Shown: piece after piece, positions 1-64,000 of the stretch | Position numbering within the stretch: the first letter of the stretch is position 1 | Layout of the letters: the number at the start of each line of letters is the position of its first letter | Assembly (NCBI GenBank): GCA_963663385.2 | Contig: CAXXXD010000004.1 | Span: 480,001-544,000 of the forward strand | Length of the DNA stretch: 64,000 nt | Reading direction: 5' to 3' | From: Oceanispirochaeta sp. | Lineage (GTDB): Bacteria > Spirochaetota > Spirochaetia > DSM-2461 | The notes under the pieces: generated by a model | Seen by the model: the letters and a program-made list of their open reading frames with translations, nothing else | What the model was told of the DNA's origin: nothing | The model's database searches: none | Translations under genes and position numbers: made by a program

Positions 1-2
1 AT

Positions 3-632
3 TCAACGCAGTACATCCTCCTGGGCTGTACTGTTACGTTGAAACTCTTCTTTATCACCCTGATTGCTTCTCTCCCGCTGGGATTTATCTGCGCTATGGG
101 AAAAACATCTCACTGGAGAGCTGTCAGGGTGGTGATGGAACTGTATACTTCCATTGTCAGGGGGACACCGCTTCTATTGCAGATCTTTTTTGTCTACTAC
201 GGTCTCCCCATTCTGATTCCCGGCCTGCGTCTGGAGCGTTTCAATGCTGCGGCGCTTACTTTTGTACTGAATTACGGTGCCTATTTTACTGAAATCTTCC
301 GGGGCGGGATTCAATCAATCGATCGGGGACAGTACGAAGCAGCCCGGGTCCTCGGGATGAACTATATCCAGACTATGGTCAGGATTATCCTGCCGCAGAC
401 TTTTAAAAGGGTTCTGCCTCCCGTGGCAAACGAGGCTATCACCCTGGTAAAAGATACAGCCCTGATAGTCGTCCTGGGAATCGGCGATATCCTGCGCAAC
501 TCCAAGGAGATTGTCGCCCGGGACTTTACAATCAGTCCCTTTGTTATCGCCGCCCTGATCTATCTGGCTATGAACTATCTGGTGGTTCTGTTCTTTAAAC
601 GCCTGGAGAAGAGGTATTCCGTCTATGAATGA
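3..632 (+). CDS. Polar amino acid ABC transporter permease (HisM/GlnP family), 5' end outside the window
   Basis: RGTPLLLQ and [18 protein letters not shown] motifs; frame is open from position 3, upstream of the ORF-track start. Confidence 0.9.
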
Positions 633-1374
633 TATGATTGTTCTCAAGGATCTCAGAAAATCCTTTGGAAACCTTGAGGTTCTGAAAGGGGTGGATCTTA
701 CTGTCAGAAAGGGGGAAATCATCTCTGTAATCGGGCCTTCCGGGTCGGGCAAGAGTACCCTGCTCCGTACCCTGATTCATCTGGAGAAAGCATCGGGCGG
801 TGAAATCTCCATAGAGGGAGAACAGACCCTGACTCAGTCGGGCAGGCATATCTCAGAAGCTCAGGTCAGGCACCGCTGCCGCAAACTGGGAATGGTTTTT
901 CAGAATTTCAATCTTTTTCCTCACAAAACCGCTCTGGAAAACATAATTGAAGCTCCCGTAACGGTTTTAAAGAAGGATAAGGATGAGGCCGTTCGCAAAG
1001 CTGAGGTGCTTCTGGCTAAAGTAGGCCTTACAGAAAAACGGGATACCTATCCCTACTACCTTTCGGGCGGACAGAAACAGCGTGTGGCTATTGCCCGGGC
1101 ATTGGCGATGGAGCCGGATATCATGCTCTTTGACGAGCCTACCAGCGCTCTGGATCCCGAATTGATCGGTGAGGTCCTGGCGGTTATCAAGGACCTGGCG
1201 TCAGAGCATATGACCATGCTTATCGTCACCCACGAAATGGGTTTTGCCAGGGAAGTCTCGGACCGGGTCGTGTTTATGGACGAAGGCAGGATTCTGGAAG
1301 ACGCCTCTCCCGAGAAGATTTTTACCAATCCCGATCACCCGCGGATTAAAATGTTTCTTGATAAGATGCTCTAG
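625..1374 (+). CDS. Polar amino acid ABC transporter ATP-binding protein (GlnQ family)
   Basis: Walker [37 protein letters not shown]; overlaps the permease stop. Confidence 0.95.
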
Positions 1375-1610
1375 TGTCTGTTTATGGCTGATATTTACTG
1401 ATACTGGTCTGTATCAGCCTGCCTTCTATTCTCTGTTCATCTTCTCTGTAATCACAGGGGCATGAAATCCCTGAAAATTAACCCCGGCGGCTTCTTTTGG
1501 AATGCCTGTTTAAGTCCTTTGAAAAAAAAGCAAAGCAGCAAAAAAAAGACGTGATTTGTGAGCCTGATGTATTATAATATGAGGATATTGTTAGAACAGA
1601 AGGAGCCTTA

Positions 1611-2153
1611 ATGGCCAGGATATATCAGTTTCCCCATGATAAGCTTGAGTTGGATCTGTCCGCCCTGGCGGCGGGAGATCTGGCATATGATATTTTCCAG
1701 TTTCCCAAAAGCTGGATTCAGAAATCTTCCTGCAGTGAAGAAGATAAAAAGGACCTCCTTCCGGTTTTTGTCGATATTTTTTCTCTCCATCACCATTTTC
1801 AGGATGGGGGGGTACTGTCTCTTGAAAAAGAACTGCCTCTAATTCATCACAGTTTTCTGGGGGAAGGGATTCAAATGCTTCTTAACGGGACCTCTCCGGA
1901 AGAAATTGATCACAGGATGACAGGGAAGATCCGTTCGAGTCTCTGTTCCGGACGAAATCTGCTGGAAAAATTATTAATCAGAACGGGAATTCTCAGTATG
2001 GCAGTCGGGAATCTTCCCGGTACCACTCATACCCTTCTGATGGACCTTTTTGACTTTGAGGACCCGACTTGTGTTGTCGATATCCTTTTAAATGCTCTCA
2101 TGGGCAACGGACGGTCTGAGCAGGCTGAGATAATCCCTTTTGAATCCTGCTGA
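1611..2153 (+). CDS. Hypothetical soluble protein resembling MotA cytoplasmic segments
   Basis: AAGGAG RBS and TATAAT at 1573-1578; GVLSLEKEL..FLGEGIQMLLNGTSPEEI and IRTGILSMAVGNLP resemble the MotA cytoplasmic loop and C-tail; no clear TM helices. Confidence 0.55.
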   Translation: MARIYQFPHDKLELDLSALAAGDLAYDIFQFPKSWIQKSSCSEEDKKDLLPVFVDIFSLHHHFQDGGVLSLEKELPLIHHSFLGEGIQMLLNGTSPEEIDHRMTGKIRSSLCSGRNLLEKLLIRTGILSMAVGNLPGTTHTLLMDLFDFEDPTCVVDILLNALMGNGRSEQAEIIPFESC

Positions 2154-2165
2154 TATTTTCTCTTA

Positions 2166-3464
2166 TTAATTCAATTCCCCTGTCGTATCAAGGTAGAGCA
2201 TACCCCATCCTCTTTGAAGGTACTTGAGGGTCGTCAGTTTGAATTCTCTTTTTGTATTTGTAAGCTCAAGCCCCAACCTGATCTCCTCCCTACGGGAATC
2301 CTCAACCATCTTGATCTCTGCGGCTCTTATATATTCCTGTTTCTGACTTTTTATCACCCTGTAGGAACGTCTGCGGTAGGGGGTCCCGGCCATTCCCGTC
2401 ATATGAATCATCTTCAACCGGTTAAGAGGCCTTTCCCTGTAGGAGAGGAATCCTGAAGGGAGTTTTTCATCTGTTCCGTTCAGAATCTCAACCGGTCCCA
2501 GGGTCGGACTTACAGTGGCAAACAGTTCCCGCAGCTTGTAGGAGGTGGGCCATGTTCCCGATGTGGTATTGCGAAGGGTGTTCAGGATAATGGGAAGACC
2601 GGAAAATCGTGTGGAGCCTGATGTAATCTGAGGGGCTCCATCCTTTACCATATTCAGGCATAACCCATCCTCTCCCCAGGGAAGCATGGCTATGAATGTA
2701 TTCACGCCATGAGTCCGGGAGGCCCCTTTTAACAGCTGTGTCTGCCCGGATTGCCATAACAGGAGCGGGTTGGCCTCTATTGTTTCTCGGTTTCGGATGT
2801 AGCCATCCCCGCAGCAGAACAGAAGGGGTTTTTCCGGCAGGACGGAAGATATCTCGTTCCATTGTCCGGACAGGGGCTGTTTAAGCACAGTATTGATTAA
2901 CAGCTTATTCTCTTTTACAAGATAGGGCTGGTAATCTTCGACTTCCGGTGTAATGAAGTGAAAGGCTCCGGATTTTACCCTCTCCAGGCTTCGGGCCAGA
3001 TCTTCCTCCAGATCCGGCTTCAGGGGCGAGTAGTAGGCATTTATGGCAATCTCCCTGATCCCTTTTTTCTGAAATCCCTCCAGAAGCTTTTTTGCTTCTT
3101 TATTGCAATCCTCCCGGATATAGGCCAGTGTCAGACTGCACCCGGAAGACCCCACCCTGTTCATAAACTGCATCGGGGCCGAATAATCTCTACTGAGCTG
3201 AAGGTAGGCAATCTTTCTGTCGGGGTCTTTGACGAGACGGGAAAAGAGGCCCTGAATTTCATTCAGAATGATAACGGCTTTTATCTGGGATAAATTCAGT
3301 TTGTGATAACACAGAAAATCCTGAATAAAACAGGGAAGAGGCAAATCCTTCTTTCTTTCTCTTTCGCGGGAGTAGAATATCATCCCGTTTATTCCAAAGC
3401 CGATCTGTAATGTTTCATCTCTGAGGATGAGATACAGATAGCCCTTAAAAGTAATAGGATTCAT
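2166..3464 (-). CDS. Highly diverged hydantoinase/oxoprolinase-like protein (probable pseudo-enzyme)
   Basis: IAINAYYSP..E, ENKLLINTVL, CGDG and SGQTQLLKGA align with VAITSVFSP..E, ENATILNASL, QNDG and CGPTNSIRGA of 8636-10189; DVGGT motifs absent; start chosen at the ATG at 3464 (uncertain). Confidence 0.6.
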   Translation of the reverse strand: MNPITFKGYLYLILRDETLQIGFGINGMIFYSRERERKKDLPLPCFIQDFLCYHKLNLSQIKAVIILNEIQGLFSRLVKDPDRKIAYLQLSRDYSAPMQFMNRVGSSGCSLTLAYIREDCNKEAKKLLEGFQKKGIREIAINAYYSPLKPDLEEDLARSLERVKSGAFHFITPEVEDYQPYLVKENKLLINTVLKQPLSGQWNEISSVLPEKPLLFCCGDGYIRNRETIEANPLLLWQSGQTQLLKGASRTHGVNTFIAMLPWGEDGLCLNMVKDGAPQITSGSTRFSGLPIILNTLRNTTSGTWPTSYKLRELFATVSPTLGPVEILNGTDEKLPSGFLSYRERPLNRLKMIHMTGMAGTPYRRRSYRVIKSQKQEYIRAAEIKMVEDSRREEIRLGLELTNTKREFKLTTLKYLQRGWGMLYLDTTGELN

Positions 3465-4536
3465 ATAAGCGCTCCAGAGGGATATATTCATTGTTGTATC
3501 CGAAACATCCCGGTCCTATAAGATCCAGCATGGATCGGCTTTTTAACCGTACCGGAGCGGGTATACTCAGAACGGCAACTTTCATTCCCCTGTTCAGCTC
3601 ATGCTGCGATACAATCCTCAGAGTGCTGATATCTATCAGGCAGATAAGATCGGGTACCATTACAGCAATATTCCTGTCCCTGAAACCGATCAGGTATTCA
3701 TTCTGCAGAAGGATGGTAAAGCGGGATTTTTTGTAATTCCCGACACCTTCTATATTGAATTCCTGCCAGTTATGTTCTGTTCTGGCGGGTCTGTCTTTGA
3801 CCGTTCCTATAAACAGTTCGACAATACTTCCGTACTGGGAGTTCTTGGAGGTATTCAGGAGGCTCTCAAACAGCTCGCTATAGGATTTTTTATTGAGAAA
3901 ACAGCTCCCGATTCTATAGAGAAAAGAGATTGTTTCTGGAATCAGGCATTTTTTCAGGATTTTTTCAGTTGTACTGAATCCGGCAAAATAGGCTACCCCT
4001 GCCTCATCACTGACAATTTCCCTTGACTTAACCTCAAATAACAGGTTGTTCAGGTCCTCAAAGGCAAAATAATTCCCCCCGGGGGTCATAATGGAAAAGG
4101 GGGTCATTTTGATTCCGGCAGACTGGGCGGTGGTCATCTGAAACTCCGGAAAGGCCCTGGCCATGCAGTCGCCGTCTATTAAAGGTACACCCTTCATGGA
4201 CGCCAGGAGAACCGGGTAGAGGACATTGATGCTGGCGGCTTCGAGTGTGAATAAACCGTCTATGCTGCAGTCGTTCTCCCGGGAAAACCTCTCCAGTACC
4301 TGCAGTCCCTCATTTCCCGTAGGAGGGTGGGCTTCCATCATGCTCCCCATAATTCCCGTTGTGGCATACCCTTTTTCCGCATCAAGTTCATTTATATTTA
4401 AAAGAGGAACTTTGACTTTTCTTAATCTGTCCGTTAAAAGCTGAATAAGAATCTCTATCTGTTCTCCTCCGCCGCAGCTGGTTAAAAGTGATCCGTAGTA
4501 GAGCGGTCTGATCCAGGATTCATCAATTAATTGCAT
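3445..4536 (-). CDS. Diverged DUF917-family protein
   Basis: RAFPEFQM, QNEYL, VPDLIC and GP.CFGY are collinear with 7542-8639; ATG overlaps the activator stop (TAATG). Confidence 0.85.
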   Translation of the reverse strand: MQLIDESWIRPLYYGSLLTSCGGGEQIEILIQLLTDRLRKVKVPLLNINELDAEKGYATTGIMGSMMEAHPPTGNEGLQVLERFSRENDCSIDGLFTLEAASINVLYPVLLASMKGVPLIDGDCMARAFPEFQMTTAQSAGIKMTPFSIMTPGGNYFAFEDLNNLLFEVKSREIVSDEAGVAYFAGFSTTEKILKKCLIPETISFLYRIGSCFLNKKSYSELFESLLNTSKNSQYGSIVELFIGTVKDRPARTEHNWQEFNIEGVGNYKKSRFTILLQNEYLIGFRDRNIAVMVPDLICLIDISTLRIVSQHELNRGMKVAVLSIPAPVRLKSRSMLDLIGPGCFGYNNEYIPLERLYESYYF

Positions 4537-6119
4537 TATATATCCTCCTCGGATAAGCGTCGGTAGAGGGTCGCAAGGCTGATGCCTAGGTGCCTGGCCA
4601 TGGCTTTTTTCCCGTCTGTGGTCTCTCCGTAAGTCTGGAGAAGAGATACCAGCTCTTCATGGGAAATCCGGTTCTTTTTCCTCCTCTGTACTGTTTTTTC
4701 CGCTGCGGCTTTTTTCCGCGGATGAAAGAGGATGGCCGGAGGGAGATCCTCTTTTTCTATCAGCTCGCCAGGGGTTATGGTCATGCAGTACTGGATCGTA
4801 TTTTCCAGTTCTCTTGTATTCCCCGGCCAGTCGTAATTTTTCAGTGTTTCCATGGCCTCATGGGAGAGGTATTTGAATGAGCCCATTGCGCAGGCATACT
4901 TCCGTATAAAATAGTGGGCCAGTTTCTCGACTTCCTCCCTGTGTTCTCTCAGGCTTGGGAGGTTCAGGGGAATGACATTCAACCTGTAATAGAGGTCGCT
5001 TCTAAAACGGCTGTCTTCGATAAACTGTTCCAGATTCTTATGGGTGGCGCTGATAAAACGGACATCTGCCCTGATTGTTCTATGCCCGCCCAGGGGTTCG
5101 AACTCTTTTGTCTGAATAACCCTGAGCAGCTTTGCCTGGAGGGCAGGGGTCATATCCCCGATCTCATCCAGAAATACAGTACCCCCGTGGGCTATTTCCA
5201 GTTTACCCTTTCTTCCTCCCGAATCGGCACCGGTAAAAGCGCCTCTTTCATATCCGAAGAGTTCACTCTCCAGCAGGGCTTCCGGGATTGCCGCACAGTT
5301 TATGGCTACAAAGGGGTATTCCTTGCGCAGGGATACATTGTGGATGGCCCTGGCAAACTGTTCTTTTCCTGTCCCGCTTTCTCCTCTGATCAGTATGGAA
5401 GAGTCTGTAACGGCGGCCCTCACAGCTATGCTGATACAGTGTCTGAGCTGGGGGCTGTCTCCAATGATCTTCTGAAACCCGGAAGCTTTTTTGATGGCCG
5501 TATCAATACCGTTTGCTGTTTCTCCGGAAAAAGGGGTCCCCAGAATCATCCGGCCGATAAATGTATCTTCCCTGTAAAAATTATAGAGCCGGAGTTTGAG
5601 GGGGGATGTCCCGCCCAGCAGTATGGTATAGCTTTCGGAGGTCTCAATATTTTTGTCCTCCGATTCGGCGCAGTAATCGAAAAACCTTTCGGATAAATGC
5701 CATTTCCGGGCCGTCGGATTTTCATAATGGAGGATATTTCCTTTTTGAAGCAGTACAATACCTTTTTCACTCTCATTTGCTATTACTTCGATAACCTGGC
5801 TGAAGTAATGATTTTTCCAGTGTTCGATTCTGATCTCTTCCTGTTCTGTCAGGAGGCGACTGCAGAAAAGAAGGTGGCTTATTTCCTTTGAGGATTTGTT
5901 TTCCATATCCAGCCGGTTGTTGAAACTCCAATAGACAGAGTATTCCGAGGCGGTCAGGGTTGGGGGGACAAACAGGCTCCCCGTATCGCTGCTGACCGAA
6001 ACTGAGGTTTCAGCCCTCTCATGGGCAGTTGCTTTCCGAACTTTAATGCGGCAGTCGAAATATCGTTCCAGAGAATACCGGGTTTCCTGATTCATTGGTT
6101 TATCATAACTTATTTGCAT
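4536..6119 (-). CDS. Sigma54-dependent transcriptional activator (AAA+ bEBP with Fis-type HTH)
   Basis: GESGTGKE, ESELFGYERGAFTGA, FLDEIGD, WPGNTRELEN and C-terminal LGISLATLYRRL. Confidence 0.95.
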   Translation of the reverse strand: MQISYDKPMNQETRYSLERYFDCRIKVRKATAHERAETSVSVSSDTGSLFVPPTLTASEYSVYWSFNNRLDMENKSSKEISHLLFCSRLLTEQEEIRIEHWKNHYFSQVIEVIANESEKGIVLLQKGNILHYENPTARKWHLSERFFDYCAESEDKNIETSESYTILLGGTSPLKLRLYNFYREDTFIGRMILGTPFSGETANGIDTAIKKASGFQKIIGDSPQLRHCISIAVRAAVTDSSILIRGESGTGKEQFARAIHNVSLRKEYPFVAINCAAIPEALLESELFGYERGAFTGADSGGRKGKLEIAHGGTVFLDEIGDMTPALQAKLLRVIQTKEFEPLGGHRTIRADVRFISATHKNLEQFIEDSRFRSDLYYRLNVIPLNLPSLREHREEVEKLAHYFIRKYACAMGSFKYLSHEAMETLKNYDWPGNTRELENTIQYCMTITPGELIEKEDLPPAILFHPRKKAAAEKTVQRRKKNRISHEELVSLLQTYGETTDGKKAMARHLGISLATLYRRLSEEDI

Positions 6120-6213
6120 TATTTTCTCAAATATAGGTTTAATTTGGAAATGAGAAAAATGAGAAATTTGATAATTTTAAGGTTGAAACCCCTGCTTTTG
6201 CAGGAAATAACAG

Positions 6214-6230
6214 TTGGCATGTTATTTGTA
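6214..6230 (+). promoter_or_regulatory. Sigma54 (-24/-12) promoter for the permease operon
   Basis: TTGGCAT-GTTAT-TTGTA versus consensus TGGCAC-N5-TTGCW; 38 bp upstream of the ATG at 6269; next to the bEBP gene. Confidence 0.75.
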
Positions 6231-6268
6231 TTAAGAGATTCCCAAGAAAAAAACGTGAGGTATTATTT

Positions 6269-7555
6269 ATGTCAAAACAGGATAAGGAAGGATTTGTAGA
6301 ACAGCATGCCCTTGATCAGATACCTGTGAACCAGAGAAAGAGCTGGCTGAGTATCGCCCTTATATGGGCCGGCGCTATGATCAGTGTTACATCCCTGATG
6401 GTCGGGGGAGCCCTGGTTTCCGGACTCACTCTCGGGAGGGCAATAGGGGCTGGTGTTGCAGGTTATCTGATCATTATGGCCTTTATGGTTTTTCAGGGGA
6501 TGCAGGGGGCTGACCTGGGCCGCCCGACTGTTGTAAATGCGGAATCGTCCTTCGGGAAACAGGGCGCCGGATTTGTTATTTCCTTTGTGCTGGGAGTCTC
6601 TGTAATGGGTTGGTTCGCCGTACAGACCTCTGTTGCGGGAGCTGCTTTTTCCGGTTTTATAGCAGAAATGGGCGGGTCCTTTCCCCTGTGGCTCTCCTCT
6701 CTTATCTGGGGGACAGTGATGCTGGTTACGGCCATTATGGGAATCAGGGCACTGGCGTATCTGAACTATATTGCTGTGCCGGCTCTGATTATTCTGGCGG
6801 TTGCAGGGACTGCAATGGCATTCAGGCAGTATGGCATTGAAGGTCTCTCTTCTGTGCAGCCGGCCGCCCCCTTTCCGTTTTTTAACGGTGTGGCTATTGC
6901 GGTAGGCGGTTTCGCGGTTGGCGGCGTTATTGCCGCTGACTACTCCCGTTATGCCAGAGACCGGAAAGGTTCCATGCTCTCTTCTGTTGTCGGTGTTCTG
7001 CCTCTCGGTATTATACTGATTGCCTCCGGGGCTGTTATGGCTGTAGTAGCCGGAACATACGATATAACTGCTGTTATATCCTCTCTGGGGTTTCCTGTTC
7101 TGGGGTTTCTCACTCTGATCCTGGCGACATGGACGACAAATGCCGTAAACGCCTATTCCGGAGGACTGGCTATTACCAGTATGTTTAACCTGGACAGCAG
7201 CAAAAGGGCTTTTGCCACGGCTGTAGCCGGAGGTATCGGAACGATTCTTGCGGTTCTGGGGTTCATCAGCCATTTTATCTCCTTCCTGACTGTTCTGACA
7301 GCAGGTATAACTCCCATTGCCGGTGTTATGATTGCCGATTACTGGATCAGGAACAGGGGGAACGCGGAGAACTGGGCTCCCGCAGAAGGGATTCACTGGG
7401 CCGGGATTACTGCCTGGCTGGCTGGAACATTTACCGGTTTGTTTTTTAAATGGGGAAGCAGCGCGATCAATGCCATTGTCGTGTCCGGTGTCTGTTTTCT
7501 GGTTCTGACTCTTATTGCCGATAAAAAGGAGAAACTGGCTGATGCGAATTCTTGA
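6269..7555 (+). CDS. NCS1-family nucleobase/hydantoin permease (CodB-like)
   Basis: About 12 hydrophobic segments; GWFAVQ, ADYSRYA, WTTNAVNAYS, PIAGVMIADY. Confidence 0.9.
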   Translation: MSKQDKEGFVEQHALDQIPVNQRKSWLSIALIWAGAMISVTSLMVGGALVSGLTLGRAIGAGVAGYLIIMAFMVFQGMQGADLGRPTVVNAESSFGKQGAGFVISFVLGVSVMGWFAVQTSVAGAAFSGFIAEMGGSFPLWLSSLIWGTVMLVTAIMGIRALAYLNYIAVPALIILAVAGTAMAFRQYGIEGLSSVQPAAPFPFFNGVAIAVGGFAVGGVIAADYSRYARDRKGSMLSSVVGVLPLGIILIASGAVMAVVAGTYDITAVISSLGFPVLGFLTLILATWTTNAVNAYSGGLAITSMFNLDSSKRAFATAVAGGIGTILAVLGFISHFISFLTVLTAGITPIAGVMIADYWIRNRGNAENWAPAEGIHWAGITAWLAGTFTGLFFKWGSSAINAIVVSGVCFLVLTLIADKKEKLADANS

Positions 7556-8639
7556 TGAAAAAGCGATAGAACATATAGCCCTCGGGGCTTCCCTTCTGGG
7601 TACCGGCGGAGGAGGGGATCCTCACATAGGTAAGCTGATGGCTCTGGATGCTATCCGCAAGTATGGACCGGTAACCCTTCTGTCGGCGGACGAACTGCCC
7701 GATGATGCTTTGATTGTCCCCTCCGCCATGATGGGCGCCCCGGTTGTCATTATAGAAAAACTCCCTAACGGACAGGAGTTTATACATGCCTTCAAAGGTC
7801 TGGAAGGTGTTCTCGGGAAGAAAGTATATGCCACCATACCCATTGAGGCGGGGGGGGTGAACTCCATGATCCCCATTGCCGTGGCGGCTCAGCTGGGAAT
7901 TCCCCTGGTGGATGCCGACGGAATGGGCCGGGCCTTTCCGGAACTGCAGATGGTTACCTATCATCTGGATGAGATCCCTGCCAGTCCCATGGTTATTGCG
8001 GATGAAAAAGGGAATACGGTTATTCTCAATACCATAACCAATAACTGGGCGGAAGAGCTGGCCCGGGGGCTGACCGTTTCCATGGGCGCTTCTGTTATGA
8101 TCAGCATCTATCCCATGACAGGCCGGCAGGTTAAGGACTCTGCGATTCTGAATATAATGAGCTTTTCAGAGGATATCGGCAGGATCATTATGGAGGGCCG
8201 GGAGAAGAATATCCTTCCCCTGGATGAAATCCTTGAGATTACCAGCGGGTATGCCCTGTTTAAAGGGAAAATCACCGATGTGGAACGCAAGCTGGAAGGC
8301 GGCTTCAACAGGGGGCTGTGCAAACTGAGCGGAGTGGACGACTGCAGAGATCAATCCATGGATATTGACTTCCAGAACGAAAATCTTATTGCGACCAGAG
8401 ACGGACAGGTGGTTGCCACTGTTCCCGATCTTATCTGCATTGTCGATCTGGATACTATGGTGCCCATTACGACGGAATCCCTGAAATACGGACAGAGGGT
8501 TCTTGTTCTGGGGATCCCCTGCGATGCCAAATGGCGGACACCCAAAGGACTGGCGACGGTTGGTCCCCGTTATTTCGGCTATGATCTCGAATATGTGACA
8601 ATTGAAAAACTGGCCGGCAGGAAGGAGGTCCTTGTATGA
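7542..8639 (+). CDS. DUF917-family protein
   Basis: GTGGGGDP, MGAP, EAGGVN, DADGMGRAFPELQM, QNENL, VPDLI; AGGAG RBS before the ATG at 7542. Confidence 0.9.
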   Translation: MRILDEKAIEHIALGASLLGTGGGGDPHIGKLMALDAIRKYGPVTLLSADELPDDALIVPSAMMGAPVVIIEKLPNGQEFIHAFKGLEGVLGKKVYATIPIEAGGVNSMIPIAVAAQLGIPLVDADGMGRAFPELQMVTYHLDEIPASPMVIADEKGNTVILNTITNNWAEELARGLTVSMGASVMISIYPMTGRQVKDSAILNIMSFSEDIGRIIMEGREKNILPLDEILEITSGYALFKGKITDVERKLEGGFNRGLCKLSGVDDCRDQSMDIDFQNENLIATRDGQVVATVPDLICIVDLDTMVPITTESLKYGQRVLVLGIPCDAKWRTPKGLATVGPRYFGYDLEYVTIEKLAGRKEVLV

Positions 8640-10189
8640 GTTACAAGCTTGGAATCGATGTTGGGGGAACCAATACGGATGCGGTGCTGATTGATGATCA
8701 GAACCGTATCCTCTCCCAGATAAAAACCCCGACTACCGAAGATGTTATGACCGGTATTAACCGGGCGGTTCTCTCTGTTCTGGATCAGGTGGATATTAAA
8801 CGGCAGGATATCGGACATGCCATGCTGGGGACAACCCACTCAACCAATGCCATTGTTACCAGAAAGCATCTTCTCAAGACCGGAGTGCTCCGGATCGGCA
8901 AGCCTGCCACCATGTGTATCGAGCCCATGACTGACTGGCCCCGGGAGCTGCTGGAAGCCGCCAGCTGCGGAACCTATATGATTACCGGCGGTCATGAATT
9001 CGACGGCCGGGAGATTTTCCCCCTGGATGAGGAGGAAATCCGGCAGGCCTGTGCCGATATGAAAGGCCGGGTAGAGGCTGTTGCTATTACCAGTGTGTTC
9101 TCTCCTGTTTCATCAGCCCATGAAACCAGAGCCATGGAGATCGTGAAGGAGTCCCTGGGGGATATCCCCGTGACGGTTTCAAATGAGATTGCTTCAATCG
9201 GTATCCTGGAAAGAGAAAATGCCACTATCCTGAATGCTTCCCTGAATAAGGTGGCCCGGACTATGGCGGAAGGTTTTCATAAGGCTCTCAAAGAGGCGGA
9301 TGTTACGGATGCGGAAGTCTATATCTGCCAGAACGACGGAACCCTTATGAATATGGATTACGCGGTTGAGTATCCTGTTCTCACCATCGCCTGCGGCCCG
9401 ACCAACAGTATCCGGGGCGCTTCATTCCTGAGTGGAAAAAAGGATGCCATTGTTCTGGATGTGGGAGGTACGACAAGCGATATCGGTGTTATAAAGGGCG
9501 GTTTCCCCCGGGAATCATCCCTGGCTGTTGAAATCGGCGGCGCCCGGACGAATTTCCGTATGCCCGACCTGAACTCCATCGGTCTGGGGGGCGGGACCAT
9601 TATTCACCGGAATGGCGACAGTTTTACTGTCGGTCCCGACAGTGTGGGGTATCAGATTACGGAAAGAGCCCTTGTTTTCGGCGGTGATACCCTGACGGCT
9701 ACGGATATTATTGTACGCCTCGGGATGTCCGATATAGGAGATCCATCCCTTGTTTACCATATGGACCGGGATTTTGCCCGGGCGGTTTTCGACCGGATGA
9801 TGGAGACCGTAAGCAACGGGATCGACCGGATGAAGCTTTCGAAAGATCCTGTTCCGGTTGTTCTGGTCGGAGGAGGCAGTATTCTGATAGGAGATACCAT
9901 TGAAGGTGTGGCCGATCTTATCCGTCCGGAGAATTTCGGCGTGGCCAATGCCCTGGGCGCTGCGATCTCTCAGGTCAGCGGTCAGATTGAGAGGGTGTAC
10001 TCTCTGGATCAGATCCCCCGGGAAGAAGCAATGGCGGACGCCCGGAAAACTGCCGTGGATGAAGCCGTTAAGGCAGGAGCGGAAGAGTCTACCATTTCCA
10101 TTGTGGAAGTGGATGATGTGCCCCTTGCGTATCTGCCAGGCAATGCTACCCGCATCCGTGTAAAAGCTGTAGGATTCCTTAAAAAATAA
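8636..10189 (+). CDS. Hydantoinase A/5-oxoprolinase-family ATP-dependent protein
   Basis: GIDVGGTNTD, GTTHSTNA, ERENATILNA, GPTNS, DVGGTTSD, SIGLGGG, GPDSVG; ATGA overlap with DUF917. Confidence 0.92.
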   Translation: MSYKLGIDVGGTNTDAVLIDDQNRILSQIKTPTTEDVMTGINRAVLSVLDQVDIKRQDIGHAMLGTTHSTNAIVTRKHLLKTGVLRIGKPATMCIEPMTDWPRELLEAASCGTYMITGGHEFDGREIFPLDEEEIRQACADMKGRVEAVAITSVFSPVSSAHETRAMEIVKESLGDIPVTVSNEIASIGILERENATILNASLNKVARTMAEGFHKALKEADVTDAEVYICQNDGTLMNMDYAVEYPVLTIACGPTNSIRGASFLSGKKDAIVLDVGGTTSDIGVIKGGFPRESSLAVEIGGARTNFRMPDLNSIGLGGGTIIHRNGDSFTVGPDSVGYQITERALVFGGDTLTATDIIVRLGMSDIGDPSLVYHMDRDFARAVFDRMMETVSNGIDRMKLSKDPVPVVLVGGGSILIGDTIEGVADLIRPENFGVANALGAAISQVSGQIERVYSLDQIPREEAMADARKTAVDEAVKAGAEESTISIVEVDDVPLAYLPGNATRIRVKAVGFLKK

Positions 10190-10190
10190 T

Positions 10191-10278
10191 AGAATACCCC
10201 TCTCCCGGACCTCCCCCGGCCCCTCAGGAGAGAGAGTAATTACTTCTCCCCTCGAGGGGAGACTGAGAGGGGTATTCT
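10191..10278. repeat. REP/MITE-like palindromic element between convergent operons
   Basis: Perfect 14-bp terminal IR AGAATACCCCTCTC / GAGAGGGGTATTCT enclosing the perfect 18-bp palindrome TCTCCCCTCGAGGGGAGA (10245-10262). Confidence 0.7.
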
Positions 10279-10299
10279 TCCTTCTCTGCCGGATGCAGC

Positions 10300-11757
10300 T
10301 CAGCGCTTCAGAAAGGCTTTTCTGGTCAAACCCAGTTCAGAGTAAATCCCCGTGTTTTCCCTTATGGGGTGAAACTCTTTTCTTGCGTTGTGATCCATCT
10401 CTGCCCACAGGGCATCGTAGGACGGCGTTTTATTCAGCGCTGTCATCCCGTTCATCCAGGCCCCTAGAGCTGTGGCTTCTCCGTTTCCCCAGGCCGTCAC
10501 TGATTTGTTATAGCAGTCCGCCTGGATCTGGTTGTACAGGTCGAAACGGGTCATGCCGCCGGAAACCGACACCTCTTCAATGGGGCCTGTCATCTTCTCG
10601 ATGGCCTTCAGCTGCTCCCCGAGTTCCATGGCTATGCCTTCCAGAACGGCGCGGGCCATGTCCCCCCTTGTCGTATTCAAGTCCAGGTTGAGATAAGCCC
10701 CTTTCAAGGCTCTTTCGCCGCTGATCCCTTTAAAATGGGGAATCAGAATTACCCCGTTTGAGCCGACCGGGGAGGTCCTGATCTCGCTGTCTATGAGGGA
10801 AAACCTGGTTTTTGCTTCCACATCAGGGTTCATGAAGGTTTCGCTGAACCAGCGGTAGATAGTTCCCGCCGTAAGCATATTGGCTTCGACGATATACTTT
10901 CCCGGGATGGCGGATATATTGCAGAAAATCTTTTCCTCCGGGTCGTGTACCACTTTGTCGGACAGGCCGATAACATAGGCCCCGGTTCCCGTATTAATGG
11001 CAACTTTCCCCGGGGAAGTGATCCCCAGACCCAGGGCCGCACACTGCTGATCCCCTCCTCCTGTTATGACGGGGGTTCCTTCGGGAAGGTTTGTCAGTTT
11101 TGCTGTTTCTTTTTTGAGAGAACCGCAGATACTTCCGGGAGGGACGACTTTCGGGAGCTGTTCCGCCTTGAGGGAAAAGAGTTCCAACAGGGAGGGGTCC
11201 CATCTTCTTCTCTTCAGGGAGTAGAGGTTGAATCGGCTTGCAATGGATTCATCCGTAATGAATTCCCCGGTCAGGAGGAACATGAGGTAGTCGTAAACCC
11301 CTGCCATTCTGGCTGTTTGTTCCGCTATTTCCGGACAGTTCCTTTTGATCCACAGCATCTTGACTGCAGAGAATACAGGGGACAGGGGGAGTCCTGTTTT
11401 GCGGTAGATCCGGCTGCTCGTTCCGCCCAGTTCCTCACAAAGGCTTTCTGTTCTCCTGTCCTGCCACATAATGGCGGGCATAAGCGGGTTCCCTTCTCTG
11501 TCAGCCGGGAAAACGGGTGACCGGAAGGCTGTCAGGCTGATGCCTTCCAGGGACTCCCCCTTTTCAGAAAGGTGGCGGCTGCAGTCTGACAGGATCTCCA
11601 GCAGAGACTGTTTCCAGGCAAGAGGATCCTGTTCAACACGGATCGTGTCCGGAAAACGGGGGCTGGTTGTTTTTTGGCTTGTAAAAACAGCACGTCCTCT
11701 TTCATCGAAAAGGATACCTCTCATGCTTGTTGTTCCCGTATCCAGGGACAGTATCAT
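10300..11757 (-). CDS. FGGY-family carbohydrate kinase
   Basis: LDTGTTS, WQDRR, GGGDQQCAALG, RAVLEG, VSGG and ATALGA motifs. Confidence 0.92.
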   Translation of the reverse strand: MILSLDTGTTSMRGILFDERGRAVFTSQKTTSPRFPDTIRVEQDPLAWKQSLLEILSDCSRHLSEKGESLEGISLTAFRSPVFPADREGNPLMPAIMWQDRRTESLCEELGGTSSRIYRKTGLPLSPVFSAVKMLWIKRNCPEIAEQTARMAGVYDYLMFLLTGEFITDESIASRFNLYSLKRRRWDPSLLELFSLKAEQLPKVVPPGSICGSLKKETAKLTNLPEGTPVITGGGDQQCAALGLGITSPGKVAINTGTGAYVIGLSDKVVHDPEEKIFCNISAIPGKYIVEANMLTAGTIYRWFSETFMNPDVEAKTRFSLIDSEIRTSPVGSNGVILIPHFKGISGERALKGAYLNLDLNTTRGDMARAVLEGIAMELGEQLKAIEKMTGPIEEVSVSGGMTRFDLYNQIQADCYNKSVTAWGNGEATALGAWMNGMTALNKTPSYDALWAEMDHNARKEFHPIRENTGIYSELGLTRKAFLKR

Positions 11758-11772
11758 TTGCTTCCTCTGTTA

Positions 11773-12465
11773 TTAATTTTGGCCATAATAGGCGTTTTTG
11801 CCATGTTTTCTTAAAAAGTGTTTATTCATCAGATCCTGCTGCATGGCGGAGCAGGCCGGGTTGATGCTCAGGCTGGATGCGGCCATAAAAGCCAGTTCCT
11901 CCAGCACCACCGAATTATGAACCGCATCTTCCGGGCTTTTCCCCCAGGTGAACGGACCGTGCGAACAGACCAGCACCGCGGGTACAAAGGCGGGGTCGAT
12001 ATTTCTGCTTCTAAAGGTTTCGACAATAACGTTTCCCGTTCTCAGTTCATATTCGTCTTTTATTTCCATTTCAGTCATTTTTCTGGTACAGGGGATCGGC
12101 CCGTAGAAATAATCCGCATGGGTTGTACCAAGAGCGGGGATGTCCCGTCCGGCCTGAGCCCAGGACGTACTGTTTCTTGAATGGGTATGAACAATTCCCA
12201 TGCACTCGGGAAAGGCTTTGTAGAGAGCCAGGTGGGTGGCCAGGTCGCTGGAGGGTTTGTATCTCCCCTCAACCACATTTCCATCCAGATCGCATACTAC
12301 CATATCTTCGGCTTTCATGGTTTCGTATTCTACACCGCTCGGTTTGATAATCACCAGTTTTTTTTCGCGGTCGATTCCGCTTACATTCCCCCATGTGTAG
12401 GTTACCAGGCCTTTCCGGGGGAGTTCGAGGTTTGCTTCGAAAACCCTTTTTTTCAGTTCATTCAT
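11773..12465 (-). CDS. araD: L-ribulose-5-phosphate 4-epimerase (AraD/UlaF)
   Basis: [49 protein letters not shown]. Confidence 0.95.
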
Positions 12466-13330
12466 CTGTGTATCCCCCTTCTTCCATTTTTTTCAGCATC
12501 CATTCCCGGGCTTTTTTTATTTCCAGAATCGGGTCGTCCGCCTTTTCGGTCCACATCTCAATAAGAAAGGGGCCTTTGTAATCAAGCTCGTTCAGCAAAC
12601 TGAAAAAGGCCGGGAAATCAACACAGCCCTCCCCGAAGGGAACTTCCTTGAACTGACCGTTAAATACTCCCGAGACTGCTTTTGTATCTTTCAGATGGAT
12701 GGCGGAAATCTGATGAATTCCTCTGGTGATTTCTTCTGTAATATCATTACCCCACGCACTGAGGTTCCCAATGTCCGGATAAACTGTAAACCAGGGGGAT
12801 GATATCTTCCGGGAGTATTCAAGAAAGCGGCTTATTGAATTCAGAAGAGGGTGATCCATGATTTCCATGCTGAGCATCACTTCCGCTTTGGCTGCCCAGT
12901 TTACGGCCTGCTTCAACCCGTTCAGGAAGTTTTCCCGCGTTCTGGCGTTGCCGGGGGTATAATATACATCATACCCGGCCAGCTGGATATTCCTGATGCC
13001 GAGGTCGACCGCCAGTTCGATTGCTTTTTTCATTATAACCAGAGCGGTTTTACGTGTTTCAGGATCTTCGCTGCCCAGAGGAAATTTCCGGTGCCCGCTC
13101 AGGCACATGGATGGAATTCTGACTCCCGTCTCGGCGATATTCTTAACGAGTTCAAGACGCTCTTCCTGTGTCCATTCGAGGCGTGCCAGGCGCCTGTCCG
13201 TTTCATCAATGGATATTTCAACAAAATCATAGCCGGTATCCCGGGCTATCTCCAGTTTCCGCCTCCATGTGGTTTCGGGAGGCAGGGCTTTTTCATATAT
13301 ACCCAGGGCCTGTTTGTCCAGATTGTACAT
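12458..13330 (-). CDS. ulaE: L-xylulose/L-ribulose-5-phosphate 3-epimerase
   Basis: [55 protein letters not shown]. Confidence 0.95.
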
Positions 13331-13339
13331 AAAATCTAC

Positions 13340-13990
13340 CTAGCTCCAGTATTTACGGATCTCATTTTTCCATGCTCTGGCTTCTGCTGCAGGATCTTCG
13401 GCATTCCGCAGGTTTCTGCCTACGATAAAGCATTTTACAGGGATATCTTTAAAAAGCTTGATGACATCAATTGTCAGACCGCCGGTAACAGATACTTCAA
13501 AACCCATCTCTGCCAGTTTCTTGACAACTTTCATATTTGCTTCACCCCAGGATCCTCCCGAGTTTAACGCATCCCGGCTCTGATGGTAGATTACCTGTTT
13601 GAGACCGATCTTTTTCCACTCTTCGGCTTCTTCGAAAGTCCAGTTGCCAAAAAGCTCAACCTGAACTTCCCCGCCCAGTTTTTCAGCAGCTTCTACTGCT
13701 TTGGCTTTGGTGGCGTTAGCGGCGTTGCACATCACGGTTACCCAGTCTGCACCTTTGGAGCATGCCATATCCGCCAGTTCGCCACCGGCATCGACTATCT
13801 TAAGATCCGCAACAATTGTGTTATCGGGGTACAGTGTTCTTATTGTCCTGATTGATTCTGCACCTGTTGAGAGACAGAGAAGAGTTCCCGCTTCTATAAC
13901 GTCCAGTTCAGGAGCAAGCACTCTGGTAGATTCCAGTGCTTCGCTTATGGTGAAATTATCTAATGCAACCTGTAATAGAGGTAACGGCAT
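13340..13990 (-). CDS. ulaD: 3-keto-L-gulonate-6-phosphate decarboxylase
   Basis: PLLQVALD, IEAGTLL, ADLKIVDAG, QVELFG, YHQSRDA, VTGGL, FIVGR. Confidence 0.93.
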   Translation of the reverse strand: MPLPLLQVALDNFTISEALESTRVLAPELDVIEAGTLLCLSTGAESIRTIRTLYPDNTIVADLKIVDAGGELADMACSKGADWVTVMCNAANATKAKAVEAAEKLGGEVQVELFGNWTFEEAEEWKKIGLKQVIYHQSRDALNSGGSWGEANMKVVKKLAEMGFEVSVTGGLTIDVIKLFKDIPVKCFIVGRNLRNAEDPAAEARAWKNEIRKYWS

Positions 13991-14176
13991 GATTCACTCC
14001 TTTATTTCATCAATAGATATGATTATTAAACAATCAAAACGAACATATTGTCAAGTGATACTTTCGTTTGAAATGGGTCTGATTTGACAGGAGTACACTC
14101 CAATATCTTTGTATATAGGTAAATATGTCTATATTTTAATAGGGTTACGTTGTTTGTTATCTTTTTTAATATATTT

Positions 14177-14231
14177 CAAATGATCAAAATGATTATTATG
14201 AGTTGACAAATGATCATTTCGGTGGGACAAT
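14177..14231 (+). promoter_or_regulatory. Sigma70 promoter of ulaG overlapped by DeoR-like operator repeats
   Basis: TTGACA (14203-14208), 17 bp, TGn-GACAAT (14226-14231); CAAATGATCA at 14177 and 14207. Confidence 0.7.
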
Positions 14232-14286
14232 GAATCATTCAATGCATAAAAAATGAGGGATTATCCATTAATTCATAGGAGACATA

Positions 14287-15351
14287 ATGAGTAAGGTAGA
14301 TGAAATTACGCGAGAGTCCTGGATTCTTAATACATTCCCCGAGTGGGGGACCTGGCTGAATGAAGAGATTGAAGCCGAAGATGTAAAACCCGGGACCGTA
14401 GCCATGTGGTGGCTGGCCTGCACCGGTATGTGGATTAAATCGGAAGGCAATACCAATATTTGTATTGACCTGTGGACCAAGACAGGGAAAAGATCCCAAT
14501 CCAACCCCTGGATGAAGGATCAGCACCAGCATCAGAGGATGATAGGCTGTAAAAAACTGCAGCCCAACCTCCGGAATGTGCCCTGTGTCCTGGACCCCTT
14601 CGGGATTAAAAATGTGGATGCCATTCTGGCTACCCATGACCATGGCGACCATATTGACGAGAATGTTGCCGCGGCTGTTCTGCAGAACTGCAGTGATGAC
14701 GTTCCTTTTATCGGGCCTCAGGCCTGTGTGGATCTCTGGATCGGCTGGGGTGTCCCCGAAAGCCGCTGCAGGGTGGTGAAGCCCGGCGATACGGTTAAGC
14801 TGGGAGATATTGAGATCATTGCCCTCGACTCCTTTGACAGAACAGAGCTGGTAACGGCTCCCGGAGGTGTTACTCTTAAGGGGAAAATGCCTCAGGACAT
14901 GGATCGCCTGGCTGTAAATTATCTGATTAAAACACCCGGAGGCAATATCTATCACAGCGGTGATTCCCACTACTCCAATTATTATGCCAAACATGGTAAT
15001 GATTACAAAATTGATGTGGCATTCGGTTCTTATGGTGAAAATCCCCGGGGGATGACCGATAAAATGACATCCGTGGATATTCTCAGAATGGCGGAATGCC
15101 TCAATACTCAGGTAGTAATCCCCTTTCACCATGATATCTGGACAAACTTTCAGGCGGATCCCGCCGAAATCAAGGTTCTGTGGCAGATGAGAAAGGATCG
15201 TCTTCAGTACAAGTTCAAACCCTATATCCTGCAGGTAGGCGGTAAATTCACCTTCCCTGACGATAAGGACAGGATGGAGTATCACTACCCCCGCGGGTTT
15301 GAAGATGCCTTTGCCATTGAACCGGATCTGCCCTTCCGTTCTATGCTCTAA
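14287..15351 (+). CDS. ulaG: L-ascorbate-6-phosphate lactonase (metallo-beta-lactamase fold)
   Basis: [56 protein letters not shown]. Confidence 0.96.
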
Positions 15352-15449
15352 GCTGGTTTTGTTGGAAATCTGGGCTGCGTAGCGGCCCTTGATTGATATC
15401 GTTGTGTCCCTGCAGATTAACTGCAGAGACAAAAAACAGGAGGATCTTT

Positions 15450-16802
15450 ATGAAAAAAATGTTAGCTGTCCTGATCATTACAGCTATGGCATTTACCCTT
15501 TTTGCTGGTGGCCAGCAGGAAGCTGAAACACAGGCTGCGGCCTCAGGCGAATTCGACTGGCGTCAGTTAGAAGGGACTACTATCGTCACCTGCTTTCCCA
15601 ATCATGTAACCTACAATGCTTTAATGCCTCTTATTCCCGAATTTGAGGAACTTACGGGGATTAAGGTTGAAGTGGACCTTCTTCAGTATATGAAGATGCA
15701 TGATAAACAGGTTCTGGAAATGAGTAAACCTTCCGGTGACTACGACCTCATTTCCATGGTTTGTATGTGGAAGTCCGAGTACGCAACCGCCGGTATGCTG
15801 ACACCACTGGAACCCTTCTTTGAAAATCCTTCCCTGGCTTATCCCGATTATGATTTTGACGATCTTGTACCGGCCTATGTTGAAAATACAGGTTATGTAG
15901 GCGGTAAAAAAGTATATCTGGGCGGTCCCGGTGCCACCCTCTACGGAGTGCCTTTCGGTGCGGAGACCAGTATCCTTATCTATAGAAAGGATATCTTTGA
16001 AGAGCATAATCTGAAAGTTCCTGAAACTTACGATGAAGTTCTGGAAGCTGCCAAATATATCTATGAAAATGTAGACGGCGTATATGGTATGACCAGCCGC
16101 GGTGCAGCAGGTCATCAGGCCAATGCGGCTTACCTTCTCCATGCCTCCCCCTTTGAAGCTCAGGTTTTTGATGATAACTGGGAGCCTGTTATGAATTCTC
16201 CCGAATCAATTGCTGCTCTGAACTGGATGAAGGAAATGTTCAGCTACGGACCTCCGGGTATGACCAGTTTTGCCCAGGACGGCGAATTTCAGGCTTTCCT
16301 TCAGGGAGATGCAGCCATGTACCTTGATGCCTGTGTTTTCGCCGGTAAGGCCAGAGATCCCAAACAGTCCAAAGTATATGACAAGCTCGGTTACGCCATG
16401 CACCCCATGCAGGAAAACCGGCTCAGTGAATCCGGTGGTTTCGGTCTGGCAATTCCTGCCAACAGCAGCAACCCCGAAGCGGCTTTCCTGTTTATGCAGT
16501 GGATGACCAGCAAGGAGATTGAGCGCAAAGTTATTGATAACGGCGGCGCGCCCTTCAGGATGAACTCTGTATCGGATCCTGTACTGCAGAAAAAATACCC
16601 TGAGTTTGAAGTCCTGGCCAAACAGCTTCCCCATGTCAATCCCGACTGGAGACCTATCATTCCCGAATGGGGGGAGATCAACAATATGATGGGTATTGCG
16701 GTTAACCAGGTTCTGACTGGCGAAAAAGAACCTCAGGAAGCTATGGACGATATCGTCGCTCCTATCCGGGAAATAATGGTAAGAGCCGGTTATATCAAGT
16801 AA
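15450..16802 (+). CDS. Carbohydrate ABC transporter substrate-binding protein (CUT1)
   Basis: AGGAGG RBS; signal peptide ending FAGGQQE; GVPFGAETSILIYRKD, PETYDE, AFLFMQW. Confidence 0.9.
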   Translation: MKKMLAVLIITAMAFTLFAGGQQEAETQAAASGEFDWRQLEGTTIVTCFPNHVTYNALMPLIPEFEELTGIKVEVDLLQYMKMHDKQVLEMSKPSGDYDLISMVCMWKSEYATAGMLTPLEPFFENPSLAYPDYDFDDLVPAYVENTGYVGGKKVYLGGPGATLYGVPFGAETSILIYRKDIFEEHNLKVPETYDEVLEAAKYIYENVDGVYGMTSRGAAGHQANAAYLLHASPFEAQVFDDNWEPVMNSPESIAALNWMKEMFSYGPPGMTSFAQDGEFQAFLQGDAAMYLDACVFAGKARDPKQSKVYDKLGYAMHPMQENRLSESGGFGLAIPANSSNPEAAFLFMQWMTSKEIERKVIDNGGAPFRMNSVSDPVLQKKYPEFEVLAKQLPHVNPDWRPIIPEWGEINNMMGIAVNQVLTGEKEPQEAMDDIVAPIREIMVRAGYIK

Positions 16803-16817
16803 GATTTAATACTAATT

Positions 16818-16861
16818 GCCGCCCCCTGTGCATAATTGGCAGTGGAGGCGGCTTTTTTTTC
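16818..16861 (+). terminator. Stem-loop with U tract after the SBP gene (partial terminator or mRNA stabiliser)
   Basis: GCCGCC...GGCGGC followed by a T8 run. Confidence 0.6.
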
Positions 16862-16874
16862 GGGAGGTACTCTT

Positions 16875-17753
16875 TTGGCTTTATTGCACAGTAAGAAAAG
16901 TCCTTACATTTTTATTTTACCGGCACTCGCTATCCTGCTGTCGGTTCTGGTTGTTCCAGTATTTTCCAGTATCCGACTGAGTTTTTTCGAATGGTCCCTG
17001 CGGGATATCAGGAATGCTCCCGCTTTTATCGGACTGCGGAATTTTATTGAAATTTTCAAAAGTGAATATTTTCATACCAGTATCAGGGTTACTCTGATTT
17101 TTACTGTCAGTGTTGTGGTGCTGGAGATGTTTATCGGAATGATAATCGCTCTTATGCTGGAAGAAGGTGTCCCCGGACTGAGACTGTTTAGAACAATCTT
17201 TATCCTTCCTGTTATGATTGCTCCGGTTGTTGTCGGTGTTGTCTGGAAGTTTATGTATAATCCCTCCTACGGGAAAATCAACTATTTTCTGACACAGCTG
17301 GGGCTGAAACCGGTTGGCTGGCTTTCTGATCCCCAAATGGCCCTGGTGTCCATTATTATTACGGATATCTGGCAGTGGACACCCTTTGTTTTTCTGCTGC
17401 TTCTGGCAGGTCTTCAGGGCATCCCCGGAGATCTGAGTGATGCCGCTAAAGTGGACGGCGCCAATTACTTTCAGAACCTGATCCATATCAAGCTGCCCTG
17501 TATCTCCGGTGTAATAGGAATTACTGCGGTTCTGCGTCTGATAGATGCTTTCAGGGGCCTTGTTGTTATGTTTATTATGACCAATGGCGGACCGGGAATG
17601 TCTACGGAAATCCTGTCCCTTCATCTGTATAAAACGGCTTTTACGGATCAGCGGCTCGGCAAGGCGTCTGCTGTCGCGGTTGTCCTGCTCTTTATCATTA
17701 CCATGCTCTCCATTGTGTTTGTCCGCAACAGCATAAAAGAAGAGAAGAGGTAG
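16875..17753 (+). CDS. Carbohydrate ABC transporter permease
   Basis: GGAGG RBS then TTG; DIWQWTPF and the EAA loop DAAKVDGA. Confidence 0.92.
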   Translation: MALLHSKKSPYIFILPALAILLSVLVVPVFSSIRLSFFEWSLRDIRNAPAFIGLRNFIEIFKSEYFHTSIRVTLIFTVSVVVLEMFIGMIIALMLEEGVPGLRLFRTIFILPVMIAPVVVGVVWKFMYNPSYGKINYFLTQLGLKPVGWLSDPQMALVSIIITDIWQWTPFVFLLLLAGLQGIPGDLSDAAKVDGANYFQNLIHIKLPCISGVIGITAVLRLIDAFRGLVVMFIMTNGGPGMSTEILSLHLYKTAFTDQRLGKASAVAVVLLFIITMLSIVFVRNSIKEEKR

Positions 17754-17760
17754 CCCGGTT

Positions 17761-18594
17761 ATGAATATGACAGCAAGAAGAAAACTGAATGAAAGAATCC
17801 TTTTTATTCTTATCGTGATCGGGGCAGTCATCTGCCTTTTCCCGATATATGAGATGATCTCCACCTCTCTGAAATACGAAGTGGAGGCCTTTTCCATACC
17901 ACCTAAATGGATCTTTACGCCGACTCTGGAAAATTACGGCAGTATTCTGACCAGTAATAATTTTGGAAGGTACTTTGTAAACAGTATTATTGTAGCTCTG
18001 TCTACAACCTTTTTCAGTGTGATAGTCGGTGCTCTGGCAGGTTATTCCATTTCCCGTTTCCGGTACAGGGGAAAAAAGCTTATTGTAATTCTAACCCTGC
18101 TGCTCCGGATGATACCCCCGGTTATACTGGTAATCCCGGTATTTGTCATCTGGAACTCCATCGGACTGGCTAATACGAGAATCGGTCTGGTTCTGGTTTA
18201 CATCGCCCTGAACCTGCCATTTAATATCTGGGTTCTCCAGACGTTCATATCGGATATTCCCCTGTCTCTGGATGAGTCGGCTACGATTGACGGTTGTTCC
18301 GACTGGGTTGTTTTTCATAAAATAATCCTTCCCCTGATTGCGCCGGGGCTGTCTGTAGCAGGAATCTTTACGTTTCGGATTGCCTGGAACGAATATATTC
18401 TCAGTTTAGTCCTGACAAACCGGTACACAAGAACACTGCCGGTTGCGGTTTCCCTCTTTCTGACAGATACAGGAACAGAATGGGGAAAGATTACTGCTAT
18501 TGCCACAATTATTGCGGTCCCTGCATTTATTTTTACTTTTACAGCAGCCAAGAGTCTGATTATGGGTATGACTGCCGGTGCGGTAAAGGGCTAG
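17761..18594 (+). CDS. Carbohydrate ABC transporter permease
   Basis: ESATIDGC EAA loop, AWNEY, C-terminal GMTAGAVKG. Confidence 0.92.
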   Translation: MNMTARRKLNERILFILIVIGAVICLFPIYEMISTSLKYEVEAFSIPPKWIFTPTLENYGSILTSNNFGRYFVNSIIVALSTTFFSVIVGALAGYSISRFRYRGKKLIVILTLLLRMIPPVILVIPVFVIWNSIGLANTRIGLVLVYIALNLPFNIWVLQTFISDIPLSLDESATIDGCSDWVVFHKIILPLIAPGLSVAGIFTFRIAWNEYILSLVLTNRYTRTLPVAVSLFLTDTGTEWGKITAIATIIAVPAFIFTFTAAKSLIMGMTAGAVKG

Positions 18595-18608
18595 GGGAGT
18601 TGTTGAAT

Positions 18609-19751
18609 ATGACATCCAAGGAAAGAGTTGACCTGGCTTTGAATCATAAAGAGGCGGACAGAATCCCTATTGATTTCGGCGGACATCTGATTACAAGTAT
18701 CCATATGGATGCCTACAGGCCTCTGCTGCAGTATATGGGAATGCCTGATAAACCTCTTGAAATAGAAAGGTACAGGCAGAGGACGGCTGTGATAGATGAA
18801 GAAATCTTTCAGAAATTTCATTCGGATTTTCGTCCGTTGACCCCTCCTGTGCCGGATCTGAAATGGTTTGAAGAGGGGGATGACTCCCTTTATGAGGATG
18901 AATGGGGTGTTACCTGGCGGCGAAAGGGTTCGGATGGCCTTTATTTTGAACACCATAAACCCGCTTATGACAGTATGCCTGCAGTCGATCTGTTAATGGA
19001 AAAGACCTGGCCCGATTACTCCCTTGGAAAAAGGATTGCCGGTCTGCCGGAAAAGGCCTCAGTCATTGATGAGGCCGGGAAGGTTCCCGTACTGGATCTT
19101 CCCCTGGGCCTGGAAATATTCGATGCGGGGTTCAATATCTGCGGTTCCGGCAATTTTTATATGCTGCTCGCCCTTGACCCCGAAGCGGCGTGTTATATTT
19201 TCGACAGGCAGCTTGAACAGCAGATCGCCTGGTGGTCTCAGGCAATTAAAGCTATGCCGGAATTGACCCTGATTAGGATTGGAGATGATCTGGGGGCTCA
19301 GGATGCCATGCTTATTGATCCGGATATGTACCGTTCTCTGGTACTGCCCCGGCATCAGAAGCTGTTCCGTACCACAAAAGATCTGTCCGGAGGGAGGGTC
19401 AGAATTATTATGCATTCAGACGGAGCCATCCTTCCTGTTCTGCCGGATCTGATTGATGCGGGAATTGATTGTCTGAATCCTGTCCAATATACGGTCAGGG
19501 GGATTGATCCTGCTGCCCTGAAAAAAGAATTCGGAGGGGATATTACGTTTTGGGGCGGGGGTGTTGATTCCCAGAATATCCTGCCCAATGAGAGTCCCGA
19601 AGCAGTAAAGGACGAGGTTAAACGGCAGATTGATATCCTGGCTCCTGGAGGAGGGTATGTCTTCAGCCCAATCCATATCCTGCAAAAGGATGTCCCCCCT
19701 GAGAATATCATTGCCATGATGGAAGCAGCTATAGAATATGGGTCTTATTAA
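18609..19751 (+). CDS. Uroporphyrinogen decarboxylase/MtaA-CmuA superfamily protein
   Basis: MTSKERV..ALNHKEADRIP, DEWGV, GDDLG.Q, HSDG, FWGGGVDSQ, APGGGYVF, VPPENI. Confidence 0.85.
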   Translation: MTSKERVDLALNHKEADRIPIDFGGHLITSIHMDAYRPLLQYMGMPDKPLEIERYRQRTAVIDEEIFQKFHSDFRPLTPPVPDLKWFEEGDDSLYEDEWGVTWRRKGSDGLYFEHHKPAYDSMPAVDLLMEKTWPDYSLGKRIAGLPEKASVIDEAGKVPVLDLPLGLEIFDAGFNICGSGNFYMLLALDPEAACYIFDRQLEQQIAWWSQAIKAMPELTLIRIGDDLGAQDAMLIDPDMYRSLVLPRHQKLFRTTKDLSGGRVRIIMHSDGAILPVLPDLIDAGIDCLNPVQYTVRGIDPAALKKEFGGDITFWGGGVDSQNILPNESPEAVKDEVKRQIDILAPGGGYVFSPIHILQKDVPPENIIAMMEAAIEYGSY

Positions 19752-19821
19752 TTCAAATCTTGCAGGGCTCTCTGAGTCCTGTTAATATAAACAGATAAAA
19801 TAATAGAAAACCGGAGAACAC

Positions 19822-20607
19822 ATGTCCGTAAGTCCAATTGCATCAAGCCGCCATATCCGCCTCCTGGATATCCTCAAACGCAGAGGAGCCACCCGGGTAG
19901 ATGAGCTTAGCGAGATGCTTTCAGTTTCCCCGGTTACCATCCGGCGGGATCTGGAATATCTCAGCAGGAAGGGGTTGCTGGAGAGGCATCACGGAGGAGC
20001 CCGGCTGGTAACAGCTCCTGTTAATGGTCTGCCCGAAAGAGACTTTACAGAAAAGGGCGGCTCTATGGCAGCAGAAAAAAATGCCATTGCCAGAAAAGCC
20101 CTTGAACTGCTGGACGACAATGAAATTATTTTTGTAAACAGCGGATCCACGACTCTCTCTTTTATAGGCAGTCTTCAGGACAGAAGGTTGAAAGTCTTTA
20201 CCAATAACGCCTGGTCCATAACGGTTCAAAAGGGTCCGGAAGTCGATTTGATGATTCTGGGAGGAGAGTTCCGGGAAAACTCCCGGTCCTTTGTGGGGAT
20301 TATGACCCTTGAGGCCCTTGAAAATATCCACAGTAATAAAACCTTTCTCGGTTCAAACGGCATCTCCCTGGAGAAGGGACTGACCACAACGGTACAGCAG
20401 GAGTGCAGTATTAACCAGGCTATGATACGTAATACAAACGGGCCGGTTATCGTGCTGGCCGATCATACGAAAATCGGACGGATTTCCAATTTTGTTTCCA
20501 CTCCCCTGAATCATATTGATATTCTGATTACCGACAATGGTTGTCCCGAAGAGAAAATAGAGAAATTCCGGCAGACCGGTATCCGGGTTATTGTGGCAGA
20601 AGTTTAA
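19822..20607 (+). CDS. DeoR/GlpR-family regulator (UlaR-like candidate)
   Basis: VSPVTIRRDL HTH, HGGA, NSGSTT, ADHTKIG. Confidence 0.92.
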   Translation: MSVSPIASSRHIRLLDILKRRGATRVDELSEMLSVSPVTIRRDLEYLSRKGLLERHHGGARLVTAPVNGLPERDFTEKGGSMAAEKNAIARKALELLDDNEIIFVNSGSTTLSFIGSLQDRRLKVFTNNAWSITVQKGPEVDLMILGGEFRENSRSFVGIMTLEALENIHSNKTFLGSNGISLEKGLTTTVQQECSINQAMIRNTNGPVIVLADHTKIGRISNFVSTPLNHIDILITDNGCPEEKIEKFRQTGIRVIVAEV

Positions 20608-20674
20608 TTAAGTACCGCTTGTAATCACCCTGAATAGCTGCCGGTAGTTTCCCTATATGTTTTAGTAGAGCATT

Positions 20675-22666
20675 TTAAAACTCTGTAAACTCGTCATCAG
20701 ATATATCCGGAGGCAGGGGTTTTGCAGCAGGCTTCTGTATTTCAGGTTTGGCTGCAGGGGGAGGCAGTTCTTTCTGCACTTTCCGGGTTCCGGTCATTAC
20801 TTTCTCTTTGCCTTCGATCTTAAAGAAGTTTACAGTTGTTCTTAACTGTTCCGCCTGGGCAGCCAGTTCCTCTGATGTGGAAGCCAGCTGTTCTGCAGAG
20901 GACGCATTGGTCTGAATAACACTATCCAGCTGCTGGAGGGCCATGCTGATCTGCTCTACACCTGTCTGCTGTTCTTTGCTTGAGGAGGAAATCTCCTCGA
21001 CCAGATCCGCTGTTTTCTGGATATCCGGGACCAGTTTCTCCAGAATCTCTTCCGATTTCTGAGAGATGCTTACAGACTCTCTTGACTGCTCCGTTATCTC
21101 TTTTGAGGCTTTCTGGCTGTTTTCAGCCAGCTTGCGGACCTCCGATGCAACAACCGCAAATCCTTTGCCTGATTCGCCTGCTCTGGCAGCTTCAATGGCC
21201 GCGTTCAGGGCAAGGAGGTTTGTCTGCCTGGCTATTTCGGTAATAATTGAAATCTTTTCTGCAATTATATTCATGGATTCCAGGGACTGTTTTACAGCCA
21301 CGCTGGATTCTTTTGCTTTTCCGGATGCCTGCAGGGCAATCTTCTCTGTCTGGATGGAGTTATCCGCACTTTGAGTAATGATACTGCTCATTTCTTCCAT
21401 AGAAGAGGAAACCTCTTCAGCGCTGGCGGCCTGTTCCGAGGCTCCCGATGAGAGCTGCTGGGCCGAGTCGGAAATCTGCAGACTGCCATCTGCTATCTGT
21501 TCCGAAGACTCGTGGACACTGCTGACAATCTGGCTGAGTTTTTCTACCATCGTGGAAAGAGCGGTAGCCAGAATGCCCAATTCGTCCTTTCTGTATTTTA
21601 ACTTATTGTCCTTGAAGGATTTAAGGTTTCCCGATGAAACTTCTTCCAGATGAGATGCCACAATCTTGATTGGTTTGGCTATTGTATTTCCCAGAAACCA
21701 GCTGGTTAAAGCAAAGATAGCCAGTGAAATAAGAAATAGTATAATATAGAAAACGATAAGTCGGTTAACTGTTGCAAATATTTCATCAGAATCGGGAACT
21801 GTAATCAGGGTCCAGCCCTGAGTTGTTATCCTGAATCCGATTATATCTCTGCCGTCAGCAATGATTCCCGATTTTTCACCCTGATCTATCATTGTCTGAA
21901 ACTGCCGGGCAAATTGGGGATAAACCTCATCAAACGTCTGTCCTTCGCTCTCCTCATTCGGGTGAGCAATAAAGGTTTCGTTATTTCCGATAAGGGCATA
22001 GTATCCTTTCTGCATGAATTTTTCGGTAATGAGGGCTTCTCTGATTGATCCTATATAGCTGTCGGTACCTACAACAGCCACGGTTTTTCCATCCATTACG
22101 AGGGCTTCTGAATAACTGATCAGTTTTTCGTCGTATCCCTCCCAATCATAAGGGTCGGCAATGTATGTGTCACTCTCCTCGACTCCCCACATCCATTCCC
22201 AGTTGGGATCTCTCCCTATTTCGGCTCTTGTATAATCCGAGGGTATTTTAATGGTGATATTCCCATCCAGCTTCATATTTCTGATAGAAATCCCCATATG
22301 GGAGGAATCCACATATTCCGGAAAAAACCAGGCATATATATTTAAAAGATGATTTCCGAGTACGATTGCCCTGCCCGCTTTTGTAAGGTCATCAGTGTAT
22401 GATCTGAACTGATCCGCATCAGAAATAGTCTCCAGACTGAGGTTGTCTACCAGGTATCCTTTGTAAGAGTCGACAGCAATATTCAACCGGGTAAAATACG
22501 TTTCAATTTCCTTTGCCCAGGATTCCGTAGATTTCTCAACAATCGCATGACTGTTCCGGGTAATCGTCCGGATTGATAATGTCAGGCTGAACAGGACAAA
22601 TATGGCTAGAATCAAAATGAACGGGACCAGGGTCATTAAAAAAAGTTTGTAAGCTATTTTTTTCAT
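20675..22666 (-). CDS. Methyl-accepting chemotaxis protein with Cache-like sensor and HAMP domain
   Basis: Two TM segments, [47 protein letters not shown]-terminal EFTEF. Confidence 0.95.
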
Positions 22667-22917
22667 TTTTTTCTTCCTTATCCTTAAAGCTTAGTGGATA
22701 TATCAGCCTGATTCAAATATATCATCTTTATACTCTGACGGCTCTCCTGATTTGCTTTCACTCCTCTGAACCATATTGATATTTCATTGCTGATAGGAAC
22801 TGTCCTAAAGTAAAAATTGAGAAACTAAAATTAACGGCATCCGGGGGCTTGCCGTTGAGGTGGGGGCATTGTATCTGAGTATACGAAATTCAGCTTATCC
22901 GCTATACTCATACACAA

Positions 22918-23553
22918 ATGAAATCCTATAAAACATACCTTTTTGATGTAGACGGAACCCTTCTGAATACGATGGAACTGATCTATCAGTCATTTAAAAA
23001 TACCTGCCGGGAGTATTCCGGTCTTGAGGTCAGCCGGGAGCAGGTCTGGTCCCATGTGGGGATTCCCCTGCCGACCCAGCTGGAAATGTACCTGGGCAAG
23101 CTGGGAAAGAGGATGGATGAAATCCTGGCTCTTCATAATAACTATCAGACATCCATATACAAGGAGTATCTGCAGATCTTTCCCGGTGTTAGAACAGCCA
23201 TTGCAGCCTTGCATGAACGCGGTGCAAACCTCGGGATTGTCTCTTCCAGGACCAGACCGTCGCTGGACCGGTACCTTAAGCATTTTGAACTGGATTCCTT
23301 TTTTTCGGTTATCGCCACCCCCGAGTGTACGGAAAAGCATAAACCCGAACCGGAACCGGTCCTTTGGGCTCTGAAACAGTTTCAGGCTGAGGCTGAAGAT
23401 ACGCTGTTTATAGGCGATGCGGATGTGGACATGCTCAGCGGAAGCCGGGCCGGAGTTGATACGGCTTTTGCTCTATGGGGACCGAACAGGCTGGAAGACC
23501 TGAGTAATCCTCCCACCTGGGATCTGGATCGTATTGACGGGCTGATCTGCTAA
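22918..23553 (+). CDS. HAD-family phosphatase (PpaX/Gph-like)
   Basis: FDVDGTL, VSS, KPEPEP, IGDADVD. Confidence 0.9.
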   Translation: MKSYKTYLFDVDGTLLNTMELIYQSFKNTCREYSGLEVSREQVWSHVGIPLPTQLEMYLGKLGKRMDEILALHNNYQTSIYKEYLQIFPGVRTAIAALHERGANLGIVSSRTRPSLDRYLKHFELDSFFSVIATPECTEKHKPEPEPVLWALKQFQAEAEDTLFIGDADVDMLSGSRAGVDTAFALWGPNRLEDLSNPPTWDLDRIDGLIC

Positions 23554-24262
23554 ACCCGTAACTTTACTGTCATGATAAGAGGATTGTGATCGGAGTATTG
23601 AAAACCGGTATCAATTCCTTCCGTATGAATAATTTCAATATTGGGAGAAACCAGAAACCCGTCGATGACACAGGAAAAGGTTTCTCCTGCTTTATAAGGG
23701 GCGGCCAGGGAGCGGCAGGTGGGAACAGACGGGTCGAATCCCCAATCCCATCCCGGTATCTCCCAGTCTGAGGGCAGGGGCTGATAATACTCGGGGATTC
23801 CTTCTGCTGACGGGAATTGTGCTCCGGTGGTTCCCGGCATATAGCTGTTCCAGTCGCCCCCTATAATGACGGCATTTCCTTTTGCATACTCATTCAGAGC
23901 AAATGATTTTATCAGTTCCAGCTGCTCTGTTTTGATAAAGCCTCCTTTATCGTAGGCGGCGTTATGGGTGTTCACAATTACCCACTCCCTGTCTTCCCCA
24001 GCCGGCAGGCGGGCCACGAGCATGCAGCGATCCAGAAAAAAGATTCTCCGCGGCCATTTGTAGTTGCCGGGAAGAGCATAGCGATCGGCTTTTCTCATAC
24101 TGAATCGTGAGAATACAGCCGGCCCGGAGAGTACCGAACCGTATTGGGGGCCGATAATTTTTGGGGAGGGGATAAATTTTACCTTATAATTTGTAGCGAA
24201 GGCCGAGCTATATTCAGGAAAAAGATCTTTCAGTCCGGCAAACTGGTCTTCCTTTCCGGACC
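23550..24262 (-). pseudogene. 5'-truncated endonuclease/exonuclease/phosphatase-family gene
   Basis: C-terminal motifs NTHNAAYD, GGDWN, IDGFLVS and SDHNP present; N-terminal N and QEVD motifs missing; ORF-track N-terminus runs through the divergent promoter. Breakpoint approximate. Confidence 0.6.
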
Positions 24263-24381
24263 GGGCGCAGAACAGGACTAAAGAGCTGTATTGTTTTTTT
24301 CTTTTGCAGTGAACGATTCTGACCGTTTGTGCTTGCATTGTGACCGCATTGCCCTGCATAATAGTACCTGAGGTTTAAGAT

Positions 24382-25167
24382 ATGAAAATGGAAATTCCCG
24401 CGGAGAGGCGGGTGCGCATATTACAGTTGCTTAAAGATAAGGGCATTGTCAGAGTTGATGAACTGAGCCGGGACCTGGAAGTGTCCGTTATAACAGTCCG
24501 GAGAGATCTGGCTGCCATGGAAAATGAGGGTCTTCTGGAGAGAACCCACGGGGGAGCCATCGGTTCCAATCTCCGCGTGAACGAACCTTCCTACAATGAC
24601 AAGGGACGGCAGAACATCACCCATAAATCCAGCATTGCCCGGAAAGCAGCCTCGCTGGTGGAAGAGGGCGAGACGATTTTTGTTAATAGTGGGTCCACCA
24701 CTGCTCTTGTGCTTCAGGAGCTTGTCCACGTACCCCGTCTGACTATAATAACGAATAATATTGGAGCTCTAAATAATCTGGATATTCGTCCGGATTGCGA
24801 GCTGATCCTCACCGGCGGTACTTTCCGGCCCGGTACCAGCTGTCTGGTGGGTGAAGAGGTTATCAACCGCCTCAATCTTGTATACCCAACCACAACGATC
24901 CTTGGGGTTGACGGAGTCTCCTTCCGGAAAGGATTGACTTCACACAATGCCCATGAGGCGGCGGTAAGCCGGAAAATGATTGAACAGGCCAGCGGACGAA
25001 TTATTGTTGTGGCTGATTCATCCAAAATAGGATCGCTTTCCCTGCATACTATCAGTCCTCTGCCTCAGGTTGATGCACTGGTGACGGATAGTCTGCCTGA
25101 TCCTTCGGTTATTCAGGATTTTATCAATGCCGGGGTGCAGTTGATTACAGCCGGTGATTCGCAATGA
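24382..25167 (+). CDS. DeoR/GlpR-family regulator
   Basis: VSVITVRRDL, RTHGGA, NSGSTT, ADSSKIG; paralogous to 19822-20607. Confidence 0.92.
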   Translation: MKMEIPAERRVRILQLLKDKGIVRVDELSRDLEVSVITVRRDLAAMENEGLLERTHGGAIGSNLRVNEPSYNDKGRQNITHKSSIARKAASLVEEGETIFVNSGSTTALVLQELVHVPRLTIITNNIGALNNLDIRPDCELILTGGTFRPGTSCLVGEEVINRLNLVYPTTTILGVDGVSFRKGLTSHNAHEAAVSRKMIEQASGRIIVVADSSKIGSLSLHTISPLPQVDALVTDSLPDPSVIQDFINAGVQLITAGDSQ

Positions 25168-25220
25168 TCGATTGAGATCGGAATTGAAAAATATTGGAGG
25201 TCTTTAAGATTGTATTGAAA

Positions 25221-25276
25221 AAAAGATTCTTAAACGATCTTATAAGTTGACAATGAGATCATAAACGATCTATTAT
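25221..25276 (+). promoter_or_regulatory. Sigma70 promoter with direct-repeat operator upstream of the Ldh2 gene
   Basis: TTGACA (25247-25252), 18 bp, TATTAT (25271-25276); TAAACGATCT at 25231 and 25262. Confidence 0.7.
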
Positions 25277-25304
25277 GACTTTATAATTATTAAGGAGAGT
25301 TGTT

Positions 25305-26432
25305 ATGGGATACGCAGATGCCTATAAAGATTGTGAATGGGTGGACTTTGATGTCCTTGAGAATTTTATGAAGCAGGTCCTGTTGAAAAGCGGAGTTCCC
25401 GAAGCTGATGCGGATGTTATATCAGATGTTTTAATAGAATCGGATAAAAGAGGGATAGATTCACATGGTATCGGCCGTCTAAAACCTATTTATATAGACA
25501 GACTGGATGCAGGAACCCAGGAGCCTGTAACCAAAATTGATGTTATAAAAGAAACCGAAACAACTGCCGTTCTGGATGCCAATAACGGTATGGGCCACGT
25601 AGTGGCAAAGAAAGCCATGCAGATGGCTATCGATAAAGCCAAAAAGAACGGCCTTGCCATGGTTGCCGTACGAAATTCTACCCACTATGGAATTGCCGGA
25701 TACTATACCTCCATGGCAACCAAGGCCGGAATGATCGGTATTACCGGAACAAATGCCCGCCCCTCCATTGCACCTACTTTCGGTGTCGAAAATATGCTGG
25801 GAACCAACCCCCTGACTATCGGCCTGCCTACGGATGAAGAGTTTGATTTTAATCTGGACTGTGCCACTTCCGTATCCCAGAGAGGTAAGCTGGAAGTTTA
25901 CGGACGGGCCGGTAAAGATCTTCCGGAGGGCTGGGTAATCGGTAACGACGGTAAAACCAGAACGGATACACAGCAGGTGCTTGTGGATCTGACTAAAGGG
26001 AAGGCCGCTCTGGCTCCTCTCGGCGGAATCGGAGATCTTACAGCCGGTTTTAAAGGATTCGGTTATTCCACTGTTGTTGAAGTTCTGTCCGCCGCCCTTC
26101 AGGACGGTCACTTCCTGAAAGAATTGAACGGATTTGATGCGGAAGGGAAAAGGATTCCCATTCTTCTGGGACATTTCTTCATCGCCATAAATACAGACTT
26201 CTTCCTGGGTGAAGAACTCTTCCGGAAAGTTGCCGGAAACATCATGAGAAGCCTGAGAAATTCCAGAAAGGCTCCCGGTGAAGAGAGAATCTATACGGCC
26301 GGTGAAAAGGAATATATCGCATGGCAGTACAGAAAGGATCACGGATGCCCCGTTCCTGTAGTCCTGCAGAACCAGATGACCGAACTCAGGGACCGCTGGA
26401 ACCTGGATTTTGAGTTCGCCTGGGATAAATAA
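25305..26432 (+). CDS. Ldh_2-family (type 2 malate/L-lactate dehydrogenase-like) oxidoreductase
   Basis: RGIDSHG, VRNSTHYG, GTNP, DCATS, KGFG, GHFFIAIN. Confidence 0.9.
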   Translation: MGYADAYKDCEWVDFDVLENFMKQVLLKSGVPEADADVISDVLIESDKRGIDSHGIGRLKPIYIDRLDAGTQEPVTKIDVIKETETTAVLDANNGMGHVVAKKAMQMAIDKAKKNGLAMVAVRNSTHYGIAGYYTSMATKAGMIGITGTNARPSIAPTFGVENMLGTNPLTIGLPTDEEFDFNLDCATSVSQRGKLEVYGRAGKDLPEGWVIGNDGKTRTDTQQVLVDLTKGKAALAPLGGIGDLTAGFKGFGYSTVVEVLSAALQDGHFLKELNGFDAEGKRIPILLGHFFIAINTDFFLGEELFRKVAGNIMRSLRNSRKAPGEERIYTAGEKEYIAWQYRKDHGCPVPVVLQNQMTELRDRWNLDFEFAWDK

Positions 26433-26516
26433 AAGGAATATAACCGGGATCCCCTTTGGGAAATCCCGGAAACTTTGATAATCCTACGGGAAATTCACAT
26501 ACATAAGGAAAACGTA

Positions 26517-27800
26517 ATGGATGATATGAAAAAGAGGGCGCTGGAATATCACCAGCTGGATAACAAACCCGGTAAACTTGAAGTTGTGGCTTCAAAGCCC
26601 TGTGTCACTTCGGATGATCTCTCTCTGGCTTATTCTCCCGGTGTTGCTCACCCCGTACTGGAAATCGCCGATACTCCTGAAGATGCCTATAAATATACCA
26701 ATAGGGGAAATCTTGTTGCTGTTGTTTCCAACGGTACCGCCATTCTGGGACTCGGATCGAGAGGGGCATTGGCCAGCAAGCCGGTAATGGAGGGAAAGGG
26801 CGTTCTTTTTAAAAGGTTCGCCGATATCGATGTATTCGATATCGAGCTGGATACAAAAGATCCTAAAAAGATCATTGATATTGTAAAAACCATGCAGCCC
26901 ACATTCGGCGGTGTAAACCTGGAAGACATTGGGGCTCCAGACTGTTTTGAAATTGAACAGACTCTGATCAAAGAGTGTGATATCCCCGTATTTCATGATG
27001 ATCAGCACGGTACGGCCATAATTGCTACCGCCGGTTTAATGAACGCCGCTGAAATACAGGGCAAAAAGATGGAAGATCTGAAAATCGTTGTAAACGGAGC
27101 GGGCGCTGCCGGTATCAGCTGTTCCAAGATGTTTATCGCTGCCGGAGCTAAAAAAGAAAATCTGCTGCTTCTGGATTCAAAAGGTGTAATCTACGAAGGC
27201 AGAGCCGAAAGGATGACTCAGGAAAAAGTTGAATTTGCTGTAAAAACCGATAAACGGACTCTTGCTGAGGCCGTTAAAGATGCGGATGTTTTTATGGGTC
27301 TCTCGGTTGCCGACTGTCTTACACCCGAGATGCTGAAAACCATGGCTCCCAATCCCATTATTTTCGCTATGGCCAACCCCAATCCCGAAATCAAACCGGA
27401 TCTGGCTCACGCCACGAGGGACGACATTATTATGGGAACCGGTCGAAGCGACTATCCCAACCAGGTAAACAATGTACTTGGATTCCCCTTTATTTTCCGG
27501 GGAGCACTGGATGTAAGAGCTTCCGGTATTTCCGAAGGAATGAAAATGGCTGCAGCGAAGGCTCTGGCGGAACTGGCTAAACAGCCCGTTCCCGACGAAG
27601 TCCGCGCCGCTTACGGAAGGGATTTCACCTTTGGCAAGGAGTATGTTGTTCCCAAGCCCTTTGATCCCCGTGTCATCGAATGGGAAGCTGTTGCCGTAGC
27701 AAAAGCCGCCTGTGAAGAAGGTCTTGCAAAAGAGCCTATTACTGACTGGGATGCCTACCGCGAAACTCTGAAAAAGAGAATGGAAAAGCACTGGAAATAA
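26517..27800 (+). CDS. Malic enzyme (short prokaryotic type, no PTA domain)
   Basis: [58 protein letters not shown]. Confidence 0.95.
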
Positions 27801-27814
27801 GGGTCCTGTTTTAC

Positions 27815-27849
27815 AAAAACCGCTTTGCCCGGTGGTGAAGCGGTTTTTT
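27815..27849 (+). terminator. Rho-independent terminator
   Basis: AAAAACCGCTT...AAGCGGTTTTTT. Confidence 0.75.
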
Positions 27850-27973
27850 ACCTTCACCCTGATCTTCTCTGGCTTCATAGACGAGTCGGTTGCATACTCG
27901 AGCAGTAAGCACAGCTTACGACCAGAGCAGGAAGTTTACTTCCGACCAGCCCAGAGGGAGAGGGTGTAAAGGT
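27850..27973. other. Multi-branched structured intergenic element (candidate ncRNA or REP-like module)
   Basis: Outer stem ACCTTCACCCT..CTCTGG / CCAGAG..AGGGTG..AAGGT enclosing three hairpins. Confidence 0.5.
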
Positions 27974-28105
27974 GTTGATTTGTGCTGTTATATTGTAAGC
28001 ATGAGCTTGGTTCTCTGTTTGTTTGCTTCATCTTTTTTAAATTCGAATTGCCAATTGGGTCCTGAGGGGCTAGAATTCATTATAGAAGCTTTTTAGGAGG
28101 CAGTA

Positions 28106-28750
28106 ATGCAAGTAGCTTACAGAATGACAAAGAATCCCATCACTATCTCTGCCCATACTCCCGTTAGTGAAGCAAGAGATATTATGAAGAGAGAGAAAAT
28201 CCACCGACTGCCCGTCGTTGATAAGCATGACCATCTTCTGGGTATCGTTACCGAGAAGGATATCCTGTATGCTTCTCCCTCTCCTGCCACATCCCTGGAT
28301 GTATACGAGATTGCCAATCTGCTGACAAAACTGCAGGTTCATAGCGTTATGACCAGGGATGTTAAAACTATAACTGCAGAAACACCCATGGAAGATGCCG
28401 CCCGTATCATGTCGGATTACAATATTGGCGGTCTGCCCATAATGGAGGATGATATCGTTATCGGTATTATTACCGAATCAGACCTTTTCAAAGTATTTAT
28501 TGAATTGTTCGGCGCCCGGGAAAAAGGGCTTCGTCTGACCCTCCTGATGCCCGAAAAGCATGGCGAACTGGCCGCCGTATCGAGTGCTATAGCTCAGGCC
28601 GGTGGGGATATTGTTTCTTTTGGCAATATGCTGGGAGAAAATGCCACCAACCGCTATGGAATCTTCAAGGTTCAGAATCTGGATGAACAGCAGTTGATAT
28701 CTGTTGTAGAACCTCTTGTCGAAAGAATTGTGGATATTCGGGAAATGTAA
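28106..28750 (+). CDS. CBS-pair plus ACT-domain protein (AcuB-like)
   Basis: Two CBS repeats (LPVVD..GIVTEKD; LPIM..GIITESD) and a C-terminal ACT-like segment; AGGAGG RBS. Confidence 0.88.
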   Translation: MQVAYRMTKNPITISAHTPVSEARDIMKREKIHRLPVVDKHDHLLGIVTEKDILYASPSPATSLDVYEIANLLTKLQVHSVMTRDVKTITAETPMEDAARIMSDYNIGGLPIMEDDIVIGIITESDLFKVFIELFGAREKGLRLTLLMPEKHGELAAVSSAIAQAGGDIVSFGNMLGENATNRYGIFKVQNLDEQQLISVVEPLVERIVDIREM

Positions 28751-28770
28751 TTTCTCAGATTGGATATGCC

Positions 28771-28815
28771 TCCCCCCCGCACTGTTTGTCAGGAAGCTGT
28801 GCGGGGGGATTTTTT
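28771..28815. terminator. Terminator between convergent CBS and cheW genes
   Basis: TCCCCCCCGCAC...GTGCGGGGGGA followed by a T run. Confidence 0.7.
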
Positions 28816-28825
28816 ATGTAGAAAT

Positions 28826-29299
28826 CTACTCTGCGGCCAGTTCGGAAAGTTCGCTGTTAGTCAGAACTTTATTGATATTCAAAATGATGATAAACTGTTC
28901 ATCCTTACGTCCCATCCCTCTGATAAAGGATGAGTCGATTTTTGTCCCGATATTGGGAGCCGGTTCAATCTTGTCAGAATCGATATCCACCACTTCGTTA
29001 ACAGAATCTGTCAGCAGGCCCATTACAATATCTTCATCATCGATTTTAATTTCTGTTACGATAACGCTTGTATCGATGGACTTCTCTGTTTCTCCTATCC
29101 CGAATTTCATTTTCAGATCAATTACCGGAACAACACTGCCTCTCAGATTTATTATCCCCCGCATAAATTCCGGCATACGCGGTACTTTGGAGACGGTCTG
29201 AAATTCAAGAACTTCTCTTATGTTGGTTACATTGATGGCATAAAGTTCCTCATCTACTTTAAAAGTAAGGTACTGATTCGTTGTGATCTCTTCTTCCAT
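28826..29299 (-). CDS. cheW: Chemotaxis coupling protein CheW
   Basis: QYLTF, GIINLRGSVVPVIDL, GLLTDSV. Confidence 0.95.
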   Translation of the reverse strand: MEEEITTNQYLTFKVDEELYAINVTNIREVLEFQTVSKVPRMPEFMRGIINLRGSVVPVIDLKMKFGIGETEKSIDTSVIVTEIKIDDEDIVMGLLTDSVNEVVDIDSDKIEPAPNIGTKIDSSFIRGMGRKDEQFIIILNINKVLTNSELSELAAE

Positions 29300-29483
29300 A
29301 ATTTTCCCCTCGGGTATTTAAGGATTTATCATCCTGAGTCTGTCCCTTTAAATCTAATGAATCAGGACTGTATCTGTAAAGAAAAAATGAAATATTATTA
29401 TCATTTTAACGGTCGGCCCTGTTTCTCCCTGAATTGGACGAATCCGATATTTCGGGGTATTATGAGTTGACATGGGGTGCGAA

Positions 29484-31085
29484 ATGGACGAACTGTATAA
29501 AATGATTCTTGTGGATGACGAAGATGAAGTCCGTGGAAGAATCTCTTCAAAGATTTCCCGGGAAAGCGGTTTTTCCGTTGTAGGAGCAGCCGGGAATGGT
29601 TATGACGCCCTTGAATTGATCGAGAAATACTCCCCTCATGTTGTTCTGACCGATATTAAGATGCCTTTTATTGATGGAATTGAGCTGGCTTCCATTATCA
29701 GGAGGGACTTTCCGACGGTCCGGGTCGCCTTTATTACAGGCTACGATGAATTTGACTACGCCCGGGAAGCTATTGAACTGAATGTCTCCTGCTACCTGAC
29801 CAAACCGGTAACACAGGGAGATATCTCCCGTTTCCTGGATAAGCTGAAGGTCGAGCTGGATAATGAAATCAAAGAGAAATATAATATGGAACTCCTTCGC
29901 CAGCGTTACGAACAGAGCATTCCCCTGATCATAGATAACTATTTTATATCCAGCCTTGTCTCATCTTCATCAGGGGATGCGGGTGATATTGAAAACCTGA
30001 GGACCTATGGGGTTTCCCTGGATGACAGGAACTATCTCCTCTCCTTTATCAGGATGGAGAGGGATGAGCGCCTTCAGGATGTAATGGAATATGAAAAACA
30101 GAAACTCTCCCTTCGTTCTGTAATAAAAGCCATCATGGAGAGGCATGGCTACGAGTTTTACAGTTTCCTTTTCAATGACGGGATTATCTTTATAATCAAA
30201 GAGAAGGGGAAGCTCTTTCTGCGTGATATTGATACGGTGTTTTTTGAGATGGTCAAAAAAGCCGAACGTTTTCTTTCTCTCCGTATCAATATAGGAGTCA
30301 GTTCTCGGCACATATCATTTAAAGGGCTTCAGGATGCCTATGAGGAAGCGGGGAAGGCTCTCGCTTACAGTAAATTCCTCAATGCCGGGCGAATTGTCTA
30401 TATTGATCAACTGGAAGATCATCAGCCCAAACTTCTCAGTTTAAGCGAATCGGAAATCAGGAATCTGGAGCATATCATAAAATTCGGAACCGACAGTGAA
30501 ATCCGCAACAGTCTGGAATCTCTGAAGCTGAATGCTCTCAGGGATAATAAAACCGTGGCCAATTACAGGCCCTTTATAATAAACCTGATGCATATAATGG
30601 TCAGTTATTCCGACTCCATCGGTGTGGATCTGACTGAAGTGATGGGGGGGGATATTCTGGATACTGTTATGAAAATCCGGAGTCTGGATCAGGTTTTTGA
30701 CTGGGCCCTTGTACTTTTTCTGAAACTGAGGGAGTTGAATCTTACGACGAAAATGACCAGTTCCCAGAAACTGCTGGACAGGGCTGTGCATTATATCAAC
30801 AGCAATTTCACTGATCCTGCCATATCTATGGAACGGGTCTGCGATGAGTTGGGCATCAGCGTTTCCTATATGAGTCTTCTGTTTAAAAAAGAGAAGGAAA
30901 CAACTTTTGTAAGATATCTGACCAGTGTCCGAATGGAGAAAGCCAAGGAGATTCTGAAGCTGACAGGGGACAAGATTATTGATATAGCCGGACAGTGCGG
31001 TTATAACGAGGTCTACTACTTCAGTCACAGTTTCAAGAAATATACGGGGATGTCTCCCAAAAAGTACCGGGAAGAGGTCTCGTGA
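29484..31085 (+). CDS. YesN-like response regulator (REC plus AraC HTH)
   Basis: LVDDE, TDIKMP, YLTKP; C-terminal RMEKAKEIL..YFSHSFKKYTGMSP. Confidence 0.93.
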   Translation: MDELYKMILVDDEDEVRGRISSKISRESGFSVVGAAGNGYDALELIEKYSPHVVLTDIKMPFIDGIELASIIRRDFPTVRVAFITGYDEFDYAREAIELNVSCYLTKPVTQGDISRFLDKLKVELDNEIKEKYNMELLRQRYEQSIPLIIDNYFISSLVSSSSGDAGDIENLRTYGVSLDDRNYLLSFIRMERDERLQDVMEYEKQKLSLRSVIKAIMERHGYEFYSFLFNDGIIFIIKEKGKLFLRDIDTVFFEMVKKAERFLSLRINIGVSSRHISFKGLQDAYEEAGKALAYSKFLNAGRIVYIDQLEDHQPKLLSLSESEIRNLEHIIKFGTDSEIRNSLESLKLNALRDNKTVANYRPFIINLMHIMVSYSDSIGVDLTEVMGGDILDTVMKIRSLDQVFDWALVLFLKLRELNLTTKMTSSQKLLDRAVHYINSNFTDPAISMERVCDELGISVSYMSLLFKKEKETTFVRYLTSVRMEKAKEILKLTGDKIIDIAGQCGYNEVYYFSHSFKKYTGMSPKKYREEVS

Positions 31086-32818
31086 AAAGGGGAGTTCTCC
31101 ATGACCTCTCCATAGGCCAGAGTATCCTGGCTGCCACTCTCAGCATTGTTATGATAGTGCTGCTGCTTACGAGCCTGATTTATTACACGGCTTTTTCCAG
31201 AAGAACAGATGCTCTTGTGGAAAGTCAGTCCCGTGAGATAAACAAACAGATTGTACTAAACTACAGGAGCTATATAAGCAGTGTTATAGAAACGGCCAAC
31301 TATGTTCAGTCTGCTTCTCTGAATCTGGATGTCGTAAATTCCTATAAAGAGCTGCAGGATATCTACTCCTTCAGTACGGATATTAAAAAAGATGTGGTTT
31401 CCATTTTTCTTTTTGACAGTAAAGGGGAAAAAATCCTGGGAAACGATATGATCAGCAGGGGAAACTTCAGTATATCCAATGAGCATTGGTTCCTTAATGC
31501 CCTGAGTGAAACAACCATCTTCCATTTTTCCGCGCCCCATACGGATAGTGTCTATGAAAACGGGGGTGAACAGGTTATTTCCGTATCCCGGCATGTGACA
31601 TTCTCCCGTAACGGTTCGAAACAGGATGGGGTGCTGCTGATTGAACTGAATTTCAACTCCATTTCCGATCTGGCCTCCAAAACCAACCTGGGAGAGGGGG
31701 GGCATATTCTTATTCTGAATGATAATGATTCCCTGATCTATTATTTCAGCGAAGACGGCGATTCCTATATTGCCGGAAGTTATGAGCTGGCAATCGATAA
31801 AATGATGGGGGGGTACAAGGCGCTTATAAATGGAAAGGAGATGTATTTTAATATAAATACTCTTGCCCAGACCAGATGGCGTATTGTAACGGCTTACAAT
31901 ATTGATGAGATAGCTCAGGCAAAAACCAGGATTCTGTACATGCTTTTTATAATTTTTCTGGGCAGCTTTTTCCTGACTGCTGTGGTGGCGTCCCTGCTTT
32001 CCTATCGGATCTCCCGCCCCTTGAACCAGTTGGAAAAAAGCATGCTTCGAATAGAGAATGGAGACTTCCATACAAAAGTTGCTGTTACCGGTCAGAAGGA
32101 GCTGGTGCTGGTGGGGGCTTCATTTAACAGTATGATGGATGAGATCCGTCTGCTGATGGATAAGGTTGTGACAGAACAGAGGGAGAAGAGAAAAACAGAG
32201 CTGAAAGCCCTTCAGAACCAGATAAATCCTCACTTCCTGTACAATACCCTGGATTCCATTGTCTGGCTGGCTGAAAACGAACGGAGTGAGGATGTGATTA
32301 CAACCGTGGTTGCTCTGGCCCGTTTTTTTCGGATAAGCATTTCCAAGGGGAAGAACTTCATTCCGGTAAGAGATGAAATCGATCATATCAAGAATTACCT
32401 TACCATTCAGAAAATCCGTTATGTAGATAAATTTGAATACCAGTTCAAGGTGGATGAGAATATCCGGGATCTTCTGGTAATGAAACTGATTCTGCAGCCT
32501 CTTGTTGAAAATGCCATATACCATGGTGTGGGTGATGAAAAGGGTATTATCAGTATTAGCGGGTATAGAACATCCGATTTCCTTATTTTTGAAGTAATGA
32601 ATTCAGGTTACGGGATTACAGACGAGGGGATTCAGGAGATCTACCGTGTATTGGAAGGCGGGATAGGGGATACGGGAGTAGGACTGAAAAATGTCTATCA
32701 GCGATTGAAGATTTACTATGGTGACAGTGCCGATATCCGGATTTCCAGTGAACTGGATGAATGGACAAAGGTCACAATCCTGATCCCCTTGATTCCTGTG
32801 AAAGGTAGTGAAAAATGA
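31082..32818 (+). CDS. YesM/LytS-like sensor histidine kinase (Cache, HAMP)
   Basis: LQNQINPHFLYNTLDSI, LQPLVENAIYHG, GVGLKNV; GTGA overlap with the regulator. Confidence 0.93.
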   Translation: MKRGVLHDLSIGQSILAATLSIVMIVLLLTSLIYYTAFSRRTDALVESQSREINKQIVLNYRSYISSVIETANYVQSASLNLDVVNSYKELQDIYSFSTDIKKDVVSIFLFDSKGEKILGNDMISRGNFSISNEHWFLNALSETTIFHFSAPHTDSVYENGGEQVISVSRHVTFSRNGSKQDGVLLIELNFNSISDLASKTNLGEGGHILILNDNDSLIYYFSEDGDSYIAGSYELAIDKMMGGYKALINGKEMYFNINTLAQTRWRIVTAYNIDEIAQAKTRILYMLFIIFLGSFFLTAVVASLLSYRISRPLNQLEKSMLRIENGDFHTKVAVTGQKELVLVGASFNSMMDEIRLLMDKVVTEQREKRKTELKALQNQINPHFLYNTLDSIVWLAENERSEDVITTVVALARFFRISISKGKNFIPVRDEIDHIKNYLTIQKIRYVDKFEYQFKVDENIRDLLVMKLILQPLVENAIYHGVGDEKGIISISGYRTSDFLIFEVMNSGYGITDEGIQEIYRVLEGGIGDTGVGLKNVYQRLKIYYGDSADIRISSELDEWTKVTILIPLIPVKGSEK

Positions 32819-33786
32819 TGAATCGATATCTAATAATCATTGCGGCCAGTGCTGTTCTTTTCGGCAGCTGCGGCAGGAGTGATAAGGAAGCCGTTCTTAT
32901 CCTGTATAACCAGGAAGATCCCTTTGTGGATGTTTTTGCCAGTCAGATCCTTCAGCAGGCGGAAGGGTTCAGGCTTGAGGTCTTTGATTCCCAGAACTCT
33001 CAGATTATACAGAATGAATACATCGAAAATCTGATAGATAAAAACCCGGACCTGTTTATACTGAATCCTGTAGACCGCCTGGGGGTCTACCCCATTATCC
33101 GGAAACTGAAATCAGAGAACATTCCAGTTATTTTTTTTAACCGGGAGCCTTTGAGAAAGGATATGGCTCTCTGGGACGGGGCTTACTATGTGGGCGCCCG
33201 GGCGGAGCAGTCGGGACAGATGCAGGCTGAGCTGATTACCGATCTTTTCGGCGGGAATCCTGCTGTTCTGAACAGTTATGACCTTAACGGGGACAATCGC
33301 ATCCAGGCGGTTATTCTCAAAGGGGAACAGGGGCATCAGGATGCTGAAATCAGAACCTCCGAGGTGATCCGTTTCTTTAAAGAGAAGGGATTCTCGCTGG
33401 ATCTGCTTGTTACGGAAGTTGCCAACTGGAGCCGGGACGAGGCTTATGACAAAATGGGGAGGCTACTTGAGCTCTATGGTTCTGAAATGGAGGTTATCCT
33501 GTCCAATAATGATGCGATGGCTCTGGGGGCTATAGATCGTATGCTGGAGGATAAGGTGGAATCCTGGATCCCTGTTGTCGGTATTGACGGTCTGGCCGAA
33601 GCGGTTGAACAGATAGAGGCCGGTCATCTGTACGGGACTGTTCTGAACGACTCGGAGACACAGGCCGAAGCTATCGTGTCTCTTGCCGAATTCCTGTTGA
33701 GCGGTGCGTCCGGGCAGGGGTTTACTTATGAACTGGAAAATGATCAATATATCTGGGTTAACTATAAGCCGTTCATTCTTGAATAA
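32815..33786 (+). CDS. Accessory MglB-like galactose/glucose-binding lipoprotein
   Basis: Lipobox LFGSC; NPVD, FFNREP, YYVG, LKGEQGHQDA, NNDAMALGA, GTVLND. Confidence 0.85.
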   Translation: MMNRYLIIIAASAVLFGSCGRSDKEAVLILYNQEDPFVDVFASQILQQAEGFRLEVFDSQNSQIIQNEYIENLIDKNPDLFILNPVDRLGVYPIIRKLKSENIPVIFFNREPLRKDMALWDGAYYVGARAEQSGQMQAELITDLFGGNPAVLNSYDLNGDNRIQAVILKGEQGHQDAEIRTSEVIRFFKEKGFSLDLLVTEVANWSRDEAYDKMGRLLELYGSEMEVILSNNDAMALGAIDRMLEDKVESWIPVVGIDGLAEAVEQIEAGHLYGTVLNDSETQAEAIVSLAEFLLSGASGQGFTYELENDQYIWVNYKPFILE

Positions 33787-33915
33787 TCATTTTATAAAGC
33801 ACAAACATTGGAAAATCTTATAAATATGTAAGAAGATATCACATTGTGGTCTCCCATATCGGTGCTAGACTTATCTCAATAACCAATAATTTTTGGTTAA
33901 AGGAGATAATTTTTT

Positions 33916-34932
33916 ATGAGAAACAAGTTAATTCTTATCACAATGATTGCGCTGATGGCTTTTTCCATGAGTGTTTTTGCAGAAGGCCAGAAGGATGACG
34001 GTAAAATTGTAATCGGATCCAATATGTACAGCTTTCAGGATAATTTCATGAACGGTGTAATGAAACCTGCCATGGAAAGCTACGCTGCAGAAAAAGGTGT
34101 GGAAATCCAGATTGTTGACTCCGAAGGTCAGCAGGCTATTCTTAACAACCAGATTGATGTTTATATCACAAAAAAAGTAGATGTACTGGCAATCAACCTG
34201 GTAGACCCCGCTTCTGCCCAGTCTGTAATCGACAAAGCAAAAGCTGCCGGTATTCCCCTTATCCTTTTCAACAAGGAAGGAACCAAAGAAGCCATGTCTT
34301 CCTACGACAAAGTATGGTACGTAGGTACCGATTCTGCCGAGTCTGGAATTATCCAGGGACAGATGATGGTTAAAGACTGGAAAGCCAACCCCGACTGGGA
34401 CAAGAACGGAGACGGAAAAGTTCAGTATGTAATGCTCAAAGGCGAACCCGGACACCCCGATGCGGAAGCCAGAACCAGAGAATCTGTAAAAGCTTTCACC
34501 GATGCCGGAATCGCTGTTCAGCAGCTGGCTCTCGAAGCAGACCCCAACTGGTCTACCCAGCACGGAAACGACAAAATGGCTGCCTGGCTGACTTCTTCCT
34601 TTGGAAAAGATATCGAACTGGTTATCTGCAACAACGATGGAATGGGATTCGGTGCCATTACAGCTATGAAGGCTGCCGGCGTAAGACTCCCCATCTACAG
34701 TGTTGACGCTCTGGCTCAGGCTCTGACTCACATTGCAGACGGCGAACTGGACGGAACCGTACTGAACGACGGTGTTAACCAGGGTAAAGCCACCATCGAC
34801 CTGGCTATCAATGCCGCCATGGGTAAAAACGTTACTGAAGGAACCAGCTGGAAGCTGACTACCGACGGATCAAAAGCTGTTCGTGTAGCATATGTTGCTG
34901 TAACTCCCCAGAATTACAAGGATTTCCAGTAG
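33916..34932 (+). CDS. mglB: Galactose/glucose ABC transporter substrate-binding protein
   Basis: DNFM, AINLVDP, ESGIIQG, DKNGDGKVQYVMLKGEPGHPDAEART, GTVLND. Confidence 0.9.
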   Translation: MRNKLILITMIALMAFSMSVFAEGQKDDGKIVIGSNMYSFQDNFMNGVMKPAMESYAAEKGVEIQIVDSEGQQAILNNQIDVYITKKVDVLAINLVDPASAQSVIDKAKAAGIPLILFNKEGTKEAMSSYDKVWYVGTDSAESGIIQGQMMVKDWKANPDWDKNGDGKVQYVMLKGEPGHPDAEARTRESVKAFTDAGIAVQQLALEADPNWSTQHGNDKMAAWLTSSFGKDIELVICNNDGMGFGAITAMKAAGVRLPIYSVDALAQALTHIADGELDGTVLNDGVNQGKATIDLAINAAMGKNVTEGTSWKLTTDGSKAVRVAYVAVTPQNYKDFQ

Positions 34933-34960
34933 GAATCAATTGCTAGTTAATTGAATCGTT

Positions 34961-34992
34961 AATGGCTGGTCCTGCGGGACCGGTCATTTTTT
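34961..34992 (+). terminator. Stem-loop with U tract after mglB
   Basis: AATGGCTGGTCC-TGCG-GGACCGGTCATT then a T run. Confidence 0.65.
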
Positions 34993-35085
34993 ACTTGTAG
35001 ATATTTGGAAACCAAGGTTTCCACCTTTATTATTTAATAAAGATGTGAAATGTCGTGCCCTATGTCACGAAGAGAGGTGATTCTT

Positions 35086-36609
35086 TTGTCGGAAGAATTT
35101 TTATTAAGTATAAAAAATGTCTGTAAAGCATTTTCCGGAGTCCGGGTTTTAAAAGATGTCTGCCTGAATGTCAGACCCGGGACCGTCCACTCTCTTATGG
35201 GTGAAAATGGCGCCGGTAAATCGACTCTGATGAAATGTCTGTTCGGCATTTATATTCAGGATGAAGGGCAGTTTTTTCTGGATGGAAAAGAGTATAATTT
35301 CCACGATCCCAAGCATGCTCTGGAAAACGGAGTCTCCATGGTTCACCAGGAGCTCAATCAGGTCGTTCAGAGAACAATTACAGATAATATATGGCTGGGC
35401 CGTTACCCGAAAAAGGGCGCATTTGTCGATGAAAAGAAAATGTTCAAAGATACGAAAGCCCTTTTTGAGAGACTGGGTATTCATCTGGATCCCAATACAA
35501 GACTGGATAAACTGTCTGTTTCACAGAGACAGATGGTTGAGATTGCCAAAGCAGTCTCCTATGATGCGAAGATAATCGTACTGGACGAACCCACATCCTC
35601 CCTGACGGATAATGAAGTTAAAAAACTGTTTGATATCATTTCCGTTCTGAAAAAAGAGGGAGTCGGTATAGTCTATATATCCCATAAGATGGAAGAGATT
35701 TTTGAGATCTCCGATGATGTGACTGTTCTGCGGGACGGGAACTCCATCGGAACCGATCGTATTGAGAATCTAACCATGGAAAAAATAGTGAACATGATGG
35801 TCGGCCGGGACCTGGAGGAACGTTTTCCTCCTAAAACCAATGTCCCCGGAGATGTGCATATGACTGTAAAAAATCTGTCGACGAAATATGCGCCCCGTGT
35901 TCATAATGTCAATTTTGATCTTCACAGGGGAGAAATCCTTGGTGTGGCCGGCCTGGTCGGGGCCGGACGGACAGAGATGCTGGAGGCCCTTTTCGGAGCC
36001 AGGACCCGTGAAAGCGGAGAGATCCTCATCGATGGGAAACCGATTGACAACTCCGATCCCCATAAAGCGATTAATAACCGCTTTGCCCTGTTAACGGAAG
36101 AACGGCGTGAAACCGGTATATACCCGATTGCGGATATCACCTTCAACTCCACCATATCCAATGTACAGGCCTATAAAAACAGGTTCGGCTGGCTTTTGGA
36201 TAGCAAAATGAAAGAGGATACGGATAAACAGATTCGGAATATGCGTATCAAGACGCCCCACCGGAGAGAGCTGATCCGTTCCCTGAGCGGCGGAAATCAG
36301 CAGAAGGTCATTATCGGCCGCTGGCTGTTAACCAATCCGGATATTCTCCTTCTGGATGAACCTACAAGAGGGATTGATGTGGGAGCCAAATTCGAAATCT
36401 ATCAGCTGATTATCGATCTGGCGAAAAACGGTAAATCCGTAATTGTGGTTTCATCCGAAATGCCTGAGCTGCTGGGGATAACAAATCGTATTATGGTTAT
36501 GAGCAATGGATATGTTTCGGGTATTGTAAATACGGAAGAAACAACACAGACCGAGATTTTTAATCTGGCGGCAAAACATCTGAATAATAATAGAGAGGCG
36601 GAAGTATGA
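35086..36609 (+). CDS. mglA: Galactose/methyl-galactoside ABC ATP-binding protein
   Basis: GAGGTG RBS then [49 protein letters not shown]. Confidence 0.9.
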
Positions 36610-37640
36610 TAAGTTCCGAAAGAGAAAATCTCTTTAATGTCCGTAAGACAAAAGAAGAGTGGAAAGATTTTTTAATCAACAATGCAATTTATATTGTTAT
36701 TGCAGTCATCATTCTGATTGTTGTAGTAAACGAACCGTCTTTTGTTTCCGTAGCGGTTTTCCGGAATATCCTGACACAGTCATCGGTCCGGTTGATACTG
36801 GCTTTCGGTGTAGGGGGAATCATTATTCTGCAGGGTACGGACCTTTCCCTGGGACGGATGGTAGGTTTTGCAGCGGTTATTTCGGCTTCTCTCCTCCAGA
36901 GACCGGACTACCCCTCCCGGTTTTATCCTGATATGGCTCAGCTGCCTCTGTTTGTACCCCTGCTGGCTGCTATTGTGGCCTGCAGTGTTTTCAGTGTCAT
37001 TAACGGCTGGGTTGTTGCCAAGTTCAAAATACACCCCTTTCTGGCAACCATGGGGATGATGATTACCCTTTACGGTATCCTTTCTATCTATTTTGCTTCC
37101 GGTGCTCCCGGCCCCCAGCCTATAGGCGGGCATGATGAACGTTATGTGGCTCTGATTAACGGAAATGTCCTCGGTGTTCCCAATCTGGTAATTATTGCGG
37201 CCTTAACCAGTGTTATTATCTGGGTACTCTGGAATAAAACAACCTTCGGGAAGAACATGTACGCGGTTGGCGGCAACCCGGAAGCGGCAAAAGTATCCGG
37301 TGTAAATGTCACCAGAACCTTTATTCTTGTTTACCTGCTGGCCGGTGTGATGTACGGACTGGGCGGTTACCTTGAAGCGGCCCGTATAGGTTCGGCCAAT
37401 AACGGCACCGGGTTCGGTTATGAGCTGGATGCCATTGCAGCCTGTGTTGTCGGGGGGATCTCCTTCAGCGGTGGTGTCGGTAAGGTTTCCGGTGCAATCG
37501 TGGGTGTTCTGATGTTTACCATTATCAGTTACGGTATGACCTTTATGGGGCTGGATCAGTACTACCAGTATATTATCAAGGGTATTCTGATTGTTGTCGC
37601 CGTATCTCTTGATACAAAGAAATACCTGAAAAAAGTCTGA
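36606..37640 (+). CDS. mglC: Galactose/methyl-galactoside ABC permease
   Basis: [50 protein letters not shown]. Confidence 0.9.
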
Positions 37641-37663
37641 TTTTTCTCTGACTGGATTCCATA

Positions 37664-37708
37664 GGGGAGATATTGTATGTGTTATCAGATACAATATCTC
37701 CTTTTTTT
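37664..37708. terminator. Terminator between the convergent mgl and sulfatase operons
   Basis: GGAGATATTGTAT / ATACAATATCTCC 13-bp IR followed by T7. Confidence 0.75.
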
Positions 37709-37786
37709 GAAATGCTGTAAATCTTTCAGAACAAACCTTTAAGCGAAAACGAAGGACCGGTTCTGAAATCCGGATTCCGGGGGGGA

Positions 37787-39130
37787 TTATACATCAATAA
37801 AGTCAAATTCAATCGGTTCAATGCATTCCCTTTTATTCACCATTCCCCCCGGTGGAACCGGAATGAGACCGTTGTTGATGATTAGGGGATCGTCCGTTCT
37901 GATCATCCAATTATGTAATTTTTCTCTGAGTTCAGTAAGTACTTCTCTGTATTCGGCTTTATCTGCCAGATTACGGGATTCCCGGGGATCCTGTTTTAAA
38001 TCGTAAAGAGATATTTCTTCCAATATGATGTTATTGAAATAGTTGCTTTCAATTAGATCCTGTTTGGCTGGACATCCGTCCGTATTCGCCGGTACCGGAG
38101 AAAGATCCTGATCAAACCGAACCACCAGCCTATACTGTTCCGTACGGATGGAACGTACCGGTTCGTAGGCCGCATGAAATGAAATTTCAGAAAATATCTC
38201 TTTTCGTACCGTCTTTTCCGGATTACTGAAAAGCGGTTTAAATGATCTGCCCTGCAGACCTGCCGGTTCGGAAACATCCAGAATATCGCAGAGGGTAGGG
38301 AACAAGTCCAATTGGGAAATCATGGCATCGCAGACTTTCCCGGCTGATGGATTTCCCGGGTAATGCATCATAAATGCCACACCGGTTCCGGTATCATTGA
38401 GATTGCATTTCATTCCGGGAAAAGGCATTCCGTGGTCTGTCGTGAAAATGACAATGGAGTTGTTCCATTCCCCGGAGGAATCCAGGGCATCCAGTATTTT
38501 CCCGACGCATCGGTCGACAATGGTGAGGGATTGATGGAATCCAGCCATATCCATTCTATTTGCCCGGGTATCCCTGACTGTTGCAGGTACAGACAGGTTC
38601 TCCACTCTGAGATTTTCATCCGGTTCGGGAAAAATCCTGTGGGTATTAAACATTCCGAAAGAGAGAAAAAAAGGTCCGGCATGTTCTTCCCTGATATAAT
38701 CTGCTGCTGCCGCCGCATTCCCCATATCGTAACTTTCGGTATCAAAAGCAAATGAATGGGACATTTCAAATTCCGTATCACCAATTCTTCTCTGATAGCC
38801 TATCCAGTCGGTTTCTGCTGCTACATGCTGGATCCCCGACAGAGTTGTCTCATACCCGTTCTTATTGAAGAAGCTTACCATATGATCGGAATAGTCATTC
38901 AGTTTGAACCCCCTGTGAGCCAGTCCCAGCATCCCGTTGCAGTGGGGGTAACGTCCGGTGAGCAGTGCTGAACGGCTCGGAGAACAGGTCGGGCCTGCAC
39001 AGTGGGCATTCCGGAACAGGGTTGCTCTTTCAGAAAAACGCATCAGTTCCGGTGTATGGACCGGGGCCCCATACGGTTCAAAATAGCGTCCGGAATCATG
39101 GGTGTGGATATATATGATATTATTCTTCAT
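37787..39130 (-). CDS. Cys-type sulfatase (N-sulfoglucosamine sulfohydrolase-like)
   Basis: CSPSRSALLTG (CxPxR), HCNGMLGL, TTDHGMPFP, LYDLKQDP.E. Confidence 0.9.
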   Translation of the reverse strand: MKNNIIYIHTHDSGRYFEPYGAPVHTPELMRFSERATLFRNAHCAGPTCSPSRSALLTGRYPHCNGMLGLAHRGFKLNDYSDHMVSFFNKNGYETTLSGIQHVAAETDWIGYQRRIGDTEFEMSHSFAFDTESYDMGNAAAAADYIREEHAGPFFLSFGMFNTHRIFPEPDENLRVENLSVPATVRDTRANRMDMAGFHQSLTIVDRCVGKILDALDSSGEWNNSIVIFTTDHGMPFPGMKCNLNDTGTGVAFMMHYPGNPSAGKVCDAMISQLDLFPTLCDILDVSEPAGLQGRSFKPLFSNPEKTVRKEIFSEISFHAAYEPVRSIRTEQYRLVVRFDQDLSPVPANTDGCPAKQDLIESNYFNNIILEEISLYDLKQDPRESRNLADKAEYREVLTELREKLHNWMIRTDDPLIINNGLIPVPPGGMVNKRECIEPIEFDFIDV

Positions 39131-40670
39131 GTATATCCTCCTCTTTTACCCATATGGGAGAACTCCAGGCCCATTGATTGTTTCTCTGACGTATCCGGAT
39201 ATAGTAGCTGTCTTCTTTTTCACTCGTTACTGTATCGGTAAAGCTTAAATCTACAGAGTATTCCTCTTCCGGTATAAGACGGCTTACATGAAATGCTCCG
39301 GTCAGGAACCCCCCCAGATAATGGCTTTGTGATGATTCGGCTAGTTCTCTAAACGGAATGGAATGGATCTGACCGTTTACAGTCAGTTCCAGGCGGGCGT
39401 TCTGATTCCCTTCCACTTCCAGCACCACTGCCTGATTGGAGTTGGTTGTGGATGTTGAATTCCCCCAGGTCGAGGATGTAAAACGGAATGCCCTTTCATC
39501 ATTCTGAATTATTGTACTGAACTGGTAGATCCCTTCATGGCTGTCTTCCGGATCGACAACATCGATACCATGAAACTGTGGTTCCGAAGAGAGGATCCGG
39601 CCATTTACCACTTCAGCTGTAATATCCCAATCCTGCCGGATCCCTTTTTCTCCCCATCCCGCTTCCACTTTTATCTTTCCTTTAAGCGGGCCTGTCCTGG
39701 GATGCTCGACTTTTTCAGTATAGTCGAAACGTTTTATTACAGTGTTATTTCTCAGGATTTCAATGCAGTCCAGACTGTCTGAACCGATTATTCCGATTTT
39801 ATGGGTTCGTTTAGCCGAATAGGGCAGAACCGAGCCCATAGGGCAGCCATTGACCGAGTATTCCAGCCGGATCCTGTCTCCGGTTATGGCATACGTCCGC
39901 CCCTGTTCCATAGCTTCCCAGAGGGACTCTCTGGTCAACTCCTTCGCCCAGATTGCAGCGGCCCCGTAACCATAACTGCCGGGATGGGCGCTGTGATGAT
40001 CCGTGGATCCTATAATCCCGAAGTGATGTCCTGATTCTAATCCTTCCTGCATGGTACTTTTTCCGTTACGTGGACCCATGGTATGCAGATAGGAAACAGG
40101 CGCCTGATCACTTTCGGCACAGCCATGCATCGACAGGATTTCAACAAGGGGGCTTACCTCTTCGGAGAAGGTTTCCCAGTTTATTCCTCTGTACCCCCGG
40201 GCATATCCGATATGATGGGGGACAATAAAACATTTGCGGCCTGTATCGTTCTGTAATCGGATAAACTCCTGAAGCTCTTCAAAACTCTGCGGTTTTATCA
40301 TGGGATCGATCCTGTCCCTGCAGTAAACAACATAATCTCCGTGCGCTATAGAGTGCATTTCATAGCTGGGAAAGGTTATGAACTTACCGGGGGCATTATG
40401 TTTTTCAATTGCGTCGGCATAGTCCGTCCATCCTTTTTCCAGTTTTTCAAAACCGTTTTTATGATAGTCAACCACAGCTTCCAGGCGTCCTTTGCCATCA
40501 GGAATATCCGGCCAGAAAGCATGACCGGTTATGCTGGTAAAATCCAGTTGCAATCGGGCGTTGCATATAGCATCTTCAAGCGGTCCATGTCCGTAGCTGA
40601 TTCCGCAGTGATTATGAATATCTCCAAAAAAAAGCGTGTGATCCTTATAGGTGGGTATTTTATCAGTCAT
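39120..40670 (-). CDS. PHP-like metallohydrolase (DUF3604-like)
   Basis: FGDIHNH, TGH, PHH, VEILSMHG, GSTDHH, RTYA.TG, YYIRIRQ..AWSSPIW. Confidence 0.75.
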   Translation of the reverse strand: MTDKIPTYKDHTLFFGDIHNHCGISYGHGPLEDAICNARLQLDFTSITGHAFWPDIPDGKGRLEAVVDYHKNGFEKLEKGWTDYADAIEKHNAPGKFITFPSYEMHSIAHGDYVVYCRDRIDPMIKPQSFEELQEFIRLQNDTGRKCFIVPHHIGYARGYRGINWETFSEEVSPLVEILSMHGCAESDQAPVSYLHTMGPRNGKSTMQEGLESGHHFGIIGSTDHHSAHPGSYGYGAAAIWAKELTRESLWEAMEQGRTYAITGDRIRLEYSVNGCPMGSVLPYSAKRTHKIGIIGSDSLDCIEILRNNTVIKRFDYTEKVEHPRTGPLKGKIKVEAGWGEKGIRQDWDITAEVVNGRILSSEPQFHGIDVVDPEDSHEGIYQFSTIIQNDERAFRFTSSTWGNSTSTTNSNQAVVLEVEGNQNARLELTVNGQIHSIPFRELAESSQSHYLGGFLTGAFHVSRLIPEEEYSVDLSFTDTVTSEKEDSYYIRIRQRNNQWAWSSPIWVKEEDIHEE

Positions 40671-40683
40671 CTGACTATTCCTT

Positions 40684-41721
40684 TTATGTTATTTCAATAT
40701 GTTTTCCGGTTTGTGCGGAAAGGTAGGCGGCTCTGATCATTTTCTGAGCTCTGATACCATCATCGAGGGACGAAACCGGTTCTACTCCGGAGCGGAGAAT
40801 CCTGATGAATTCTTTCGGAGGGAGGCTGTGTACTTCCGAAAAGTCAAACGGGCAGTGGATCTCTTTCCACTCCATTGTGTCGGAAGTAAACAGAGTCAAC
40901 TCCGGCCAGTAGGACTTTCCTCTATTTGAGGCACAATCGGTTTTGTTTTGTATGATGGTTCCCTTGTCTCCGTATATCTCCGTTGTCGGACCGCCGGCCT
41001 GCCAGTTCCAGGCTGCTTCATGAACAGCGAGGGCCTTATCCGGAAATCTGTATAGAGCCGCTCCGGCTTTTTCAGCTGTCCATCTCTCATGGGGAAGCAT
41101 CTGAGCGCAGACGCTTTCCGGCATGCCGAAAAAATACTGGAGGAGATCTGTTTCATGAATCCCTTCATCCAGGTAAGCTCCGCCGCCTTCCGTATCAGCA
41201 TTAGTGATCCAGGGCATATCATCTTCCAGACTCATCAGGCCGTAATGGTGCCCGTGTCTTTTTCTTATATGATTCACCTTGCCAATGACTCCCGACTCCA
41301 GAAGTTTCTTGATCCGGATATTTGAAGGAATCAGCCGCTGTGGAAACGACTGATAGAAACTCACTCCGGCGCTTTTGACTTTTTCCCGAATTTGCATTCC
41401 AGCTTCTACAGATGGTGCCAGGGGCTTTTCGCACATGATATGAATCCGGTGTCTGCAGCAGCAGTCAATCAGGTCATAATGTCTTGAAGGTTCGGAACAT
41501 ATGGCGGCCCCCTTTGTTTCCTCTAAGGATAACAGGTAATCCAAATCATCAAAAAAGGGCAGGCCGTACAGTTCGGCGGCCTGTCTTCCCCTTTCTGTAT
41601 TCTCATCCCATATCCCGCTTATATGAACACCCTCCTCCCGGAGGAAGGTCTCAACCCACTTATACTGATGAAGATGGGCAAAGCTGATAATTGCTATCCC
41701 GGGATTTTTATAAGCTTTCAT
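40684..41721 (-). CDS. Gfo/Idh/MocA-family oxidoreductase
   Basis: CEKPLA, GGAYLDEGIH; GGGAGAG RBS before the ATG at 41721. Confidence 0.9.
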   Translation of the reverse strand: MKAYKNPGIAIISFAHLHQYKWVETFLREEGVHISGIWDENTERGRQAAELYGLPFFDDLDYLLSLEETKGAAICSEPSRHYDLIDCCCRHRIHIMCEKPLAPSVEAGMQIREKVKSAGVSFYQSFPQRLIPSNIRIKKLLESGVIGKVNHIRKRHGHHYGLMSLEDDMPWITNADTEGGGAYLDEGIHETDLLQYFFGMPESVCAQMLPHERWTAEKAGAALYRFPDKALAVHEAAWNWQAGGPTTEIYGDKGTIIQNKTDCASNRGKSYWPELTLFTSDTMEWKEIHCPFDFSEVHSLPPKEFIRILRSGVEPVSSLDDGIRAQKMIRAAYLSAQTGKHIEIT

Positions 41722-42790
41722 TTTTCTCTCCCGGATCTGTTTCATACGGGGAAATATTGATCTGCTTCCCCTCTTTTATTGAATCGTATATGGCCTGAAC
41801 CACTTTCAGAGTCCTGAGTCCTCTCTCCAGAGGAGCGCGGCACTCAGTCCCGTCTTCTGTCAGACAATCGATGAAATGGCGCAGTTCATAGCGATGCCCC
41901 TTTATATTCCATTCATCCACATAGGGGACGGACCAACCGACATCAGAGGCCAGATGGGGCCGGTTCAAATCTCCTGTTGCTGCGGCTTTTTCTGTTTTGT
42001 AGGCGGAAATCCCATTGACTGATCTGGACTGGTCCAACAGCAGAGTTCCCTGTTCTCCGAATACTTCGGCTCTGATATCCAGTCCTCCCTGAATCCCCCA
42101 GGAGCAGACGAACTGTCCGAGGGTGCCGTTTGCGAAACGGCAGTTTGTAATAACGGTTTCCTCTACCGAACCATTCATGACCGCATCGGCGGTTACAGAT
42201 ATAATGGGAGAATCCAGCAGCCATTCCGACAGGCAAATGCCATGTATCCCGATATCAATCAAAGCGCCGCCTCCGGAACGCTCTTTATCTCGGAACCAGC
42301 CGGCATGACCGGGGCCGCTTCCCAGTTCATTAATCCGGAACAGTTTTGTATTGCCGATTTCCCCTCCGGCTATCATATCCCTGGCCCTGACGAATAGAGG
42401 CGCGAACAATCTGTTCTCTGCATAAAAACCCCTGACTCCTTTTCTACGTGCCAACCGGACGATTTCCTCCGCCTGATCGACTGTGAGAGCAAGGGGCTTT
42501 TCCAGAATAAAAGATTTTCCCCGGTTTATAGTCTCGAGAGCTGCCTTGTAATGCAGATGGTTCGGGAGGGTAATATCGACAAGATCAATATCCGGGGCCT
42601 GAACAGCCTTTACCCAGTCAGCCTCAATCCTGTAAGCTCCATATTCCTTTTGAAATTCTTCGGCGCGAGGGATTGAACTGCCGCATATACAGCGGATTTC
42701 CGTTCGTTCATCCTGCAGGTAGCAGGAAGCATGGGCTCCAGCCATAAATCCGGTCCCGAGTACTGCAATTCGAACTTTCTTCTGTGTCAT
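41708..42790 (-). CDS. Gfo/Idh/MocA-family oxidoreductase
   Basis: GTGFMA, PNHLH, LEKPLA, GGGALIDIGIH; ATGA overlap with the upstream permease. Confidence 0.92.
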   Translation of the reverse strand: MTQKKVRIAVLGTGFMAGAHASCYLQDERTEIRCICGSSIPRAEEFQKEYGAYRIEADWVKAVQAPDIDLVDITLPNHLHYKAALETINRGKSFILEKPLALTVDQAEEIVRLARRKGVRGFYAENRLFAPLFVRARDMIAGGEIGNTKLFRINELGSGPGHAGWFRDKERSGGGALIDIGIHGICLSEWLLDSPIISVTADAVMNGSVEETVITNCRFANGTLGQFVCSWGIQGGLDIRAEVFGEQGTLLLDQSRSVNGISAYKTEKAAATGDLNRPHLASDVGWSVPYVDEWNIKGHRYELRHFIDCLTEDGTECRAPLERGLRTLKVVQAIYDSIKEGKQINISPYETDPGEKNESL

Positions 42791-43620
42791 TTGGTTGCTC
42801 CGAAGGTAAGTCCTTTTACGATATACTTCTGAACCATAAAGACCATAACCAGAATGGGAAGGAGAATCAGGGTTCCCGAACTGAATACAGGACCCCATTC
42901 GACAGCGTAGGCTGTTATAAAATCACCGGCCGCCACAGGCAGTGTCTTAACCCTGTTGGAAGAACAGAGAACCATTGCAAACAGGTATTCGTTCCAAGAG
43001 AATATAAATGTAAAGATGGCTGTGGTAATAATGCCGGACCGGGCCAGAGGGAAAACAAGACGGAACAGTATCTGGTGCCAGTTCGCCCCCTCCAGGAAGG
43101 CCGCTTCATCGATGGATACGGGGATTTCATCGATAAAAGTCTTCAGCATCAACAGGCCGAATGACATGTTGAGTGAAATATTGATGATTACCAGGGCCAG
43201 TAGGTTGTTCAATAAATGCATATGTTTGAAGATAATGAAAAAAGGCATCAGTACAGCTGCCGGCGGGGCAATCCTCGTAATCAGTACGGAAAGGGTAAAA
43301 ATCCCTTTCCCTGTTTCGAACCGGGAGACGCTGTAGGCTGCTGTGAAGGATGCTCCGAGAACGATCACGGTGGAAGTGAATGCCACGATTAAGCTGTTTA
43401 CCAGAAACCCTCCGAAGTTGTGCGTTGTAAATATCTTTCTGTAATGCTCCAGAGTCGGTTTGAAAAACAGAGTGATGGTCTGTGAAATAATCTGGCTGTC
43501 CTTCTTGAATGAGTTCAGTATGATCCACAGGATGGGGAAGGCCCATGTAATGACGACGCCCAGAATAACAATGTAAAAGAGAGCTCTCTTTGTATTTCTG
43601 ACAAGAAGTTTATTTTCCAT
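42787..43620 (-). CDS. Carbohydrate ABC transporter permease
   Basis: EAAFLEGA, SWNEY, KGLTFGATK. Confidence 0.92.
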   Translation of the reverse strand: MENKLLVRNTKRALFYIVILGVVITWAFPILWIILNSFKKDSQIISQTITLFFKPTLEHYRKIFTTHNFGGFLVNSLIVAFTSTVIVLGASFTAAYSVSRFETGKGIFTLSVLITRIAPPAAVLMPFFIIFKHMHLLNNLLALVIINISLNMSFGLLMLKTFIDEIPVSIDEAAFLEGANWHQILFRLVFPLARSGIITTAIFTFIFSWNEYLFAMVLCSSNRVKTLPVAAGDFITAYAVEWGPVFSSGTLILLPILVMVFMVQKYIVKGLTFGATK

Positions 43621-44560
43621 TTTTTTCACTTCCTTTTGTAACACCCAGAACCAGTACGGTAATCATGATAATGATTAAAACACCCAGAGCGGAAGTTTTT
43701 CCGTAATCGCTTGTTGTGAAACCCAGTGTGTAGAGGTGAATATTGATAACACGGGTTGATTCCGCATTACCGAAGAGTACCCAGATCTGAGCGTATACTT
43801 TCAGGCAGTCAATAATACGAAGAAACGCAACGGCCCCGATTATCTTAAGCAGAAGAGGGAATGTTATATACCTGAAGGTTTGCCAGGCCGATGCGCCGTC
43901 CATGTTTGCCGCTTCATACACCTCTGTGGGTAGTGACGTCATTCCTGAATAGAAAATCAGAAAGCAGAAAGGCGTCCATTGCCAGAAGTTTACAAAGGAG
44001 ATCGTTCTGAATGCGTAGGTCAGATAGAGTTTATCTACAAGCCATGGCCCAATAAGAGGGATGTTCTCGAAAAAAGGAAGACCCGATGTGGACAGCCAGG
44101 GTTTCGGCTGTGCTCCAATTGTTCTGAGGAATACATTAAGAAAGCCTGTATCGAAATCAAAAAAATACTTCCAGATCATGGCAATAATGATCGGAGTTGC
44201 CAGAATCGGGAACAGGAGAATGGTCTGGACAGTTCTTTTCCCCTTGAATTCTTTATAAAGCAATGCAGCCAGAATAAGGCCGACAATTATCTGCGGTGTT
44301 ATCGTATAAATCAGAAAAAGAAATGTCCTGAACAGGGATGACCAGAACATGGGGTCTTTTGTCAGAAGGAATATATAGTTTTTAAGGCCGATAAAGGGCC
44401 ATTCTTTATTGAAAACGATCGGGTCCAGACGGAAAAACGATGTATAGATCATATACAGAATCGGGAGGACCGTCGTAAGGAACAGAATTATCACAGTAGG
44501 GGCTACCAGAGAGTATTTCAGTACTTTCTGATTTCCCATGCTGGATCTGGAAATGCTCAT
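43610..44560 (-). CDS. Carbohydrate ABC transporter permease
   Basis: WQWTPF, YEAANMDGA. Confidence 0.92.
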   Translation of the reverse strand: MSISRSSMGNQKVLKYSLVAPTVIILFLTTVLPILYMIYTSFFRLDPIVFNKEWPFIGLKNYIFLLTKDPMFWSSLFRTFLFLIYTITPQIIVGLILAALLYKEFKGKRTVQTILLFPILATPIIIAMIWKYFFDFDTGFLNVFLRTIGAQPKPWLSTSGLPFFENIPLIGPWLVDKLYLTYAFRTISFVNFWQWTPFCFLIFYSGMTSLPTEVYEAANMDGASAWQTFRYITFPLLLKIIGAVAFLRIIDCLKVYAQIWVLFGNAESTRVINIHLYTLGFTTSDYGKTSALGVLIIIMITVLVLGVTKGSEKNGK

Positions 44561-44637
44561 TATTATCTCCTGGGGTTATGTTAAGTGGATGGGAAAGGGG
44601 AGGCAGAGGGGGGCGGGCCCCTCTCTCCCCGGAATTC

Positions 44638-45903
44638 TTATTCGAAACTCTCTTTCAGAACAGTTATATTTAATTCAGCCTGTTCCAGAATCTCATCTAT
44701 TGAATCATCGGTGACAAGAATATCAGAAACCATCTGGTTCAGAATCTCATGGAGTTTGGTATAGTAGGGAACAAGAGGTTCCATTTTGGCCAGGTTGTAA
44801 GTTTCCGCCATAAGAGGGTAATAGATGTTGCTGCTTTTTGAGGAATCATTCAGAAGACTGGGGCGGAATACGCTTGATCCGTGCTCTCCACGGATTTCAA
44901 AACCTTCTTTGCTGGTGGCAAACTCCAGGAATTTCCATGCAGCAGTCTTATTCCGGCTCATTCCGTTCATAACCAGTCCCCAGCCATGGGTCTGAGGAGT
45001 TCTGTAAATACTTCCGTCGGCTTGACGGACACCGGGAATCAGGGCAATACTGTATTTCTCTTTATTGGGGCTGTCCGAAAGTTGCAGGCTATTCCATGCG
45101 GCATTCCAGAAAGGCGCGGCCTGGGCTGTGGTACCAGCCTTGAGCTGATCAAATACCTTAGGGTAGTTGTATGTCGTGATATCTTCCGCCATGTACGGTT
45201 TTAATGCCCGGTATACTTCAGCAGCTTTCCGGGCAGCTTCGCTATTAATAACAACCTTGCCGTTTTCATCTATAACGTCTCCCCCGTAAGACCATAGCAC
45301 TGTGTAGAACATTTTCGGTGCTTCGGGGCCTCCTGTGAGGGCGGTTAAAAGGTTGCCGTAGGATGTATTTTTTCCTGTATTCCCCGCAGCCAGAGAAATC
45401 AGTTCTTCCCAGGTTTCCGCCGGCTGATCCAGCATATCTGTCCGGTAATAATAGAGTTGACTCGACAGATCCGTAGGGATGCAGTATATCTTTCCTTCAT
45501 AAGTCAGTTTGATGGGGATATCGTCCAGATCATAGGCAGCCAGATCCGTCAATTCGGGGTCATTCAGATAGTCGTCCCATGGCTCCAGAACACCTGCGGC
45601 AGCCAGTTCTGTCATATAGGTTGTATTATCCTGAACCAGATCGAACTCTGTGGTTCCTCCGACCAATTGGGTTGTTACATTTGTAAAATACCCCAGACGT
45701 CCCTGCTCATTGAATACAATTTCGATATCGGGGTTCCGTTCCATAAATACATCTGCCGCAACTTTCAGGGCTTCTGTTTCCGGGCTGGTAACGCACAGAA
45801 TGGTTACAGTAGATTTCCCGTTGTCATCGACATCCTGACTGCCTGCGGCAAAAATTGCAACAGTCATCGTCAGAATCAGAAAAACCGAAATACGTTTTTT
45901 CAT
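44638..45903 (-). CDS. Carbohydrate ABC transporter substrate-binding protein
   Basis: AGGAG RBS; signal peptide ending FAAGSQD; LYYYRTD, ETWEEL, AWKFLEF. Confidence 0.9.
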   Translation of the reverse strand: MKKRISVFLILTMTVAIFAAGSQDVDDNGKSTVTILCVTSPETEALKVAADVFMERNPDIEIVFNEQGRLGYFTNVTTQLVGGTTEFDLVQDNTTYMTELAAAGVLEPWDDYLNDPELTDLAAYDLDDIPIKLTYEGKIYCIPTDLSSQLYYYRTDMLDQPAETWEELISLAAGNTGKNTSYGNLLTALTGGPEAPKMFYTVLWSYGGDVIDENGKVVINSEAARKAAEVYRALKPYMAEDITTYNYPKVFDQLKAGTTAQAAPFWNAAWNSLQLSDSPNKEKYSIALIPGVRQADGSIYRTPQTHGWGLVMNGMSRNKTAAWKFLEFATSKEGFEIRGEHGSSVFRPSLLNDSSKSSNIYYPLMAETYNLAKMEPLVPYYTKLHEILNQMVSDILVTDDSIDEILEQAELNITVLKESFE

Positions 45904-45954
45904 AAAAATACTCCTTAATTATATTTAACCGGACAACGTCCGGAATTTCGCTGT

Positions 45955-47154
45955 TTATTTTTTATGTTCAGGGTAACTGCTGTTCTGAAGCAGTATGGGG
46001 TAAAACCGGCTTTGGCTGAGAGCTACGGCAGCTCCCCCGATGACTTCGGTTTTGTCCGAAAGAAAGGCTGTTTGAATGTTAACTGTTCTATAGGGAAATT
46101 CGGGGATATACTCTTTTACCTTTTTATTCAGTTCTTCAAGAAACAGAGGGCTTTTGATCAGGTAAGCGCTATGCACTATGATTATTTCGGGGTTCAGTAT
46201 CAGAATCATGTTGGATGTGAGCTGTGCAAGAACATCAACTATTCCTTTTGTCTGCATCGTCCATCCATGCTTTTCAATATCAAGAATATCCTGGCCTGCT
46301 CTGATAGCTTCTTCATGTGACATGTTTTGAATATCCAGATCTTTTCTATTGGCCCTTATAATTTCCGGTAGAGAGAGACAGGACTCTGCATTACTGATGG
46401 AATCGTTATTGTAAACAACGAATTTTCCAATTTGTGTTGCCGTATAGTCGCATCCCTGAAAGATCTCTCTGTTATGGACATAAGCTCCGCCTATCCCCCC
46501 TTCCGTATACAGGTAGGCAACCTGAGAGTAGGACTGTCCGTTACCAATCCAGGTTTCTCCTAGTGCCAGGGCATTGGCATCATTTTCAACAAAAACAGGG
46601 AGGTCGATCAGTTTCCGGAAATCATCGGCCAGGTGGTAGGGTTCCGTCCATTTGAGAGGCCCGCTGTATAAAACAATTCCATGCTGATAATCCACTACGC
46701 CAGGGATCATGATCCCTACGCCTTCAATCCTGTCAAGAGAGACCGCACTTGAAGATATTATCTGTCTTATGTTCTCAACAGCCGTCCGTATCATTCCGGG
46801 AGGGTCTTTTTCCCTGTTCTGATATTCCAGCTGATTACATATATTGCCTTCCAGATCCACCAGGGCGATATTGGTTTTTTTCCACCGTATATCTACTGAT
46901 ATAAAATAGTAGGACTTGGGATTGAATTGGAGCAGCGTGGATTTTCTTCCGGTATGGGGGCTTCCCTGACCAGCTTCTTCTATCAGGCCGTAGCTGTCCA
47001 GAAGTGATGTAATGTTGGAAATAGCCGATTTGCTGGAACCGAGAGTCCGGGCTATCTCAGCTCTGGAGATTGGTCCCTTTTCCCTGATAAGGCGCAAAAC
47101 TATGTAGGCATTGTAGTCCTGCATTTTGGTAGGACTCATTAATCCGTCTTTCAT
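45955..47154 (-). CDS. ROK-family transcriptional repressor
   Basis: ISRAEIA HTH, GRK linker, PGVVD, ENDANALALGE, GGIGG. Confidence 0.92.
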   Translation of the reverse strand: MKDGLMSPTKMQDYNAYIVLRLIREKGPISRAEIARTLGSSKSAISNITSLLDSYGLIEEAGQGSPHTGRKSTLLQFNPKSYYFISVDIRWKKTNIALVDLEGNICNQLEYQNREKDPPGMIRTAVENIRQIISSSAVSLDRIEGVGIMIPGVVDYQHGIVLYSGPLKWTEPYHLADDFRKLIDLPVFVENDANALALGETWIGNGQSYSQVAYLYTEGGIGGAYVHNREIFQGCDYTATQIGKFVVYNNDSISNAESCLSLPEIIRANRKDLDIQNMSHEEAIRAGQDILDIEKHGWTMQTKGIVDVLAQLTSNMILILNPEIIIVHSAYLIKSPLFLEELNKKVKEYIPEFPYRTVNIQTAFLSDKTEVIGGAAVALSQSRFYPILLQNSSYPEHKK

Positions 47155-47170
47155 TAAAAATCCCTTTAGA

Positions 47171-47222
47171 TAGTTTGTTCTCAGTACAAACTAATTGTAG
47201 ATCCATAAATCCCATCTGTCAA
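47171..47222 (-). promoter_or_regulatory. Promoter and XylR-type ROK operator of the sulfatase operon
   Basis: Minus-strand TTGACA (47217-47222), 17 bp, TACAAT (47194-47199); perfect IR TAGTTTGT-N7-ACAAACTA (47171-47193). Confidence 0.8.
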
Positions 47223-47318
47223 GAAAGAACTTTTCAATAGTGCGAATTCCAATAAGGGAAAGCACTGCCGGAATGAGAACGGCGGAATCGGAAATTTTAT
47301 TCAAGAGAAGATCTTATT

Positions 47319-47792
47319 TCAGGATGCCGTAAACATATCCAGAAGCTCCCGGTAGATCAGCTTGAGAAGGGGGCTTTTATTATCCCGGATGGCCCCGTCA
47401 AGCAGCACATCGCTCCGTTCCTTCTTGAACCATCTGTACAGGCGGGACGCCCCGTCTTCCGGGGAGTCTGACGAGCTGGCTATCCTGTAAAGCTGCTTAA
47501 TTTCTCCGGTATCCATAAACAGTTTGGAATCCCGGATACAGAGGTTAAAGTACTTTCCGTTTTTCAGGGGAGCTATATGGACGTTGACAGGGGAGGGCGG
47601 TTTATCGTCGTCAATTGCCTCGGGAGAAGTGCTGTCGCTCTTTCTTTTTTCCGCAAGGGACTGATTTCTTCGGTTAGCATCCTGATTATATATCAGAATC
47701 GCAGCCTGTTCCTTCAGAAAGGTGAGACCGTCCGGTTCAATCTCCTGGAGAAGGTTCATAATTTCATCAATCAGTTGTTCTTTGTCTGCCAT
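47319..47792 (-). CDS. Hypothetical protein
   Basis: 157-aa ORF with protein-like composition filling the gap; no recognised motif. Confidence 0.6.
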   Translation of the reverse strand: MADKEQLIDEIMNLLQEIEPDGLTFLKEQAAILIYNQDANRRNQSLAEKRKSDSTSPEAIDDDKPPSPVNVHIAPLKNGKYFNLCIRDSKLFMDTGEIKQLYRIASSSDSPEDGASRLYRWFKKERSDVLLDGAIRDNKSPLLKLIYRELLDMFTAS

Positions 47793-48082
47793 GCATTAAT
47801 AATAACTCTACTGTGCTGGATTTTCCTGTTTCTCCTCGGAAAAAGGCATCCTTTTGTCATTGAAGCTGTGAGTGAATTTTTCTGTATGTTTAATAAAAAT
47901 GATCATTATAAAAATATTTATTATGATGAAATGATCAAACAATTTTTTATTTTATACTTTGATATTGCATCTCAATGTTCTGGTAAGCTGGTGAAATCAA
48001 TCTATTGATGATGCTGGTATTGTTTTTAAATCATTGTATATAAATAAATAATTAAGTACTGACAAAAATAGAACAAATTAAT

Positions 48083-48157
48083 TTGACAGATGTTAAATTC
48101 TGGGAGTATGATACAAACATATCCAAACACAAACGAACAAAAATGAAAGCAAACGAA
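48083..48157 (+). promoter_or_regulatory. chvE promoter with 10-bp-phased DeoR/AgaR-like repeats
   Basis: TTGACA (48083), 18 bp, TATGAT (48107); AAACGAA, AAATGAA, AAACGAA at 48131, 48141, 48151. Confidence 0.7.
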
Positions 48158-48223
48158 ATTCAGGCCGTTGTTTTGTTTGTGTGCGTTAACGAAAACGCAA
48201 AAGAAAACCAAAAGGAGCAATTT

Positions 48224-49306
48224 ATGCTAAAGAAAATTTTGACCCTGTCATTGATGGTTAGTCTCGCTGTAACGACTGTGTTTGCTGAAGGTCAGAAGGA
48301 CAGTTCCGGAGAGAAAGGTTACATTGGTGTAGCCATGCCTACCCAGTCCTCTCAGAGATGGATTCAGGACGGTGGGAACATGAAAGAGCAGCTGGAAGCC
48401 AAAGGGTATAAAGTCGATCTGCAGTATGCAGAAGATATCGTGGAAAACCAGGTTTCCCAGCTGGAAAATATGATTACCAAGGGTGTTGATGTAATGGTTA
48501 TCGCTTCTATTGATGGAGAAGCCATTACGGGTGTTCTTGAAAAAACAGCAGAAGCGGGAATCCCTGTTATTGCTTATGACAGATTGATAAAAAACTCCGG
48601 AAGTGTGTCTTACTACGCTACTTTTGATAATTATAAAGTTGGTGTACAACAGGGATCCTATATTGTAGAAGCTCTGGAACTGGATAAAGGTGCAACCGGA
48701 CCCTTTAATCTTGAACTATTTGGAGGATCTCCTGATGACAACAATGCCTACTTTTTCTACAACGGTGCCATGAGTGTTCTGCAGCCCTACATTGATAAAG
48801 GCGTTCTGGTTATTCAGTCCGGTCAGGCAGGTATGGATAAAGTGGCTACTCTAAGATGGGACGGAGCAACAGCACAGGCCAGAATGGATAACCTGCTTAC
48901 GGCTTTCTATGCGGATGGTGAAAAAATAGATGCTATTCTATCTCCTTATGATGGAATCTCCATCGGTGTTCTCTCTTCTGTTAAAAATATCGGTTATGGA
49001 ACAGTCGGTCAGCCTCTGCCTATCATTACAGGTCAGGATGCGGAACTTCCTTCTGTCAAATCCATTCTGGCTGGGGAACAGACCCATACTGTTTTTAAAG
49101 ACACCAGAGAGCTTGCCAGAGTTGCTGTTGGTATGGTTGAAGCCATTCTTGAAGGCGGAGAACCTGAAATCAATGATACAACAACCTATGATAATGGTAT
49201 TAAAGTGGTTCCTTCCTACCTTCTGGAACCTGTATCAGTTGATGTTACAAATTACAAAGAGGTCCTGATCGGATCAGGATATTATACAGAAGATCAGCTT
49301 AAATAA
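48224..49306 (+). CDS. chvE: Multiple monosaccharide ABC transporter substrate-binding protein
   Basis: [65 protein letters not shown]. Confidence 0.93.
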
Positions 49307-49380
49307 GATTCGTTATTAGACATGGGGCTGTTGTAAAACTGAAATGTTTTCAACAGCCCTGTAATTATCAGGAGCCGGGT

Positions 49381-50919
49381 ATGTCAGATTATATTCTGGA
49401 AATGAAGAACATAACAAAATTGTTTCCGGGAGTCAAAGCGCTGGATAATGTGAACCTGAAAGTCAGGGAGCATGAGATTCATGCGTTAGTCGGAGAAAAT
49501 GGTGCCGGCAAATCGACTTTAATGAATGTATTGAGTGGAGTGTATCCATTCGGTACATATGAGGGCGACATCGTTTATAAAGATGAAGTCTGTGGATTCA
49601 GGGAAATAAAGGAAAGTGAAAAAAAAGGTATTGTTATTATCCATCAGGAGTTGGCCCTGGTCCCTTTTCTTTCTATTGCGGAAAATGTGTTTCTGGGGAA
49701 TGAACAATCCGACAGGGGCGTAATTAATTGGGAGTTAACCCGAACCCGAACCGCTGAATTGCTGAAAAAAGTAAGAATGAATGATGATCCCGATACAAAA
49801 ATCAAGGATATCGGTGTGGGAAAGCAGCAGCTTGTGGAGATTGTTAAAGCTCTGGCCAAGGATGTTAAACTGTTGATCCTGGATGAGCCGACTGCCGCTT
49901 TGAATGATGAGGATTCAAATAATTTACTGGATCTTCTATTGGAATTGAAGGAACACGGAATTACTTCCATTATTATATCGCATAAGCTGAATGAAGTGAC
50001 CAGGGTCGCCGATGAGATCACTGTTATCCGGGACGGAGCTACAATTGAAACCCTGAATAAGAAAACAGATGAAATAACTGAGGACCGCATTATCAAAGGT
50101 ATGGTAGGCCGGGATCTGGTGGATCGTTTTCCCCAGCGGGAATCTCATCCGGGAGAGGTCATGCTTGAAGTTTCCGACTGGAATGTATTCGATCCGATGG
50201 ATGATGAAAAAAAAGTCCTGCATGATATTAATATGACCGTACGGAAAGGTGAGGTCGTCGGCCTGGCCGGACTAATGGGAGCCGGACGCACAGAGTTTGC
50301 CATGAGTGTATTTGGTAAGAGTTATGGTCAGAAAATCTCTGGAACAATAAAGAAAGAGGGACAGGAAGTTCATCTGAAAAATGTAAGCGAAGCAATCAAT
50401 CAGGGAATTGCCTATGTGACGGAAGACCGTAAAACCGCAGGGTTGATTCTGATAGATGATATAAAGCGGAACATTACTCTTGCCAACCTTGGGAAAATCA
50501 GCAATCGCTTTGTTGTAAATGATAACGAAGAGATTCATATCAGTGAGGACTACCGGTCAAAAATGAATATTAAATCCTCCAGTATTCTACAGAGGACGGG
50601 TAATCTCTCCGGTGGAAATCAGCAGAAAGTTGTTCTTAGCAAGTGGATCTTTTCGGATCCGGATATTCTGATACTGGATGAACCTACACGGGGGATTGAT
50701 GTGGGCGCAAAGTATGAGATTTATACCATAATTAATCAGCTTGTAGCCGAGGGAAAGTCTATAATTATGATATCTTCGGAACTGCCGGAGATACTTGGAA
50801 TGGCCGATAGGGTTTACGTGATGAACGAAGGAGCCCTGGTTGGTGAGCTGGATAAATCTGAAGCATCACAGGAAAGTATTATGAAATGTATTATGCAAAA
50901 TAAAAGGGAGAGCGCGTAA
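49381..50919 (+). CDS. mmsA: Multiple monosaccharide ABC ATP-binding protein (GguA/MmsA)
   Basis: [52 protein letters not shown]. Confidence 0.92.
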
Positions 50920-52088
50920 TGGAAAAACTAACCCATATGTTTAAGACTCATATGCGGCAATATGCCATGGTAATCGCACTGGTATCCATAATGATACTGT
51001 TTCAGTTTTTGACAGAAGGGATTCTTCTAAAACCTTTGAATGTAACAAATCTGATTCTTCAGAACAGTTATATCCTGGTTTTGGCAATAGGTATGCTTCT
51101 TTGTATCCTTACAGGAGGTAATATCGATCTGTCTGTAGGATCCGTGGCTGCATTTGTCGGAGCTATTTCCGCTACCCTGATTGTTACCATGAACATGCCT
51201 GTTTTTGCGGCTCTGATTCTATCCCTTTTTGTGGGTGCTCTGGTGGGAGTATGGCAGGCATACTGGATTGCATACGTAAAGATTCCGGCTTTTATTGCCA
51301 CCTTGTCGGGAATGCTTGTTTTCCGGGGGTTTACAATGGTCATCCTTAAGGGCCGGACTCTTGCTCCATTTCCCACTTCATATCAGAAAATCGCATCCGG
51401 TTTTATTCCTGATATTATAGGAACTCCCGAAGGGCTCCATATGACCACTATTCTGATAGGTGTAATATGTTCTGTTATCTATTTCTTTTTCGAACTGAAA
51501 GATAGGCGAAGTAAACAGAAATACAACTTTATCGTTGCCTCCCTTCCGGTATTTATTGTGAGAGTACTGATCATGATGGCTGTCATTAATCTGTTTACAT
51601 TCTGGCTGGCCCGTTACAAGGGAATTCCCAATGTCCTGATACTTCTTACAGTTCTTATTCTTGGCTATACATTTGTAACAAATAAAACAATTGCCGGAAG
51701 GCATATCTATGCCCTGGGCGGAAATGAAAAAGCGGCAAGGCTGTCGGGTGTTAAAACTAACCGTGTTCTTTTCGGGGTCTATGTTAATATGGCTGTTCTG
51801 GCAGCACTGGCAGGGATTATTTTTGCCGGTCGTTTAAATGCCGCAACACCAAAAGCCGGAAACCTCTTTGAGCTGGATGCTATTGCAGCCTGTTATATCG
51901 GCGGTGCCTCTGCCACCGGAGGAGTCGGTACGGTAATCGGGGCTATTATTGGTGGTCTTATTATGGGTATTCTTAATAACGGAATGTCCATTATGGGTAT
52001 CAGTATTGACTGGCAGCAGGCCATTAAAGGCCTTGTTCTTTTATTTGCTGTAGCATTTGATGTGTATTCCAAATCCAAAACAAGATAA
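50919..52088 (+). CDS. mmsB: Multiple monosaccharide ABC permease (GguB/MmsB)
   Basis: QNSYILVLAIGML, IDLSVGS, GGNEKAARLSG, RLNAATPKAG..FELDAIAA. Confidence 0.92.
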   Translation: MEKLTHMFKTHMRQYAMVIALVSIMILFQFLTEGILLKPLNVTNLILQNSYILVLAIGMLLCILTGGNIDLSVGSVAAFVGAISATLIVTMNMPVFAALILSLFVGALVGVWQAYWIAYVKIPAFIATLSGMLVFRGFTMVILKGRTLAPFPTSYQKIASGFIPDIIGTPEGLHMTTILIGVICSVIYFFFELKDRRSKQKYNFIVASLPVFIVRVLIMMAVINLFTFWLARYKGIPNVLILLTVLILGYTFVTNKTIAGRHIYALGGNEKAARLSGVKTNRVLFGVYVNMAVLAALAGIIFAGRLNAATPKAGNLFELDAIAACYIGGASATGGVGTVIGAIIGGLIMGILNNGMSIMGISIDWQQAIKGLVLLFAVAFDVYSKSKTR

Positions 52089-52188
52089 TTTGAACCTCCT
52101 TTAGCTTTTCCCGGTGCCGGTTAACAACCTGTACCGGGATTTTTCTATTCACACAGGGAAATATCCTGTAAGATGTCCCTAGGTTATT

Positions 52189-52980
52189 ATGTTTGCACTT
52201 GAACGAATAAAATTAATAAAAAAGTATCTCAATGAAAATCAAAAGGCAGAAGTAACTGCACTGAGCGGATTGCTGGATGTTTCTGAAGTTACAATCAGGC
52301 GTGATCTTGAAAAACTGGAGAAAGAAGGGTTTCTTCAAAGGATCCATGGGGGAGCTGTTTTAACAGATGAACTGACGGAAAGCCATTCGGGCTCTATTCA
52401 GGAAGCTGATGATCCTCTCCTGCAGAACAGGATGGAGATAGGGGATATCGCATCTAATCTTGTTGATGACCGTGATGTGATTATGCTGACCCCGGGGCTG
52501 ACAAACCTGCAGTTGGCCAGGCATCTGAAGAACAGGAAAAACCTTACGGTTCTGACAAATGATCTTCTTATTGCACTGGAGTTTTCCGGTATCGCTTCCA
52601 TTAAAGTGATTATTCTGGGGGGAGATTTGGACAGTCAGTCCAGGGGGGTCTACGGGAAATTTACAATTGACAGCATTCGAAGCTTTTTTGTAAATAAGAC
52701 TTTTTTTGAAGTGGAAGGGATTAATCAGGACTCCAGTTTAACCGTTTCCAGTATAGAAAAAGCGACACTTATTCAGGAAGCAGTGAAGATAGCAGGTGAA
52801 TCAATCTGTCTTTGTCCCGGGAACTGTTTCGGGAAAAAAGCATTTTATCCTGTAGGAGACGTGAGTATGGCTGGAAAAATCATTTCCGATTCTTCCATGG
52901 GAGACGAGTATAAAAAAATGTTCTTTCAACAGAATATCCAAATCTTTACTTCTCTGCAGATGTATGAAGGCCATGTCTGA
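52189..52980 (+). CDS. DeoR/GlpR-family regulator
   Basis: VSEVTIRRDL, RIHGGA; effector domain diverged (TPGLTN in place of DSGTT). Confidence 0.88.
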   Translation: MFALERIKLIKKYLNENQKAEVTALSGLLDVSEVTIRRDLEKLEKEGFLQRIHGGAVLTDELTESHSGSIQEADDPLLQNRMEIGDIASNLVDDRDVIMLTPGLTNLQLARHLKNRKNLTVLTNDLLIALEFSGIASIKVIILGGDLDSQSRGVYGKFTIDSIRSFFVNKTFFEVEGINQDSSLTVSSIEKATLIQEAVKIAGESICLCPGNCFGKKAFYPVGDVSMAGKIISDSSMGDEYKKMFFQQNIQIFTSLQMYEGHV

Positions 52981-54478
52981 AAATGTAATTTTCCGTCTGG
53001 ATAATATTAATAAAAGCCTGGGCGACGGGTTTTTTCTTCAGGGAATAAATCTGGAACTGAAAGCCGGAGAAATCCATGTGGTAATGGGAGAGAATGGTTC
53101 CGGGAAGAGTGCGGTAATGCAGATCATAAGCGGAATAATCCAACCGGATACAGGACGGCTTCTGCTTAACGGAACCGGAGTTAATATCAGCAGCCTCAGC
53201 GATGCCTGGTCCAAATCTATTGTCTATATCCAGCAGGATGCCAATATTTTTCACAATCTTTCGGTTGCAGAGAATATTTTTTATCATCAGATGCCCTACC
53301 GGAACCGCCTTTTTAAAGTGATCGATAATAACAGACTGAACCGTATGTGTCAGAACCTGATCGATGATTTGAAGCTTCCCTTCAGTCTCTATGACCCTGT
53401 TCATAAACTGGGTATGGCGCAAAGGCAGATTATGGGTTTCTGTAAAGCTTATATTTCAGGTGCTCAGGTTGTTATTCTGGATGAACCATCCACCGCCCTA
53501 ACCGAGCATGACCGGAAAATTCTGCATACAATACTGAAGAGGATGAAGCTCAGAGGAGCAGGCATATTTTATATTTCTCACAAACTGGATGAAATCAGGG
53601 GAGTCGGGGACCGTCTCTCTGTTCTGAAGCAGGGCCGTTTGGTGGGAACTGTTGATCTGGCTAATACCGGTGATGATGATATTATCAGGATGATGTCCGG
53701 AGTAGTTCTGAAAAACCGCTACCCCCGACTGAATGTGAAAACCGGAAAAGAGATCCTGAGAGCCCGAGGTCTGGCTTCCGGGAATATACTGCGGGGAATC
53801 GATTTTTCTCTGCATAAAGGTGAAATCCTGGGAATAACTGGTCTGGCAGGATCGGGGCGCACATTTTTGGCAAACTGTCTGTTTGGCGAGGCCCCTATGG
53901 ATCGCGGTACAATCTGGCTAAACGGGAATAAGGTCTATATCCGTGAACCCTATGATGCAATCTCTCATGGACTGGCCCTGGTCCCTGAGGACAGGATGGA
54001 GGACTCCATCATGAGCTGTCTGGATGTAACCAGTAATGCCTCTCTGTCCTCCTTAAAAAGGTTTACCCGCTTTTTTACAATAAATACTACTTTTCTAAAT
54101 CAGGTTGTTGCCGACTACATTAGTAAATTTAATGTAGAGACAGAGCATTACAGCCGGCATATGGGTGAGTACAGCGGCGGAAGTCAGCAAAAAGTTGTTT
54201 TTGCCCGCTGGATTATGAATCGTTCAAAAGTCTTTATTCTTGATGAACCAACCCGGTGTCTGGATATTCCTACCAGAGTCGATATTTACAACTCAATGAA
54301 TGATCTGGTTCTAAAAGGGGCGGGTATTATTTTTATATCCTCGGATATTGAAGAGATTCTGGGGATGTGTGACAGGGTAATGGTTCTTTCCGATGGTCGT
54401 TTTGTATGTGACTTACCCTCTTCAGATGCGACTAAGGAAAAAATCCTGAGTTATGCAACAGGAGAACTCTTATCTTGA
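52973..54478 (+). CDS. Orphan CUT2-type sugar ABC ATP-binding protein
   Basis: GENGSGKS, ILDEPS, YISH, VPEDR, YSGGSQQKV, DEPTRCLD; overlaps the DeoR stop. Confidence 0.85.
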   Translation: MSENVIFRLDNINKSLGDGFFLQGINLELKAGEIHVVMGENGSGKSAVMQIISGIIQPDTGRLLLNGTGVNISSLSDAWSKSIVYIQQDANIFHNLSVAENIFYHQMPYRNRLFKVIDNNRLNRMCQNLIDDLKLPFSLYDPVHKLGMAQRQIMGFCKAYISGAQVVILDEPSTALTEHDRKILHTILKRMKLRGAGIFYISHKLDEIRGVGDRLSVLKQGRLVGTVDLANTGDDDIIRMMSGVVLKNRYPRLNVKTGKEILRARGLASGNILRGIDFSLHKGEILGITGLAGSGRTFLANCLFGEAPMDRGTIWLNGNKVYIREPYDAISHGLALVPEDRMEDSIMSCLDVTSNASLSSLKRFTRFFTINTTFLNQVVADYISKFNVETEHYSRHMGEYSGGSQQKVVFARWIMNRSKVFILDEPTRCLDIPTRVDIYNSMNDLVLKGAGIIFISSDIEEILGMCDRVMVLSDGRFVCDLPSSDATKEKILSYATGELLS

Positions 54479-55947
54479 AAGCTTCAGTACAACCACCACT
54501 TCTGCAGATTGAGAACTACAGTTTCTGTTTCCCCTCCTATCCCGGGCTGCAGAGTCGTCCTCTTTTTAAGAACCTGAATTTTCAGCTTCGTACAGGAGAA
54601 TTCAAAATCATCATGGGTCCTCCGGAAAGCGGGAAAACAACCCTCGGCCGCTGCCTGAGCGCCGTATATCCCGGGCTGACCCAGGCGGAAACGGAAGGTC
54701 GGATACTGATAGAGGGGGATGTCCTGACGACACGGGCCGCCTGTGACTGGATAGATAAAATAGGAATTGTCTTTCAGAATCCGGATGAACAGATCGTCAC
54801 CACCCGTGTGGACGATGAAGCCGCCTTTTCCCTCGAATCCCTGGGAATAGAAACGGGTGAGATTGAAAGGCGGATGAAGCAGGCTTTTGCGGAGTTTTCT
54901 GTTCCCTATCCGGAGCACCGGAATCCTCTTTCTCTGTCGGGGGGAGAAAAGAAGCGTCTGCTTCTAGCTGTTTTGAGGATGCAGAATCCGGATTTATGGA
55001 TTCTGGACGAACCCCTGGATGAACTGGACAGAGAGGGACAGCGTTCCCTTCTGCAGTTTCTGGCGGCTCTGGCTGAAAGGGAGAATAAAGGCATCCTGAT
55101 GTTCTCATCCAAATACCACAGGGCATTTGATTCGGTTAAGGCGGATCTTTCTGTTCTGGCGGAGGGCCGGATAATCGAGAGAGAGGATACGGATGATTTC
55201 CCGGGCCTGTTAAGGGCGCAGGGGCTGCTGCCTCCCGAGGTGGTTCCGGAGAAGAGCTTTCCCTGTTTATCCGTGCTTTCTCCCCTTATGGAAATGGCAA
55301 ACTTAAGGTTCAGGTACACGGATAACCCGGACTTTTCTCTGAATATCGAGGATTTTACCCTGTATCAGGGGGAAACACTTGTTCTGGCCGGACCGAACGG
55401 CTGCGGAAAATCCACCCTGGCCCGCCTTCTCTGCGGACTGATTGAATCCCAGTCGGGAACACTTACTCTGGACGGAAAAGATACTGCTTCCGGTGTACTG
55501 AACAGGAGCTGTGCCTATCTGTTTCAGAACCCCGATTACCAGCTGTTCCTCCCTACGGCTTCGGAGGAGCTGGAGCTGGGGCTGAAAAACGCCGGCCTTT
55601 CACGGAAACAGCGGCACAGGATGGTGGAAAACGGACTGGAACTGTTCAAGATTCCAGGGAGGGATACCCCTCCGTCCCTGATGAGTTTCGGTGCCAGAAA
55701 AAGGCTTCAGGGGGCCATCTACTATCTGCTGAACAAAAGACTCTACATTCTGGATGAGGCGGATTCGGGACTGAACTATCACGATTATGAGTTGATTGTC
55801 AGGCAGCTTAAGGCAAAGGGGAGCACCCTGATTGTTATTACCCACAATAGTGAAATCCCGGCCATCGAGGGGGACCGGATCTGTTTCATGTCCCATGGCA
55901 GAATTGTCTCGGAACAACCTTTGAAAAAAGAGGCGGTACAGTGGTAG
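54475..55947 (+). CDS. ECF transporter fused dual ATPase
   Basis: Two NBDs with FQNPDEQ and FQNPDYQ Q-loops; LSGGEKKR; GPNGCGKS. Confidence 0.88.
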   Translation: MKASVQPPLLQIENYSFCFPSYPGLQSRPLFKNLNFQLRTGEFKIIMGPPESGKTTLGRCLSAVYPGLTQAETEGRILIEGDVLTTRAACDWIDKIGIVFQNPDEQIVTTRVDDEAAFSLESLGIETGEIERRMKQAFAEFSVPYPEHRNPLSLSGGEKKRLLLAVLRMQNPDLWILDEPLDELDREGQRSLLQFLAALAERENKGILMFSSKYHRAFDSVKADLSVLAEGRIIEREDTDDFPGLLRAQGLLPPEVVPEKSFPCLSVLSPLMEMANLRFRYTDNPDFSLNIEDFTLYQGETLVLAGPNGCGKSTLARLLCGLIESQSGTLTLDGKDTASGVLNRSCAYLFQNPDYQLFLPTASEELELGLKNAGLSRKQRHRMVENGLELFKIPGRDTPPSLMSFGARKRLQGAIYYLLNKRLYILDEADSGLNYHDYELIVRQLKAKGSTLIVITHNSEIPAIEGDRICFMSHGRIVSEQPLKKEAVQW

Positions 55948-56714
55948 ATACCCTTTATATCAGCGGAGACAGCTTCCTTCACCGGTACGACTGCCGTCTG
56001 AAACTGATGATCCTTCCTTTTATGGTTGTATTCTTCTTTCTGCCTCAAACCTGGTTTTCTGCGGCAGCCCTCCTGTTTTTTCTCTGCCTGATAACTGTTT
56101 TCAGCCTGGGGATCCGGGATTTGATTCTGCCGCTGAAAATGATCTATCCCCTGCTGATTCTTATCGTACTGCTGACGCCTTTTTTCTACAGGGAGGGGAA
56201 TCCTCTGCTGAATCCGGGGGGATTTGTGATTCTCACGGAGAAGGGGCTAACCGAGACATTCCTGTATATCAGCCGTTTCTGGGGGATTACCCTGTCTTTT
56301 TTTCTCCTGTTCCGGACAACCCCCATGGAAGATATGATTCTGGGGCTGTCCTGGTTAAGGATGCCCTATACACTGACTCTGATTATTTCGGTCGCCCTGC
56401 GTTATATTCCTCATCTGGCAGGACTGTACGGTCAGATTTCTGCGGCCCATTCTCTCAGGTGCAGTATGGATGATCCCCCTCCAAAGAGGGGACTCCTTGT
56501 CCGGATCCGAAAACTGTTCCCCATCCTTGTCTCCCTGATGATTCAGGGGGTTAAAACAATTCCCACATTAAGTATGGCTCTGGAGCTGAAAGGAGTAGGG
56601 CGGGACAATCCCAGGACACGGTATCGAAAGCTCAGTGCTCCCGGTCATCCATATACACAGATTCTGATTACTCTGGCCTTACTTGTTTTTGTCGGAATAA
56701 CTTTGCTAATATAA
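55941..56714 (+). CDS. ecfT: ECF transporter transmembrane T component
   Basis: SFLHRYDCRLK, RTT, ALRYIP, AHSLR, ALELKG. Confidence 0.85.
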   Translation: MVDTLYISGDSFLHRYDCRLKLMILPFMVVFFFLPQTWFSAAALLFFLCLITVFSLGIRDLILPLKMIYPLLILIVLLTPFFYREGNPLLNPGGFVILTEKGLTETFLYISRFWGITLSFFLLFRTTPMEDMILGLSWLRMPYTLTLIISVALRYIPHLAGLYGQISAAHSLRCSMDDPPPKRGLLVRIRKLFPILVSLMIQGVKTIPTLSMALELKGVGRDNPRTRYRKLSAPGHPYTQILITLALLVFVGITLLI

Positions 56715-56744
56715 ACGGGATCATTCGATCATGGAGGAAGACGC

Positions 56745-57293
56745 ATGAAAAAAGAAACAGGACAATCCAAGCAGAAGCTTGCATTCCGAATCGCATCAAT
56801 CGCAGTTCTGACAGCGATTACCACAGTGTTTACAATGATTGTCAGAGTCCCTGTAACCCCCACAAGGGGATATATCAATCTGGGAGATGTGGCTATCTTC
56901 TTTACGGCTCTTACGTTCGGTCCCTATACGGCTTTTGCCGCAGGAGGACTGGGAACGGCTCTGGCCGACATTCTGGGAGGGTATGCCCAGTGGGCGCCTA
57001 TTACCTTTTTTGCCCATGGAATTCAGGGGCTTCTGATCGGTCTTCTGTTCAGAATGGTAAAAAAAGAGAGCCCCGTTCAGTTTATTCTGGCCCTGTTTCT
57101 CTCTTTTGCCGCCGGAACTGTTATTATGGCGGGGACCTATTTCCTGACAGGCGGTCTGATGTATGGTTTCGGGGCCGCCGCTACGGAAATCCCCGGAAAT
57201 ATCCTGCAGAATGTTGCGGGCGTTCTGGTTGGAACATCCCTTTATTTTGCTGTAAGAAAAGCCTATCCCCCCATTGACGGGTTTAACTGGTAA
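56745..57293 (+). CDS. ECF transporter S component (PdxU/HmpT-like; substrate uncertain)
   Basis: GYINLGD, GGLGTALAD, GYAQWAP, EIPGNILQ; GGAGG RBS. Confidence 0.85.
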   Translation: MKKETGQSKQKLAFRIASIAVLTAITTVFTMIVRVPVTPTRGYINLGDVAIFFTALTFGPYTAFAAGGLGTALADILGGYAQWAPITFFAHGIQGLLIGLLFRMVKKESPVQFILALFLSFAAGTVIMAGTYFLTGGLMYGFGAAATEIPGNILQNVAGVLVGTSLYFAVRKAYPPIDGFNW

Positions 57294-58149
57294 TCCCTTC
57301 TCTTTTCCGTTCCTTTCTGTAAGCAGAGGGGCTGATACCCATATGGGTGCGGAAGGAACGGCTAAGGGAGTAAATGCTGTCATAACCGCAGAACTCAGCT
57401 ATTTCGGAAACTGACTTGTCCGACGTGCTGAGGTATTTCATCGCTTCAGTCAGACGGCTTTCCCGTATGTACCTGCCCAACGTAATCCCCATGGATTTTT
57501 TAAAGACACTCCGGAGGTAGCCTTCGGAGAAATTCATCTCCCCGCACAGCCTGCTGATATTCAAACTGCGGTCCTCATACAGCCTGCGGCAGATTTCATT
57601 AACCACTTTGGATGCCGGGGTATCTCTTTTTTCTGCAAACTCTCCCAGCTCCCGGTTCGTTTCCAGCAGTTTTGACAGGATTGTCGCAATCCGGAAAGGA
57701 AGCTCTCCCTCCTTCTGTCTGTTATAAGTCTTCAGCGCCTCCTGCAGGAGTGGGAAAATCCCCGAAGGGCAGGAGGACGCCAGATTCCTGAGGGCAAGGA
57801 GAGGCAGATTATCCTCCATCTCAAAGGTTATGAAAAGCAGAGACAACCCCTCCCGGCTGTTATTAATGAAACGGTGGTACTGGTAGGGAAGCAACAGGGT
57901 AAAACAGTCTTTCCGCAGCTCTATCCTGGATCCGTCAACCATTATGGCTATGGGAGCCCCGCAATTAAAGATAAGAACATGCCGGTAGTGGAAGTTTGTT
58001 TCCGGATTAAGGGTCTGTTTTTCAAAACCATTCCTGTAGAAGAAGAGGATATTCAGGGGCAGAGAGAAGGTCTTTTTTCCCCGGCCCTCGTAGTAGTTTA
58101 AAGGAACCGGCAGCTGTTCAAACTCTCTGATGAGAGGGGCTCTGATCAT
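57283..58149 (-). CDS. AraC-family transcriptional regulator
   Basis: N-terminal cupin (PYQYH); SEGYLRSVFK and IAEFCGYDSIYSLSRSFR..GISP. Confidence 0.9.
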   Translation of the reverse strand: MIRAPLIREFEQLPVPLNYYEGRGKKTFSLPLNILFFYRNGFEKQTLNPETNFHYRHVLIFNCGAPIAIMVDGSRIELRKDCFTLLLPYQYHRFINNSREGLSLLFITFEMEDNLPLLALRNLASSCPSGIFPLLQEALKTYNRQKEGELPFRIATILSKLLETNRELGEFAEKRDTPASKVVNEICRRLYEDRSLNISRLCGEMNFSEGYLRSVFKKSMGITLGRYIRESRLTEAMKYLSTSDKSVSEIAEFCGYDSIYSLSRSFRTHMGISPSAYRKERKREGITS

Positions 58150-58232
58150 AATTAAAGAATATATGCGGAAATGTTAAAAAACAATCCAGAGATGCTATTT
58201 ATTTAACAATGGAATGGATTCATTATAGGTTT

Positions 58233-59480
58233 ATGAATACAATTAGAGCTGCCGTAATCGGCGCAGGAAACCGCGGACTGGACGCCTATGCCGTTTACGC
58301 GGAGAAGTATCCTCATGAACTGGAAATCACAGCAGTAGCAGAACCCCGTCAGGACAGGAGAGATGCTTTTGCCGGTCGTTTCAGAATCGAAGAGAGCCGG
58401 GTGTTTTCCGATTGGAAGGATCTGCTGGGCAAGCCCCGTCTGGCCGATCTGGTTTTTATCTGCACGCAGGATACCATGCATGTGGAACCGGCGGTCCGGG
58501 CAATGGAGAAGGGATACCATATCCTTCTGGAGAAACCCGTTGCCGTTACTCCCGAAGACTGCAGAATCCTGCTTGAAACATCCCGGAAGTATGATGTTTC
58601 CGTCGGGGTTGCCCATGTTCTGCGGTATACCGCCTTTTTCTCCTCCATGAAGGATCTTCTGGATGCGGGGGAGATCGGGGAAATTCAGGGGATCCAGCAT
58701 AATGAAAATGTCGGTCATCTTCACTACGCCCACAGTTTTGTCCGGGGAAACTGGCGGAATAAAGCCGAATCATCACCCATGATCCTGGCTAAAAGCTGTC
58801 ATGATATGGATCTTCTTCTCTATCTTACCGGATCGGACTGCCGCCGTATCTCGTCTTTCGGTTCCAGGCGGGTATTTCTGCCGGAAAATAGGCCTGAAGG
58901 GGCTCCAGACCGCTGCCTGGATGGCTGCCCCCATCGGGTGGACTGCCCTTACTACGGTCCAAAAAACTACCTGACCGGCGAGAAGGGATGGCCCGTCAGC
59001 GTTCTGACAACGGACCTGACCACTCCCGGAATCACCAGGGCCCTGCAGGAAGGCCCCTACGGCCGCTGTGTTTATACCTGCGATAACGATGTGGTGGAGC
59101 ATCAGGTTCTGAGTATGGAGTTTGAAAACGGGATTCCCGCTGTTTTCACCATGAGCGCCTTTACCAATGAAACCTCCCGGACCATTAAAATCACCGGTAC
59201 GAAAGGGGAAATGCGGGGGCATATGGAGAAGCAGGAGATTCAGGTTCTGGACTTCGGGAAGCGTCAGACCCGGATCTATCAGATAAAAGCTGTTCAAACC
59301 GGTCACGGCGGAGGAGACGAAGGCATTGTCCGGGAGCTGCTCCTTCACCTGAATGACCGCAGCCGCCCCCTGCCCAGCTCACTGGAACTTTCGGTTCAGA
59401 GCCATATGATGGCTTTTGCGGCGGAAGAATCCATGCAGAGCGGGAAAGTTATCGATGTGAAGGAATTTGCAAAAGGCTGA
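58233..59480 (+). CDS. Gfo/Idh/MocA-family oxidoreductase with a Cys-rich insert
   Basis: IGAGNRG, LEKP, HSFVRGNW, LAKSCHDMD, CLDGCP...CPY, YGRCVY.CDNDV, GHGGGD. Confidence 0.9.
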   Translation: MNTIRAAVIGAGNRGLDAYAVYAEKYPHELEITAVAEPRQDRRDAFAGRFRIEESRVFSDWKDLLGKPRLADLVFICTQDTMHVEPAVRAMEKGYHILLEKPVAVTPEDCRILLETSRKYDVSVGVAHVLRYTAFFSSMKDLLDAGEIGEIQGIQHNENVGHLHYAHSFVRGNWRNKAESSPMILAKSCHDMDLLLYLTGSDCRRISSFGSRRVFLPENRPEGAPDRCLDGCPHRVDCPYYGPKNYLTGEKGWPVSVLTTDLTTPGITRALQEGPYGRCVYTCDNDVVEHQVLSMEFENGIPAVFTMSAFTNETSRTIKITGTKGEMRGHMEKQEIQVLDFGKRQTRIYQIKAVQTGHGGGDEGIVRELLLHLNDRSRPLPSSLELSVQSHMMAFAAEESMQSGKVIDVKEFAKG

Positions 59481-59491
59481 AAACCAAAAAG

Positions 59492-60577
59492 CTAGTTTTC
59501 CCGGTTATCCAGCAGATCCGCTTTCAGGGTAAGCTGGGTAACGGGAAGGCTGCTGTCTTCAATCATTTTCAGAAGCAGCAGCGCAGATTCTTTTCCCATA
59601 CGGGTAATCGGCTGTACAACGGAAATATCGCTGTACTTCTCTCTGGGGCTTGTTACAATAGTCACTGTAAGGGGAGATTGATCCAGTTTCTTCATGATCT
59701 GCCGGCCCGCATCCAGAAGCTGCTGATTCAGACCGATAACAGCAGAGAAGGGTCCTTTTGATTCTACTTCGTTATAAATCTCCTCAGGAATCAGACCGCT
59801 GGAATACAGTTCCGATTCATCCAGCCAGATTTCAAGGGCTTCCCCGTAACGGTCGGTTTCAGAGCCGAGGCGATTGTATATATCAAAGATGCCTTCTGCC
59901 CGTTCATTGGAGCTGGTTGATTCAAACCCGTTTACAATAAGAATCCTTTTATATCCTGTTTCTGACAGGTTCTGCGCCAGGGTACGGAATATCCCTCTGT
60001 TGTCAAGCATCACCTGATTGTCTGTGCGGCCGGGGGTAAAGCGGTCAGCCAGGACAAAGGGGATATTGTTTGTCTCCAGTATCCTGTAAATGGCCTTATT
60101 GCACCTGTCGGCATGAGCACCCAGAACCGGTGTCAGAATAAAACCTTTGATCTGGGTATTATTAATAAGGGATTGAATCTGATCTATAATACTCTCATTT
60201 TCCTGATAGGTATTGCAGAAAACAGTATGGTAACCGTTTTCCCACAGCCCTTCATGTATCCCCTGGAGTATATGGGTGGCAAATGCCGGTGTGTGATTAT
60301 CAACTGCCACGCCGATAAAGCGGTCTCCCGCTTCGGAAGCTGCGGTTTCCTTGTCTTTTCCGGAGGCGGCTACAAAGGTACCCTGTTTCCCGCTCCTGTA
60401 TTCCAGTATTCCCTCTGATACCAGTTCGGAAAGAGATCTTTTTATTGTCAGTCTGCTCACATCGTGAATTTCGGCCAGCTGCCGTTCCGAATAGATCTTA
60501 TCTCCTGGATTCCAGAAACCTTCGCTAATCTGATCCCTGATTATCCGGCTTATCTGGAGGTACTTCAGTTCTTTCAT
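59492..60577 (-). CDS. GntR-HTH plus LacI-type sensor regulator (AraR-like)
   Basis: SERQLAEIHDVSRLTIKR, GTFV, followed by a periplasmic-binding-protein-like domain. Confidence 0.88.
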   Translation of the reverse strand: MKELKYLQISRIIRDQISEGFWNPGDKIYSERQLAEIHDVSRLTIKRSLSELVSEGILEYRSGKQGTFVAASGKDKETAASEAGDRFIGVAVDNHTPAFATHILQGIHEGLWENGYHTVFCNTYQENESIIDQIQSLINNTQIKGFILTPVLGAHADRCNKAIYRILETNNIPFVLADRFTPGRTDNQVMLDNRGIFRTLAQNLSETGYKRILIVNGFESTSSNERAEGIFDIYNRLGSETDRYGEALEIWLDESELYSSGLIPEEIYNEVESKGPFSAVIGLNQQLLDAGRQIMKKLDQSPLTVTIVTSPREKYSDISVVQPITRMGKESALLLLKMIEDSSLPVTQLTLKADLLDNREN

Positions 60578-60597
60578 CTGTCTGCCTTTGTTTTATT

Positions 60598-60797
60598 TGG
60601 TAGTACCATCGTGGCTTAAGTATACCATTCATTGGTATTTTTGCAAGGAATAGTTTAACGGACTATACCAAAAAAATAGTTATTAGTGATTTAAACGGTA
60701 GATTATCAGTATTTTGTTACCAAAACGCATTTTTTTCTTGACAAAAGTGTCATTCGATTTAAGAATGGTAGTACCAAAAGATAATTTGGCTATACCA
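60598..60797. promoter_or_regulatory. Array of GntR-type operators in a divergent promoter region
   Basis: TGGTAGTACCA at 60598 and 60766, TGGCTATACCA at 60787, half-sites TATACCA at 60621 and 60664; TTGACA at 60738. Confidence 0.75.
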
Positions 60798-60813
60798 AAA
60801 ACAGGAGTATTCA

Positions 60814-62100
60814 ATGAAAAGACTGACAAAAGGTCTAATCCTCTGTCTCGTAATCAGTGTGATCGGGTTTTCCGCCTTTGCCGGCGGACAACAGGAAAGT
60901 GCAGGAGAGAAGGAAACGACCCTGACTTTTTTCGAAACCATGACCAGCCCCGGCAGGACAGCAACCATTCAATCCATTATCGATGACTATACAGCAGCCA
61001 ATCCGGGAACTACGGTAAACCTTATTTCCCCACCCTATGAGCAGGCTGATAACAAACTGACCCTGATGCTTACTTCAAATCAGGACCTGGATGTGATCGA
61101 AGTACGGGATCATACGGTAAAACAGTTTGTTAACAACGGCAAACTGATGGATCTCTCTTCCTACCTCTCTTCATGGGATGAAGCGGGTGACCTCCTCCCT
61201 CTGGCACAGGCTGCCGCCAATACTGTGGATAATACACCCTATCTGATTCCCCAGTTCTTCTTTGTTAAGGCGCTTTTTGTAAGAACGGACATTCTGAAAC
61301 AGTACGGTTATGACACCATGCCTGCTACCATGGAAGAAATGTACGATATGGCTATTGCCATCACAGGTGAAAATGCCAATCAGTTCGGATTCGGTTTCCG
61401 CGGAAAAGGCAGCTCCTTTAAAGTCTCTGATGTAATGATCCTCTCCGATGTGGATAATGTTGATCCTGCCAATGTCTACAAAACAACCGATGGCAAATTT
61501 GCCTTCAATAATCCCGCTGCCCGTCAGGCTCTGGCCGATTATGTTACTCTTTTCAAGGAAGCCGTGCCATCGGACGGTATAAACTGGGGCTTCAACGAAC
61601 AGGTTAATGCCTTTATTTCCGGAACAACCCCCTTCCTGATTCAGGATCCCGATACGGTTGCTCTGGTTAACGAACAGCTTGGCGAAGATAACTACACTGT
61701 TATTCCTCTTCCTGTTGGAAAAAGCGGAAAATCCTACCTGGATTACGGGTTTGCCGGCCTTGGTATCCCCAGCTATACCGAAAAAGCAGTCGAAGCCTGG
61801 GACTTCATCTCCTATATGACAGGTGCTGAAAAGAATGCCGAGTTCTGTAAAGCTTACGGTCCTCTTCCCATTCATGGCGCTTCCTACGCTTCCGATCCCT
61901 ACTTCAGCTCCGGTGTCTACAAAGCCTGGGAAAAAACAATGTCTGATACCGATACCTACTCCTTTATCAAATACCCCCTGGATTCTCCCAAATATCCGGG
62001 ATGGGCACAGGTTCAGGAGCAGTATATGCAGTCACTGCTTCTGGGAGAAATCACAGTTGACGAAGCCATTGCTAAATGGTCTGCCTACTGGGATTATTAA
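60814..62100 (+). CDS. Carbohydrate ABC transporter substrate-binding protein
   Basis: AGGAG RBS; signal peptide ending FAGGQQE; LFVRTD, PATMEE, AWDFISY. Confidence 0.9.
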   Translation: MKRLTKGLILCLVISVIGFSAFAGGQQESAGEKETTLTFFETMTSPGRTATIQSIIDDYTAANPGTTVNLISPPYEQADNKLTLMLTSNQDLDVIEVRDHTVKQFVNNGKLMDLSSYLSSWDEAGDLLPLAQAAANTVDNTPYLIPQFFFVKALFVRTDILKQYGYDTMPATMEEMYDMAIAITGENANQFGFGFRGKGSSFKVSDVMILSDVDNVDPANVYKTTDGKFAFNNPAARQALADYVTLFKEAVPSDGINWGFNEQVNAFISGTTPFLIQDPDTVALVNEQLGEDNYTVIPLPVGKSGKSYLDYGFAGLGIPSYTEKAVEAWDFISYMTGAEKNAEFCKAYGPLPIHGASYASDPYFSSGVYKAWEKTMSDTDTYSFIKYPLDSPKYPGWAQVQEQYMQSLLLGEITVDEAIAKWSAYWDY

Positions 62101-62182
62101 TCAGTAAGTATATTTAATAATATTCATGGGATGCTCTCTCTTGGAAGAGCATCCCTTCATTATATAAAAATAAGGAGAACCC

Positions 62183-63067
62183 ATGATTTCAGAGCGTAAT
62201 ACCTATTGGCTTATGCTCCTTCCGGCAGGTCTTTTACTGATACTTTTTATCTATATGCCTGTTTTAAAAGGAACAATGATCGCCTTTCAAAGCTATAATA
62301 TGTTCGATCTGACGAACCTCAAATTCAACGGTATAGAGAATTTTATCAATGTTATAACAAACAGGGATATCCGGTTTCTTCAGATACTGGGCAATACCCT
62401 TGTCTGGGTTGCGGGATCTCTGTTTTTCCAGTTCCTGCTGGGATTTATCCTTGCTCTGCTTATGAAAGAGCCATTTAAAGGGCGGGGGATTTACTCGGGG
62501 CTGGTTTTTTATGCATGGGCTCTTTCCGGTTTTGCCATTGGTTTAACCTGGGCCTGGCTGTTTAACGGGCAGTTTGGTCTGGCAAATGATATTCTTATAA
62601 AAATGGGGCTGATAGCAGAGCCTATCGGTTTCCTCTCTTCTCCGAAACTGGCCATGGTTTCCGTCATTATCGCCAATATCTGGTACGGGATTCCCTTTTT
62701 CGGCATTATGCTGCTGGCCGCCCTCCAGTCGGTCCCGGGAGAACTCTACGAAGCGGCTACCATAGACGGGGCAGGGCGGATTCATCAGCTGTTCAGTGTA
62801 ACAATTCCCTACATCCGTCCCACCATTATCAGTACAACCCTGCTGCGTACCATGTGGATTATCAACTTTCCGGATATCATCTATGCCATGACCAATGGCG
62901 GTCCTGTCAACCGTACCAATATCCTGGCAACCCAGATGATCAACAAGATATTCAAGGAGTACGACTATGGGCAGGGTGCTGCTATAGGTGTCATTATTAT
63001 GCTCCTTCTCTTTCTCTATGCCACATTCTATCTCAAAATGTCATCCAGAAAGGGAGGTGAACTATGA
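62183..63067 (+). CDS. Carbohydrate ABC transporter permease
   Basis: ANIWYGIPF, LYEAATIDGA, TNGGP. Confidence 0.92.
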   Translation: MISERNTYWLMLLPAGLLLILFIYMPVLKGTMIAFQSYNMFDLTNLKFNGIENFINVITNRDIRFLQILGNTLVWVAGSLFFQFLLGFILALLMKEPFKGRGIYSGLVFYAWALSGFAIGLTWAWLFNGQFGLANDILIKMGLIAEPIGFLSSPKLAMVSVIIANIWYGIPFFGIMLLAALQSVPGELYEAATIDGAGRIHQLFSVTIPYIRPTIISTTLLRTMWIINFPDIIYAMTNGGPVNRTNILATQMINKIFKEYDYGQGAAIGVIIMLLLFLYATFYLKMSSRKGGEL

Positions 63068-63900
63068 AGCAGAAATCACCGGTTGAACGGATCCTGAGGG
63101 GGGTTGCCCTCTTCCTTTTTCTCCTGCTGGCTGTCGGCCCCCTTTACTGGATATTCATAACCAGTATCAAGGGTCCCAAAGAGATTTATACATGGCCCCT
63201 CCGCTACTGGCCCGAGTCTCCTACTCTGGACAGTTACCGGAAGCTTTTTTCCTTTTCCAGTTTCGGAAGGTATTTTATCAATTCCCTGACAGTTTCTCTC
63301 TGCGCATCTTTCGGCGCCATGGCTGTTTCTGTTTCCAGCGGTTTTGCCCTGAGCCGGTTCAAATCCAGAAGGGTTAAGGGGAATTTGCTCCTGGCTCTTT
63401 ATTTTACCCAGACCATCCCGACTTTTATTCTGATGGTTCCCCTTTTTACAACTCTTTCAAAGATGGGTCTGGTTAATAATCTGACCATTCTTGGATTTGT
63501 TTATATTGCTACTGTAGTAGCCTTCTCCACCATTATGGCCAAGAGTTTCTTCGACAGGATCCCCGCCAGTCTGGAAGAGGCTGCCATGATCGACGGCTGT
63601 TCCACTTTTCAGTCGCTTTTTCAGGTCATCCTTCCGGTCACGCTTCCCGGTATGGCTGCCCTGTTCAGTTTTGCTTTTATCAATATCTGGAATGAGCTTT
63701 TTCTGGCTGTTATGCTGCTCCTGTCCGATGACAAGATGACTGTTCCCGTTGCGCTGAACTCCTTTATCTCCAAGGCCGGTATCAGCTGGGATGTTATGAG
63801 CGCCGGAATTATTATTGCCCTTGTGCCGACCATGATTGTATTCGGGATCGGTCAGCGGTATATCGTTGCCGGGTTAACCGAAGGAAGTGTAAAAGGATAG
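63064..63900 (+). CDS. Carbohydrate ABC transporter permease
   Basis: LEEAAMIDGC, WNEL, GLTEGSVKG. Confidence 0.92.
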   Translation: MKQKSPVERILRGVALFLFLLLAVGPLYWIFITSIKGPKEIYTWPLRYWPESPTLDSYRKLFSFSSFGRYFINSLTVSLCASFGAMAVSVSSGFALSRFKSRRVKGNLLLALYFTQTIPTFILMVPLFTTLSKMGLVNNLTILGFVYIATVVAFSTIMAKSFFDRIPASLEEAAMIDGCSTFQSLFQVILPVTLPGMAALFSFAFINIWNELFLAVMLLLSDDKMTVPVALNSFISKAGISWDVMSAGIIIALVPTMIVFGIGQRYIVAGLTEGSVKG

Positions 63901-63902
63901 TT

Positions 63903-64000
63903 ATGACCGATAAAAATAAAAATCTCACCGCCATACTCCACCATCAGGGGGAGCAGGGGATGCCTTACGGGGCTGTAAGCCCACCCATTTTTCAAACCTC
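63903..64000 (+). CDS. Cys/Met-metabolism PLP-dependent enzyme, N-terminal fragment (not in the ORF track)
   Basis: Manual translation MTDKNKNLTAILHHQGEQGMPYGAVSPPIFQTS; GAVSPPIFQTS is the N-terminal motif of the cystathionine lyase/synthase family. Confidence 0.7.
   Translation, partial: MTDKNKNLTAILHHQGEQGMPYGAVSPPIFQT

What the first reader, a model, noticed from the sequence alone, without database searches (positions are those of the whole stretch)
2166..10189. Sigma54 activator co-transcribed with degenerate copies of the two enzymes it controls: candidate pseudo-enzyme sensing system
Seen: the locus is a mirror image. Rightwards: sigma54 promoter, NCS1 permease, DUF917, hydantoinase-like ATPase. 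Leftwards: bEBP, DUF917 copy, hydantoinase copy, in the same order, with overlapping stop and start codons. Both left copies are near full length with no stops or frameshifts, yet conserved motifs are altered. Known: some bEBPs are regulated in trans by co-encoded partners (PspA-PspF, NifL-NifA). Inference: the two diverged proteins form an inactive ligand-binding complex that senses the substrate and gates the activator. I do not know a described system of this design.
Basis: partly seen in the sequence, partly recalled or inferred. Interest (0 to 1): 0.85.

Follow-up and report, generated by a model that had tools for sequence, protein, structure and literature searches.

The report
Dead-enzyme pair beside a sigma54 activator
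In spirochaetes and in Geobacillus-type bacteria, a ring-opening enzyme operon with a sigma54 promoter sits beside its activator gene and conserved altered copies of the enzyme's two proteins, one lacking its ATP-binding motifs, and these copies likely act as the substrate sensor that switches the activator.

Summary
A sigma54 promoter precedes an NCS1 permease, a DUF917 protein and a hydantoinase-A-type ATPase. Facing the other way lie a sigma54 activator (bEBP), a DUF917 copy and a hydantoinase-A copy.

The six genes recur in 8 of 9 related loci read and, in tandem order, on Parageobacillus/Geobacillus plasmids. The two copies also have adjacent accessions in six clostridial genomes. Both copies are under purifying selection (dN/dS 0.05-0.14) and are old lineages, not local duplicates.

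The hydantoinase copy keeps the fold (Z 21.9) but lacks both DxGGT ATP loops and about 65 residues. The DUF917 copy keeps its acidic and amide core residues, so 'inactive' is supported only for the hydantoinase copy. Operons of the same enzyme beside PucR/TetR regulators, or with no activator nearby, showed no such copies in the stretches read.

Best reading (0.6): a two-protein pseudo-enzyme senses the substrate and gates the bEBP in trans, like DhaQ-DhaS. Substrate, binding and sign of control are untested. I found no description of it in 10 paper searches. Verdict: new variant of a known kind, interest 0.72.

The parts
2166..3464 (-). Hydantoinase-A/oxoprolinase-fold copy (432 aa) without the two DxGGT ATP loops and without most of enzyme residues 318-398; predicted ATPase-dead scaffold or coupling subunit
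   Evidence: pLDDT 86; Z 21.9, rmsd 5.2, 413 aligned to acetophenone carboxylase subunit 5l9w_b
3445..4536 (-). DUF917 (S-Me-THD-like) copy, 363 aa; acidic/amide core kept, several glycine-rich loop residues changed; predicted ligand-binding subunit
4536..6095 (-). Sigma54 activator (bEBP): small GAF-like segment, PAS-like domain, AAA+ domain with GAFTGA, Fis-type HTH; longest ORF starts at 6119, likely start 6095
6102..6130 (-). Sigma70-like site (TTGAGA-17-TATGAT, 10 of 12), candidate promoter of the activator operon; such sites are no more frequent than in shuffles, so this is a candidate only
   Evidence: 10 sites found, 9.8 expected
6124..6165 (.). TTCTCA/TGAGAA repeats (6124, 6151, 6160); candidate activator-binding sites, recurring about 9-12 bp apart upstream of the sigma54 site in related loci
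   Evidence: 2-4 copies upstream in 8 of 9 related intergenic stretches examined
6214..6230 (+). Sigma54 -24/-12 promoter (-12 reads GT here)
   Evidence: 19-22 pattern matches in 5.3 Mb; site in 9 of 9 related loci examined, 26-50 bp before the first gene; RpoN present in the genome
6269..7555 (+). NCS1-family permease (cytosine permease-like)
7542..8639 (+). Canonical DUF917 protein; predicted metal/substrate subunit of the enzyme
   Evidence: only solved relative: 2o3i, hypothetical protein
8636..10189 (+). Canonical hydantoinase-A/oxoprolinase-type ASKHA ATPase with both DxGGT loops

Best explanation
The two altered copies likely form a non-catalytic, enzyme-shaped receptor that binds the operon's substrate and is predicted to switch the neighbouring sigma54 activator by protein contact.

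Steps:
(1) Shown: the activator has an intact AAA+ core and HTH, faces a conserved sigma54 promoter with conserved upstream repeats, and RpoN is in the genome.
(2) Inferred from family knowledge: the permease imports a small heterocycle. The canonical DUF917 and hydantoinase-A proteins open it together, with DUF917 taking the place of the missing metal-binding B subunit.
(3) Shown in sequence and model: the hydantoinase copy keeps the fold but not the ATP loops, and the DUF917 copy keeps its core acidic residues.
(4) Inferred: the pair still assembles and binds substrate, but cannot run the ATP-dependent step, so it holds the ligand as a sensor.
(5) Inferred: the ligand state is passed to the activator's N-terminal PAS/GAF-like region. 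I lean 55:45 towards an inhibitor released by substrate. In Geobacillus-type plasmids the copies are the first genes of the sigma54 operon, which would give negative feedback, as with pspA (recalled).
For: Conserved cassette: all six genes in 8 of 9 related loci read, and the three regulatory genes at a contig end in the ninth. The same six genes lie in tandem on 2 of 2 Geobacillus-type plasmid records read, with a perfect sigma54 site before the copies in the one record scanned. The copies have adjacent accessions in six clostridial genomes or MAGs.

Selection: dN/dS 0.05-0.12 for the DUF917 copy and 0.08-0.14 for the hydantoinase copy in 4 pairs.

Loss of ATP motifs: 22 of 22 best-ranked relatives of 340-560 aa lack both DxGGT loops and keep at most 14 of 81 residues of one segment. 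These loops are the ATP site of caprolactamase CapA, where D11A and D295A cut product formation (PMC8453981, passages).

Contrast: 21 of 22 Spirochaetia neighbourhoods with only the canonical DUF917 show no bEBP, no sigma54 site before the genes and no copy; 5 have PucR. 9 of 11 hand-picked plasmid records lack both an adjacent bEBP and a shortened hydantoinase copy. In 123 further loci, no full-length hydantoinase with degenerate loops was found: the 2 flagged rows lack the N-terminus.

The copies share one side of a split in the DUF917 tree (SH-aLRT 93, quick tree). One origin of the hydantoinase copies is not rejected (p-AU 0.76).
Against: Nothing here shows ligand binding, complex formation or regulation; the case is genomic. 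The DUF917 copy keeps every conserved acidic residue of its predicted core, so it may be catalytic. The activator has its own PAS-like domain and could sense a ligand directly.

In the Geobacillus arrangement the copies lie in the induced operon, which also suits a metabolic role. Extra DUF917 genes occur in operons without any bEBP (Haloferax, Nonomuraea, Qingshengfaniella, Chloroflexota). The Bacillales hydantoinase copy is only mildly altered (DVGET, DVGGSS), and in unconstrained trees it did not join the others.

For the clostridial pairs the neighbouring regulator could not be read. One genome (G042) has the activator fragment and promoter but no copies found; its contig ends inside the activator gene. 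The cassettes are related by descent, so the association may reflect one or two events, not many.
Confidence: 0.6

Rival explanations
1. The DUF917 copy is an active, ATP-independent hydrolase that converts the imported compound into the true inducer (or destroys it). The activator's PAS domain binds that small molecule directly, and the hydantoinase copy only stabilises the enzyme.
For: The catalytic-type residues are kept in 21-23 of 23 copies. DUF917 relatives are named thiohydantoin desulfurases in NCBIfam and are recalled to work without an ATPase partner. The activator has a PAS-like domain.
Against: Glycine-rich loops invariant in 93 of 93 canonical rows are changed in most copies (G24 kept 5/23, G103 0/23, G104 4/23). 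A 430-aa partner kept under selection is a costly stabiliser.
Confidence: 0.2
2. The copies are accessory or regulatory subunits of the catabolic enzyme itself, or a second enzyme for a related substrate. Their position beside the activator is historical.
For: Related enzymes carry two ASKHA-type subunits (acetophenone carboxylase alpha and alpha'). Operons with two or three DUF917 genes exist. In Geobacillus plasmids the copies are in the induced operon.
Against: In spirochaetes the copies are coupled to the activator gene on the opposite strand from the enzyme. PucR/TetR-regulated operons carry the same enzyme without copies. The extra DUF917 genes of non-bEBP operons group with canonical proteins.
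Confidence: 0.15
3. The copies are decaying duplicates without function.
For: The hydantoinase copy diverges fast: 24% identity between spirochaete clades, against 71% for the enzyme.
Against: Open frames of 420-460 aa across two phyla and dN/dS at most 0.14. One of two near-identical metagenome loci (L070) has a break in the copy and a shortened activator frame, but its twin L069 is intact.
Confidence: 0.02

Closest known systems
DhaQ-DhaS of Lactococcus lactis (Christen et al. 2006; seen only as a passage in PMC7590123)
   Same: A partner protein binds the substrate and, in complex with a DNA-binding regulator, activates the catabolic operon. That DhaQ is an inactive paralogue of the kinase subunit DhaK is recalled, not read.
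   Different: DhaS is a TetR protein acting with sigma70 and has one partner. Here the regulator is a sigma54 AAA+ activator and both proteins of the enzyme are copied; the families are unrelated.
DhaR with DhaK/DhaL of E. coli (recalled; paper not held)
   Same: A GAF-PAS-AAA+ activator controlled in trans by two enzyme subunits of the pathway it regulates.
   Different: DhaR uses the working enzyme subunits and is recalled to act with sigma70. Here dedicated diverged copies exist beside the working enzyme, and the promoter is sigma54-type.
Gal3-Gal80-Gal4 of yeast (recalled)
   Same: An inactive paralogue of the pathway's first enzyme serves as the ligand sensor.
   Different: Eukaryotic, with a different fold. 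Gal3 still needs ATP, whereas this copy has lost its ATP loops.
PspA-PspF and NifL-NifA (recalled)
   Same: A sigma54 activator is gated in trans by a co-encoded partner. As with pspA, the Geobacillus copies head the activated operon.
   Different: Those partners are not copies of the regulated enzyme and do not sense a catabolic substrate.
ATP-dependent amidohydrolases: N-methylhydantoinase, caprolactamase CapAB, acetophenone/acetone carboxylase
   Same: The A-subunit fold, in both the canonical gene and the copy; DxGGT loops in the canonical gene.
   Different: No B subunit in the locus (DUF917 sits in its place, inferred); substrate unknown; the copy lacks the ATP loops.

Membership tests
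Hydantoinase-A/oxoprolinase ATPase (copy at 2166-3464) | ASKHA-type hydantoinase-A fold | tested here: met
   Model pLDDT 86; Foldseek E 1.5e-15 to NMHase 9h03; Z 21.9, rmsd 5.2, 413 aligned to 5l9w_b
Hydantoinase-A/oxoprolinase ATPase (copy at 2166-3464) | Phosphate-1 DxGGTxTD and phosphate-2 DxGGT motifs | tested here: not met
   Both absent in the window copy and in 22 of 22 best-ranked relatives; motif definition from PMC8453981
Hydantoinase-A/oxoprolinase ATPase (copy at 2166-3464) | Pfam PF05378/PF01968 score above cut-off | tested here: not met
   12.7 bits against 25.2; weak hits in 7 of 13 alignment members
Hydantoinase-A/oxoprolinase ATPase (copy at 2166-3464) | ATP hydrolysis | not testable with these tools
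   needs an assay
DUF917 / S-Me-THD-like (copy at 3445-4536) | Both Pfam domains PF06032 and PF20906 above cut-off | tested here: met
   97.5 and 135.1 bits against 27
DUF917 / S-Me-THD-like (copy at 3445-4536) | Near-invariant residues of canonical members | tested here: inconclusive
   38 of 72 kept in at least 90% of 23 copies; acidic core kept, glycine loops changed; the catalytic residues of the family are not known to me from any call
Thiohydantoin / S-methyl-thiohydantoin desulfurase (NCBIfam equivalogs) | Score above the equivalog cut-off | tested here: not met
   copy 28.3 against 440 and 26.5 against 450; canonical gene 98.8 against 440 and 111.6 against 450
Sigma54-dependent bEBP | AAA+ domain with GAFTGA loop and Walker motifs, C-terminal HTH | tested here: met
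   PF00158 233 bits; GAFTGA or GSFTGA in 9 of 9 rows
Sigma54-dependent bEBP | Adjacent -24/-12 promoter and RpoN in the genome | tested here: met
DhaQ-DhaS-type enzyme-paralogue co-regulator | Partner is a paralogue of the regulated enzyme encoded beside the regulator | tested here: met
DhaQ-DhaS-type enzyme-paralogue co-regulator | DhaK-family partner and TetR-family regulator | tested here: not met
   the families are DUF917, hydantoinase-A and sigma54 activator; it may work like DhaQ-DhaS but is not a member
DhaQ-DhaS-type enzyme-paralogue co-regulator | Partner binds the inducer and the regulator and is needed for induction | not testable with these tools
   needs binding and reporter experiments

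The most novel reading that the evidence does not exclude
A whole two-subunit enzyme was duplicated early in Bacillota and turned into a detachable receptor complex for a sigma54 activator. A series of intermediates survives, from nearly intact ATP loops (Geobacillus, Brevibacillus) to none (clostridia, spirochaetes). Similar shortened copies in Actinomycetota may mark repeated reuse of the same trick with other regulators.
Probability: 0.45. Interest if true: 0.85.

Novelty: new variant of a known kind. Interest (0 to 1): 0.72.

Why it matters
If true, it adds a new input route to sigma54 activators: a pseudo-enzyme complex that reads the substrate with the same pocket as the enzyme. It would also give a graded natural series for how an enzyme becomes a sensor.

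It opens a practical route to an unsolved function. The permease-DUF917-hydantoinase operon occurs on plasmids of lactobacilli, enterococci, Listeria, rhizobia and haloarchaea, and I found no paper giving its substrate. A reporter on the Parageobacillus plasmid promoter, or a binding screen on the non-turning-over copy pair, could reveal it.

Tried and rejected
Complex prediction. The DUF917 copy, hydantoinase copy and activator residues 8-200 were folded together. The result was 'no answer' (score 0.00, mark 0.32). It is not used as evidence either way; the AAA+ domain was not in the job.

RNA runs. No RNA holder was listed among 6 runs, so expression is untested.

Earlier scan notes. Four look-ups gave nothing on this system.

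Genome samples. A phylum-wide sample found no full-length hydantoinase copy in 400 genomes other than G000. The class sample found the DUF917 copy in 7 of 401 genomes, G000 included. The system is rare in those samples.

Neighbourhoods not obtained. The DNA around the clostridial, Brevibacillus, Cytobacillus and actinobacterial copies could not be fetched, so their regulators are unknown. A plasmid search with the Thermanaerosceptrum copy found no match. The list of 10 Desulfotomaculum reducens activators in PMC6615313 (supplement passages) could not be mapped to the accession of its DUF917 copy.

Promoter and terminator scans. Counts were at chance level.

Papers. Searches: DUF917 (6 papers hold it, 4 listed; passages read in 3); 'thiohydantoin desulfurase' 0; hydantoinase + cytosine permease + sigma54 0; thiohydantoin + desulfurase + ergothioneine 0; PF06032 1 listed; listings; 0. 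None described the copies. Subscription journals are mostly not covered, and the bioRxiv supplements were not seen.

Rejected readings. A recent local duplication: the copy and its neighbour lie far apart in the tree. An ergothioneine-type desulfurase assignment: the cut-offs are missed by a wide margin. A careful DUF917 tree did not finish, so the quick tree is quoted.
Full report
Observation. The window carries the described mirror locus. Rightwards from a -24/-12 site at 6214-6230 lie an NCS1 permease, a DUF917 protein and a hydantoinase-A-type ATPase. Leftwards lie a sigma54 activator, a DUF917 copy and a 432-aa protein with no Pfam hit over cut-off. The genome holds no other DUF917 gene and encodes RpoN. 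Relatives carry spirochaete names.

The left-hand 432-aa protein is a hydantoinase-A copy. Sequence alone gives only 23% identity over 165 residues. The profile comparison gives probability 90. The predicted model (pLDDT 86) matches N-methylhydantoinase, acetophenone and acetone carboxylase and caprolactamase ahead of everything else (Z 21.9 and 19.1 over about 412 residues).

It lacks the two DxGGT loops that form the ATP site in this family, where Asp-to-Ala changes cut caprolactamase product formation (PMC8453981, passages). It keeps only 14 residues where the enzyme has 81 (318-398). The 22 best-ranked relatives of 340-560 aa show the same two losses. What stays conserved is an E-N-x-L helix, a G-x-G turn and a tyrosine near the C-terminus. 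I infer these are structural or interface residues.

The DUF917 copy is less clearly dead. Of 72 positions conserved in at least 90% of 93 canonical rows, 38 are kept in at least 90% of 23 copies. These include E101, N106, D123, D125, R129, E133, E170, R174, N278, E279 and D295. Lost are the fourth glycine of GxGGGG and the loop after it, both glycines of EAGG, R248, G257 and Y315. The canonical rows were found with the copy profile and are assumed, not shown, to be enzymes. A few assignments near residue 70 depend on gap placement. The only solved relative is an unannotated protein. So a ligand or metal site probably survives, and catalysis is open.

Conservation. All six genes in the same layout occur in 8 of 9 related loci read; the ninth has the three left-hand genes at a contig end. 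Two of these (L069, L070) are near-identical and count once. The sigma54 site is present in 9 of 9 intergenic stretches examined, and TTCTCA/TGAGAA repeats lie upstream in 8 of 9. dN/dS is 0.05-0.12 for the DUF917 copy and 0.08-0.14 for the hydantoinase copy in four pairs. That is close to the activator (0.07-0.16) and, in most pairs, above the enzymes (0.02-0.05). dS is near saturation, so these are rough values, and the fifth pair gave no dS.

Beyond spirochaetes. Copy-type proteins occur in Thermanaerosceptrum, Desulfosporosinus, Desulfitobacterium, Thermosediminibacterales, Peptococcaceae and Clostridia records, where the two copies have consecutive accessions in six cases. Their regulators could not be read. 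On Parageobacillus and Geobacillus plasmids the same six genes lie in one direction: activator, DUF917 copy, shortened hydantoinase copy, permease, DUF917, hydantoinase. A perfect sigma54 site lies just before the copies in the record scanned. That copy has the same deletion but milder loop changes (DVGET, DVGGSS), an intermediate state. Brevibacillus has similar proteins.

In the DUF917 quick tree all 19 copy-like rows lie on one side of a split (SH-aLRT 93), away from the window's own enzyme. For the hydantoinase copies, free trees separate the Bacillales group, but a tree holding all together scored 5.4 log-units higher (p-AU 0.76). One old origin is allowed, not proven, and long branches are in play.

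Contrast. In a sample of 401 Spirochaetia genomes, 33 have a DUF917 match and 7 have the copy, all 7 with a canonical gene too. I read the neighbourhood in 22 of the other 26. In 21 there is no activator, no sigma54 site before the genes and no copy, and 5 have a PucR regulator; some contigs are short. The one exception, G042, has the promoter and the start of the activator at a contig end, and no copies were found in that assembly.

Among 11 hand-picked plasmid records, the 2 with an adjacent activator have the copies and the 9 others do not. Five of those carry PucR- or TetR-led operons. One has an unrelated sigma54 regulator 2.3 kb downstream. In 123 further loci, 89 have a full-length hydantoinase, 4 have an AAA+ activator downstream, and none has a degenerate full-length copy. 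These loci are related to one another, so this is a pattern, not a statistical test.

Mechanism. The activator's N-terminus folds as a small GAF-like segment and a PAS-like domain (best Z 8.6, a middling score); the Geobacillus activator has PAS only. PucR and TetR regulators are recalled to bind ligands themselves, and where they occur the copies are missing. The simplest account is that the copies supply the sensing function for the activator: the DUF917 copy binds the substrate, the ATP-dead partner blocks turnover and couples to the activator. Substrate, contact and sign are inferred. I give this 0.6, an inducer-making enzyme 0.2, accessory subunits 0.15, decay 0.02.

Known relatives and novelty. 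The design resembles DhaQ-DhaS (passage in PMC7590123), and DhaR-DhaK/DhaL and Gal3 (recalled), but shares no family with them. Ten paper searches found no account of these copies. One preprint calls DUF917 proteins uncharacterised (passage), though NCBIfam names some as desulfurases. The sigma54-regulon survey of Clostridiales has no hit for hydantoinase in its main text, nor for hydantoinase or DUF917 in its one held supplement. Subscription journals are mostly outside the library. Verdict: real, conserved, apparently undescribed; a new variant of a known kind; interest 0.72.

Noticed in passing
ESM Atlas hits; proteins P0097, P0126, P0149, P0154, P0155: Shortened hydantoinase-A proteins with altered ATP loops also occur in Actinomycetota (clusters of 406-472 aa; Pseudonocardia). 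Their neighbours and regulators could not be read; they may be independent sensor copies.
   Followed up: partly
window 1611-2153 (+): A 180-aa ORF with weak similarity to the MotA/PomA stator family (E 1.7e-6, far below cut-off) ends 12 bp from the hydantoinase copy's stop; it is not at this position in the related loci read.
   Followed up: no
L180, L179, L187, L022-L032: Operons with two to four canonical-type DUF917 genes beside one hydantoinase-A gene in haloarchaea, Nonomuraea, Rhodobacterales and Chloroflexota, suggesting DUF917 subunits are swapped for different substrates.
   Followed up: partly
L063 6093-8927; G000:C3 about 599600-602550 (L196): L063 has a 945-aa frame matching both DUF917 and hydantoinase-A profiles (a likely fusion, supporting a two-subunit enzyme). 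The window's genome has a second, 971-aa hydantoinase-like protein with no DUF917 match.
   Followed up: no
L181 1-10575: An Enterococcus raffinosus record carries two tandem PucR-permease-DUF917-hydantoinase operons followed by selenocysteine genes and a TudS-related desulfidase gene, a possible hint at a sulfur- or selenium-containing substrate.
   Followed up: no
window 10300-15351: Genes that look like an L-ascorbate/L-xylulose-type catabolic set (FGGY kinase by Pfam; epimerases, decarboxylase and lactonase recognised from recall); ordinary and unrelated to the finding.
   Followed up: no
L179 (NZ_LT559118.1): An 11.85-Mb Nonomuraea record is filed as a plasmid; it is most likely a chromosome.
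   Followed up: no

Follow-up and report, generated by a model that had tools for sequence, protein, structure and literature searches.

The window, that is, the whole stretch of 64,000 nucleotides analysed here, belongs to an Oceanispirochaeta genome that is 98.13% complete in 4 contigs (G000), and it holds a cluster of ten genes arranged in two divergent units. The minus-strand unit reads ulaD-ulaE-araD/ulaF-kinase and the plus-strand unit ulaG-binding protein-two permeases-URO-D-like gene-DeoR, both sharing a spacer of 296 bp (Table 1). The first-pass annotation had named ulaG, ulaD, ulaE and araD/ulaF, and all four exceed the curated NCBIfam cut-offs. Its remaining assignments also hold, namely the DeoR gene, an FGGY kinase after araD with both Pfam FGGY domains, a CUT1 ABC system after ulaG, and the absence of any PTS gene among the genes of the cluster. 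Two features were overlooked there: the ABC system comes without an ATPase gene in the cluster, and a URO-D/MtaA-like gene lies between the second permease and the DeoR gene. Moreover, NCBIfam and Pfam annotation of the cluster genes revealed no oxidoreductase gene, from which a substrate already at the level of ascorbate or 3-keto-L-gulonate is to be expected.

Table 1. Features of the divergent ula locus, in window coordinates; bit scores are given as score vs model cut-off.
Feature	Position	Strand	Basis
FGGY kinase, unnamed subfamily; putative kinase of L-ascorbate (at O6) or 3-keto-L-gulonate	10300..11757	-	Pfam FGGY_N/C
L-ribulose-5-phosphate 4-epimerase (AraD/UlaF/SgbE type)	11773..12465	-	NF006047, 388.8 vs 257 bits
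L-xylulose-5-phosphate 3-epimerase (UlaE/SgbU type)	12458..13330	-	NF009689, 444 vs 200 bits
UlaD	13340..13990	-	NF009832, 285 vs 250 bits
Divergent control region	13991..14286		sigma-70-like promoter for ulaG at 14203-14231
UlaG, L-ascorbate-6-phosphate lactonase ortholog	14287..15351	+	NF008688, 654.7 vs 306 bits
CUT1 ABC solute-binding protein; putative ligand ascorbate or a sugar acid	15450..16802	+	Pfam SBP_bac_1
CUT1 ABC permease (MalF/UgpA type), with uncertain start codon	16836..17753	+	NCBIfam/Pfam
CUT1 ABC permease (MalG/UgpE type)	17761..18594	+	NCBIfam/Pfam
URO-D/MtaA-fold protein; possible corrinoid-dependent demethylase	18606..19751	+	PF01208, 62.2 vs 23.9 bits
DeoR-family repressor, likely local regulator	19822..20607	+	Pfam DeoRC, HTH_DeoR

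Within the spacer, the ulaG promoter is the best of 19 promoter-like matches (10/12 positions), and its TTGACA is kept in all four aligned loci. Several TGAT(T/C)A half-sites, putative DeoR operators, are also present. The TGA-N-TCA palindrome is not enriched in this spacer with respect to shuffles (p ~0.17; p ~0.01 was reached in 1 of 32 regions) and, since its count does not rise above the shuffles, the operator claim was dropped; likewise, a terminator scan gave no more matches than shuffles. The regulator reaches 95.6 bits vs 244 for the curated UlaR model and shares 25.9% identity with UlaR; by that model it does not count as an ortholog of the E. coli protein. In the tree it groups next to the DeoR proteins of the PTS-type ula loci of relatives, with modest support (94, not starred).

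The four enzymes UlaG, UlaD, UlaE and UlaF, whose reactions in E. coli are established knowledge, all have counterparts in the window. UlaG is encoded by a single-copy gene and is 74% identical to the E. coli enzyme, its closest PDB match being 2wyl (E 7e-191). The metal-binding motif is intact (H117, H119, D121, H122, D226 and H281), and all 20 metal, basic and polar positions that were checked carry the E. coli residue. UlaD gives one tblastn match in the genome, the UlaE-type protein is 56-57% identical to E. coli UlaE and SgbU, and the AraD/UlaF-type protein is 57-63% identical to UlaF, SgbE and AraD. These three genes are clustered with ulaG, as in the E. coli type of ula pathway. Gene order also follows the E. 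coli ula regulon, in which ulaG is divergent from ulaD-E-F and a DeoR-family regulator lies downstream of ulaG, according to PMC3219644. However, UlaABC is missing from the window, and what the locus has instead is a CUT1 importer, along with genes for an FGGY kinase and a URO-D-like protein. A comparison with E. coli yiaK-S (YiaMNO TRAP, YiaK, LyxK, SgbH/U/E) shows that non-PTS uptake and an FGGY kinase leading to a decarboxylase of 3-keto-L-gulonate-6-phosphate and two epimerases are common to both, whereas the cluster has UlaG and neither YiaK nor a TRAP transporter among its ten genes; the Ldh_2 gene found at 25305-26432 falls well short of the cut-off for YiaK (136.8 vs 316).

The SBP_bac_1 binding protein and two permeases identify the importer as CUT1, and seven MalK-like matches occur elsewhere in the genome. 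By sequence and fold, the closest solved structures to the binding protein are Arad_9887 (5iai; E 2.3e-51, Z 47.4) and Avi_3567 (4rya). These are CUT1 relatives with only 30% identity to it, and their ligands are presumably ribitol and mannitol, respectively, both neutral polyols; 4rya is labelled 'Sorbitol' in the search output. The fold search gave no name for the ligand of the window protein. Its relatives adjoin ulaG or L-threonate catabolic genes, and those at 42-45% identity sit with L-threonate and D-erythronate genes. This neighbourhood, the distance to any solved relative and a caution in the Discussion of PMC3219644 (Fernandez et al.) that related metabolites may be the substrates of some ula operons would be in line with a locus that handles not ascorbate but a different keto acid or sugar-acid lactone, equal to it in oxidation level. 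We regard this as very unlikely, because the close match of UlaG, its conserved active-site positions and the presence of UlaD, UlaE and UlaF fix the L-gulo configuration. Also, identity to the proteins of PTS-type or PfkB-type ula loci of the same family is 80-88% for UlaD and 71-79% for UlaE.

The first-pass annotation asked for confirmation that the genome lacks ulaABC, and a ula PTS was not found elsewhere in it. Searches with PF03611, PF02378, PF03609, PF03608, PF13303 and PF02302 gave no match genome-wide, although PF13303, whose cut-off was not reached by any control genome, makes a weak test, and UlaA, UlaB and UlaC queries from E. coli or relatives gave no tblastn match. The genome does encode EI-like and HPr-like proteins and 10 EIIA-domain matches, and the assembly leaves a small part uncovered, so a UlaABC system located elsewhere could be imagined to feed UlaG, with the importer and the kinase as unrelated neighbours. 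Yet this is hardly credible given that none of these searches returned a IIC or IIB component and that the linkage of kinase, ABC genes and ulaG is kept across several families. Among the genomes compared, six without UlaA match PF03611; five of these matches score as galactitol-type IIC, and none of the six genomes matches UlaA by blastp (in G056 the match consists of two fragments). The E. coli gat region was left out, as gatC is a pseudogene there.

The presence of FGGY_N and FGGY_C domains and of the catalytic Asp residues places the kinase in the FGGY family, with the fold and catalytic Asp positions of GlpK, GntK and XylB. However, it does not reach the cut-off of any of the 12 FGGY models of NCBIfam that it matches, the best being XylB (287 vs 380), with 230 vs 590 for GlpK and 208 vs 649 for GntK. 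It forms a clade of its own (support 99) and is 26.1% identical to E. coli XylB. Orthology with LyxK was rejected on the basis of 24.6% identity, an AFRS/GGDQQC signature vs QGKG/LFDVVS in LyxK, and a different clade. Judged from its sequence, then, the enzyme is a member of an unnamed FGGY subfamily and not LyxK, and the analogy with LyxK and the yia route drawn in the first-pass annotation is not carried over by descent. A separate gene of the same genome does group with LyxK (support 100), and on a Levilactobacillus brevis plasmid a LyxK-like gene adjoins a kinase-ulaG unit. In the database clusters of the kinase and of the binding protein, such members as have a name bear a generic one only. 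The available text of PMC3245297 (Zhang et al. 2011) treats nine FGGY specificities, and the word ascorbate is absent from it.

Among relatives, 25 genomes are UlaG-positive: nine have UlaA without a kinase match, ten have the kinase without UlaA, two carry a PfkB kinase in the locus and four were left unresolved. In a sample of 401 genomes of the phylum, scored with at most three candidates per genome, UlaG occurs in 20; 16 of these have a UlaA-type match and no kinase match, and the four without UlaA each carry a kinase within the locus of ulaG (three FGGY, one PfkB). The relatives in these counts are not independent of one another. Moreover, of 12 GTDB relatives of the kinase with at least 32% identity, nine have ulaG in the locus and three elsewhere in the genome. 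The exclusivity is not absolute, since three gut genomes (G151-G153) have a full PTS ula operon plus the kinase elsewhere, and in G075 the kinase is split and UlaG does not exceed the cut-off. Also, UlaG homologs of 52-55% identity are accompanied by TTT or TRAP transporters while the stretch retrieved around them shows no kinase (G128, G046 and a second copy in G149), and these likewise count against the proposal. Nonetheless, the lack of a PTS permease in the host genome and the mutual exclusion of UlaA and kinase in most relatives favour the view that, in a pathway at the level of ascorbate, the kinase stands in for phosphorylation by the PTS, which we consider highly probable whichever step comes first. 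Comparative genomics supports the PTS-independent reading of the first-pass annotation, with ABC importer plus kinase and UlaABC as alternative entries to the UlaG pathway, and the kinase locus would encode a version of the anaerobic ula pathway that does without a PTS.

Two orders of steps had been offered in the first-pass annotation, and the evidence indirectly supports phosphorylation before lactone opening as the better of them; we lean towards this order, which the sequence comparisons make somewhat probable. L-Ascorbate, or a derivative stripped to ascorbate inside the cell, would enter through the CUT1 system, with energy from a MalK-type ATPase that serves several importers and whose gene lies elsewhere. 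The kinase would then use ATP to phosphorylate O6, giving L-ascorbate-6-phosphate and thereby doing the chemical job of UlaABC. UlaG would open the lactone to 3-keto-L-gulonate-6-phosphate, which UlaD, UlaE and UlaF would convert in turn to L-xylulose-5-phosphate, L-ribulose-5-phosphate and D-xylulose-5-phosphate, and the DeoR protein would repress both divergent units until a phosphorylated intermediate accumulates. The UlaG comparisons favour this order. Kinase-linked and PTS-linked UlaG proteins interleave in the tree (5 label changes; a single clade in 0 of 200 bootstrap trees) and have 98 invariant positions in common. The window protein keeps the E. coli residue at every checked position, whereas K68E, H80A and R254P are found in three UlaG-like proteins that are linked to ABC genes and near which no kinase was seen, all from one lineage and on partial contigs. 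Kinetics of UlaG have reportedly been described by Garces et al. in 2010.

In the opposite order, UlaG would open imported, unphosphorylated ascorbate and the kinase would do the job of LyxK as a non-orthologous 3-keto-L-gulonate kinase. The nearest sister clade of the kinase, mostly in genomes without UlaG, is accompanied by a GntP permease, a 2-hydroxyacid dehydrogenase and an aldolase; the top PDB match is the gluconate kinase 3gbt (E 4.6e-53); and the PfkB kinases that replace the FGGY kinase resemble KDG kinase. These three observations point to open-chain acids and, together with the position of the kinase gene in the unit of ulaD, ulaE and ulaF and not in that of ulaG, they speak for this order. 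On the other hand, the kinase keeps GlpK residues R83, W103, D245 and Q246 and has smaller residues at positions 84 and 135, which, in the light of GlpK chemistry, would fit an L-configured terminal diol in a bulkier molecule. Lactone opening first appears unlikely, given that no UlaG substitution pattern is tied to PTS loss in the group of the window (R84N and R254I/V are found in PTS-linked UlaG proteins too), that a LyxK-like gene coexists with the kinase both in the host genome and on the L. brevis plasmid, and that the kinase gene lies immediately before ulaG in six Firmicute loci (L063, L064, L068, L070, L071 and L132). The separate LyxK-like genes, along with the non-LyxK nature of the kinase, in turn favour the kinase-first order.

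In the kinase-first scheme the URO-D-like gene is superfluous, and it may leave room for the import of a modified ascorbate. O-Demethylase MT1 enzymes such as MtvB and MtoB are corrinoid methyltransferases of the URO-D fold. The model of the window protein (pLDDT 89) matches UroD with Z 27.7 and 26.9 and MtaA with Z 26.7 (4ay7, 17% structural identity), so that the fold search does not separate UroD from MtaA. The protein is far below the cut-off of the MtaA models (TIGR01463, 47 vs 235), and the H-x-C motif of MtaA reads H-S-D. An entry substrate such as 2-O- or 3-O-methyl-ascorbate, demethylated by this protein to a corrinoid protein before the kinase acts, seems doubtful in view of these features, although it is compatible with kinase-first chemistry and changes the entry substrate. 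We know of no report of O-methyl-ascorbate demethylation by URO-D-like or MttB-like families. As in corrinoid methyltransferase systems, a corrinoid protein and a RACo activator are encoded in the host genome. However, RACo does not discriminate (8 of 9 genomes that have the URO-D ortholog or MttB in the locus vs 11 of 16 others), and it has no match in G129, which has the ortholog in its locus. Orthologs of 60-68% identity occupy the same place after the permease in G106, G129 and G043, and their binding proteins form one supported clade with that of the window; yet binding proteins at 60-65% identity also occur without the gene. Moreover, 14 of the 21 URO-D-like places in the host genome are near sugar ABC permeases, vs 21% of random places, which indicates a generic link. 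In other loci, MttB, from an unrelated methyltransferase family, adjoins the kinase six times, and glycosidases form a pattern of unmasking steps (GH2 and GH3 in L065 and L066, GH29 in G373, a beta-glucoside PTS with GH1 in L069). Such neighbouring methyltransferase-like and glycosidase genes suggest that the input of some loci is a modified ascorbate. Metabolomics papers mention 2-O-methylascorbic acid; PMC11066805 has no passage on bacteria.

To our knowledge, UlaABC is the only known route to ascorbate-6-phosphate, and ulaA often serves as a marker of vitamin C fermentation in genome screens. A literature search, with subscription papers outside its coverage, found no paper on an ascorbate kinase or a PTS-free ulaG locus. 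The 2011 survey of more than 100 genomes (PMC3219644) reports a ulaABCDEF unit throughout, subject to rearrangements and losses, and word counts on its text gave no mention of 'kinase' or 'spirochaete-type ABC' contexts. The locus type described here suggests that an ATP-dependent kinase brings PTS-poor anaerobes and some gut Firmicutes to the ula pathway. It offers candidates for an ascorbate kinase and for an ABC protein that binds ascorbate, and it gives genomics a starting point for the many URO-D-like genes that stand as orphans in sugar clusters. In a broader and speculative picture, to which we give little probability, a first L-ascorbate 6-kinase would be the hub of PTS-free loci with which anaerobes harvest masked vitamin C: glycosidases would free ascorbate from its glycosides, and corrinoid enzymes of the URO-D-like and MttB-like kinds would remove the methyl group of O-methyl-ascorbate. 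If this is true, the window would contribute two further proteins, a CUT1 binding protein of the ascorbate type and a demethylase acting on methyl-ascorbate.

The ula cluster of the window is composed of two divergent transcription units that flank a 296-bp spacer. In the minus-strand unit, ulaD, ulaE, araD/ulaF and the FGGY kinase gene follow one another with a 9-bp gap, an 8-bp overlap and a 15-bp gap. All the ula genes named in the first-pass annotation were recovered, together with its CUT1 system, kinase and DeoR gene; however, a URO-D-like gene had been overlooked, and the ABC importer (a binding protein with two permeases) has no ATPase gene in the cluster, which had passed unremarked. 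Seven MalK-like matches are present in the genome, all outside the cluster. The top promoter-like site lies immediately 5' of ulaG (10 of 12 positions matching), and its TTGACA is kept in 4/4 aligned loci; an operator was sought in the spacer and none was demonstrable. Judging by the binding protein's N-terminal part and by gene neighbours in relatives, the source is probably a spirochaete. The adjoining stretch (window:4536-10189) is unrelated, with a sigma-54-type activator-like ORF, a cytosine-permease-like transporter, an S-methyl-thiohydantoin-desulfurase-like gene and a hydantoinase/oxoprolinase gene. Another DeoR gene lies 4-6 kb beyond the cluster (window:24382-26432), together with an Ldh_2-family dehydrogenase gene that scores under the YiaK cut-off. 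This pair is probably unrelated to the cluster, since no such linkage was seen in related ulaG loci.

Genes of the ula cluster in the window, and the protein that holds the UlaD slot in other loci
Feature	Position	Strand	Remark
FGGY kinase	10300-11757	-	below cut-off of all 12 NCBIfam FGGY models matched
araD/ulaF (4-epimerase)	11773-12465	-	above curated NCBIfam cut-off
ulaE	12458-13330	-	above curated NCBIfam cut-off
ulaD	13340-13990	-	above curated NCBIfam cut-off
ulaG	14287-15351	+	above curated NCBIfam cut-off
CUT1 binding protein	15450-16802	+	followed by two permease genes
URO-D-family gene	18606-19751	+	starts 11 bp past second permease
DeoR	19822-20607	+	
UlaD-slot protein	L060:6516-7541; L180:5629-6678; L181:13407-14462		
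UlaD-slot protein	L182:6561-7616; L186:8215-9282; L183:18139-19173		

The absence of ulaABC, noted at first for the cluster, extends to the genome (5.3 Mb in 4 contigs, 98.13% complete). The PTS families PF03611, PF02378, PF03609, PF03608 and PF02302 have no match anywhere in it, nor do UlaA, UlaB and UlaC by tblastn; a sixth family, PF13303, is also without a match, a weak test given that no control genome exceeds its cut-off either. EI-like and HPr-like genes plus ten EIIA-domain matches are present, and UlaG and UlaD occur as one copy each.

Among 151 genomes (this one and 150 relatives), UlaG is above the cut-off in 26 and in 0/10 of the same-genus genomes. Nine of the 25 other positives have UlaA, six in the ulaG locus and three elsewhere, and none of these nine is among the 24 genomes matching the kinase (E<=1e-60). 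Another ten carry the kinase but lack UlaA, the PF03611 matches in these genomes not being UlaA; the kinase lies in the ulaG locus in seven, 13 kb off in G101, and on other short contigs in G056 and G134. G089 and G033 have the ABC system of the window with a PfkB/KDG-kinase-like gene in place of the FGGY kinase. The remaining four are G034 and G135 (short contigs), G128 (55% UlaG with a TTT transporter) and G046 (52% UlaG with a TRAP transporter, and a sister-clade kinase elsewhere in the genome). Diverged UlaGs (52-55%) with TTT or TRAP transporters and URO-D-like genes are seen in L052:4167-15104, L053:126-6186 and L054:5154-10593, the first also with a LarA-family isomerase and an IolO-like epimerase; no kinase was found within the examined stretches.

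A second sample covered 401 genomes across the phylum, sharing as positives with the first the window's genome (G000) and G049; no more than three kinase candidates were scored in any genome, and related genomes are not independent observations. UlaG is present in 20, 16 of which show a UlaA-type match and no kinase match, and all four others carry a kinase in the locus (FGGY in G000, G049 and G373; PfkB in G285). The ula operon of G309, one of the 16, is broken, with ulaA and ulaG split (L185:8754-10471). Also, the kinase gene is in two ORFs in G101 and G075 (L117:3573-5071 and L114:7899-9399). These splits may reflect decay of the loci or faulty assembly.

Beyond the phylum, 14 kinase loci were recovered by a GTDB scan, 12 of them at a minimum of 32% identity. 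The locus includes ulaG in nine of the 12 (Lachnospiraceae-type bins, the cultured Amphibacillus cookii DSM 23721 with locus L069, and one Pseudomonadota-labelled MAG). In the other three, ulaG is elsewhere in the genome within a complete PTS operon, so a PTS and the kinase can occur together in one genome. The neighbours of the kinase in these three are an Opp-type ABC system, an SDR, a SnoaL-like protein and a flavoenzyme. A Levilactobacillus brevis plasmid has the order kinase-ulaG-ulaD-HAD-orphan galactitol-type IIC; ulaE and ulaF lie a short distance away, together with an incomplete LyxK-like gene. The UlaD slot is held in other loci by a 341-355 aa protein whose fold is a beta-propeller like that of aldos-2-ulose dehydratase. 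It belongs to no NCBIfam family, and Pfam gives it one weak FG-GAP repeat at most. This protein (X) is also present in complete PTS operons (ulaG-C-A-B-deoR-X-ulaE-ulaF) and was not found in G000.

With PTS-type ula operons of its own family, the window locus shares 82-88% identity in UlaD and 71-79% in UlaE. With the relatives G106, G129 and G043 the figures are about 50% and 53-59%, but 80-84% for UlaG and the binding protein. The locus is a mosaic on these identities, suggesting that an ABC-kinase module took the place of the PTS in situ.

The kinase shares 24.6% identity with E. coli LyxK and 26.1% with XylB. Its assignment as LyxK was rejected on this identity, on a differing substrate-site signature and on a separate gene of the genome that groups with LyxK (34% identity, support 100), beside UlaE and UlaF paralogs. 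The kinase clade (26 rows; FastTree support 99) includes 19 ulaG-linked members, three from genomes with both PTS and kinase, and four that form a sister group, with a similar gene set round all four and GntP permease adjoining two; in G046 the set includes a 2-hydroxyacid dehydrogenase and a class II aldolase. The sister-clade loci (L112:8544-10091, L113:8211-9755, L115:7929-9482 and L116:7984-9558) show a GlpK-like DPYFS motif and as neighbours RpiR, a D-2-hydroxyacid dehydrogenase, a class II aldolase and, in two, GntP; an undescribed aldonate pathway, e.g. for L-threonate, may be encoded there. In GlpK numbering, the signature of the window kinase retains R83, W103, D245 and Q246 and shows S84 and V135. 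The GlpK target is an L-configured terminal diol, as is C5-C6 of both L-ascorbate and 3-keto-L-gulonate, and the signature does not discriminate between ring and open-chain substrate. A whole-library search gave over 20 sequence clusters at 38% identity or more to the kinase; the named members of these clusters carry generic names only. Zhang et al. (PMC3245297), in the consulted passages of their work on FGGY kinases, do not use the word ascorbate.

On balance, we slightly favor the kinase as a candidate ascorbate-6-phosphate-forming enzyme acting before UlaG. The reverse order, with UlaG opening ascorbate and the kinase acting on 3-keto-L-gulonate, seems unlikely. UlaG would then meet a substrate without phosphate and some change in it might be expected; however, no such change is observed in the UlaG of the window's group. 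The window protein equals E. coli UlaG at 20/20 checked positions, and 98 invariant positions are common to 9 PTS-linked and 23 kinase-linked UlaGs. Moreover, the two labels interleave on the UlaG tree (five changes, the starred branches forcing at least 2 to 3), a single clade by label being obtained in 0/200 bootstrap trees, and R84N and R254I/V are found in PTS-linked as well as kinase-linked Firmicute-type UlaGs. Nonetheless, the closest solved relative of the kinase is gluconate kinase, its sister clade is GntP-linked and the substitute kinases are KDG-kinase-like, all open-chain acid contexts that count against the kinase acting first. For ascorbate-6-phosphate, a nucleotide-like binding mode was hypothesized by Fernandez et al. 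(PMC3219644), no complex being presented. K68E, H80A and R254P are found in three 50%-identical UlaG-like proteins from ABC operons with dehydrogenases. Such operons (L147-L149, L161) include a Zn dehydrogenase, a tartronate-semialdehyde-reductase-like gene and GntR, with neither kinase nor UlaD/E/F seen around the UlaG-like genes, whose product may be a lactonase that acts on a compound without phosphate.

Regarding import, the binding-protein model (pLDDT 90) has its nearest solved structure in 5iai (Z 47.4, rmsd 2.9, 393 aligned, 30% identity), followed by 6dtq, 4rya and 1eu8 (Z 42). A metagenome scan with this protein gave 35 loci, and ulaG is present in 7 of the first 22, which were annotated. 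Relatives at 42-45% (CUT1 systems, L152-L165) adjoin an ATPase, a cupin and a glyoxalase-like gene; in the loci tested, L-threonate dehydrogenase (2/2, above cut-off), 3-oxo-tetronate kinase (1/1) or D-erythronate dehydrogenase (1/1) is present as well. L-Threonate is described as a breakdown product of ascorbate (PMC11066805). Gene context ties the family to ascorbate-related sugar acids, with no particular ligand named, and the L152-L165 systems are candidate importers of tetronates or ascorbate breakdown products.

URO-D-like orthologs (60-68%) lie past the permease in G106, G129 and G043, whose binding proteins form one supported clade with that of the window. Six other loci have an MttB-family gene next to that of the kinase, assigned by Pfam in two and through clustering in four. 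Further loci have glycosidases (GH2 and GH3; GH29; a beta-glucoside PTS with GH1), and in G000 a corrinoid protein gene (C3:249143-249952) is next to the sole RACo activator, the pair being at C3:249143-253320. These neighbours suggest an unmasking of methylated or glycosylated ascorbate. That methyl-ascorbate itself is imported and demethylated via the URO-D-like protein is consistent with the retained orthologs, the MttB genes and the corrinoid protein with its activator. However, we regard it as improbable: 14/21 URO-D-like places of G000 are near sugar ABC systems (<=6 kb from the permeases) versus 21% of random places, the fold is equally near UroD and MtaA, and RACo is not confined to genomes with such genes (8/9 of those whose locus has the URO-D ortholog or MttB vs 11/16 of the others). 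G000 could possess many substrate-specific methyltransferases sharing one carrier. A PTS-free locus of the same genome, L120 (G000:C2:505000-524999), has two FGGY kinases, a galactitol-1-phosphate-dehydrogenase-like gene, GatZ, a paralogous binding protein and two URO-D-like genes, and looks like a parallel kinase-based galactitol/tagatose route.

A literature search covering few subscription papers gave no account of a PTS-free ulaG locus and no paper on an ascorbate kinase. In the steps after phosphorylation, the window locus resembles the ula pathway of E. coli, whereas its genome lacks UlaABC; it resembles yiaK-S in its non-PTS importer and kinase, but lacks YiaK, and its kinase is not LyxK. 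The locus is a real, conserved variant of the known ula pathway, with a candidate new enzyme activity at its core.
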